Assembly: GCA_046563655.1 (NCBI GenBank)
Contig: CM102287.1
Span: forward strand, 7,750,001-7,814,000
Origin: Yuukianura sp. NJ FZ-2021
Taxonomy: Eukaryota
Reading direction: 5' to 3'
Length of the DNA: 64,000 bases
The notes below the pieces were generated by a model. It made no database searches. It worked only from the letters and a program-made list of their open reading frames with translations, and was not told where the DNA came from. Made by a program: the position numbers and the translations under genes. Positions 1 to 64,000 of this stretch are shown here, piece by piece. Position 1 is the first letter of the stretch. Every line of letters begins with the position of its first letter.

Positions 1-163
1 CCAGCAGCTTTTCAGCAGCCACTTCCGGTGTCTTATTTCTTTTCTTGAGTCCAAACTATCTGGAGTGCATGCTGATCCTATACGCCTAAAGACGTGACAT
101 AAATCAACAAAAAATGGCGTAGGATTACCGGTCGTACCGGACCGGAAGGAAGGACTCACCCAT
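1..163 (-). CDS. Possible 5' end of a gene leaving the window to the left (ATG-G|gtgagt micro first exon, then an exon reading GSACTPDSLDSRKEIRHRKWLLKSCW...)
   Basis: On the minus strand, ATG G followed by donor gtgagt at ~163-154. An acceptor 'tatag' at ~78-82 gives an open frame to the window edge. No recognisable homology. Confidence 0.3.
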
Positions 164-3100
164 GTTTGCTGAAATTATGACAATTTTCCTGGGCAGTTCA
201 GTTTCCAATAATAAACTGAGAAGTTGAGTTTTACACAAGTTAAAACTATAATTAAAAGTAATTGGAATCCAAATTGAAATCTGAACGTAGCAATTAGAAA
301 TGAACTGGAAACTCTGCCAACTGCTGCACCGTTGATCAAGTAGCAGCGTTTCAATCAGCGTAGCACTAATAAACTACTCTTTCTCCGAAATTTGATGCAA
401 TTTGAGTGTGGTTTACAACAAAAACTTATAATTGCACTGTTCACTATTCTGTTGGAAGCTCGCGTTTGTGCTGCCAATTACTTTGGTGAACTCAATGAAC
501 TTAGCATGAAATATGACGAGGACTGAATGAAATCTGAAATCTCTGGAACTCGTTCGCTTAAAAATAGGAAAGTAGCATAGCATAACAACAGAGTTTTCGA
601 ACTTTCATCCCATTATGAGTGAGTGCCATAAATCCAGCTATCTTTTAAGGTTTGTTGTCATTTTGCGTTGTACGATAAAGAATCGGGCGTACACTGTGAA
701 AACCGCACTGATAAGATTAATCATACTACAAGTGTCAAATCCCAGATGCAGCTAACGCTAAACCACAACATTACCAGTTGACAACAAGAATTAAGGAGGG
801 TACTGGGCAGCAGTTGAAGTTGACGAAAGACGAAACGACGGAATAGAATAGATAAATCCAAAAGTTGAAACTGAAAAATTAGTTGCGAAATATTGCAAAC
901 TAAAAGTGTTGTGGTGTAGCGGTTTAGCTTTTGACAAAAGTTTCATAACCAAAATTATTATGTAACTTAACTGTTTACTTACAAAAGGATGAGTTTAGTC
1001 CAGGCTCAGTTGAGCGCTGATCGATCAGAAAGAAAGTGCCAAAGTTAGGCTACAGCCCTTGAGTGTTGTCACTTTAAGTGCAGTTCAGACTTGAACTTTT
1101 GAACTTGATACCCGTTCACAATCACTACTTCGTAACTTTGATCGGTGCAGATTTAGCAACTCTTTATCCAAATCCGAGTGTCAGTTTTCATCGTCTTTCA
1201 CCCGGCAGCAACGTAATGAAGAGATTAGTTATAAAATGAGTTGCGACGAGTGAGCTGTTGCGGAATGGTTCGTCAAAGGTCAAATGAAACCTGAAAGTCA
1301 GAAATGAAACATCAATCTTCAATCAATTCAGCTTGTTAGTTAGATTTCACTCCAATTCCCTAGCTAGTACAAAACCTACCAAATCCAACCCCACCACTTC
1401 CTCCTCCAAGGTCATTCCAGGAATCGGACACACAGTGTGTCCGTTCATAATCCACTTCCCAACTAAGTTCTATGATTAGTAAGAGTAACCAATTACTCAC
1501 CTGTTATCTTATCAACCTAATGTCACGTCTTTCCACACAATTTGTAATGATCCACACGTCCGGATGTCCGTTCCTTCACTAACTAACGCTGTATGCTAAA
1601 TGCTAAGGGGTCAACGTATCTTTGACTTAAAAAGCTCTGCGACACAGCAACAGCCAGCGGCACGGGCACGGGCTTAAGGAACGGACCCTAGCAGAATACA
1701 ATAGACCGACAGGCTTTCTCGTCGATCAATGTTGACCTGAGGGATGTTAGAGCTGCCGTCCACAACAATTGGTGATAATCGTGATGCTGTTGCCTGTCCC
1801 ACCGTCACTTGGGAGTGAAATACTTGGGACTTGAGGGGAATTTTTGACAGTCACCCACAACAACAGCAGCAGATAACTTAAGAACGAGAACCCTACGCTC
1901 CTTTGCGAGGTGTTGATCTTCCTCTGCAAATTCAATTCAACTGAACTCTCCACTCCAAGTCCAAGTGTCGACGATACACGAGATGCGAAGAATTCATCTT
2001 CCCTATGCACTATGCATTGCAAAAGAGAGATCTACTGCCCCTTCGCCTTCTAGGCTTTGTTTTCTTTTGCGATGAATTTTCTAAATGCTTATTCGGTTGA
2101 GCTCAACATGCCAACACAGCAATGTAACCATAACCACTTTTTGTTGTGAGCGATTCCATACACCATGGGTTTTCGCATTAATGATTTTACAGTACCTGTA
2201 GTTTGTAGTAATCCAAGCAACACTGAGGTACACATTGTTGTAATATGTAACCATTAATACATGCCACATAAAACATGTGGCTGGCTGTATGGTTTTAACC
2301 AAACGAACGCCTAGCTTTACCGATCTAGTGTGGGCTAACAATCATCAACCAGCTGGTGACACAACTAAAAACGGAACTCCTACCGAAAACTCGCGAAGCT
2401 CGTTTAATTGAGATAAAAATCTCAATTAACTCAGTTTTTTACGCTGATTACGAATCTGTAATTAGTTTTGGGCGGTCACTACCCTAACTTAACCTAACCT
2501 AACTTTAACTAAATTGTGCCCCCATGTATGAGATAGGGAGAACTGGGATGCCCACATCTGGTACTCTGGGTGAAGGTGCAATTTCCTATCTCTCCCATAG
2601 AACCCTTCGCGAGTTTGCGGTAGATAAGCGCTAAAAACAAACCATGGGTTTGTCGTGGCTGAACCAACAACACGACACGACATTACTGTGTGTGGTGGTT
2701 TGGATTTTTCACTAAAAGGTTCTCGTAAAAACAATCAAAGCAGAATTATTATATTAGGTAGACAGAAACTCAAGCCTTGTACTATTTCAACAATTTTACG
2801 TTTTAAATTTCGGTGATGTGCTGCTTTGCTTTTCTTTTTAGTTTTACCACTGGTGTTAATGAGTTTTAAGCTAACCTTAACTGAAGTTAATTAACGACCT
2901 GAATACAAACCTGTTGAGTACAATAGTTGTACAGCAACCTTACTTCATGTTGAATTACTTTCTACTTCTTGTGCGAAGATAGGAAAAGACAACAAGCTCT
3001 CCATCTGACATCGACCCTGGGCCCAAGAAGAATAAGGCACGGTAACTTTGTAGGATTGTCGCAAGGTGGTCCTCCGCTATGTTTCAAATGCGACTAACCA

Positions 3101-4259
3101 GCAAACACTAGCAGTAGTGCTAAAATTGAATAACACAATCACGAAGACAATGGCCTAATGGCTATGCCACTGGCAACTATCATTGGTCAACCATTTGGTC
3201 ATGTGTACTTGTTAAACAAGCGTGTATAAATTTCTAATTTGGTTTGTAGGTAAAAGCTTCAAAATGATCTCAAGACGCGGTATTTTGAATTCGAACTTCC
3301 TGCCAGAAACGTGTCATGTTTGGAATAATTTTAAAAGTGCACTTCTTCCAATATGGATGAGGGATGCTAATTTAAATTTTGGCGGGAAATTGGGAACGTA
3401 GTAAGGCCAAGTCAAGGGTTGTTAACCTTAAAAATAAATTGACAAAACTGAATTTTATTTTCTGCATAGGTACTCTTTTCCTGCTTATTTCCTTCCGTGC
3501 AAAGTTTAGTTTGGAATTTCTAACTCGAAATGTAAAAATCAATGTGAAAATGAATTCGAATTCGAATTCAAGTAGTAAAATCAATGCCAAATTGCTTCAG
3601 GCGATACTAATTTTCAATTACCGAAGGAGTGTGATCAATAAAACCATTTATTGGACGGCAATCATTACAATTGTAAATACTGTCAGACCAAGGAGGCTTG
3701 TATTCATTTTGAGGTCAAAAGGTCACAGCCTCTTCTTCCCAATTGGAAGTACAAAGTTAATCAACAACAAATCTGTGAATATTATAAATAGTACAACAGA
3801 ACAAATTCCGGATTTCAAAATAATATAAAAATGAAAACAATAAAATATAAACAGTTTAACATAATCTTTAAAAAATTAACAAAAAATACTTTTTCAGAAT
3901 CCAGTTCCAAGTCCTCAATGTAGGTAACTACTGTGGTTTGTCAGTGTAACTTATAAAAACTTTTGCTTAAAAGTAAAGGTCAAGGGTCACACGTTAAAAA
4001 ATTAGTGTCTGAGCAATTTCGTTAGCAATCACAGTCAGAAGAGTTATTGCTTTTGTCATGTCCATGTCACAATGTCATGTCATCGTTCAAATCTAGTCAT
4101 CGTAGTATATCTCATTTCATGTTATGTTAAGTGTCAGGGTCGTCTTGTCAGAAGAGGTCATAGGTCAAGTCATGTCAATTTGTAAGTTGTAAGTTCACAA
4201 AAGTTCGTAGTTCAAAAACATGAAAAATTTGTCCAATTCTGTAGAATTTGTCCAATTTT

Positions 4260-5585
4260 TTAGAAAAACTTGTTCGAACATTTGAACTGGGAATTACACT
4301 TGAAGGCTCTATGTTTGGCTTCCACATCGGTAGAGTTAAAGTACGCTTCTAGGCCTCTTGTGACCCTAGCATACGGGATGACCTTTGACCCATACTCCGT
4401 CCACAGTCCACGCGCCTTTTCTTGAAATTTTTTCGGAACTGGTGGAATTTTGCACAAAATTCGCTCCAGACATTCCTCGGCTCCGAGTACTTTCTGTGTC
4501 AGAGATGTCATGGCATTGGCCAGTTCGTGGGCCCTTCCCTGTCCAGGAGTAGTTGGAGTTGGAATTGTGATGATCGGAATTGGCAAAAACAGAATCAGCA
4601 AAGGCAAGAGGACGAGCAGAATTAGGCCGAATATTAAAAGAGGTTTGATGGCCAATGCTCCCTTGGCTAGAGCAGCGAGTCCAGCTAAACCTAGGGCTCC
4701 TAAGCCACCAAGTCCGCCAAGGGCTCCCCCGGCAGCTCCAAGGTCGCCTGATCCCAATCCACCAAAAATGTCTGAGTCCAAAAACCCGCCTAAATTCGGA
4801 GCCCCTCCACCATAAGATGATGTTTGTACGCCAAACTGTTGTGGACCAGCAGGGTAGTGTTGGTAGTAGTAGGCATAGGATTCGTCTGGTTTCAATTGTG
4901 GCGGTTGTGGACCCACCACGGTGGGGCGTGGTGGCTCAGGGTATGCCGGGGTGGGACGATTTCCAACTGGGAGATAGGAATTTGCAGGAGTCGGGGGTGG
5001 ATACTGAAACAAAAAAAAAAGTTTTTGAAATTCAAAAAAAGTTATGCATCTAATAAATCTTGCCAAAATTGACTTCCAAAAATTATCAATTTAGAAAATC
5101 GAAAAAAACAGGCTAACTAAAAAAAACAATAGGAACGTAAGAACGTCAAAACTTCAGATAAACTACTTGTGGATATCAACATATATCGAATAGAAATTTT
5201 TTAGAGAAGTGACGCTGAAACGGTTTTATGAAATTTTCAATTATTTTCAAAATTTTGAAAAACTTACAGCATGTGAGTACCCAGCAGATGAATCTGCCGA
5301 TGCGAATGACGAAAGTCCGAAACTGCTTTTGCCTGTTTGCTGACTATTAGTATATGCTTCACTCGGAACAGAGTTGCTCGGTCGCTGATTCGTCAGCGTA
5401 TCGTAGATGGTCACCTGATGCTGTCCCGAGTCACTTCCAGCCTCTGGATACTGGTGTATCGTTGACGAAAACACTGGAGCCTGTCGCGCCGAAGCACTTC
5501 CGTCTTTCAGCGATTCTCCGAATACACCCGAGAAGCTGCCGAGTACTCCCAGCGTCGGAAGAACAAATCGGAGGAAGTTCGCCAT
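4260..5585 (-). CDS. Uncharacterised signal-peptide, Tyr/Gly-rich, single-TM protein with C-x-E-R-I-x-C (DM4/DM12-like) C-terminal region; paralog A
   Basis: Exons 5585-5268 (gtaagt donor) and 5003-4260 (ttcag acceptor), joined in phase 0. Hydrophobic N-terminus, YAYYYQHYP motif, Gly-rich linker, LLIFGLILLVLLPLLILFLPIP TM segment, GR motif, CLERILC. Confidence 0.85.
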
Positions 5586-5689
5586 GATCACTCCGAAACT
5601 TCAAAAATTCCGCCAAATTTTGCTCTTGTCTGTCCGAATGCTTTTCTTTGAAATACGACTGACGCTGGGCCGTGGACGGTCAAGTATGA

Positions 5690-5724
5690 GGACTGGGACA
5701 GGTGAGTGGCAGTAGTTTTATACT
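5690..5724 (-). promoter_or_regulatory. TATA box plus Inr-like element of paralog A
   Basis: Minus-strand TATAAAA at ~5722-5716, with CCAGTC about 28-30 nt downstream and about 110 nt before the ATG. Confidence 0.4.
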
Positions 5725-6230
5725 GTTCCGCCAGGAGGGAATGAAGGAATGAATGAGGGTTACGACTCCGTTTCTATTTTGAATTTTGTTAACGTATGTC
5801 ATAAAAGGTTAATTGAATTCTGTACACTGCGTTCCCTCATTGTTCACCCAGTCGTCACGTCCGGATTCGGCTCTCATCCGCCAATCAAAACACACCAACT
5901 CCAAACATCTCCACAAGAGATGTTGAGATAAAACGCCAATATTAACCCCACGGGGTTCCACGGGGGCCAAGCCTCTTGGAACATCTCTTGACCTTGACAT
6001 TTGAAAAAAACAAAAGACCTGAAGTACTGTGTAGCCTTATCTTCGGCAGGATCAAGGGAGCGGCAAATTTTGAATTTTGAAAATGAGGGTGACATGGAGC
6101 CTCGCGACCCAATTTTGACAACGAGCTTCCTATTTCCAACTTTTACGGCTTCCCCAGGGGGTCTATTTGGCATAACTTATTTTTTGGCATTCGGTGGGAA
6201 TCTTATGGTGAGAAAGTTTTGTTGAGCTTA

Positions 6231-6300
6231 TTGAAGTTGTTGAAGTGATGTTTGTTGAAAAATTGAAGTTGTTGAAGTGATGTTTGTTGAAGAATTGAAG
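6231..6300. repeat. Tandem repeat, ~32-bp unit x2
   Basis: ttgaagttgttgaagtgatgtttgttgaa(a/g)aa repeated directly. Confidence 0.8.
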
Positions 6301-7006
6301 TGTTTATGAATGAGGTGTGAAGTCTTTGAAGTGCGGTTAATTAGGAATCCAATGAATCAGGGGATGTTTTGGTCTAAACAAGTGCGAACAAGAGAAATTG
6401 AGTGTTTTCACGGTTCTGTAAACTTGAGCCTATTGGTTAAGGTTTAGTCGTTTATAGTCTTTCCGGTGTCATGACTTTGATGGACAGGATCCCGTTCCAC
6501 TGACACACATTTGAGTATGCTGGGTGTGGCTGTGCCAATCGATGAACAGTCGATGATGAATGGACTGTTGACATCCTCTCTACTAATACTAAACAACGAT
6601 CTTCAAACTTCCTTAAGGAAAGCTGCAGAAGTTAATTACTGTGTCAAAATCGATTCTTTGAATCTCATTAGGCCACGACATCTTGAAGTAGTAGTAGGGG
6701 CGGGAAGCCATTTTGAAAAGGCGGGAGAGGAGGTAAATTTAAAAAAGAAGAAACGATCCGTGTCATTGTCGAATTAGTCAATTCGAAGAGTCCGTGAAGT
6801 GTGAGTCTGAGGTCACGGTTGTCGTAAGATTTAAGTCCAAGCTTAGTTAAGCGTCCAGTGTCAATTGAATGTAGGTTAATTTATGTGTCAAGGTCAAAAG
6901 GTCAATGTCACGGTCAACGTCGGAATTTTGCGGCTGAGGTCAGTTGGAAAGTCGAGAAGGTAAGTCATGTCAAACTCGGAAATTTTGAAATGTGAAATGA
7001 TTTTTG

Positions 7007-8348
7007 TTAGGTTGGAACTTCATTTCCGACAGATTCGGTAACTGGAGAAGAAACGACGGTTGAGTTTGAATTTGCATTTGGTTTTGTTCCGAGTCGACTC
7101 GTGACCTCTTTGTAAAGGTCACAGACGTATTTCGAACATGCGGGAATGCTGGCAGTAGTGCTGTTGTTGCCACCGGATTGTGTATCGCCTCCGGCAGTAC
7201 CATTTCCAGTTTCAGTTCTAAATCCAGTGTCAATGTAAGCCCTCATCGCTCGTTTCCACTTTTTAGAACTCAGGGACTCCGTTTTTTCAAACAACCTGAA
7301 ATTTTGAAATTCATAAAAAATGCAAGACAACTTTGCAAAATTTGGTGAAGCAGATTTTCAAAAAACGAAAAATTGACGGGCGTGAAGTCATCAAATTAAA
7401 TTGTAATTGAGATATTGTATTTAAAGGGTAATTAACTAACATTGCATGACTTAATTATAATTAACTTGTAACATAAATTGCTTACTGTGTAATGACTTTG
7501 TCCAGGTACGTTCCATGTGCTCGAGCGCTCAGTTCGCAAGCAATTTTTTCAACACACATAGCGCTGGTGAGTACTTCCTGAGCCACTTTGGCCGTTTGGT
7601 AAGCCTTGTCAGCCACAAGTGACGCCACGCCCTCTGAAGTGACCATGGCACGTCGTCCGTTAGCTGGAATCGTAATAACTGGAACTGGAATGAACAAAAG
7701 CAGAAGTGGGAGGAGCAACAAAAGTGGGAGGAGCAACGGCAGCAGCAGCTTCTTCAGTAACTTCAGCAGCGCCAAAAGTCCTAAGCCACCAAGGCCCTTC
7801 AACCCCTTCAGGCCAAGTAAACCTGCTAATCCGCCAAGCCCAGCACCATCAAATCCTCCATCTTCTTCATCGTAACCTGAAACAGAAAGTCAAGGTCAAA
7901 TGTCACTTATTCGGTGTTTCAAGTTTAGATTTTTGTTAAATGTTGGAAACTTGCCGGTATCTCCGTATCCTCCATGTTGTTGGGCTGGATAATGGTAGTA
8001 GTAGTAGGTCATGGACTGTCCAGGACCTCCACCGTAGCCACCGTGGCTTCCGGACGCTGGAGCTCCGTAGGAGGATGACGCCGCGGCGGCTGTTCCTCCT
8101 GGAGATGCTCCTGGAACAGCATAAGTTTGTTGAACGTTGGCTGGACTGGCGTAGGAGTCACGATTCTGCGCATACATCATTGGTTGGGCTGCTGCAGCTC
8201 CTTGACGGGCCATACTGTTGGTGGATGTGGGAGTAAAGGAAGATCGACCTTCATCTTGAAGCGTCTTGTATGAAATGTCACTCGCTGCCAGCGATACGCT
8301 AAAGATGCAGCATACAACGGCCACAGTTTTGTAATGCATCCTTAGCAT
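7007..8348 (-). CDS. Uncharacterised signal-peptide, Tyr/Gly-rich, single-TM protein; paralog B
   Basis: Exons 8348-7955 (GC donor gcaagt), 7876-7486 and 7295-7007, all phase-compatible. YYYYHYP motif, Gly-rich linker, LLKLLKKLLLPLLLPLLLLLPLLLLFIPVP, GRR, CVEKIAC: the same architecture as paralog A. Confidence 0.85.
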
Positions 8349-11300
8349 CACGTTTTCTGAAAAACGAAGAAACAAAAACATTTCTTTTAAAATTTCAAAC
8401 CAACAAAGATGTTTCAGTATGAAAAACAAAACTCCGAAGCTATAAATTCAAAATGCTCGAGAAATTTCTGAATTGCGAAAAATGAGCTTGCAGAATTTTC
8501 ATTTACTGATGTTGGAGTGCTTTTCAACTATAAAATTATGACCAATCATTTCTACAAAATCTTCATAATTAGTGACAGTAATTAGCTAAAATGAAACATC
8601 AGACAAGATTTCGCGGGCTTTGGCCTCAAGAAATTGGTCAATGGCCAATAAAGGGAGGATTGGAAGATTGAAACCATCAAATGCCGCCAGTGGTTTGATT
8701 GTTGGGGAATTTATGAACTAACTCTGCCGAGTTCTAAAAATAAACACAGCATCTTGTGCCTGGCGTCTGCTTGATGTAGAGCTGTATTGAGGACAGAGGG
8801 ACAATGGACGTGGTAATGAACTTTGATGACTGTGGGGAAGACGCGGGAGAAATTAAATTTTTCTACTTTTAGCATCGTTAAAGGATTCCCAGCGTTAAAG
8901 TTAGTGTGGTTTAGAAATTGAAGGAAGACAAGACAAATTGGATCAGGAAGATCACGACTAAGTTTAGACGAAGATTGACTGAGTGACACAGAGACCTCGA
9001 TTTCTATTGGTGGAAAAGACATTCATCTTGTACAAGGAAGCACAATAGGATGATTCGCTATTAATAAAACTCTTTCAATTAAATTCACTTTGTTAAAAAG
9101 TTCTCACAGTGAGGCTGTTGGAGGCTCATGGGAAGAATGAATCCGTTTTTTGGAACAAGTTTGGCATAGGAAGCATCATTACAAGTCAAAATTTTCAAAA
9201 AAGGAGAAGAAAGAAACTCAAAATAGAAAAAAAGTCAAAAGAAACAGGTCGCTACGCTCTCGCTTTACTAACTTTCTCATCCTTTCACGGACTTTGAGTA
9301 CTGCGGCTACTCAAACTTCTAAAAATTTATATCAACAAGTTTACTGTCATTATAATTTTGTAAGTTCAATTTTTTTTTCAATTTTTAGCGTAAAAGTTTT
9401 GCTCGTTCGTCAAAAGAATTGGGGCCAAAAAGTTAAAAGCATTTTTTCGTTTTTGGCGTCGTTTTTAGTTGCCGGTCGTTTTATTTCGGTTTGTGAAAAC
9501 TGTCAAAACTCAAAATTTTGAAACAGTTGTTGCGAAACAATTGTTTCGAAAGTTAACAAAAAGCATTTCCAAATATTTTGAGTCTTTGATGCTTTTTTGA
9601 ATGTTTTTTGTTTTCTTTTGAACTTTCACGACTGTCTTTTTTTTAATTTGGCCAAAAAATCGTAAGTGTTTTTGTTGAATTGTGATTTTCCGAGTGAAGA
9701 TTGTCTTGAAAATACAGCGAAAAAATAGTTAAGATGAGCCTAGACTGTACATTGTTTGTTGTTTCCGCTTCAATTGACACTTGTAAAGACAATTGTTTAC
9801 AGCCTAATTTTAGTTTGTACTAAAAGAAATGAGAAACTGCAAAGTCATCTTGCTCTAGGAAAACAATTCAGAATTTTGTTGACTTTGAATTATCATGAGC
9901 TAGTAAAGCCTAGAATTGGAGCAGAGAATGACTATTGAAATTCTGAATTGTAAATTGATAGAGCGGAAGGTGTTAATAAGTTGTGATCTTGCCGATGAGG
10001 ATGATGCTGTGGCGTGCTCAAACTTAAGTGTTGACACACCTTTAGGCGGAAGATGAGACATCAAGTGCCGACAAGTGAAGGGTAAAGGTGTGATACTTTG
10101 ACACTCAAAGCACTCAAACCGACACTTTAATAACTTCTGTACAGTGAAAGATTCAATTGACAACCAACTGTCAATTACTTCAAACAATTTCATCTGTAAT
10201 TGACAACGTTCACCAACATTTCAGTCGCGATGGCTAGCTTTTGAAATTGGAAGCAGTTTCAGAAATCCTTAAGAAATTCAAAATTGAGCTTTTTTTTTCT
10301 TTTTGTCTTTTTTCGAATTGGCAAATTGGAAAAGCCGGAAGCACTCGTCATTAACTTGTTTTTTAAAGATTCGTTCGCATAAACCAATTGCTTACTGCTG
10401 TTCGCAATTTTGATTGTCAGAAAGAAATACAAGCTCCTAGTCCTACTCCTAACCCCTATGGAAAAGCAGATTCTAAAAAAAATTTTTTTTAAAAAACTCA
10501 AGCTTATTTTTAAAACTTTTTTAAAATTCAGATTTGAAACCCACTTTCGCTACTCACAGCTACCATAAAATAGCGATTTTTTGGAAGACGAATAAAAATT
10601 TTAAGTTCAATGGCAATTAGAAAACGCAAAATTTAGCTTCTCTTGTTTTAAATGCCTATGCTGCTCCTATGATCTAACGTAAGTTCTAGTTTAAAAAAAA
10701 ATGAAGTATTGTGAATCCTATTTTCAAAAGTATGCCGATTTTGAACTGGAACTAGAATTGAATTTTACTTGAAAACGATGAAGTAAAAAAATGGTTGTGG
10801 AGACTTGAAACAAAAATCAAGACGCTTACGGATCCAGAAGTGGTTTGAAGTATTCTCAACCTGCGTTCACTTTGTTTTCGGTGCAAGCACTGGTGTAAGA
10901 TGGAGATCTAAGATCACTGTCACTGATGCTGCTACTATGTTGCTATTGGATGGTTGTGCCTCAGAGCAGCAATGGGAAAGTCTTTTCTCCTGCTCTTCTG
11001 CCGACACGGGGGTGTTATGGCGGGCAGTTGGGTTGAAACTGTGTGGGTTCGGGTGGGTCCTTGTTGGTTTTATAGGTGGGACAGTGGGTCGAATCCGGAA
11101 CTGGCGGAGGGTGGGAATCCATGTCTCATTAAGGGCCTGCTTCCTTTGACTTTGACAGGGCGCATAGTCATTTAACACCTTCTACCTAACACCTCCTCTC
11201 GTCAATTTATAACACAGAGCCACTGAATTCACAAACTACATCAAAATAAGCAACGTCATTGCAATTGCGGCTTTATTGCCACTACATTGTTTCGAACATG

Positions 11301-14300
11301 AATTCTAGAAGGTAGCAGGTTAGAAAACGCAAACCTTTCAAAAACGACAACAATTGAAAAATTTAGGTTAAAACCAATCGAATTCAAAACCACAACCCGA
11401 AATATTGAAAAGGCGCAACCGCAGAGTACGAAAATTCGCAAATAGTTTTCAATTATGAAAAGGTTTTTTTTCTGAACCTGAAAAATCAAATTTGTTAAAA
11501 TTTTGACGCTTTTGTACAATCCTGCGGCATTAATTTCTGACCGAGGTTTTGAGTTGTCTTGGACTCCCTGCTTAGTAAGTTGATCCACAAATCAAAAGTG
11601 ATGTCTTTTGTTATGTTGATTTGAAAAGTGCTGATTTAGACCGAGAAATTGGGTTGACGGATGTCAATACACAAGGCATTTGCCAGTGGCTTTTCATTTC
11701 TTGAATTTCTCACCTAAAGCAACTTGAATTTACAAAAGACAGTCAATCATCATTCAAGTGTCCAAAAATTCGATCTGTTTTAAGAATATGCTGCAGAATA
11801 AAGGCCGGTTCTGAAATGTCATCTTAAACAGAAACACAGCACAACTGGGTCAACCACAAAATATCTACAGTTGAAGGTGAAGCTAAAGAAAGTAGAATAA
11901 CTTTCACGAAAACATTGGGTTTAAGCGTCAAAACTTCCTTTGAGGAAAGAAGAACTGCAACTGTTATTTATAATCAAAAGAAAATTTCCGAAACAAATAT
12001 TTTATATTTTTACGACCGAGGCTAAATTATGAAACCGTAATTTTTTGAGTTTTAGTACAATAATTGATTTTTCTGCTCATTTGGTATTGAAATCCAAGCA
12101 TCATGTACACTTGATTGAATTTTTACTTTTGAGAACAGAAGTAGCAAGTCAAACTCCTTTTTATTCGCTCTGATTTCTCTAAAACTCTGTTAACATGTGA
12201 AGTGAAAGTTGTTAGAAGTTTTTAAATTTTTCATCATGAACAGGATTGAAAAGAATTTGCCACTTCACGATCCAAATTCAACACTAAAACCCTACTTCGA
12301 TTTCAATTTTTACCAAGTGAAATTCATCGTTCGTGAAACGCTTCCACAAAAATTCATTTTTCAGCCCTCGCCTTTTTCAAAGTATTTAGATTTGTGGACC
12401 TTTTTTTTTCTTAGCATTTCGTGTTATTTTCGAGGCGCAATTTTGTCTCAGAGCTTTCCTCAGCAGTGGTTTTGATTGAAATTGAAAAGCCTTTGTCATT
12501 TGGGTCAAAGAAAGCTTTTGTAAGATGATAAGATGATCTAGGCTAAGGCATCCTGACCAACAATGAAACTAAAATTAGAAGGTAGATTATGATGCTTTCG
12601 GGATAAAAATCTACTTTTTCCATTTATGGTTTCAATGACTTTACAAACGACTAAAGGCAGAGCTAAAGCTGCAAGTGAATTGTGCCACCATGAAAGTTTC
12701 CTGTCGCCTTCATCTTGTCCTTTCAGAATCACTGCAGTGCTAATTAACTGCGTTTAAATTTAGTTTAAGGAAGATGGATTGTGATGAAGTCGGTGGGACG
12801 CTTCTGCATGGGTTGTCGTATGCAGTCATTATGACTTTCGAAGTAGGTGAAAACTTTTACAACGCGGACAAGTGTAAGGTGTCCATTCAAGAAATTGTTG
12901 CGTCCATTCAAGTCTTTCAAAGGCTTCACCAAACGAATGTCTACTGACTAAAGCTAATCTACGTTCCGCTAACTCATTCAGTAATTTCGTCGGAATCCGT
13001 ACACACATTGTTGAACATTTTCAAAATTTCAAAATTGTAATTTCTTACTGCGATGCGGATTCCGAATTTCCAAAAAAAGAAAGAAGTTTTTTCATCTTTT
13101 TAGATTTTGTGATTCCAAAGTCGATCCTGGAAGAACGAGAAAACGTGCGTTTGATTTTTAATACCAATACCAACGTAAAGGTAACTTCAAAATACCGATG
13201 TAAAACGTTTTCAGAGCAATTTTTTTCAATTTTATCCTGTCGACATTGTATTTAATCGAGAAAAAATTGAAAACTGTTTTTCAAGAAATGAAAATCCGGA
13301 TACCAAGAATAATGTTTCGATGAGTAAGTTTACTAGGTCAAAAGGATACAAATGCTTTCAAAAATTTTCCTCTAAAAAGAAAGCTGCTGCTTTAGTTTTC
13401 AAATTACGAAAGTTGAAGAAAGAGTTTTGGTGTCAACTTTTGTAGTTGATCCATGACCATGACCAATTCATCATTGATGAAAAGTTTGCGATCGGCTTAT
13501 TGCGAATCTTCTTTCATCTTGGTTGTTCTTTGCCACTGTTGTACTACTGTGCTAAAATAAACCCACAGATACAATCTCTGCGTGTTTTTAGGATGAACAA
13601 TCAACATTCCATTTTGGTCCACAACGAATTCATGTTTCATCGGGAGGCTGTGCACTCGAGCTTAGTTGGTGGTGACAGTTAACCCCAGGAGTGAACAATA
13701 GGAAATTAAAAATGGTGGGTCCACGAAGGAGATTCAAACCAGAAATTAGCACTTTCAGCTCTCATCCTTAAGCGGTGAGGATTTTAAGAGAAAAGTAATT
13801 AACAACAATCAACGAAGTGTCGATTACTAACACCTCTAAAACTAATGAGGGTCAGCAACATGGAAGCTGCAAGAGCAACTTTTACAATGAATTGGGCTAA
13901 GAAAATGTTTCCGTCACAGGATGGTTAAATGATCGAGGTAGAAGCAAGGGATTCTGGCGTAACGAAAACCATAAATTGACAATTCCGCAATGTAACACAG
14001 CTTTCAAAAGTCAATTTCTCACGCTACGAGGTTTACTATGCATTGACAAGCCGTGAACTTCTAGCAGAAGGTCAAATCCAGGTCAGCGTTTCATAATTAG
14101 GCGTAAAAATACAATGTCAAGTAGAACACATTATGAGAATTACGGGGAATAAAACTATGCTGTATTTACTATGTACTTTGAACATAATGACGAATTCTGT
14201 TAATCATTCAGATTTGGCTAAAAGTTTTTAACGTTTTTGAAAAAGTTTCAACTTGGTGTGCAGAAGTAGTCCGAGTTTGATTTTTGTAAAAAAGTTTGAC

Positions 14301-14977
14301 TTTGGAGAAAGTTGTTTTCACCGAAGCGGAAACCATGAGGGGTAAACTGTTAAACGTTAATCTAAAAATCCTTTAGCCAACTTTAAGTGTAAATACTTTG
14401 TATTGTGCCCTAAACACTACACAGCGCAGGAGAAATGAAAGGAGAAAACGTTTTTTAATATTGAATTTGAATTTACCTCCTAATTCATTTAAATGTTTGT
14501 AGTTTTTCATGGAGCGTTGACACGAAGCGCGAACACAATTTTCAAAGAAAAAAAACAGAAAAGCTGAATTCCTGGTTGATATAACCCAAATTCCATCATT
14601 GTAACGAACAAGTAAAACCACCGACGACACAAATACGTCGTGGTGGTTACACTATGTGGTTGCATATATTGCAACATTTTATACTACAACTGTTGCAATG
14701 TAACTATCCAGTGTATTCACAGTACAAATATGGCTGCGGTGGTTACACTAGTGGTCACAATGGCTGTAATTTAGGCTTATCTCATCCAAGTTTTTAAAAA
14801 AAATTTCTTCCACTTGACTTATCTGAAATTGCAATTGCACGTTTTTATTGTTTACATTTTGATTTTCTTTTGTCCGATCGAGATCGATTGAAGTACTAAT
14901 TAGTTAAACAACTGCTAAAATTAATTGTCGAATCAGCGATACACCAATACTGTGACGTAACTCAATTAGTGCTGAAA

Positions 14978-16668
14978 ATGATAATAATTAGGAAGTTGAC
15001 ACCTTCAGTTCGAACTGTGGGAGTCTTTTCCAAGGCGCACTTAATTTCTTGTTATAATTTCAGACCAAGTTGCTTAAAGGTAGAACAAAATGGCGTCATT
15101 TTCTATTCATCGATATCTTCCAGCGTCGTCAGACATCCCACACTGCAACCCGGTTGTCATTTGAGAAGGTCGCAAGTGGTACTCCAAAAGTCACACTTTA
15201 CTACTACGTCAAGTCGTCTTTATGCTTCAGAAAGTCAGGATAAGGAAAAAGTATCCAGTGCAGAACATGATGTCCGGTCTGAAGATAATGAAACCGAAAC
15301 ATCCGCGAGTGGCGAGTCTGATTTGCCTCCATCTTCAACAAACGAAGACGTTGAGTCCAGCCCGAATGCCCTTACGCCAGAAGAAATCAAGACTCTTTCT
15401 GGTGGTGATCCACAGTTAGAACATAAGATTCAGTTCATTCTTATGGAGGTTGAGCTAATGAGGTAAATTTTCAATTCATGAATAGTCAAGATCTAATCGT
15501 AGGTGTCACTCAATTGAGTTTCCTTTTTAGGCAGGTTGGTTCTCGAGTTCCAGATAAAATTACGATGAAATACTGGCCGGAACTGCTGAATCTTCAAAGT
15601 AAAGGTCAACGAATCAAATACTATTTGTATCTCTGGAACGTCGAGAAAGCACAAATCTCAGATAAGCGTAGAAAAGAAGAAAAGCGTCTAAAACGTCTTG
15701 CAATGTACGCCGAAAATCCCTTGCCCACCATAGAGGATGACCCTTATGGAATGGTGTATGGTCTCAATAGAAACGCTATCACGCTCCGTCTCTACGACAC
15801 TACAATTGCAGCGTTCCATCATCATCGAGTAATTTCCGAAATGGTACTCGGCTCGGCTCCGCTTGTTCTTGACTTTGGTTATGAAGATCAAATGGTTATT
15901 CGAGAAGCCAAGAACTGCGCCTCCCAGGTCGAACTTCTTCTAACCGAGAATCGAACACATCCGCAACCGTTCAATCTCTCTTTTTGTAACGCTGATCCCA
16001 ACTCCAATACAATTACCCATCTTCGAAAACGTATACCCACCATGTACGACGATAACTACGCCCTCAACATAAGCGAGAAGAGTTACCTCGACCTTTATCC
16101 AAGGGAGAAGCTCGTCTATTTGTCTCCGCATGCCCGGGAGGAACTGACAGAATTTGATCACGACGAAATTTACATCATCGGAGCCATTGTTGACAAGACT
16201 GACCCAAGACCATTCTCTATCGCCAAAGCCAAGAAGGAAGGAATTCGTATGAAGAAACTTCCACTGGACAGTAGAGTTGACTGGGGAATGGGCAACAAGA
16301 GTCTCACGATTAATCAGATGATATCCATCATGTTAGAAATTCGGGCCACTGGAGACTGGGACAAGGCACTCCGATTTATTCCTCGGAGGAAACTTGTTGG
16401 CGGAAGGATGGAGTGCCCATTGCCAGACCCAGATGCAGTGCCAAAACGTAGATCTTCTGGTCCACAAGCGCAAGTATTCAAGGACTTTGAATTGGTTGCT
16501 CAGCGACGTCGAGGCTTTGTGTATCAAGGAGCGCAAGATGATCAGCGACACGGGAACAACGACGATTCTAATGCAAGGCAAAGGCAAAATCCGAATCCAT
16601 ACAAAGGCAGGCAGCAGGGATATGGTCATCGACCCCATATGAGATCTATTATGTCAGACTTGGACTAA
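14978..16668 (+). CDS. TRMT10C: Mitochondrial RNase P protein 1 / tRNA m1R9 methyltransferase 10 homolog C
   Basis: Exons 14978-15462 and 15531-16668 (gt...ttttag intron). Presequence-like N-terminus. TRM10 SPOUT motifs LVYLSPHA, YIIGAIVD, KKLPLD...W, KSLTINQM, W..AL..IP.RK. Confidence 0.92.
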
Positions 16669-16928
16669 AGTTGGACTTAATTAATGGTAATTAGTTAGAA
16701 TCAGTGACTAGCTTTTGTTTTTGTTAATTAAATGGAATTGTTATTGTTTTAAACATGTAAGCAGTTATTGTTCGAAAATTTTGTTCAGTGGTTGAGTTCC
16801 GGAAGATTATGTTTTTTTCATAAGAATTTTGCCTCTGTTTTTAGTGGGAAAATTTGAATCTGAGGCATGAGAGTTGCGCAGAGGAATTTTTACCCCGGCG
16901 TGGATCTTCTTGCCTAAAATTCATTGAA

Positions 16929-16945
16929 TTTCTCATCTCTTTTCA
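16929..16945 (+). promoter_or_regulatory. Polypyrimidine TCT/5'TOP initiator of RpS11
   Basis: tttctcatctcttttc about 120 nt upstream of the RpS11 ATG, typical of ribosomal protein gene starts. Confidence 0.55.
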
Positions 16946-17061
16946 AGCAAAGTGTAAACTGCATTGACTTTTCTGTGTGAACATCGATCTGGTCATTTCT
17001 TCAACAGTCCGTTCGAGATCATCAGACAGGAGTTAGGAAATACTTGTTCAACGTTAACATC

Positions 17062-18448
17062 ATGGCTGATCAGGTAATTCATTAGTCTAATTACGATTAA
17101 GATTCAATTTGAGACGTTTGTTCAGATATCAGATATCAAGGAAATGGAGGAATCCGAGCAGACCATACTGAAGTGGGATATGAAATCAATCGGCATTAGA
17201 TTTTTAGATTTCATAATGCATAGTGAAAGAATGGAGATGTTAACTGCATTTTGTAAACGGCGAATAACGATTGTAATGTCATTTCTGTATGTCTAATGTG
17301 TTTGATTTGATTCGGATGGTCTAAAGGCAGAGCGAGCATTTCAAAAACAACCAACGATTTTCTTGAACCACAAGAAGGGAGTTGGTTTCGTTCGGAAGAA
17401 GGGCGGAAGTGGAAGTATCAATAAGTCCAAAATCGCTGCACGGTATACGCGAAACGTCGGACTTGGATTCAAGCCACCGCGAGAGGCAATACTTTTAATT
17501 GCTATTCTGAAATTGCTAATTTTTGGTTTGTTTTGTTTTTTCTTTTTGGTTTGCTGTTTTCCTGTTTGGTTCCATCCTTATCCATAACCTGTTTGCACTA
17601 ATAACTTCACACGAAAGACGGAAAGAGCTTTCCAGAAACAACCCACTGTCAATTTGAACAGAAAAGGAGATTCAAAGAAGGGGCTGCGACATGTCAAGAA
17701 TGTCGGTCTTGGTTTCAAGACTCCACGAGAGGTTTTTATGATATTTTTATTATTTTGCTTATTTAAAAAACACTGACTAAATCACTGATGATAACAACGA
17801 CGGTCTTCCGATTTAAGAATGAGCAGATTAATTCAACAAATGTTCTGAGATTTTGTTGGCTTTTTAACAAGCTGTTTGTTTTTGATGTAACTTATGAGAT
17901 GTTTTTCAGTTTGATTTATGTATTTTGTTGTGTTCATAGGCATCGGAAGGAACTTACATTGACAAGAAATGTCCTTTCACCGGCAACGTTTCCATTCGTG
18001 GCCGAATCCTCACTGGAGTCGTACAGAAAATGAAGATGCAGAGAACCATCATCATCCGGAGAGACTACCTTCATTATATCAAGAAATATAATCGTTTCGA
18101 GAAGAGGCATCGAAACATGGCCGTTCATCTCTCCCCGTGCTTCAGGTAATTTGAAACTAATTGAAACAACATAAAATTGTTTTCAATTCAATGATGACAA
18201 CACGACGGTCTTCGGATTTTATGATGATCGATACCATTCTCACATTCTGACTGTGTACATGTCTCCCTATAAACTATGGTGTTTAAGAACAATCCGTGAA
18301 ACTTTTGCTTTTTTGTTTATACAGAGACGTGGGTCTTGGTGACATCGTGACGATCGGAGAATGTCGACCTCTGAGTAAAACCGTGAGGTTCAACGTCCTC
18401 AAGGTGTCCAAGGGCCCAGGAGCTAAGAAGAGTTTCAAGAAGTTTTAA
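17062..18448 (+). CDS. RpS11: 40S ribosomal protein S11 (uS17) with alternative duplicated exon 2
   Basis: Exons 17062-17073 (MADQ), 2a 17327-17485 or 2b 17618-17731, 17940-18145 ([22 protein letters not shown]...HLSPCFR) and 18325-18448 ([17 protein letters not shown]...FKKF*). Confidence 0.97.
17780..17853 (+). ncRNA. SNORD35: Box C/D snoRNA, SNORD35/snR73 family (copy 1), intronic in RpS11
   Basis: Box C TGATGA 17786-17791, guide ACGACGGTCT followed by D' CCGA 17808-17811, box D CTGA 17845-17848, terminal stem aaatc/gattt. The guide is antisense to the conserved LSU rRNA sequence AGACCGUCGU. Confidence 0.85.
18191..18251 (+). ncRNA. SNORD35: Box C/D snoRNA, SNORD35/snR73 family (copy 2), intronic in RpS11
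   Basis: Box C ATGATGA 18191-18197, guide CACGACGGTCT plus D' CGGA, C' ATGATGA, box D CTGA 18247-18250. Confidence 0.88.
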
Positions 18449-18901
18449 CTTTTCCGTTGTCACCTTTTGTTTCGTCATGTAACTTTGATAAATAAATCTA
18501 TTAGCTCCAGGAAAAGAAGAATCGTTTCAGTTGCGTTTATTCCTAAAGTATTTTAGACTAAAAAGTAGAGTATGGCCACATAATTTCATAACGTCATCAT
18601 CAGTCAGTTCGTTCGTTACGGAACTGGAAACCTTAGTTAACTAAAAGTCATGCAAGAGCGGCTTATTTGCACCAAATTCAAAACTAGATTTAAAATAAAA
18701 CGTCGTCATTTGAGGATTGTTTGGAAATGAAAAAATCACAGCGTTGAACTACACTTAAAAACAAACCTAACACTAAAATTTAAAACTAAATTCTAATTAG
18801 CGCAAGCACAGCAAGCAGCACAACCCAGTTGTATGTTTAGCTTTATAGGGATGGAATGAAGCACAACCCAGTTGGACCAGTATTTGAACCTCCGCGGTTT
18901 C

Positions 18902-21900
18902 TTAGAGCAGAAAAATGGAGTGATCCCGTTCTAGTCGCCGCTTGGCCTTGAGGGGTACTTTGCCCATGAGGTCAGAGGGCATCGGTAGACCAGGCTGAAG
19001 TCCAGCTCTTTGTTGATAGTAAACTTCTGATCCTACGCATTGGTACCCATAGACAACATGATCGTCACCCCTGGAAATTCAGTTAAACACGACAAATTAT
19101 TAGTAATTTGCAATTAAGATTATTTGCCAGAAACAATTCGAAGCTGTTGATTTTAAGATTTACCGGATGATTAGCTCGTTTATGTTTGGATGGCGTGTAA
19201 AATCACGATGCATTATTTGGACAGTATTGAAATCCATGGACTCGTTCCTCCCTCCATGAGCCATACTTTTCCACACAGATTCGTAGCGTAAGAAGCAATA
19301 CGGATCACTCTGATTACTGAAAGAGCTTTGCTCTTCAATCGAGGTCAAGGACGCTTTCAATTGAATCAGACTGGACGAAACGTACTCCCACTAAAATCAA
19401 AATTTGGAAAGTATAAGCATAACGTGACTGAGACTGGAGTATAGTCGCCAATATTTACAACAAGGTTTTGTTTGGTGTTTGTGGTGCAACTTACGATTGA
19501 CTCGATTAATTCCTGGTTAGTTTCATCCTTTTTGTCCAGTAGCAGCAAGAGACGCATGCTTCCATCGTAATAAATGTACAGAGCAACTTCCTTTCGAGGG
19601 ATGTATGATTCAATGAGCTCTTTGACCTTGGCAGGTCTATTTTTTTGACTAGTAGATACTTGAGCCTTGTTCAGTTTGAGACCAGAAGCATGAAGTATTT
19701 TGACTGGTGAAAAGAGGCTTGAACTTTGTGAAAGTGAAGACGACGTGGCAGAAACCATTTGAACATTTTCAGTTTCGCTGTAAGTTGAGTTGCATGCGGA
19801 AAAGGAGCTACTGTTGCTGTACTCTCCGTCTCCATCACCGCTTTCGTCCAGTACTTCATCATGACTAGATAACCTCCGAAACGAGTTGAGTAAGCGCAGA
19901 TGAATGGATTCTGGAATCTTAATGGCAGGTTTGACACTGCCCTTCTGGAAATTGACTTCGTTGTCACCGTGCTGAATTGACGTTTGGGAATGGTCACTAA
20001 AAACAATGAAAATAAGCCAAAATTGGAACGATTACGGTAACAATTTAAACTGAACAGAACTTACCTTGGATTTATTTTGGAAGTGACGCTCCCATTTACT
20101 AGATTGTCCATAGCTGGTTCGGCTTCGGGTTCTGGAGAAAGTAATTCGTTGAATGTTGCCCACAACTTTTTCTTGATCCGTTGTGGACCAGTTAGTTTAT
20201 GTTGAGTTAGCGGAAGATCTGCTGGACGACGAATTGACACTGGTGTACTTGTCTCCATGACGGGCTTTAAGACAGGATGCTGATTCCTGTCGTACTCTTG
20301 TGAGCTCTCATTAGAACCAAGTCGATCTTGTCGCGTGCGATGGTCATCTTCATCCCCTCCTGATTCTGTGGACTGTGAGTTATGGAAGGCACTGGACACA
20401 CTAAGTCGACCGTTGGCAGAGAAATAAGGAAATGTTGGATCAGCTACACTCGCACCGAGCTTCTTCATTAAATCCGAGTTCTTCATTGGTAACGAGGAAT
20501 CTGATCCATTATGCTGCGAATTCAGAAATTAAATCTTCTACTATCATCACTTTTAGTTGGGAAATAGTCTATAAAGTGAACATACCGGTCCAAACTCAAG
20601 GTCATAATGGAGGTCAACTACACTTTGACATCTTCTAGGTTTCGGTTTAGTCCCTCTCGTGTCTCCGTAAGTATCCGAAAGCTTCAAGTTATCCCGCCTC
20701 AAACTCTTGTTATGGTGGAAGTTGTGTCGACCAGTTTCATCGGAGTGAATTCCAGACGAAACGTCTGAATCTTCAGCACCTCCTTTGCTGCTTAGTTCTT
20801 CCTCAATTGGATTCGTAAGCGTGTTCATGCCATTCTGCAAAATTAAAAAAGGTTGGCTGTGATGTTGACTACACAAAAAGTTTTTCCTTGCTGTTCATGG
20901 TTTATGCTGTGAACTGAATAAAAAGGCAACAACATTATTACCTTGTCTTTTTTAGACTTCAGTGGTACGCGTTCAGTATATCCTTGTTTATTTTGAAACT
21001 TCGAACAGTCGCACCTCAATCCTTCGAACTCTGCATCAGTAATGTACACTCGGAAGATTTGGACACCAATTGGAAGCACGAATTCTAGTTTCACTTGATC
21101 AGCAGGCTTAAATAACGAATAGGCTATTGGTAAGCTTTGCTAAGCATTCGATTCTGAATCTGCAACTTCAAACTTACTGGCATTCGATAAGGCTGCGTGA
21201 AGGCTAACTTCTGAGCTAAACTTTGACATAGCTCAACTCCTACAACTCTATAAATCCACAAACAAGCCAAAAATTGTATTAAAATCTGCGTAGATTTCAA
21301 AAAGCACAAAAGAAACTCACTTGTTCTGGTACATTACAATTCCCCCAAGAACTCCGGCCTTCAACATACAAGTTTGCAGTAATATTGACGCTTGCAGGGA
21401 AATATTGTTAGCGCTCTGAAATAGAAAGGTTGATTATTTAATACTTCTAACACATCATCATCATTTCTGAAAGACATCACCTTTGGCAAATGTAAGATTG
21501 GTAAGATTCCAAACGTCAAAGAGAAGAGGTCACCGTGCTATGAACACAGAGACATTTGGCTTCAAAAAGTAAAATCTTGTCAATGTAGCTAGAACAATTA
21601 CCTGCTGTGATAGCGGAATGTAGTGGTCCATCATCGACATTAATTTCGTGGCGACTATACCACGGTCAAAATTGGAATTTCTTAAAATTGATTTCATATC
21701 ACAATGAAAAAACTTTATCACGCTCAACAGAATGTCAGCTTCCTGAAATCAAACGTAATAAGCAATTTTAAAAACCGAAAGCCTAGGAAAGCTGTCAAGA
21801 TCGTAAATCCGTATCGTATCTTTCTAACCTTTTCTAGTAAAAAGTCGGAAGTATTACTACTGCATCCAATTGCCAGGATATACTGGTCATCAAAATGTCG

Positions 21901-22134
21901 CATAGCAAACTTCCCGTTTCCCAGAGTCAGGATTCTTGGAGCAGAAAATGTGTCCGTAAAGAAATGAGACACGCCCATAAGCTGTCCGCATATCGCCACA
22001 CGCTTGTCAATACAAATTGTTTCTGGATGAAAGTATAGAATCGCATCTTTTGGATCATCTTCTTCCCGACGACAGCTGAATCGGTCATAAATGAAGACAA
22101 TTTTCAATTCATTCATTTCTCCGGTTATCACCAT
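18902..22134 (-). CDS. HPS4: Hermansky-Pudlak syndrome 4 protein (BLOC-3 subunit, longin domains), multi-exon
   Basis: N-terminus IVFIYD...EEDDPKDAILYFHP...CGQLMG. C-terminus GLPMPSDLMGKVPLKAKRRLERDHSIFLL* (stop at 18904-18902). Many short introns lie between; internal exon boundaries were not all resolved. Confidence 0.88.
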
Positions 22135-22552
22135 TTACTGAAGATGGATTCTTGGATTCTAAAATGATTTAAAAAAAAGAAGGAAATGAGCTACTGTCCA
22201 ATATGTATCCAATAAAACTGCAGAAGTGTCATAAGCATCTATAAAAATCCAATTCTTGCAAGTAAATTACCCATATCCTAGTCATTCCAGAATCACTATG
22301 ACAACATACTACTTAATTACAATTTAAAAACAAACAATTGCAGATATCTGACCCCCACTTACACTTTAGCTCACAATAATTAAAAAACCCGAATTCAGTC
22401 AGCAGTTAGCCACCGAGCCATCAAGACGTATATCATTCAAAATCTCTAATACGAAGTCCAATTTCTCTGGAATCCGATTCCACTCCAGCAAAGTCACCTC
22501 TCGCCTCTCACCTTTCTAATCCAGTTGATTGATCTTGACCTCATTGACCCCA

Positions 22553-23190
22553 ATGGGTGAGTAAACAAACTTTAAGCCAATTAAATTACATAAACTATTA
22601 AGAACTTATGTCCTACTTACCTGATAAAAATACCTTCCACAATCCAATTAACACCTAATCTTCTATCAACCTTGATTAACTTAATTCCTTCTCTCATCAT
22701 ATGATCCGTGTCTCTCAAACTCTCAAAAACAAATTGAAAAGTTTTGTTTTTGTTTTTGAATTTCAGCTGCTCCCGCTTCGACTAAATCTCTGATTGAGGA
22801 ACTCCTCGCCCCGCTCGACCAAGTTCCAGATCCAAAATTCTTCCACCACCGCAAAATGCATCGAGTAATCATTCATGATTAACACCAATTCCTTTCAATT
22901 AGCAACTCTGGACAATGTATGATTTTGTTTTACAGGAATTGGCGGGGCACTGGGTCCAAGACGGAGAATTTGGGATACGACCACTCACGTTTGAAGAACG
23001 GGAAGAAAAAGCGGAAAGCCTGTGGAACGGTTGGGCGCAATTCGCAAAAAAGGATTTCATCCAGCAACACAAACGGGAGGTGAGGAAGAAGAAACTGGAA
23101 ATACTGGCGAATTGTGGAGGAGATGATGAGTTCATCAAATTGCTGAAGGATGCCATGTTTACTTACAAGCATCCATCTGACCTCCTCTGA
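22553..23190 (+). CDS. Small divergent HMG-box-like protein, copy 1 (~118 aa)
   Basis: Exons 22553-22556 (ATG G), 22767-22864 and 22936-23190. Clear paralog of 24044-24544 with the same intron positions. Confidence 0.75.
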
Positions 23191-23527
23191 TCAGTCTCAA
23201 ATTCTCCAATCAATTAAAAAATCACCGTGTTGCGAAAATCCGAGAATTCGTCAACCCCCACTCGGATTGAAAACTTTCATGACCCAAGTTGCGTCTTGGT
23301 CAGTGGTCACGCTTGAAACGAGCCAAAAAAGTCAATTTAATTTTCGTTTTGCTGTCAATTATTTACGTTGCATTATTACCATCTTTTTGCTTAAAATCTA
23401 AAACGTTTTTGCATGTAATTAAACGTTCTCTTGAAAAAGTTCGTGCTTGAAACTCAAACTGTGCTGCTTCGATGCTATTAATATAAGTTCATATTTCTGG
23501 TCTTTTTATCAGATAATTCGTTGTAGA

Positions 23528-23661
23528 ATGTCTACCACTGCACTGTAAATGAAATCGTGGAAAATACAAAATTAGCGCGAGAGCAAACATTAATGGGAAA
23601 CTAAGATGTGTCTTCCGTTTACTACCAGGGTGCAGTCATTGCAGGCTGCAGCTCATTCATC
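23528..23661 (+). pseudogene. Degenerate copy of katanin p60 exon 1
   Basis: Aligns to 24879-24996 (gtaaatgaaatcgtgga.aat.caaaattagc.cgagagcaa.cattaatgggaaac) but has indels and a TAC>TAA change. Confidence 0.9.
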
Positions 23662-23681
23662 TTCTAAGCTACCCGAAGCGC

Positions 23682-23752
23682 AGCGTGTCAATACAAATTG
23701 TTTCTGGATGAATGTATAGAATCGCATCTTTTGAATCATCTTCTTTCCGATC
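23682..23752 (-). pseudogene. Fragment copy of HPS4 first coding exon
   Basis: tgtcaatacaaattgtttctggatgaa.gtatagaatcgcatctttt.gatcatcttctt matches ~22005-22070. Confidence 0.9.
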
Positions 23753-24043
23753 ATCCCGACACAACAAAATGTAAATTATGTAATTTATAGGTCAATGACC
23801 CTTATCCGAAATCCAGAATCACTAGGGCAACATACCGATAGTTACAACAAACAATTATTTCCCAATACTCTCAAGGTTAACCCGTGACAATAAAAAAACG
23901 AATTCATTCAGCGGATACCGGCTCGTTAAGACACCTTATCCCAAGATTTGTGTTCTTCTAGCGTCTACTAACAACTTCCAGCAAGTCCAACACATTCAAC
24001 TTCTCCCTGCTTTTCGCCAGTTCCGTGACCTCATTGACCCCAA

Positions 24044-24544
24044 ATGGGTGAGTTAAATCCAAAGTCAAATCTCTCCAATCCAATTCTCAAAAGAAATCGC
24101 TAAGTTTTGTTTTTGTTTTTGAATTTCAGCAGCTCCGGCCTCCTCCACTGCTATTGAAGAACTGTTGCGACAGCTCGACCTGGTCCCACCGCCGTCGTAC
24201 TTTCACCGGTTGCATTTCTACAAAGTAATCATTCATGATTAAATAATTGCTTTCAAATTGACATCTCTGGGCAACATATGATCTTGTTTTTACAGGAGGA
24301 GATGAAACTCTTCATGGCACATCAAATAACACGCCCGGAGGCATTTGCCGAGATAGCGGATGAGATGGCGACAGTTCGGTGGGGTCAACTGGCCCAATTC
24401 GCAAAGAAGGAATTCATCCAGAAACACAAGAGTGAATTGAGGAAGAAGAAACTGGAAATACTGGCGAATTGTGGAGGAGAGGAAGAGTTCATCAAATTGC
24501 TGAAGGATGCCATGTTTACTTACAAGCATCCTGACCTCCTCTGA
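24044..24544 (+). CDS. Small divergent HMG-box-like protein, copy 2 (~115 aa)
   Basis: Exons 24044-24047, 24130-24224 and 24296-24544. PPPSYF..F.KEE.....PEAFAEIA......W.QL....K.EF resembles the HMG-box pattern. Confidence 0.75.
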
Positions 24545-24878
24545 TCAGTTTCAAAATTCTCCATCAATTCCAAAAAATCATCGTGTTGCGAAAATCCGAG
24601 AATTAGGCAGCCCCCACTCGGATTGAAAAGTTCACTTGTGTCGTCGGTCGCGCTCGTCACGAGCCAAAAAAGAGTCAATTTGTTATTGTTTTGATTTTCA
24701 ATTGTTCAATTTGCTACATTTTTTTGCACGTACTAATTAAAAATTTACCAAAAGTTTCATGTTGAAGCCCAACTTGCTAGATAGTTCGTAGTTTAAATAG
24801 AACTTGAATTCAAAACTAAAGTGGATTTGGATTTAAGTTTGTCTTTTTAGCAAATCATAATCAGTAATTCATTCCAGA

Positions 24879-26939
<2,061 letters not shown>

Positions 26940-27805
26940 CAAGTATCGAGCAAGACTGGCAGTTGGCGCGTGAAAGCAATCAATTATCAACCGAAACCTG
27001 AGAATCCGTCCGTAATAACCGTCATTGATGCTTCAGATTTCGTTGTAACAAGTATAACGCTTCTCCTAACGCAGAGAGTATTAATTTGCAACACTGCAAC
27101 TTAATTTTAGTTTTTGCAACTCTATTTTCTAATTGTTAATTTTCCGCACTTTAACGTTATGCCCTGGATTAACAATAACGTATTTAGTAGTTTAACAAGA
27201 GAGTAACAATAAAGTAACAACGATTTTTTGATAATAGCAAACTTCATGAGATTTTTAAACAGATTCGGATTAGGTTTAAGTAATTGTGATTAAATTCGTT
27301 TTGGTAATTTACATACGTTGAGCCAGAACATTTCATCAAAGTCTGAGTTTCGGCGGGACACTGTCAACTTAAAATCGAAAAAGCTACTCTAATCCTTTGA
27401 AAACAATTTCATCTCACCATAATGCATATGGCGGAATGTTCTGATGATTGTACTTTGTTTGTAGGTATCCCGCATCGAAAATGGTGGTACGTGACTTAAG
27501 CACTTCGTAAATGAACATTTTAATGCTATTGTTTTATTATTAAACAATTAACTGTTACGATTACTGCCTTGAAGAATCGTCCGGAATATCCGAAACTGTC
27601 ACAGGATTAGTCAACCTCTATCGGCTTTGGCGTTTCAAATTTGATTTGAAGTTTGTTTTGAAAATGTTTTTCTAAAACAAAGAATTCAAGGTTATTTTAA
27701 AAATCCAGAAAGTCTATCACTTCACAACTAATTAAATCACACAACTAGCGAGTGTCAATTATTTCAAGTAAATCGTCGTCACCGGTTATTGCAGGAGAAT
27801 CAGCC

Positions 27806-28579
27806 ATGGACAAGGATAACAAAGGACATGGGAAGGTCAATCTTGTTGACACAAGAGCAGAACTTGCTGAACTGGTCAAACGAAGAGCAGAAATCTCGGT
27901 AAACATTATTTAGTTCAAACGTCGTTATGAAATCTAATTAAAATCAATGTCGAATATAGTTTAAATCCATCAACTTATTAACTTTCAGGATAGCTTGGCC
28001 AATTTGGAACGTCAGATTTACGCCTTTGAGGGAACGTACTTAGAAGATACACAATTGTATGGCAACATTATACGTGGATGGGATCGATATTTGGGAAGTG
28101 GAACGACTAATCTCGCTGCAGCCAAACCTTCCGTTTCAGCGAATAACCAGAAAACGGATAAAAGAAACCGGAAATTCAAAGAAGCTGAACGACTCTTCTC
28201 CAAGTCCTCAATTACGTCCATGGCTGCCGTCAGTGGCGGTTATGCGGATGCTTCCCTCGAAAAGTAAATCAAACCAAATCGTTTTTCCTCTACTTATATT
28301 GCCAACCATTCCAATTCCATTCGTTTTCATTTATACAGAAACAGCGAGTCCGACAATGAAGGCGGCAATGAAATGGACCCACATCCACCGACTCAGCCAA
28401 CTATCGCTGCAATTCCTCCAGTATCTACTCCATCCCACTCACATCATCACCATCACCATCATTCCTCATCACATCATGCTAAGACTGGTACACCCACACC
28501 CTTTGACTCAACATTGAGCAAAGTTTCCAAAACATCTCATCGTATAAAGAAACCAACTAAGAAGGCTAGAAACAAATAA
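27806..28579 (+). CDS. MEAF6: Chromatin modification-related protein MEAF6/Eaf6 (NuA4/MYST subunit)
   Basis: Exons 27806-27898, 27989-28263 and 28339-28579. [66 protein letters not shown], and a His-rich C-terminus. Confidence 0.95.
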
Positions 28580-29251
28580 TCCAAGTAAATTCGTTCTAGA
28601 ATTTAACAATGTAAAGCCAAGGACGTTGGATACACAAGGACAAGTCCAAAATAATGGATTACAAGGTTTCAAATTAGCTTAAGCATCCATCATTAGTGTA
28701 AGTAAGCAAATTAAAGTTTTCAAAGCAACTTCAGCAAGTATGACGTACATTTTTTCTGTTTCTGCTTTGTCCCTCCGACATGCAAATCATTTTGCAAAAA
28801 ATTGCATGCTGATGACAGTGAGATGGGGGAATTACAGGTTGACGAAAAGCAATGCTTGGATAGAAACATCAATACTCCAGTAGCATGTGGATTCTGGATC
28901 GATACTTTGCAAAACTGTCCCTTTCTCTTTACTTTTCAACCGCACGAAGGGCTGTAAGCTTAGGAATGTTGCTAGGGCTGACCATTTTCCATTTGAGTTT
29001 TCAGCGTCCTCGAACTTACGTCCAGTCTCAGTCGTCCTTGAGCCACGGGCTTCAATGGGCATTGGTGCAAGTAAGGCCTTCAATTAGTTCAGAAATTAAT
29101 TTAACTTGATCAAAATTAATCAACTTAAGTTCGTCTTAAAGTATTTCACACATTTCATTTTGTTTTTCCAGGTATTGGAACTTGCAAAGGAACGCCGGAG
29201 GCAGTAATCCGTGAAAGTGTAAACTTTCGCGAAAAAGCAACTTTTGTTGAC

Positions 29252-34617
<5,366 letters not shown>

Positions 34618-34977
34618 GGAATTGTCCAGAAGGAAAGAGTCCCAATTTAGTCCATCAATTCCTGTCTGTAAATCGCAATCGATGAAAGTCATTTTCCTAT
34701 TAAATCAAAATTTTGAATTAAATTCTCCTTGATTCTATTTCTTCTGAGTCACTATGGCAACTGCTACTATATTAAAAGTTATCAACAAAATAAACAATCT
34801 CCTCCGCGAGACCCAGCTCACTTAAAAAACAGGTCATTTGAAAGTGAGCAGTTGATCGGTGAGGAAGTCTTCCAGCGAAGCGCAGCGAACAGTGACCGTC
34901 TTTACGTGACACTCGGTGACCTTGGGCTCTTTGACGTTCCATTGACTTTGACTTTTGACATGGTGATTTGTGAAAAC

Positions 34978-35408
34978 ATGGGTGAGCACTTTTGATTGTC
35001 TAGTCTAAATGTGGTGCGCTTTACTGGTACACGATTCCATTTGACCTTTGACCTCTCCTTGATGAAATTGTTTTAAATTTCAGATTCAGCTCCACCTCCG
35101 CCACCACCGACGACCAGAATTCCTTCTGCTGAGGTAAGCGAGATGAGGTTACCACATTATGTTCCATTCGTGTGCGTTAGGTCACCGCACCTCACCGGGT
35201 TTGGTAAATCTAATTTTCAAAACTCAAAAAGACGCAATGTTTTTGATTATAGGTTGAGTCACTTCGTGAAGATTTGCTTCGACAAGCGGCTCAAAAACAT
35301 GAAGAAATACGTGTACTTAAGGAAAAAATCGAAGCTTTGGAAAGCGAAATTGACGCTGACTTCGCCACGGCAGAACGTTTGGAGCGTATGGCCTTGGAAC
35401 TGAAATGA
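34978..35408 (+). CDS. Predicted 69-aa proline-rich/coiled-coil microprotein (3 exons)
   Basis: Exons 34978-34981 (ATG G|gtgag), 35084-35133 (|gtaagc) and 35253-35408 give MDSAPPPPPPTTRIPSAEVESLREDLLRQAAQKHEEIRVLKEKIEALESEIDADFATAERLERMALELK*. Confidence 0.65.
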
Positions 35409-35414
35409 TTAACC

Positions 35415-35515
35415 AATTTCACAACGAAACGAAGTTTTTCCGATTCGGAAATCAAAAGATATGAAAAGTCGATGAAACAGTTTGGATCACAGTAACAAAT
35501 TGTCCAGAAGGAAAC
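35415..35515 (+). pseudogene. Partial duplicate of the 3' end of the second katanin gene
   Basis: aaacgaagt.tttccgattcgga.atcaaaagatatgaaaagt.gatgaaaca.tttggatc.cagtaa...attgtccagaaggaaa matches ~34537-34637. Confidence 0.88.
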
Positions 35516-35898
35516 TTGTGTGCTAATTTAGCGAGAAAATTGATGTCCGTAATTCGCAATTGAATCTCCTACGTATCAAAATTTTTAAGTAAAAACGATT
35601 TTCTGCAACAAAAAAAGTTAATTTTTGACAATTTAATTTAATTTACGAGACATTTAAATTATCAGCGAATAGGAGTAGAATGGGGAACTGATGAATGCTG
35701 AGGGTTACACACACGTAACACACTGCGGTGGCTGGAGAGGACATGGACTTGGACATTGGGAAAGGAATTCACTCAAGGAGTTTAGCAACAACTGGCAGTA
35801 ACTTGAGCTGGAACGCGGCTTGATTGTGCTATATCGGATTTGCTCGTATTGTGTACAGCAGAAGGTGATTGGTGAGTATATTTAGTAGCTGGATTGGT

Positions 35899-36805
35899 CT
35901 AGTTGATCTTTTTAGTAGATCCAGTTGCATTTGAAGTACTCTTAAGTCTCCAGGCAGATAATAATTGTGAGGCAAAGTACACTGAGAATCCATGAATCTG
36001 GAGAGCAACGAAGAGAAAGGCGTACCAGAGAAGAGCATACGGATAGCCCTGCAAAATCAACAGATCTAATTAGTCTCAGTTGCCAAAATCTTTGGCTTCT
36101 GTCTACATCTCGCCCTTCCGTCGGCTTCCGGTTCCGAAATGCAAAGACTTTAAATTGACTAACCTGCCAAGTCTGGATATTTTTAGTTGAGCGGGTATTG
36201 ATGTAAGTCCAGGCATCAGAGAAATGAACAAAGAAACCAATGAGAACTGGAACAATTCCATTTCCAATTGTACCGGCGATATAGATTTGGAGAGACTGGA
36301 CACTGTTCTTCTTTATGGAGGAAAGACCAATGAAGGCTACAGGCAAGCTAACACACCACCAATATTCCCAGACTAGGGGCTACAAAAACATAATCACAGT
36401 TAGTGTCGAATTTATCATGGAATACGAAACAAAAACGTTGTCATACTTTAGGTACTTGAAGTTCCTCGACTTCCAGGACGAAAATATCCAGACGATCCAG
36501 CACCAGGGGAGACAATTTGAACAGCATCAGAAAAAACAGTAGAATATGAAAGAAAATGCACGTCTTTAGGCGGGACTTGTTTAGAGCACTGAAGGAATCA
36601 GATAAAACACACAATGTAAAGATTCATATCGTTAACCAGTGATGATTTTACAACAAATCGAATGCTGTACTTGATATTTTCGACTTAAAATAGTTAAAAC
36701 CTAAACGTAAACTCACCTGAGTTGATATTGACTTGCTACACGTTGTCGGTGCATGAAATCGGTCCCATCTGTTCCATCAACCATTGGTCCAGCACGAGAT
36801 GCCAT
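35899..36805 (-). CDS. JAGN1: Protein jagunal (ER membrane protein)
   Basis: Exons 36805-36717, 36588-36447, 36379-36164 and 36048-35899. [46 protein letters not shown], and a C-terminal KKxx ER-retrieval motif (TKKIN*). Confidence 0.95.
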
Positions 36806-37149
36806 ATTTTCTAAGCTATGGCGTAGACTACTACTTTGACTTACAATCAATCCGTTTTTGCTTTTGCTCAATCCACTTCTTCGTTCGTAGTACAAAATTA
36901 ATCGATTAAAACACAAAACAAGGGAAAGGAATGGCAAACACGAAAACTCTCCCTCCGGGAAAAGAAGGAAGAAAATCCAGCAGCAGAACAACTCGATACC
37001 CGATTTTTGTCGTGAATTTTTTAAAAATCTATTTTTAGACTTTTAAAAATCCACTTTTTGAATTCGGCTCCACAAAGTCTGTTATCAAAGTTCTGTTATG
37101 TTTTTATGCAAAACTGGCTTTATAAAACAAGGAGATTAAGAAATCCAAT

Positions 37150-37157
37150 TATCGATA
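37150..37157. promoter_or_regulatory. DRE (TATCGATA) in the jagunal/osa divergent promoter region
   Basis: Exact TATCGATA palindrome about 350 nt upstream of the jagunal ATG. Confidence 0.45.
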
Positions 37158-38828
37158 TAAAATCGATTTAATCAATTTTAGGTAATCGAAGAAAATCATT
37201 TTGGATTTCGTTATTTGAAAAAAGCATCACATAGTAATTAGTAATTTAGTTTTTGATTAAAAACTGCTACTGATTAGCAACTTTTTAACATAGCCCCACC
37301 TACACTTGTAGAAACAAATCAATTGCGTTCATGTCACTTCATGTCTAAACAGTTCGCTATTTGCCGCTAGAAATCGCCCTATTTCCCAAGGACTTCTGCT
37401 GAATGAATTTCGCAAATCCTGTTCTTGCAAACTTTTTTTTCTGCGAAAGCACCCATTGGTTGCAAATTCCAAGTTTACAATTACAAATACAATTTGTACT
37501 GTACAAAATAAATGGGTAACCTTACAATGGAATAAACTTACATCAGTACATGTTAAGACCGTGAGAGGAGGTTTGAACACAAAACAACAAACAGCCAAGA
37601 AACAGCAAAATGGCACCAAAACTTTGGATTTTGATGACTTCATTGTTTTGCAGTTTTTGAGAACCAGTTGGGTAATTTCTTAACACGAAAACAACTGACT
37701 GGGATTTCATTAGAAAAGATAAAGACGTAAAACTGTTTTTTAAATGTTCAACTCCGGTAATGGTATAGAAAGTGATGCTGATGTGTCAAATTCCGAAATT
37801 TTTTGAAGTGCGAATTGCATTTTACGCTGGACACGACACTACAGACTGACTGGTGGTATTGACACAAAAACTTACATCATGCATAAATATTTCATGGAGT
37901 CGTTTGTTTACATTTTGTGAGCATAATTACTTCATCAGAAACTGACAAATAAAGAGGTTTTTGTGTTTGTTTGGGTTTGGAAGTTGAAGTGGAAACTCCT
38001 TTCAGTTTCATTTTCATTCCTCACACAATAACCTTTTAAAAGCATCACAAAACTTTTTATTTTGACAATGTTTGAGACAACTCAATTTTGAGATGCGGTA
38101 TTTTGATACTTATCATGATCCAACTGTTTGGTCACGTTGTTGTTTTAGATCATTAACTTCGGGTTTGTATGTTGGATTCTCAGTTGAAATTTTTACAATT
38201 TATCAATTTTTTATTGTTTGAAAGAATTTAAAGGCGGTTTTTAGCTGAAAAGAAAGCTTCACTTTCTTTTGTGCTTATTTGTCCAAAAAAAGAGAGCAGG
38301 GAATTTTGTTGAGTTGGATGGAGTTTTTGGAGGGGCTTGGAAGACGTGCCTGTTCCTTTGCATGGTCATGGCATTTGAGTTGTGTTGAAATGGGAGGAAG
38401 AGAGCATAATAGAAAACCTAATGCCTTTCCTACCAGACCCAGCACAGAACAACCACTTTTTATCATTCCAACCATTCGACGCAAACAGGGTTCACCAACA
38501 CTGCAAAATTCTTATTTTCGGGTACCCGGTCAACTTTGGGAACTCATCTCAGCATTAGTTTCCAAACATACGATTAAAAGCGTGATTAACACTTCCTAAC
38601 ATAGTGGCTCGTTAATATGCCTTGTGTGAAAATTAATAAATTATTAACACTTTGATTAAAACTAATTTTTTTTTATTAACGGAACAATTTCTTTTTGTCT
38701 AATTAGTTTTTGTTTAAAAATTATTCTCAATTTCGTTTTTCAGTCTTTCTTTGCTAATACAATTGTAAGTTTAAAAAAATTGTCAGTTATAGTTATAATA
38801 CAGAAAAGACAAAAAGCGAACTTGAGAA

Positions 38829-38883
38829 TTAATTTTTGAAACATAGATCCTACAAATTGTAGGATCTATGTTTCAAAAATTAA
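38829..38883. repeat. Perfect 55-bp palindrome (27-bp arms, 1-nt spacer)
   Basis: ttaatttttgaaacatagatcctacaa-a-ttgtaggatctatgtttcaaaaattaa. Confidence 0.95.
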
Positions 38884-39656
38884 AAAGAAGTTTTAAAGAA
38901 ATAGTGAGCCTTGACTCACATTTACTTTAGGTTTTATTAAATTGAATTAAATTAAGAATTAACTTGCGATTGAGATTGAGAGTGCGATTACATTGAGAGT
39001 GAACACTATAAAATTTAATTTTAATTTTAATGTGACAGCGTTAAAACTATCGCGAAAAATTAATGTCAAAAAATGTTTAATATTACAACGTCAACACCTC
39101 ATACATCAATAACATTTACGTATTCGTACATTTTATACTTACACATTCACATTTATATTAACGTTATTTACTGTTACCCACCCGAACAGGTTCAAGTGAG
39201 CGGCGATCCCTGGTGCGGGTTGGCAGAAAAGAGAGACGTGAAGTGGAGAGGGAGAAATGCTTCGACTTGTTTTTTTTTCATCCTTCCTCTGTGCCCATGA
39301 GCCCTTCCATGCTAAATGTGAAATGACTGTGACCATCCACTCCTCTCAACCACGTCTCTCCTCCGCCCTTCACTCAACTCCAATATCACCAACAACTAGT
39401 TCCCTTTCATTCCAAAACTCTTTACCCGCCCTTTTTCAACCACCCTCCCCCCAACTCAAATCCACCCCCACACCCACCACCCCTCCCCCCTCCACTCCTG
39501 ACCTCTCGCCCCACCGAACCCACCTTCTTCCGTCAGAGGTCATCCTATCTAAATGCCCATCCACCACTCAATCTCTCCTACGCCGCCAAGAGAGAGCTTC
39601 CTTCCAAACAGTCAGAGCTTGTAGAACTGTACAACTCGAGGCATAATGCTCTCAAC

Positions 39657-39841
39657 GTACCCACCCGCCCATGGACGGGTACTTACATACCTATATTTCT
39701 ATGGACGGAATATAATGGACGGGAAACTGTGGACGTTATTAGTGTAGGTTCTTGTGGACGTTAAAGTAAAGTAATGTTTTGTTGGACGGCCGTCCATAGA
39801 CGTTTCGGTGCGTAATTACCCGTCCATGCCCGCCCGGGTAC
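39657..39841. mobile_element. Small MITE-like inverted-repeat element
   Basis: gtaccc...catggacgggta at left versus tacccgtccatg...gggtac at right, with internal repeated TGGACG motifs. Confidence 0.5.
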
Positions 39842-40233
39842 TAATGCTGAGCATGCGGAGGAGTACGTTTCGACTTATTCTCAACAGAATGGGAATAGAA
39901 CCAAATCGAGCACTTCTGCCCTCTCATACACAAAATTCACAAGGATCCAAGGAAGACCCGAGTTGGTTGAATTTGCTAACTCACATAGTCAGTCCATCGC
40001 CCCACTACACAACACACAGAACCAACAACATGAACAGTCAGCTCACACTATAATAGTTTTAGTTACTGTATTTTTAGAAGACGGTGGCTCCGAAACGGTG
40101 GGTTCAACAATATACAACACGACGACAGCACTAGTGGTCCGTAAGTAGTCATGTAGAAAAAGAAGTGTAAGGCAACCTAGCAACTAAACTTGGTAGTGCC
40201 CGTGCCTACTTACAGAGACAGTGACAGTGACCA

Positions 40234-43200
40234 ATGACTGGCCCACCACCTCCGGGACAACATAACATGAGACCTGGTGGGTTCCACGGTGGGCCACAGA
40301 ATTCTCTCGGAGGGACCTATCATGGTGGCCCACCTCCGCAGCAGCAACATGGACCTACTCCGACACTCAATCAGCTTCTGCAGTCGTCAGGGGGCGGTGG
40401 GACGGGAGTGGGGAATGGACAGGTCAGTACAGGGAATAGCAGTGGAGGTGGACCAGGGAGTGGAGGTGCTAATGGTGGTGGTGCTGGACATCCAAAGTAT
40501 CCTCCGACGTCGGGCTACGAACATTCAAACTCTTACCCAGTACCACCGCATCCTCTCAAGACTGACACGCAACAATATCCGCCGCCACCACCACCCCCGG
40601 CAGGGTGGCCAAACCAACAGCAAACGGATAGACCACCGCCGCCCCATGTCAACAACTACCATCCGCCGCCACATCATATGCTGGAGCAGCAACAAAATAT
40701 GTATCGGCAGGTAACGTCATTTCATTACATTCGCGATTCTCAATTCACGACTCAATTCATGCTAAAAGTTGTGTCAATTACGTAATTATGCGTGTTTTCA
40801 TTTTCATTGTCTGTGTCAATCCACTCTCGAGGTCAATTCAAAAAGCAATTCAGTTATAGGGATGCCGCGATATATCGGCTGGCCGATATATCCTCCGTCG
40901 ATACACGAATTTAAGAATATCGGCCTTTATCGATATCGGCCGTTGGCATATTTTGTATCGGCCGATAAATCCCGATATTTTACGATATAAATTGGCCTTA
41001 AACGGGGTTTCTAACAGTACCGTTTTGATTAATTTTTGTTAAAATTGGCTACAAATACAAGGTTCTACTGTGAAATTTCGTATTCAAAGTTTAGAAGGGT
41101 AAAATTTCTGTTCAAAAACATCTCCATTTAAACGTCAGCTGGTTAAGTTTTTGTTAATTACAAAGACTTAAGGGCATCTAGCACTTAAAAAATACTTGCG
41201 AATAGCACTAAACAGAAAAACACATTTTGGCGAACTCTTTTTTACAGTCTTCTGCTGTCGACTTGTTGACCTCGGGGAAAAATTGGGATATTTCCCTATC
41301 GGCATCGATCGGCCGATATATCGGCCTTTATCCTTATCGGCGATATGCGGAACTGACATATCGGCCGATAGAGGATATGCCAAAAATTCATATCGCGGCA
41401 TCCCTTTCAGTATCGGTTCAACGTCCAATGTAATATTTAATCCAAGTACGACGGCAAAACGTTGCCGCCATTTTTACGTCAGTTTTCAGCTGTAAATAAG
41501 AGTTAATGGGTAGGAATAACCGGGATTTAGTGATTCACATTACAGTTTACTTCAAGTTTCAGTCAATCTGAATCCATGAATTGAATGTGAAGTTTAAAAT
41601 CGGGTTCACGGGGTTAAACATAACTTTAGTTTAAAATCGCAGTTAACAACGCATAGACCTCCTCCGTTCAAGAATTTATTTGCCGACTCTGCAGTTTAGC
41701 TGCTTCATACTCCAGTCGGATTCGTTTCTCACGCATACTAACTCCGAATTTAACTTTAGTGAAAGATAAACGTTAATGTGTAAGCGCTAAACATTTAAGT
41801 TAGTGCTAGTGTCAGTCAGTCATTTAATTAACACGCAGAAAACGCAACTGGTGAACTGGACTGTGAGAATGTTTTAAATTGAGTTTTCCCATTCTTCTTT
41901 TTACCGCGCTATTTAATTACATTTCACATTCTTGACTTTTGAAAATGAATAGAACGTAAAACCGGTACTTTTTTTTGTGTGTGTGATAAAGAAAAACCAA
42001 TACAAATGACGGCATGTTAAAAATGTTTATCAGGGTTTGTTTTGGTTGAGGCAGGTCAGTATTACTGACACTACTGGAAGTGAAGTGAAGAAAAGGAAGG
42101 GAGAATTATAGTTATAGGTTTACCGTATTACCAGGGTTATACATCTACCGTAATACCGTATATCCCGGTAACAACTTTTTGGGCTTGTATTATTACTGTG
42201 CTAAACCAAGATAAGGAAGAAAGGGAAAGCATCAAAACAAAGTGAAAACATTTTATTGCCATTTCTACAGCTGATTCTTTCTAATGAATGCACTTTTCAA
42301 TAGTTTGAATTAACCCGCCATTTCCAGTCAATGTGCTAAAAAGAGTAAAAACTCATGGGAATTTACTCATTGAATGGAAATTGTACGAGGTGATTACGTC
42401 CTCGTCTGACCGAGTTCCATTTACTATTGCCAAAACGCCTGACGATTATTACGAGTGAGTGACTCCCGCCTTTTTTTGAAATTTCGTGTCCCAATGTGCT
42501 TATATTTCGGTTTTTGTTTATATCTGTAGCTTTATAATGTTTATATTTCGATTATGAATGGAGAGTTTCTGGAGAACAAAGGGACATGCTACACAACACG
42601 CACAGGCAGATGTTGCCCTAATTTGATTACGAATCAAACCACAATGATGCTATGTGTTATGTTTTTGCTCTTTTTAGCGAGTTAAGTAGTGATTCACAGG
42701 TTCCAAAAAGCTTTTATCGTGACGCATATTCATAAACTATACTTTATAGTTCCTACTATTATTATTTCTGAGTAATCCTGTTCTTTACTATAGTACTTTT
42801 TACTATATGCACTTTTTACTATGCTTAATGCGTAAAATTAATTGAGTATTGTGAAATCTATTGCGGTGGTGGTGGCATGTCTGTCAAGTGCCGTAATTGT
42901 CTGTTCTGTTTTTTTTTTTTGCTCACGTACTTTTATAAAATTACAATAACGTGGATTTCAAGCCGGTTTAACCTTTGCTGGCTTTTTTTTTTAGCGAAAA
43001 GAATGGTTTTGTTAAAAAATTCATTTTCTTTGTAAAGATCAATACGTTTATGGAGTTGACTTTTTTTCTGAGCGCGAAAATGGAATTGTCCTTGAATAAC
43101 TTGCACTTTTGGAGGGCGGGTTGGAGAAAGTTGGCAAAAGTTTAAGTATGTGCGGCACAAAGGGAGAAAATTGGAATCTGATTTTGAGAAGACGGCCACG

Positions 43201-46200
43201 TGGTTTTACATGTGACTCAAAAGTCAAAGTGGGACGTTGTGTAGTACACTTTTGTTCCGGCTTTTGAGTCTATCAGTTTGTCTTTAAAATTTAAACCGAG
43301 CAGGCTATAGTATGCCGCCAGCGGTAAAAGGAAATGAAAAACAGGATTCTGCGAAGATGCGCTTTCAAAACTTCAAAATAGTGTTTTAACAAAAAAAAAA
43401 AGGCTAAAAAGAATAGAGCACGGTGATAAACAACTTTCACCGTACTTTTTTAAATTCCTTTTCTTCATTCATTCAATTTTACTTTCAGTTGTAACAATGG
43501 ACAAAACATGACTTTGGTAAATTCAAAATTTCGAAATTTCAGACTTCGAAGGGTTTAGAAGTTTAATAAAACTTAAAACCTGTCGGTTTAGGTTAGTTTT
43601 GGGATTAAGTTTTGTTGACTAAATGAACCACAAGAGCAGAGAGGCTATTACTTGTATTATTTATTTTCCCAGACTCTTCGGTAGTAGAACTTTGAGTTTT
43701 CTGTTTTTTAGAGTCTCGTCTGTCCAAAATAACTTTCCCTCCGAAAAGAAAGTTTTTCCGTTGAGTTGTGTAGGTTTCCTAATACGTTTGTTTTAGATCC
43801 GTTCTGTTGAAGTCATGTTAGAAGTAAGGAGGGAGAAGCCTTTTTTCGTGGACATGGACTGGGCTGTCTGTTAGAAAGCGTAGACTTTCTCCTTCCTGCT
43901 CCCAGCCTGATAAACGTGGAATTGGATTTTGTGTAAGAAGGGTGGAAGGGAAAGCAGAATTTTCTGGCTGCTGTTCACTGCTATTCCTAGGAAACGACGC
44001 CTTTCACTTTCAAGTCTCCAGACTTTCCTCTGCCTCTAGATTTCCAAATTCCCTTTTTCGGGTATTGTGGAGGGCGAGATAGAGGTTTGGAAGGGAAGAG
44101 AAAGCGTGCTTTTCCAGGGGTTCTCAAAAAGGAACGGAGAGAGAGACTTGGTTACTTCGTATCGAATCGACTCGAGAGGAAGCGACGGTTCGTTTCAGCC
44201 TTTTCAGCGTAGCAGCGTTTCAGCCTGCTCCCTTGCTTTCTCCTCTTCCTGGTTCTACCAAACAACAGCAGTTAGACTAGAGTTTCTCTGTCGTTTCCAG
44301 CAGTTCGCTTACGAGAGAAAGGGAGATCGATTCCGAAAACCTTTGATTCCATACAGCTGCTTTCTCCCCGGCTTTTCTTTCCTAACATGTTATGTGGAGA
44401 AACCATGGAAAAGTTTGGCATTTCCAACATAAAACGTAGCTTCCCGCCAGTATTTTTTCACAACTATAAAAAAAAATACACGTATTTTTTCACAACTATA
44501 AAAAAAAATACAGGTATTTTTGTCACAAATTTTTAGTGAGAGAGAAGAGAAAAATCTTAGGAATGAACCTGGAATGCTGCTGAGTGCTGGAGATTTGGAT
44601 TTTTTGAGTGTGTTTGGTTCTAAATCAAAAAAATTTTAACTTATGAAATTTTTTTAAACAAAACCATAAGAAAAGCTTAAAATTTGTTGAAATTTGAAAT
44701 AGAGGTTTCTGTATTGATAACTCGATGACTGATGATGACAATGACAGTAGTGGTACGGCTTAACTGGTTTGTACGGGAAGTTGAAATGGGACGGGTGATT
44801 TTTTTGAGTTTTTGAAAGGAAATAGTTTAATAAAAAGAAAAACAAAACAGGGCGGGAGTGGAGTGTTGATTTGCAAAAAGCGAGTTATAGTAAGTCATGT
44901 GTTGTGAAACGTGATTGTGGGGAAGTTTTGTTGAAAGTGCAACGGGAAATGTAGGATGGGATTATGACCTTCTTTTATTGTCAAGAAGGGGAAAATCGAT
45001 TTCTATATGCCTACTGCACTTTGCACTTGCATTTCAGTAGTGTGTCTCTTTCACTTTTAAGATTTATTTTGGGGTTTGGGGTTTCGTTTTTGGAGATTTG
45101 TTGGGCGGGATGGGGTTAATGCGTGTGGAATTCCGGAACTTGAAAGGGACGGAAATATATCGGTAAAAGTATTTTTAGTTGTAACTTCGAACTTGGTTTT
45201 TCGATTAATGCATTATAAATTAATGCGCGGGTTGGTTTTGGATTGAAGTGTATTATGTACTTGAATCGATACTTGTGAATGAATTGCAAAAAAATATAGA
45301 ATTAGTACTTGGTAGTTTTCAGATTTTTAAAAACTATGAGTTTTTTTTTAACTTTTATTTTTGGATTTTTTTGTGAAGTGACATGTGAATGAGTTTGTTT
45401 AATTTTTGCAGGGTTCTCCTGGTGGTCCGCCCCATCGTGTCGTCCAAGGTCAACCTCCAGGAGGTCATCAATACTATAATCCAGCAGGGATGCATCATGG
45501 TGGTGGTCAGTATCCTCCGCAGTCTGCCCATTACCCGCCTCCTGGACCGCCGGGTCAACAACAACCCCGATACCCGCCATCCGGTCAGCGCCCAGGGCCA
45601 GAGTCTGTCCAGTCCCAACAACCGCCTCCACCGTCTCATTACCCCGGACAGCCTCAATCCCCGCACTACCCGCCTCCTCCATCTCAGTCACCGCATTACC
45701 CCCAAGGTCAACCTGGACCTCCGCATCCTGCTGCAGTTCGCTATCCACCACCCCCAGGGGGCGGGTTAAGGCCAGGGGAGTGTTCGCCATACCCTCAACC
45801 ACAACAATCACACTACCCGCCTCCTCCCCACAGATACCCTGCGCCTGGGATGAGACCTGGGGAAAATCAACCGCCTTCACATTACCATCCAGCACCTTCA
45901 CCCGTAAGAAATTTTACATTAACCACTACGTTAATTCATAATTGTCAGGGGAAATTTTGATTTTTAGTAGTTACACGTATTAGAGAGGTATCGATTTGGA
46001 TTGTGACTGTAGTTGAGTCACTATGCGAGTAAAATGGTAGTGAGTACGCGTTTTGCTCTTGGTTTTTGATTCTGACTGTAAGTTCATGCGGGAATTTCAA
46101 AAATTGTAATTTTTCGTATGATTGGAGAAAATATTGTAGCCATTCAACCAGGATTCACGGTATCGGTATGATACATTTGGGTGTAATACGTGGTATAATA

Positions 46201-49200
46201 CCGTATTTTCATGATGTCCTAATGATAAATTCATCGAGTATATTACAAAATACACGTATAATATGGTATAGTATTCGAAAAATACGGTATTTTACGAACC
46301 ATGCATTCTACAATCAGAATGAGGAAATCGCAACATCTCTATTATTAACGAAATATTGCTAAAGAGGCATAACACCGAAAATTATTTGATGAATTGGGAA
46401 ATTAACGTTGGCAATGACATGTGGTCCTTGTCATTTTTTTATGCAAAGTAGGATGATGTAGAACTGTACTTTTTGTGGCGATGTGAGTGACCCAGTGCTG
46501 GAATGAGTCATGGATTTAGGATGGCATGAGAAGATAAGGGAATGAAACATGTTTCTGATGATGATGATGAATGGAGGTTTTGTTATTGAATGACTTTGTG
46601 GTAGGTTAGTTAGTGGAGATGGAGATTAAATTAATTGGTGAATTGTGTTTACATTTTTGTGGCTCAAAATTCCTTCATGAGATTAACTGTACTTTGGAGG
46701 GTGTGAGATTGGGGCTACTTGAGACTGCTGCAGGTTGAAGCACGTGAGGTGATGAAATAATTGAGAGTGATGATGACCTTGAGGGGTCCGTAAACAATCC
46801 TGAATGACTTTGGACTTGGCCCACATCTTCATGTCAGGATTCAGGATCAAGTTAGTGCAGGAAGGGAGAGTCTATTTGGGGAGTCCAAAGTGTCTGTGTT
46901 TCTGTGGTCTCCATGTAATTAATGAATTCTCTGTCTCACTTTGCCCCGAGATTCCTCAACCAGATTCCTCACTTTCACTTTTTTGAATCATGCACACTGT
47001 ACTGATGAGTCATCGTTGCACTTCTTGCATCTTAAGTGGCGGGAGAAGTAGTTTGTAATGTTTCAGTTTTAAAAAAACGAGTTCGGACTTACGATTTTCC
47101 GAAAGTTGAGATTTTACATTATTTTTATTAGGTAGATTGCGATTTGTTGATTGTGACTGTAGCAGAATATTTTTTATTAAAGTAATTAATTGATTAATTT
47201 GAGTCATCATTTAGACATCATCAAAGTATCTTTATCATAGGCGGGATAAGTAGTTTAAATAGTTTGGTTTAGGAAAAAGGAGCCACTTCTTAGGTTCACT
47301 TTATTAGGTAGGTTGCGTTTTGCTGATTGTAGACCTGATTGTGGCTGTAACTTTATCGAATATTTTTTTTTACAGTAATTTGATTGTGAAGTGTTAATTT
47401 CAATTTCGGTGCCAAAAATGATGTAGATAATTGCCAAATGCGAAAGACAATTTTTTTATTTACTATGTTTTTGTTTAACCAAGGTAATGGTTTTTAGCAG
47501 GAAATGGGACGTGTCGGTAGGGTTGGAATATAAATTAACTGTTTTTGAATAATTCAAACTCCCTGCAGTGACATCATCATCATGAGAATATTAAGCGTGA
47601 GTAGTTTTTCCCGTTTACTTTTTTTCATGAATGAATTGGTAATGAAAATGAAGTGATTGTGCCATTAGGACAAGAGTTGTAAAGTAGTGTAGACGGAAGT
47701 TACGATTAGATTTTGTTTACGTTTCTGCTTACGCGTAAAAAGTAAAGGTCACTTTCATTTTTTGTTAAAGGTCAATGTTCCACTCTTGACTTTTTAATGA
47801 GACCTATAAATTTAGTTCTATTTTGGCTCTGGTTATGGTTTAGTTTTTTTTGGAAGGAATGAAAGCAATTGCGGTTTTGGAGTAAATTGGACGAGGATGA
47901 TAATTTTATTTGTACAGTTAATGAAATCTGTTTCCCATTCAAGTCTTTTTTTCCCGCCAAAGTTTCGGCCTTATAACGCCTCCTCCGTTTTCATTTTCAT
48001 TTTGGTGAATGAAAGTTAGGTTTCTCGTCCATACTTTTAAGTTTCCTTCCACTTTACTCCCGAACTTGCTCAACCACATGTCAATAATGTAAATGTTATT
48101 CGAGACACACAGAACCACGTGGATTTCAGTAGTAACAGGATAAATTTGTAACTTTTTTCTTACGTTTTGAGGATGCGTCGTCGGTTTTACTAGGGACCTT
48201 AACCTAAGATCTAGAGACATAGCTTAACCTTAAGCTAAGTCTAGTCTAACCGAAAACCCCAAAGTTAATTCTCAAAAAGTGTTTGAAGTTGAAGTTCATG
48301 GGACCGTAAGGTGGGAAATTGTTGTAAAAGATTCTTCTGTCACAACCATACACTTTTACTTTTATGTCACCCATTCGTCCTTGTCTATTTTCTGCTCACT
48401 TGAAAGAAAAAACCGGGCTTTTCCTTATTGATAACTTTTTTTTCTCGGCGTAAGCGTAAGATTTTCTCAACGACCCTTGTCATATACTAAGGTTTTTTGG
48501 ATGCTGGTGATACCCGGATTCGGGTAATACCCGAAGTCTTCCACTCCAGGGGCCCAATTATGATTCAGAGTGACAGTTGGGGTATCTTTGGGGTAAACCG
48601 GTAACCCCTCTATTACTCTTCCAGTTACCCCCGATTACGATCTTTTTTGGAGTAATTTGGAAAAGAGTAACTTTGGAGTTTCAACTTTACACTTTCTATA
48701 CTCCGCTGTAACTCCAAATTTCAAAAACATAAACAAACAAACCACATTCAAACTTCAAATGGAATATGTACCGACCAGCTGTTTTTGATTTGCTTTCTTC
48801 AAACATCATTCTTACCATCGACATTAAAGTACTGACAAAGCGATAACATGCCATGGTTTACCAGAATCTCCACACACCGTAGGCGTTGCCACTGCTCATG
48901 GGGCAGGGGTTGACACTACGGTGTCTTATGACTACCACGTACCTAACAATAAGTTTAGTTTAGTCCCAAAGTTTAGTTGCTTTCCATATTTTTAGTTTCA
49001 TCATTTTAGTTAGTTATGCCATTTTGAAGCATCACGAATCTATGAAGAACGATGGAACTTGGTAGAGAAGATTTTCGTTTATTTTTATTTCCTAATTTGG
49101 CCTATTACTTCAACCAGTGATCGCAGACCCAAACAGTGATATGTCAAGATGATGGCCTCAGTAAATGAACAACTTTTGTAGAGGTCATATAGAAGCAATG

Positions 49201-52200
49201 AGCTTGAACTTTGAGATTTTGTAAAACTGGGTCCTGAATTGTAGCAATTGTGATGGCCCTGCGGCGTTGACACAGTTGCAGTAGCACTGGCGTTGACACG
49301 CAGGGCTGCACAACGGAGCATAAAGTCACAAACCGATTACGAAGCGATGAATTACCAATGTTCTCCCAAGTTTACACCTACTAAACCCTCCCAAGAGCAG
49401 GATAACTTTTCGGGTCTCGTTAGAGTTAGAAGACCCGAATCATAATCAACAAAGAAAGAAAAGTGTTAAAATAGTGTGAGTTCGGAGTTCCGAAAGGGTC
49501 TGTCTGGAGTTTCAACGGAGTATGCAAGGGTAACCTCCGGGTTAGGGTAAACTCTCAATCGTAGTTAGAGTGAGCAGATTTGGAGTTAAAAGGGTGTCAC
49601 TTTCGGGTAACTTTCCCTGTCACTCTGAATCATAATTGGGCCCCTAAGACGCTTAACTTTGTCCTCTTCGCCGGTCTTTGAAGGTTTGTGATGGTGAGGA
49701 AGGTAATGTTCTGATGTGCGAGAAAAAAATCCATTTATGTAGGTTAAAAGCATCTTTCCTGGAATGGCAGAAAAGTTGTTCACTTTTATACTTGTCGTCT
49801 CTCTCCTTTTTCCCGCCCTTTCTCCCTTCTTCAGTGATTCGCATAATGGACTGGTCCATTTTCATTCAAAAAAAGAGTAGGATTAGGTTAGGTTAGGTTT
49901 TTTTTGGAAGAATACACAAAAGGTCAACAAACCGCACTTAAATTTGACCTAATGACACTTCCGTATAAGTCGAAAAGCCACGCGGTATGTCACCTTGACC
50001 TTGGTTTTTGGTTTGTATAATTTGAGGTTAAGAGAAATTGGAATTTAGCATGGTTTTAGATTTTTTGGATTTAGGATTGCGGTTGATTGGTTTTTGGGAT
50101 TAATAAAATCAAAATCAAAGTTGCAAGTCTCAAGTTAAACCGTGACGTGAGTGTTGAATTCAGCCCCAAATTGGAACCGAATTTGATTGGGACTCCAAAT
50201 CGAAAGGGGTGATTAAAGTTGTAAATACGAATATTAAAGTTATAATTAGCCCAAGTTAGTTGCAATTCTAAACGTAATCTAACAGTTAAGTTAAACCTTG
50301 TCTAATAATAGTGATTGATTGAAAACTTTTGTTTATTTTAGGGAATGACTGATTCTAGTGGATTACCGCCAGGAAGACCGCCTTCAGCCAGTGGAAATAA
50401 CCTGGATAACCATCCGCCGCGTTCCACGCCTCCACCCCCGCAGTCACCCTCTCTCCAGCAACAACCCCCGTCACATATGAACCACCACCCTCCATCCCCC
50501 TCACAGTCACCGAGGTCAACCCCGCAACTACCCCCTCCCCCCAGTGGTGGGCCTCCGTCACATTCACCCTCGCATCGCCCCAGCAACAACTACCCACCAC
50601 CGCCCGATGTAGGGGTAAGTGCCAATGTAAGTTCATTCAAAACTGAAAAACACGGCTCGAACCCCGTATTATACTTATACCTTGACGTATAATACATGGT
50701 ATAATCCGCATTATACGCCGACGTTTAATACGTGGTAAATTTTCGTGACACTCTAATGCTAAATGCATTGTGTAGGTATTATACAATTTTACGTATAATA
50801 CGGTGTTGTTTTGGAACTATTTTTGAAAGGTTTGAAAATATTTTTGAAGGTTTACTGGTTTTTCGGAAGGAAATGGAGGAAGGAATCTGAAATGAGGAAT
50901 AATTGGGCAGTCAAATTTCATCTTCCGTTTTCATTTGACAGATTATTTACATTTTGCAAACATGAAATGAAGTGTGTGAGAAAATGACTAATGCCTTCAA
51001 GTTGTTTTGAATTGACGTCTGTAGAGGAGGGTGGGTCTTTATCTTAACAAAAATTGAAAACAATGACGAAAGAACAATTCTCAGCTGAAAAGAATGGCGT
51101 GGGGCGCTACTTATCTTGTTTTTATTTTGTAAAATTTAAGTGCCGATGGAATTTAACTTGTTGTGAATGAAGTCATTTTAGCTTTGGCTCCAGTTGACTC
51201 CTGTTGTAGTTTGTGGTACAATTTGTTCGAAAACAAATCCTTACAATTTCATTTTGATTTTTTGTTGTTGAATTTTTGTCGAAATCAATCTTTGTGTTTA
51301 GACATTTCTGCGAAAGGAGTTTTGATTCCTAAGTTTTTTATTGTTGGCTTTTGTATGTTGGCTATTTTTTTTAGGACTTGGGTTTTGTACTGTATGACTA
51401 ACTCCAAAAAATAACCAACGTTTGGTTGCTGCGTTGTTCCAAAGCCAGAATTTTTTTTCGTAACTTGGTTTTCTTGCCTAGAGACAAGGCTACGGCTGGT
51501 TTTGTGTTCTTGGTTGTTAGAGTAGTTGGTTATTTTTTCCCCTGGTGGGTTCGCCCTTTGGAAAGGCTTGTGAAGTGGAGCCACTACCACCGTTGTATAG
51601 AATAGTTCCTAAGGTTCTTTGGACTTGGACTGTTTCTCCTTGGTGAAGTGGTAGGAAAGGAGTGGGGAAATTCTGGTGTAGATGTAGCATAGCCTAACCT
51701 AAAACCTAACCATACCATGGCTTCCCTTGCTCGACTCGAATGCTGCTGAGTTGGTCGTATGCTGTTAGGCCTGGTTGTATGCTTTTAGGCATGGCTGTAC
51801 TCCCTGTATTCTGGCTGAGAAGAGGCTTGAGGTTGATCGACTACTCCTGCCGAGGCGTCATCCTGCTCTGCCGTACCATTGGCAAGTAATAAGGGCTCGC
51901 ATAATTCCAGGGACGAGGTCAGAGGTCAGCTAAGGAGCCGAGAGCAGAGAAGAGACTGAGAGCGAACTTTGTAGGCCAAAGAAAGTTGCGGAAAGTGGTC
52001 GTGAAAGGAGCTAGAAGGCATTGGAAAGAAGGAACGGAAGGGATTGCTCGAGCAGGGCAGCCCGTTTTGAGACTCGCGTTCATGTTTGAGTGTAAAAGTA
52101 AATTGGGAATTCAGCAGAGTAGGCAGGAAGGCTGGGTCGATAGACCTAGGTTTTTGCTGGTTAGGTTTTGTTGGAAACTTGTGAGTCGTCAAGAGACGCA

Positions 52201-55200
52201 GCTAGTTCACATCATCCTCTATTTTCAAAAAGCCTTCGTTCTTTTCGCCCTAACTTAGCCAACGGAAAGGCATAGCTTATGCACGTCCCGCTTTTTTTCA
52301 AAGAGGAGATCCTATTCTACTCTGTTCTTTACTTTGGACGGTCTCTGGTTCCACGAAGGAGATGATGATAATGATAATAAAAAACATTTGGGATTTTATA
52401 ATCTCTGGGCTGGTTTTCGTATGAGAGCAAAAAGCAACTTTGCAACGCTTTTAAATTTTCAACCCTCTCCTTTCTTTGCATTTCTTTACTTATGTACAGG
52501 CATACAGCAGAACTTATACGGTGTTTGTATGTAGTGGAACTGGAATGAGAACTTTTGCAAATACAAAGGGATTTGGCAAAGGGAAGTTGCAGAACAATGG
52601 AACAAGAAATGGATTGTTCAGACAGAAATTATCACCCTCTCTCATCTTCTGTTTCTTACATTTTTATGCTTTCCTTTTTTTGGTTTAGGTTAAGGTAAGC
52701 TGACTCTTAGTCACTGTTTGTGAATTCGGTCCCTGTAGAAAGGATCAGGTTTGGCATTTTCTCTTATTTAAAATTGCAAAATCAAGTTTAGTTTTTTGTT
52801 TTTGTGAAAATTTCGACTTGTATGTTATGGACATTAGACATTTTGTGGAAGGGGATTCCAGATTACGCGTTTTGTAGGTTGATGTTTAAGGGGTTTGTCA
52901 TTAGGCCAGGACATGGCATTAGGGCAAATTTTCAATACATAAGATTTTTTTTACATTTTTATTTTACAAGTCTTACCCCTTATAAATGTTACATTGTATG
53001 AGAAAAAAAATCAGTAAAATTTTTGAATTTTTTTATTAAGCCTAAGGGGTCCCTCACGAGCCCAGAAGATTCAGCATAACTTTACAATGTTGATCTGCAT
53101 GGAAGCTGGATAAATCATGGTTAGTCAGCATATTTTGACGCAAAGTTTGATTTCGAGGCTGTAGGGAACTGCTTCCGGTGTTGTTCTACCACGTGAAACA
53201 GAAACTGCTGCTGTTCTTCCTGTTTTGTGAGAACAGCATTGAAATCTTGAGCCAAAGCTATCGCCCTTTCAGCGATATCATTAACGACCTGCAAAAATCA
53301 ATCAATAGTTAATATTATTACTTATGTTGAGAGAGTTTTAACATTGAAGAGGGGTTAAACTAATTTCTTTAAGTCACCTGAAGATTACTTGCTCGCAATT
53401 TTCCTAGACGAAAAGAAGGAAAATCTGGCCAAGCGCTAGGATCAAAGTCCAAAAAGTCCTTTTCCACTCTGAGGGCATCAAAGAAGTAGAGTGTATTGGC
53501 GGAAACAAAATTCTGAAGTTGGGAATCAGCAACTTGGCTGACTGTGAGCGATGCCCTTGGCTCAATCTTTCCGACAGGGTGATATTGCAGCCGAGCGACC
53601 ATTTCGCGTTTTGTCTCGATGGGAACAAGGTCATCGAAAAAAGAAAGTCCAATTAAATATTGGTTCATGTACCAAAAATGGTTGGAAAATGTCCCTAAGC
53701 AATGTTCTGAAACTTTCTTGTCTTCATTTCTGTATTGTAGCAGAGCCTTTGCAAATTCCAAGTCTTTCCTTGGAGCGGAAATTGCACATGATGCAGTGAA
53801 CCATGCGTCGACGTAAATTTTGACTGTAAAAATGACGAATCTTCGCAGTGAAAGGAACTCCGCCTCAGAAAGCTGAAATTGTTGTCGGAAGAGGAAAATT
53901 TTGATGCCGTATAGGACTTTGGACATCCAGCGGGCGTGGTGCATGGCTCCAGGCTTTCGGATTTTATAATTCTGGGAAGTAGTGTCGCCAAGGAAAATGA
54001 GACAAAGGTCAACAACTTCCTTGTAGTCATCCCGCACAGTACCACGCTCCAAAACCGTCTTCATGTTCCTCTTCAGCGATTCAATTTTTGTTTCCAGCGC
54101 CTTCATGACCTCACCGTCATTGATTCCTTGAACGTAATTGTTCTTATCCATGGTTTTCCATTGCTCCTTAAATCGTTTGAAAAGGCCAACTTCCGGGGAA
54201 GTTGATTTTCCGAAAGTCGCGTGGTAGGCAGATCCAATGACAAGCTCAAGGACGTGATGGCGACAAGCGATTCCAATGAGCTGTCGCTCAATTTTTTCTT
54301 GCAGAATTACTGACGCTCCAGCCCATTTTCCAGTGTTTACGGATGTTGTGTCAAAGGACATGAACTCTATTTGCTCCAAAATATTCCAGTCCGTAATGGT
54401 TTCGAAAACAGCGTCTGCTGTAGCTTGTCCGGTGCCAGCGTGTAAGATTGGTATTCCAAGCAGTTTTGTGATACCCTCTCCCGAAACGCAGATGGCAGCC
54501 CGATCTACCCGGCTTTCGCCGTCTAGCGATGCCATGATCTTCGAATCCCAGTGCACAACGAGCGGTACTTCTGGAGCAAATGCTCTTCTGATTTCTCTGG
54601 CAATGGCATCACGACTTGATACCCGTGCTCTTCGAATAGTGTCTGGTGCAATTCTGAAATCTTGTGTCGGAAGCCCTAGGGAATTGATAGTTGCTGCTAT
54701 CACATGGGATGCCTTTTCATTGCTCATTTTTGTTCTGTCCAGCGCCGCTGCCAATTCCGGAGTGACAAGGTCTACCGTGCCGCGGGTGCTTTTTTGGGTC
54801 CCCGAACTGCTGGGTCTAGGCTTGGCAGAGCTTGGCCCAGGTTTTGGATTGTAGTCCATATCACGGCGGCGTTCAGGGGAAGAATCTGAACTGGAAGTTG
54901 AACTTGCCAGTTCCACCACCTCCATGTAACCCGCAGCAGCAGCTTTCTCCTGCCTCTCTTGAGTTTTCAGTTCCCGTTGTGTCTGGCGTTCTTCCTTTGC
55001 CGCTAGTTGTGTATCAATGCCTCCCATATAACCCCTGCGTCCTGCAAACCAGAATTAGAGAAATCAATTCTAGGTAATTACTTATGGCATTGCGTTAAAT
55101 TTAATTTGTCTGATTGTTTAATTATTATTTTTATTTATTTTTAGTTTTCTTAATTATTCATATTTATTTCAGTTATTATTAACTCAATTATTTATTAACA

Positions 55201-58200
55201 AAATAAATTACCCTTTTCTCTTTGTGCAAGCAGAAATTTTCTATCCTCTTCTATGGTTATCAGCGACAGGGCATCAGCGTGTGCAATATCGAACAAATCG
55301 TCAAAGGTGTTCGAAAAACTTTCTTCCAGACTCACTTGGGTCGATGATCTTCTAGATTTGTTTTTCTGAACTTTAATGTATTGTTCGTGGAGGCCTAGTA
55401 CTTTTGGAACGACGTTATAGCTCTTCTTTGTCGGGATCCGTGCTTTCTCCCAGAACTCCAGAACTTCATGTGTGACAATGGTGGCAGCATCTTTCGCTGC
55501 TTTTTTATCTACTCGAATAATGTGGTACAACCGGCGGAGTACTTGTCCGTTGGAGGGGAGTTTATGTCCAGGTATCTTGTCCAGCGGGTTTCCGAGAAGC
55601 CAAATTGGCTCTACGCCGGGAGTAGATCTTGTTTCCATAGGAAAGATGTTAATAAGAAACCCTTGTGTGATTGAATCCTAGATTTGGATATAATTACGAT
55701 GGAATTATTTATAATACATATAGATAACAGATACAATAGTTGTAACGTAATATTATCAGTTTAATAAATTCTGGATACTTACGTTTGTTAATTAGGGCAG
55801 AAAGGATATCCAGGATGAACGTGATTTTAGAATTTTGATTTTGATGGTTCATTCTCTCAAAAGAATGAATGAGTCACCAAAAATTCCCAACCAACGAAGT
55901 TCGGGAGCGTTTGGAATATAGTTTACAACGGGTTTTTGTGTGTTATACAGAGTATATGGACCGACGGAGGGCATCCGAGTTCTAAATGGTTGAATGCCAA
56001 GGTTGTACTATATGGGTTTCATGAGGATGGTTGAGGGACCCCTTAGACTCGTCGTAGAGGGTCTATTTTTTGCAGCGATTTTTTTTTAACTTATTGGAAT
56101 GTTTTGAGGGGGTAAGACTTTGAGAATCAAAATTTTCCATTTGAAAATTTGCCCTAACATGGCATGCTGTTTTGACTTTGAGACTTTGACTTTTTCGCTT
56201 TTTGGTTGAATGGAACAAGTAAAGTTTGTGAAAAGAGAAAAAAAAAACAAGAAATTGGGCACAACGTTCAAACACCTGTTACAAAGGAGGTTTCTTTTGT
56301 TTTCGTTTTTTTGAAATGACATTTTCGATTTGGTTTTTGGCTTTTGTCTTCAGTTTAAAGAGTTTGGTGGAAACTTGAAAAAAGAGTGCAGAAAAATTGA
56401 GTTTTTGAGAGAAAAGGGAAAATTTAGAGCGATTTTTGACTTTTTAGTTTGCGTAAGAAATTGGAAGTTTTGGGGTAAACTGGAAAAGTTTTGGGTAAAA
56501 GTTTGAATTTGTTTGTCAAATTCAAATAGGTAGAAGAAAGTATAAAACGTGACTCATGGAACGCAAACAAAAAATTTTGTTTTTATGGAATTTGATTCAC
56601 GAGTTCAGGGGCGTGTTACATTTCATAATTTGTTTTTTTACAAAAACAAAGGGTAGTTAGTTGTATTACGAGAATGGCTTAGTGCGTACAAGTAAGTTGA
56701 GAGATTTGGATCGAATCAAGATCTCATTTGGCTTTGGAGGAAATGTTTTTGGTTTTTTTGGTGGGAGAATGAAGCAATGTGGTTTTATGAATTTGTTTTG
56801 TTGACAACTGGAATGGTTTTTTTGGGGTGCCGCTGCCGGCTTTGAAAGAATGAAAAAAAAAAATTGTAAGGACTTTGATGAAGAGGAGATATAAGCCATG
56901 TGCCGACTAGGTTTTTAAATGGTTGGACTAAAATTTGACAATTTGAGTGATACAATTGTAATTGCAAATCTGACGTAGTTGATGGAAAATTAGGTAAATG
57001 TTATCATTTCAATTGTTATTGTTGCTGAATTTGGTACTAAATAGGAGGGAGTAATTATAGTAAAGTGTGCAGGTTTATGGCACGGATTGAAAATTTTAAT
57101 TTTGGTATGATGGGGAGGCGGAAAAATTCAAAAAAAAAAGCAGACACTGTATTTTTTTAAATTTTGTTAAATGCCAACACATTTACTTTCCAGTCATACC
57201 TGTCACTATTTGCTGCGCTGGAATTTGTTTTGCCTGTTTTCTAGTTTTTAAAAGTTATTTTTATGTTAGGAGTAAAAAGAGAAAAGTTGTGAGAGGGATT
57301 GTTTTAGTTTTTAAAAAAAGAAAGGGAAAAGTTGTGTTTTTTTTAAGAAAAGGAATTTGTGAGTTGAGTGAGGTCATGATTTGAATTCCTCGGGGATTCC
57401 TTCTTTTTTTTTTCTTGAAATTCAAACACTTTTTTTTTCGGTTGGATGAACTTGGAGGTTTGTTTCGTTTTTTGAAGAAACCTTTCCTTTTTTTTTTTAC
57501 TTTACTACTACTACTTCTTACTATAAAGTGATCTTGTGCGGTGTGTAAGTTTTTCGACGTGTGTGAAATGTAGATTAAGTTGGAAGAGGAGCACGGACGT
57601 TTTAATGGTATTTTTTCCGGAGGAAGGTCGGGGTTTTCGTTTTACTTCCTTCATCTTCTTGAAATTATTCTTTGAAGAAAACGGAACATGCTATTTATAT
57701 GGAAAAGGATGCTCAGCTTTTTAATCTGCAACGCTTGAACTTGAACTTGAAGTTTTATGAAGTTTTTTCATCATGTGCGTAGTTTACGCGACACTGACTG
57801 GTTGAGAAGGAAAAGAGATCTTGAGAGATTTCATTTTTTGAGAGAGTGAGAGGAAAAGTCATCAAGATCAGCTGATCCAATTCAAAAGTTCAAAAACCTA
57901 GAATAACTTTAGCTTAGCCTAACCTAACCCTGTTCGTCACTCATTCATGGAATTGACTCTGCGTTGTGAGAAGCTTAGCGATAGAAGGGCGCCTTGTTGT
58001 TCGGCGTTAAGGAATTGGTTTTGAACGTGTTACATAATGTATTATGTGTGTCCTGGTGACATTATTGCTATTATTGGAAATGAAGCGGAAGATGAGGTTT
58101 TTGGACTGGGGTGTTTATACACTATGTTACAGAGGAGTTGTACGCACTTAAAGTGTGGTAGAGTAAATTGTTTCGGAGGATGTGTTTCTTATAATGATGG

Positions 58201-61200
58201 TTTTATTGTTTTCCGTAGGACGTGACTGGATGTAACAGTAACGATAGTGCTAGTGGTCCAATTGGTGCTGGAATTCGGCCCTCGCCCTCGCCAACGGGAT
58301 CCGCAAGTTCACGGTCCATGTCACCCGCAGTCGGTAAGTTAAATGGAAAAAAAAATACTGCAATTACGTGTTGAAAATTCGAAAAATTTATTTCGAAGGA
58401 AGGTGAGGTGTTTGAATTCGAATTGGTACTGTACGAAATTTTATATGGTGCTGAGGCAGAAACGTGATAAAGTACTTATTTTGAAGTTTTTAAAGTTTTT
58501 TGACACTTCAAATGTGTTTATGTTGCGACACATCTTTTAATCAGTTCAATTTAAAGCTTACGTATCGGCAAAATTATGATTAGAATTACAAATTTTACAT
58601 GAGTTTTGTTGTACAGCACGCCGCTACTGGTTTGTAACATGAACGCGTACGTGACCTAAGTCAACATGTCAACAATAGGAAGGTGTAGTGTAATGACTAA
58701 ATTCAGTAATTGCAAAAGATTAGCATATAACTTTGAACTTGAGAGAACAATGGGAAGGTCTTTGATGTTAGCAAAAAAAAAAGTTTTGGTTGTATCCAAT
58801 TACTGGTCGTTTGACATGCGTCAAGGATTTCACGTGTACTTTGATTTACGTTTTGCACATTAATAACGGTGGAAGATGCGTTTTTAAATGGTTTTATAAG
58901 TTGTGGGAATCTGAATTTAAGAATGAAGTGTGTAAAAGTATGCGTGTAATCCAGAAATGTGTAAAAGTGCGTGTGTAATCAGGCGGAAGGTGGTGTACGG
59001 ATTACGGAGATTTGTTTGTGTTTATGTGTGTTCATTTCATTGATTGTGATTGTGAGAGGTCGTATTTGGATGTCAGCTGATCGTGGTGGGCCAGATGGAC
59101 CCTTCCAAAATAAACGTCTTTTACACGGGTTTAAGCGGAAAGTGGCGTTTTGTGTCTCGTCTGTACGTCTATATCCCTTATATAATAGTATTTGAAAGTT
59201 CATCGTCTCCTGAGAGGTTCCTTTTGAGTATGTATACTTGGTCTAAACCTTAACCAAAACCACTAGCTTATACTTTTACTTTCTTCTCCATCTTCAAGGA
59301 GTCCCTCGAGATGAATGAATGAAGAAAGGAAAATGTGTAGAAAGCGGAAGGAAGAAAACCCGCCAAAAAACGTATTAAAATGTAGGTCAGGGAAAGGACA
59401 CACGAGGAACAGGAACGGCTTTACGCTGCTCACTGAATTCGATCCCTGGAAAAAGAGAAGGAGATCCCTTAAGCTACTGCTGAGTGGAATAGGAAGCTGT
59501 CGCTGAAGGCTAAAGCCGAACCTAAACCTCAATTTTGTAAAGTGCTTCAACTTCATCTCCAATTTAGTGTTTAGTTTACGGAAGAGACACAATCCTTGTC
59601 AAAATCCATTTGGGATGATTAGAAGTGATCGAATTGAAAATTTAGAAAAGCTGACACGGGGTACATGGATGTTAGAAGAGTGAAAGATGAAGTACTTATA
59701 AAATGTTAGGCTATTCGTGGTTCAAGTTGTGTTAGTTTTTAGTTTGGTGTAAATTGGAATTTGGGTTTGGAAAAGTGGTTGAATTCTTTCGTTTCGCCAC
59801 GTGGTTTTTGGTGTATTAATGGTTTGTTATGATTCTTGACTTTTATTTTGTTTGTGTGTAAAATCAGCTGTTGTGGTGTGTAAATTGAGCTGGGGTTGTG
59901 TAGATAAAAGGGATATCTTTTGGGGGTTCTGCTGTAGTAATAAGGAGGAAAACAGGCGTTAATTGGGTCTCTCTCATTGTCCTAGGTAGGGATTTTTTTC
60001 AGGGAAGATAAGATTTTACACGCGTTACACGATTTTTATACACGTTATACGGATTTTTGAACGAATTTTTCCACTTTTGTGTGTGTGTTGTTTGGCTGTC
60101 TAAACATGAGTGAGCGATGAGGAAATTAAAATGGAAAATTGTTGACAATTTTTCAGCTTTTGGCTCACTTTCAATCTGCGGTTTCACTTTTCGCTAACCG
60201 GTCGGTGCACCGATCTAGTTTAGAAATTGAGGATTAGAATTAGAAATAAGATTAAGTTTAGGTTATAATAGGGATTTATTTCAGGTTATGGATTAGTTTA
60301 TGGATTATGGATTACGTGATTCTTAATTAACAATTACGATTTTTTGTTTAGTTTTGGAATGACTGAGTTAAGCTAGTTTTGAGCTAGACTTTTAAGCTGG
60401 GTTAGGTTACGGGTTTCGTTATACCGGTAGAGTGAGAGTGCGGTTCGTACGGTAGTTTGTGAGAGACGTGAACGTCTCCCATTTGTTGGTAATTGAATTA
60501 ATGAGGTTAGTTGTGTGAAGAAGTAAAATTGACCTTGGTAGGCCATTGACTGGGGAGTTCCATGAAAGAGTCAATGAAATCAGGTGGGAATGAGTCATTT
60601 CGTGGTTCCAATTACATGTTTCACTACTCCACTTCTTGAGTAGAGGGTGAGAAATGGTGTAAATATAGAAAACAAAAAGTTTAAGTGTGTCTTGGGGAAA
60701 TAATGGGTTAAAGAGGGGGTGGGGAGGGAACAAGAAAAAAGCGTGATGATGAGGAAGTTGTTTATGGTCGAGCACGTGTCGTCGGTTTTCACATTGATTT
60801 CTTTCAAAACTATTGTTCACATGTTGACTTTTGGCAGTTTGGGATAGGCTAAACCTAGCATAACTTAAGCTAAACCTAAGCCAAAGTTGATAGTAAACCG
60901 GTAGAGTTATGGGAGTTGACATGAAATCATGTTGCGTGAGAGCAGTAAATAATAATAATAAAAGTTATGATAAAAAAACAACACTTAAAAGTTCGATTTT
61001 TTAATATTTTGAACTTTTGTTATGGTTTTTCAGGGAATCCAAACATTCCGATGACCCCGAGACCTTGGAGTGGTCAAACTGAAAGCGGCCCACCAAGGAT
61101 ACCGAGTGACCACTACAGATCGAAAATTAAGGTAAAGTTGTAATGTAATGATTATGTTGTAAATGTTGTAAGTTTTGAAGTGTAATGTTGTGTTGAATGT

Positions 61201-63450
61201 TTTACAGAAGGCGGATAGTCTTAATAAACTGTATGAAATGGATGAAAATCCGGACAGGAGGATGTTTCTGGACAAACTACTGCATTTTATGGAGGAGCTC
61301 TCTACTCCGATTACAGCCTGTCCACAAATCTCTAAGAATCCATTGGATCTCTACAAACTTTATATCCTGGTCAAGGAACGAGGTGGATTCCTCGAAGTAA
61401 GTAAAACTCAAGTATGTGGCCTTTTTTCATTCTCTTTCTCTTTCGTTTTTGTTTTTGGTTTTGTAAAAAGAAAAATTAACAAATTATAACGCCTAATTCA
61501 GAGCAGAAGGCGCAAGAGAAAGGCCACCGCGCGTACAAAACTACCCGCTGCTGCAAAAAGTGCGAAATGAGCCTGTGAAAAGTGGTGAGAACAGTGGGTT
61601 TGTGTATTTTTGAAATTTCAAGAAGTTTAAAAAATTGCAAGAATTTTCAAAAATAACAAAAACCAGTGTAACCTTGTGCCTTTTCAATTGCAATCAGCGT
61701 ATAAATTGTGTGAATTGATACAAGAGACAAAATGAGTGAAACTTGTTTGAAAAGAAAAAAACCTTGGATGATGCGAATCTTCGGATGATGATTGGCCAGT
61801 TTAGAAAGCGCGCGTGCGATAGGATTTTGGTTTTGTTTTTAGTTTAATGTTTTTGAAAGTTATGTTTACAATTTGTTATTTTGTGAATTTCAGGTCACAA
61901 GAAACAAAACGTGGAAGGATATTGCAGGAAGCCTTGGAATTGGAGCTTCTTCCAGTGCAGCGTATACGCTTAGAAAGCACTACACCAAACATATTCTTCC
62001 GTTTGAATGTAAATTTGATCGAGGAGGAATCGATCCGCAGCCACTAATCAACCAAGTTGAACAACAAACGAAGAAGAAGGGGTCCAAGGCAGCTCCAGTA
62101 CCATCTCCCGGTTCCTCCAATTCCCAAGACTCATTTCCTGGTCCAAACTCAAGTAACAATACTGGCTCCATGGACAGTTTTCCAGGATATCCAAGTCCGT
62201 ATGGAGGTGGACAACCGGACTACAACTCTGCAACGCCACCAGGAGCTCCGCCTCAGCAGCAACAGAGGCCACCGCCAGCACAGGGACCACCACAACCTCC
62301 GCCAGGACAAACGAATCCACCACCTCATCCTGGTAAATTGAATGAAATTGAAAATTTAGTCTGTTCTTCTACTTGGCTGCCTTTGAATTGCTGCTTCGTA
62401 GAAGACTGCGATGAACGACGACTTTTTTGAAAATGCATTTCCAACTTGCGGCTGAAAGGGATTTTAAACCTGAAAAGATTTGCACGATGTAGTTGCAGTT
62501 TCAAAAAATCTTGTTCCTTCTTTAAATTTTTATTCTAGGAGCTTTAATTTTTGGTTTTTTGAAAGTTTTTGAGTTGGACTGTTTCATAGTAGGAGATTTT
62601 TCCTAAGAGTTTCTTGTTTTTAAATTTTAACTTTTTGCTAATACAAATTTTGAAAATTTGTATAATTCTATACATCAGGTGAGGATAACAATGTGAGTGT
62701 TTCAAATCCTTTCGATGACATTCCCGCGCCGTCGCTTGTACAGTCTGGATCACATCCGCCATCATACTTGTACCACCAGGGTATGTGCAACAGCCCAAAA
62801 CAACTTCCGTCACTTAATCATTGTCGTTCGTCCCGTCATCGTCTCTTCGTGTCAACTTTCGCTGCCAAATCACTTTTACTTTAGTTTTTACTTGGGTGTC
62901 AACTGCATGACCTTTTTAAAAAGAATACTAACGCTAGCAAGCATCGTGGCTTTGAACGTGTTTGTTAAGATTTTGTATTTGTGTTTGAGCACTGCTTTAA
63001 TTCTTTATTATCAAGCAGTAACCGGCAAAGATATGACTGATTGTTCTTTTGTTATGAATAGGCTATCAACCAGTTCCTGGGAATTATCCGCCGTATCCAC
63101 CTCCGCCTGGTAGTGATCATTATGGCAGAGGACCACCGCCACCAGGACATGATCAGTACGGACAGCAGTATCCTGGATATCCTCCTCCTGGGAGGCAAAT
63201 GTATCCGAGTTATCCTGGCAGTATGCCGGAACCTCCGCCAAACTCCCAGCCACCGTCTCAGCAACCGCCACCGACCGGTCCACCACCAGGAGCCGAAGAT
63301 TCACATCAACGATATGCCATGGGGCCACCACCAGCAGGAGGAAGTCCGCAAACGGGTGGGTATCCACCAAGAACACCAAATTACCCGCCAAGTTCTGTTC
63401 CACCGATGAACGGCTACTCTGACTACTATCAACAACACTCCAACGATCAG
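40234..63450 (+). CDS. osa: Trithorax group protein osa / ARID1 (BAF/BAP complex), partial; continues beyond the window
   Basis: Phase-compatible exons 40234-40710 (PTPTLNQLLQ), 45412-45903, 50342-50614, 58219-58333 (SPTGSASSRSMSPAV), 61034-61131, 61208-61396 and 61894-62332 (ARID: PLDLYKLYILVKERGGF..V..NKTWKDIA..LGIG.SSSAAYTLRKHY), 62679-62780 (SNPFDD) and 63062-63450. Confidence 0.95.
40857..41406. mobile_element. hAT(Ac-like) MITE in osa intron 1
   Basis: TIR AGGGATGCCGCGATAT / ATATCGCGGCATCCCT, dense subterminal ATATCGGC/GCCGATA repeats, imperfect ttcagt(t)at flanking duplication. Confidence 0.85.
44450..44520. repeat. ~32-bp tandem duplication
   Basis: gtattttttcacaactataaaaaaaaataca occurs twice. 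Confidence 0.85.
48548..49645. mobile_element. Non-autonomous TIR element (PIF/Harbinger-like termini), ~1.1 kb
   Basis: Perfect ~29-bp TIR aggggcccaattatgattcagagtgacag / ctgtcactctgaatcataattgggcccct. No intact ORF inside. Confidence 0.85.
52920..56156 (-). mobile_element. Full-length hATm-type DNA transposon in an osa intron
   Basis: 16-bp TIR TAGGGCAAATTTTCAA / TTGAAAATTTGCCCTA. 9-bp TSD ACATGGCAT at 52911-52919 and 56157-56165. Subterminal inverted repeat taaggggtccctca / tgagggacccctta. Confidence 0.95.
53121..55638 (-). CDS. hATm-type transposase, spliced, ~752 aa
   Basis: Exons 55638-55212, 55041-53378 and 53288-53121 join in frame with canonical GT-AG sites. Motifs VHWDSK, FDTTSVNTG, CRHH, RDDYKE, PGAMHHARWM, VVNDIAER. 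Confidence 0.9.
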
Positions 63451-63523
63451 GTAACGTTTTGACATTCACGGTCGATTTTTCGACGTTTGAATTAGGATCT
63501 CTGAGCTTTTTAGTAGCAATTAG

Positions 63524-63739
63524 CAGGGATGTCGAAAATATTTAGTCTCCATGCCCGTGATGTTAACAAAAATATTGGAAGGGTTTTTTGTTACCAAATA
63601 TTTATTTATTTTACTAAATTATTTACTTATTTGCCCATTCGCTTAATGTTAAATGGGTAAATATTTGGGCGATATTTTCAGAAAATATTTTTTTGGTGAA
63701 TATTTCGGGGGTGTTGAGAATATATTTTTGACAACCCTG
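63524..63739. mobile_element. hAT-type MITE in an osa intron
   Basis: TIR CAGGGATGTCGAAAATA / TATTTTTGACAACCCTG, with degenerate 8-bp TSD gcaattag / ataattag. Confidence 0.75.
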
Positions 63740-64000
63740 ATAATTAGTCTTTGCACTTTCGTTTCTTTACTTTTCTAACATTTCTGATTTAGTTTGTGTT
63801 CGCGGATTCAGATGAGTCCTCTGATCTTTCTTCGCTTAAACCCTCTTTAACACACGTAACACAAAAATCTTTTAAGTTTGAGCTCCATTTTAAATTTGTG
63901 CAGTTCTGATTGGTGGAGGCGAATTTGTTTCGTTTTTTGGCAACTTTTTCTTATTTTGGTTTTTTGTTGTTCAATCTTGTTTTTAGAGAAACTCGTTGGG

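Follow-up and report, generated by a model that had tools for sequence, protein, structure and literature searches.

The basic N-terminal extension of the ribosomal protein uS17 touches 18S rRNA, and work on specialised ribosomes in animals has so far focused on duplicated ribosomal protein genes. The RpS11 locus of Yuukianura sp. NJ FZ-2021 raises the question of whether one gene can encode two versions of this extension by means of a duplicated exon. An initial annotation had proposed that the gene carries two homologous copies of exon 2, namely 2a and 2b, as a candidate mutually exclusive switch. We addressed this proposal in a stretch of 64,000 nucleotides (nt) of contig CM102287.1 (assembly GCA_046563655.1, positions 7,750,001 to 7,814,000), hereafter called the window; all positions given below are those of the window, and all features lie on its + strand.

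The coding part of exon 1 (17062..17073) begins with an ATG at 17062, ends at the donor CAG/gtaatt, and encodes MADQ, which is the start of hexapod uS17 homologues as well. It is followed by intron 1 (17074..17326; 253 nt), exon 2a (17327..17485; 53 codons), an intron of 132 nt (17486..17617), exon 2b (17618..17731; 38 codons), an intron of 208 nt (17732..17939), exon 3 (17940..18145), intron 3, and the coding part of exon 4 (18325..18448), with a TAA stop codon at 18446-18448. Upon re-reading the sequence, we recovered the coordinates, translations, open frames and 0-0 phase of both exon 2 copies exactly as first annotated. Membership of the gene in the uS17/RPS11 family is supported by two Pfam models, both above their gathering scores and in the correct order along the gene. 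More specifically, PF16205 (Ribosomal_S17_N; gathering cut-off, 27 bits) matches 2a with 36.9 bits and 2b with 43.0 bits, in each case from profile position 2 or 3 to position 45; exon 3 encodes the end of that domain (positions 46-69) together with the start of PF00366 (Ribosomal_S17, positions 1-43), and exon 4 continues the latter (positions 45-68).

BLASTP aligned 2a with 2b at an E value of 3e-13 (25/53 identities), and the alignment contains a single gap of 15 residues. Two homologous exon 2 copies are thus indeed present within one uS17 gene, and the loop of 2a is longer by the 15 aa that had been claimed for it. The two exons are adjacent and frame-compatible, their lengths differing by 45 nt. 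Within their ungapped anchors, 12 of the 22 codons encoding the same residue differ synonymously, which indicates that the copies are old rather than the product of recent duplication or conversion. Elsewhere in the 64-kb window, six-frame motif scanning detected no further piece of uS17, and we therefore rejected the idea of an additional gene copy or a retrocopy there.

The reading frame stays open in all four splice combinations, including the one that skips both copies (113 aa). Very probably, the gene gives rise to two or more uS17 proteins whose sole difference lies in the basic N-terminal loop of the Ribosomal_S17_N domain. The mRNAs most likely made would be exon 1-2b-3-4 (151 aa) and exon 1-2a-3-4 (166 aa), and a minor in-frame form containing both 2a and 2b (204 aa) may be made too.

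The initial annotation had suggested that paired RpS11 isoforms occur in some insects. Such isoforms are real and widespread, with forms carrying the first copy alone (A only), the second copy alone (B only) or both (A+B) annotated from Folsomia to Drosophila. The protein nearest to 2a was the predicted uS17 of the springtail Allacma fusca (78% identity), which uses a 2a-like exon with an equally long loop and an identical ending. With 2b as the query, we retrieved many uS17 entries of hexapods that are ~194 aa long, in which an A-type copy is followed by a B-type copy in tandem, as well as entries of ~152 aa that carry the B-type copy alone. Both kinds occur among the isoforms of Folsomia candida (X3, both copies; X2, B only), and a further search with an odonate two-copy N-terminus added Schistocerca, Tribolium, Photinus, Molorchus, Sergentomyia and Glossina. 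Outside the hexapods, a 193-aa entry of Daphnia galeata is likewise an A+B model. Isoforms with A only are annotated in Neocloeon (X1) and Rhodnius (X1), such that the two single-copy forms, A only and B only, are annotated separately either in the same species (Neocloeon X1/X2) or in related ones (Rhodnius X1, Periplaneta X2).

In total, 38 of the 192 proteins that we fetched contained two copies. All but one of these (37/38) belong to named pancrustaceans (hexapods and Daphnia galeata) or to contigs with an equal two-copy layout, the exception being a fish protein (P0134). The latter repeats the sequence of exon 3 too, which marks it as a fused tandem gene model rather than an exon pair, and it was rejected as a parallel case. 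The two copies are directly adjacent, A being spliced to B, in 30 of the 38 proteins; in five others, all from contigs, the reading frame continues through the intron between the copies (14, 18, 21, 42 and 50 codons), and in two Drosophila models 13-16 residues separate the copies.

Compared with the RpS11 annotation of hexapods (RefSeq isoforms X1/X2/X3; the 155-aa and 196-aa proteins of Drosophila), the window has the same layout, that is, two tandem phase 0-0 homologues between the MADQ exon and exon 3 in the order MADQ-A-B-exon 3. The anchors are identical, and the B loop is the shorter one in both. Two features set the window apart. Its A loop is 8-13 residues longer than that of the other hexapod A copies listed (39-44 residues, one 45), the enlarged loop being common, among the hexapod A copies listed, only to the window, Allacma and a metagenomic locus described below (L001). 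In addition, its A exon ends in a GC donor. The window pair is a further instance of an exon pair already present in the public annotation of many insects, Folsomia and Drosophila, and hence not a new kind. Full-text literature searches turned up no paper describing the RpS11 exon 2 pair, a scope that excludes the 2013 Nature Communications study of the mutually exclusive exome of Drosophila, which may list the gene. The names 'ribosomal protein S11-2' and 'RpS11-PC' occur in the literature, in passing only.

To assign the two window exons to the copies of insects, we built one profile HMM from the first copies and another from the second copies of 20 two-copy proteins of insects, and took as the score of each exon the difference between the A and B profiles (A minus B, in bits). 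By this difference, the upstream copy of the window classes as A (+17.1) and the downstream copy as B (-11.6). The same division held for the first and second copies of Folsomia (+19.4 and -5.1) and Daphnia (+10.5 and -3.1), and the Allacma exon scored +11.2. The scores of dipteran first copies ranged from -2.8 to +0.6; as far as their sequences tell, these copies are strongly diverged. Single exons from outside the Pancrustacea (myriapods, chelicerates, a priapulid, a tardigrade, a mollusc, a brachiopod and amphioxus) were all A-like (13/13 named exons; +3.3 to +18.0). The upstream copy thus shows the ancestral pattern, and B is derived. For the window, this would mean that 2a resembles the single exon of other animals and that 2b represents a derived version with a shorter loop.

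Whether the pair arose once was addressed with a maximum-likelihood tree of 42 exon segments of ~40 aa. In the free tree, the insect second copies grouped together, joined by two fast-evolving dipteran first copies (that of Sergentomyia inside the group, that of Bradysia beside it), and the second copies of springtails were not grouped with those of insects. Trees in which either all second copies or only the hexapod ones were held together reached a slightly higher likelihood than the free quick tree (p-AU of 0.56 and 0.63, respectively). A single origin of the pair before the springtail-insect split is likely, albeit unproven from alignments of only ~40 residues, and the Daphnia pair may be either older or an independent duplication.

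Closer relatives of the window locus were sought by scanning metagenome contigs with 2a, which yielded 56 loci. Two of them, L001 and L010, carry A, B, exon 3 and exon 4 in this order, with one snoRNA-like element between B and exon 3 and another between exons 3 and 4, on contigs that stop short of exon 1. L001 is 83% identical to the window according to the scan, and 85% identical when codons are aligned. We determined pairwise dN/dS by the Nei-Gojobori method, leaving the ratio uncalculated where the proportion of synonymous differences (pS) was saturated. Values for exon A were 0.074 between the window and L001 (pS 0.61, pN 0.087) and 0.152 between the window and L010 (pS 0.66, pN 0.209). 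Those for exon B were 0.116 between the window and L010 (pS 0.65, pN 0.156) and 0.096 between L001 and L010 (pS 0.62, pN 0.115), the ratio being uncalculated between the window and L001 (pS 0.81, pN 0.212). For exons 3 and 4, pS ranged from 0.46 to 0.97 and pN reached at most 0.069 over all pairs; most ratios were uncalculated, and that of exon 4 between the window and L001 was 0. Moreover, all length differences in A and B among the window, L001 and L010 are in frame. By these measures, both copies are protein-coding and under purifying selection in these springtail-like lineages.

These values, which supply the cross-species dN/dS check of 2a that had been suggested with the first annotation, bear on two other readings of 2a. 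One is that 2a is an unused duplicate decaying in this lineage owing to its GC donor. The donor is non-canonical, and among the 37 proteins that run past an exon 2 copy into neither exon 3 nor the next copy, the first residue beyond the exon is V in 28, V being the residue given by a GT donor in the reading frame of exon 2. Against such decay, dN/dS of 2a is as low as 0.074 at near-saturated synonymous sites, and the window shares with L001 both the open frame and the GC donor together with its next three bases. A-type exons are also retained in Allacma, Folsomia and L010. We rejected a dead duplicate on account of the low dN/dS and the in-frame indels, and we give hardly any credence to a decaying one.

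The other reading, raised in the initial annotation as an autoregulatory exon, is that 2a acts as a regulatory or poison element: its GC donor would lead to retention of the 2a-2b intron and hence to a premature stop, tuning uS17 output. Read-through of the donor does run into a stop after 33 codons, at the predicted place (TAA, 17585-17587), the GC donor lacks a G at +5, and this reading would be compatible with a coding role for 2a. Inclusion of 2a, however, keeps the frame, with the 2a and 2a+2b forms both open to the normal stop, so that the premature stop is reached by intron retention alone. In addition, 2a evolves as a coding sequence constrained at the protein level (dN/dS of 0.07-0.15, in-frame indels only, saturated synonymous sites) and lacks the conservation at the nucleotide level that an exon with a regulatory role alone would be expected to show, and L010 has a strong donor (gtaaat) at the same exon. 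The autoregulatory proposal is therefore not upheld, and a poison function of 2a appears highly improbable. We retain the reading in which 2a is an alternatively used coding exon.

We then considered what could govern the use of the two copies. Both are preceded by aaag, in agreement with the AAG acceptors first noted; the acceptors of the two copies are weak (aaag/gaag), with no adjoining pyrimidine tract and with CTAAT upstream. In intron 1, this motif lies ~30 nt before the acceptor, within 88 nt that are free of AG. The donors that had been described as a non-canonical GC donor of 2a and a weak gtttt donor of 2b read gcaata and gttttt, respectively. In sequence context, the former (17486..17491) is GAG/gcaata in the window, GAG/gcaatt in L001 and GAT/gtaaat in L010. 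Its conservation between the window and L001 marks the GC donor as a trait of that lineage rather than an error. The 2b donor is GAG/gtttttat in the window, with gtttttat in L010 as well and gtctttat in L001, and U-rich sequence follows it in all three. In contrast to these signals, the donors of exons 1 and 3 (gtaatt) and the acceptors of exons 3 and 4 are ordinary-looking.

A GC donor at a tandem exon pair has a precedent in let-2 of Caenorhabditis elegans. According to two reports (PMC2490688, PMC4165533), GC donors are commoner in alternatively spliced genes, and regulated choice between the mutually exclusive let-2 exons 9 and 10 depends on a conserved GC donor in intron 10. As in RpS11, these exons form a tandem homologous pair with a conserved GC donor. 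The likeness has limits: the let-2 intervening intron, at 30 nt, is too short to splice (PMC4165533), whereas that of RpS11 has 132 nt; the GC donor follows the downstream exon in let-2 and the upstream exon in RpS11; and the gene families are unrelated.

The intron between 2a and 2b has unusual features of its own. In the window, L001 and L010 it measures 132, 140 and 125 nt, respectively, and it contains no internal AG in any of the three, versus 2.8-3.4 expected from mononucleotide shuffles of these short, T-rich introns of three related species (P for zero AG of 0.017, 0.041 and 0.034, respectively; expectation for the window, 3.4). By comparison, the AG-free zones before exons 3 and 4 extend over 15-42 nt only. 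Branch-like YTRAY motifs place a putative branch A at 17498, 17519 and 17601 in the window. Counted from the 2a donor, the distal motifs of the window lie at 12 and 33 nt, those of L001 at 21 and 33 nt, and that of L010 at 15 nt; a long U/G-rich tract runs between these motifs and the acceptor. A proximal motif (CTAAT/CTAAC) precedes the acceptor by 16 nt in the window and by 21 nt in L010, and is absent from L001. A 15-nt U/G-rich block within the tract (17545..17559) has homologous counterparts in L001 and L010. With at most one mismatch allowed, the block has a single occurrence in the 64-kb window, against 0.22 expected, and a single one in each of L001 and L010, and it is found in 0 of the 54 other loci, a partly circular test of a low-complexity block, since the pattern was derived from the three sequences searched.

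An AG-free intron with distal branch-like motifs fits steric blocking of 2a-to-2b splicing, a fit between sequence features and model that falls short of proof. Under the steric model (PMC4165533), interference arises where the distant branch point of the downstream acceptor lies too near the upstream donor, and distant branch points are reported to enforce exclusive use of OGDH exons (PMC7969005). RpS11 resembles OGDH exons 4a/4b in its AG-free intron, its branch-like motifs 12-33 nt from the upstream donor and its long U-rich tract. It differs in that its branch points are motif predictions, and proximal motifs are found too in two of the three species. Competing RNA pairing is a different kind of control, and it lacks support from folds, repeats or covariation. 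The fold of the 866-nt region between the exon 1 donor and exon 3 was no better than those of shuffled sequences (z = +0.57); nine inverted-repeat pairs were found, the best of which (13 nt at 92%) was at the estimated chance level; and the consensus fold of the three 2a-2b introns reached -1.47 kcal/mol with 0 of 12 pairs compensatory.

A rival reading is that both copies are normally included together as a tandem N-terminal module, the single-copy forms being minor. Consistent with such double inclusion, the two exons share phase 0-0 and can be joined without closing the reading frame; because the frame is kept, no decay route would block 2a+2b transcripts. An intron of 132 nt is not too short to splice, and with a proximal branch motif in the window, as in L010, 2a-to-2b splicing may occur. 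Elsewhere, the A+B form is the rule among two-copy models (the 30 of 38 with adjacent copies), includes Folsomia X3, and is the only model named for Schistocerca, Tribolium, Blattella and Cryptotermes, which makes strict exclusivity doubtful, at least in insects. Joint inclusion as the normal state is nevertheless opposed by the annotated single-copy isoforms (A only or B only in Neocloeon X1/X2, Folsomia X2, Periplaneta X2 and Rhodnius X1), by two spliced contigs with B only (P0105, which is Folsomia-like, and P0071), and by the Drosophila 80S structures (4v6w, 6xu6-8), whose deposited uS17 chain is the 155-aa B-only form. The AG-free 2a-2b intron with its distal branch motifs speaks against it as well, as do inter-copy introns of merely 14 and 18 codons in two contigs. 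On balance, we regard normal double inclusion as improbable.

We favor the reading in which an old tandem exon 2 pair is used alternatively under weak splice signals and a steric limit, and we consider this mechanism as a whole to be rather probable. In this species, the choice would be set by the weak aaag acceptors, the GC donor of 2a and the U-rich donor of 2b, all of which are flanked by strong signals, namely the donor of exon 1 and the acceptor of exon 3. Joining of 2a to 2b would probably be disfavored, as the 2b acceptor may use a branch point 12-33 nt from the 2a donor, this candidate distant branch point being followed by the long U/G-rich tract of the AG-free intron. The more specific proposition, that the weak sites at both copies, including the lineage-specific GC donor, set the isoform balance and that the distant branch point limits double inclusion, is tentative and somewhat less likely than not.

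Transcript evidence for this organism came from one public metatranscriptome run, in which its share of sampled words was 0.10. Nine RNA contigs aligned to the locus at ≥85% likeness. One of them was ≥99% alike (0-1 differences) and covers the joint between exons 3 and 4 (18145>18325) only, so that neither exon 2 copy is spanned by a contig of this organism. The other eight were <95% alike (seven of them <90%) and had foreign flanks, and were thus attributed to other organisms.

Taken as a gene structure, the pair is real, ancient and selected, and mutual exclusivity and a functional difference between the two forms are candidate properties, unproven in this species. A single-copy core gene keeps two versions of its rRNA-binding N-terminal loop, both under purifying selection, and the exon pair is distributed widely among hexapods, Daphnia having a similar one. 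What is new lies in the detail: the polarity of an ancestral A and a derived B, the possible reach to Daphnia, the purifying selection that acts on either copy in springtail-like genomes, a GC donor that is conserved and an intervening intron free of AG. There is also a lesson for annotation, in that both exons are real, as is the GC donor; gene models in which the copies are fused or one of them is dropped need to be checked against RNA.

Alternative versions of a core ribosomal protein are likewise deployed in Drosophila gonads by switching between paralogues such as RpS5a/b, as reported in one study (PMC8887423), which also found RpS11 enriched in head 80S ribosomes by proteomics. RpS5a/b are duplicated genes, whereas in RpS11 exons are duplicated within one gene. 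Since exon-specific deletions are feasible in Drosophila, the RpS11 pair offers a clean genetic test of ribosome heterogeneity. At its furthest, and as a speculation that we hold to be possible but doubtful, the choice between A and B could be a programmed ribosome-heterogeneity switch older than the springtail-insect split, and perhaps older than the branchiopod-hexapod split. Such a switch would produce 40S subunits with differing rRNA contacts and with tissue- or stage-specific use; its enforcement would rest on weak sites together with a distant branch point, and in one springtail lineage the conserved GC donor and the enlarged basic A loop would have retuned it.

Finally, the introns flanking exon 3 each harbor a C/D-box snoRNA-like element. 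Copy 1 (17780..17852), in the 2b-exon 3 intron, matches Rfam sn3071 with 24.5 bits, below the gathering score of 40, and is kept in both L001 and L010. Copy 2 (18186..18256), in intron 3, was read from the sequence and carries the same antisense stretch as copy 1; it too has counterparts in L001 and L010, that of L010 matching snoR53Y with 26.8 bits, below threshold.

The enlarged loop of the A-type exon copy of RpS11 (uS17) is a ribosomal protein loop expansion specific to one lineage. This G/S/K-rich loop of 50-54 residues was found only in the window (exon 2a, 17327-17485), in the springtail-like metagenome contig L001 (exon at 445-606) and in the uS17 protein of Allacma fusca (P0003); elsewhere among the hexapod A copies listed, the A-type loop spans 39-44 residues, with one of 45. 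In both the window and L001, the intron that follows exon 2a opens with gca (17486-17488 and 607-609, respectively), the same triplet with which exon 3 begins (the codon GCA; 17940-17942 and 1111-1113, respectively). At the corresponding places of L010, a second springtail-like metagenome contig, gta follows exon 2a and GCC opens exon 3. The gca/GCA identity may be due to chance, or it may be a relic of how the GC donor originated.

In the uS17 genes of three insect-like contigs (proteins P0016, P0025 and P0132), the introns separating the exon copies measure only 14, 18 and 21 codons (42-63 nt). Because these introns are close to or under the minimum length that introns normally have, splicing both copies into one mRNA may be physically prevented in these species.

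Two C/D-box snoRNA-like elements are retained in the RpS11 introns of all three springtail-like loci (window, L001 and L010), one in the intron 3' of exon 2b (17780-17852, 934-1005 and 889-958, respectively) and the other in the intron 3' of exon 3 (~18186-18256, ~1362-1432 and 1288-1358, respectively). Every Rfam match to these elements fell short of its threshold, with sn3071 scoring 20.8-24.8 bits (gathering score, 40) and snoR53Y scoring 26.8 bits (gathering score, 43). Both elements have in common one antisense stretch, which adjoins a degenerate D' box.

Upstream of RpS11, the apparent end of another + strand coding region lies at 16500-16642 of the window, its stop near 16640 being ~420 nt 5' of the RpS11 start codon.
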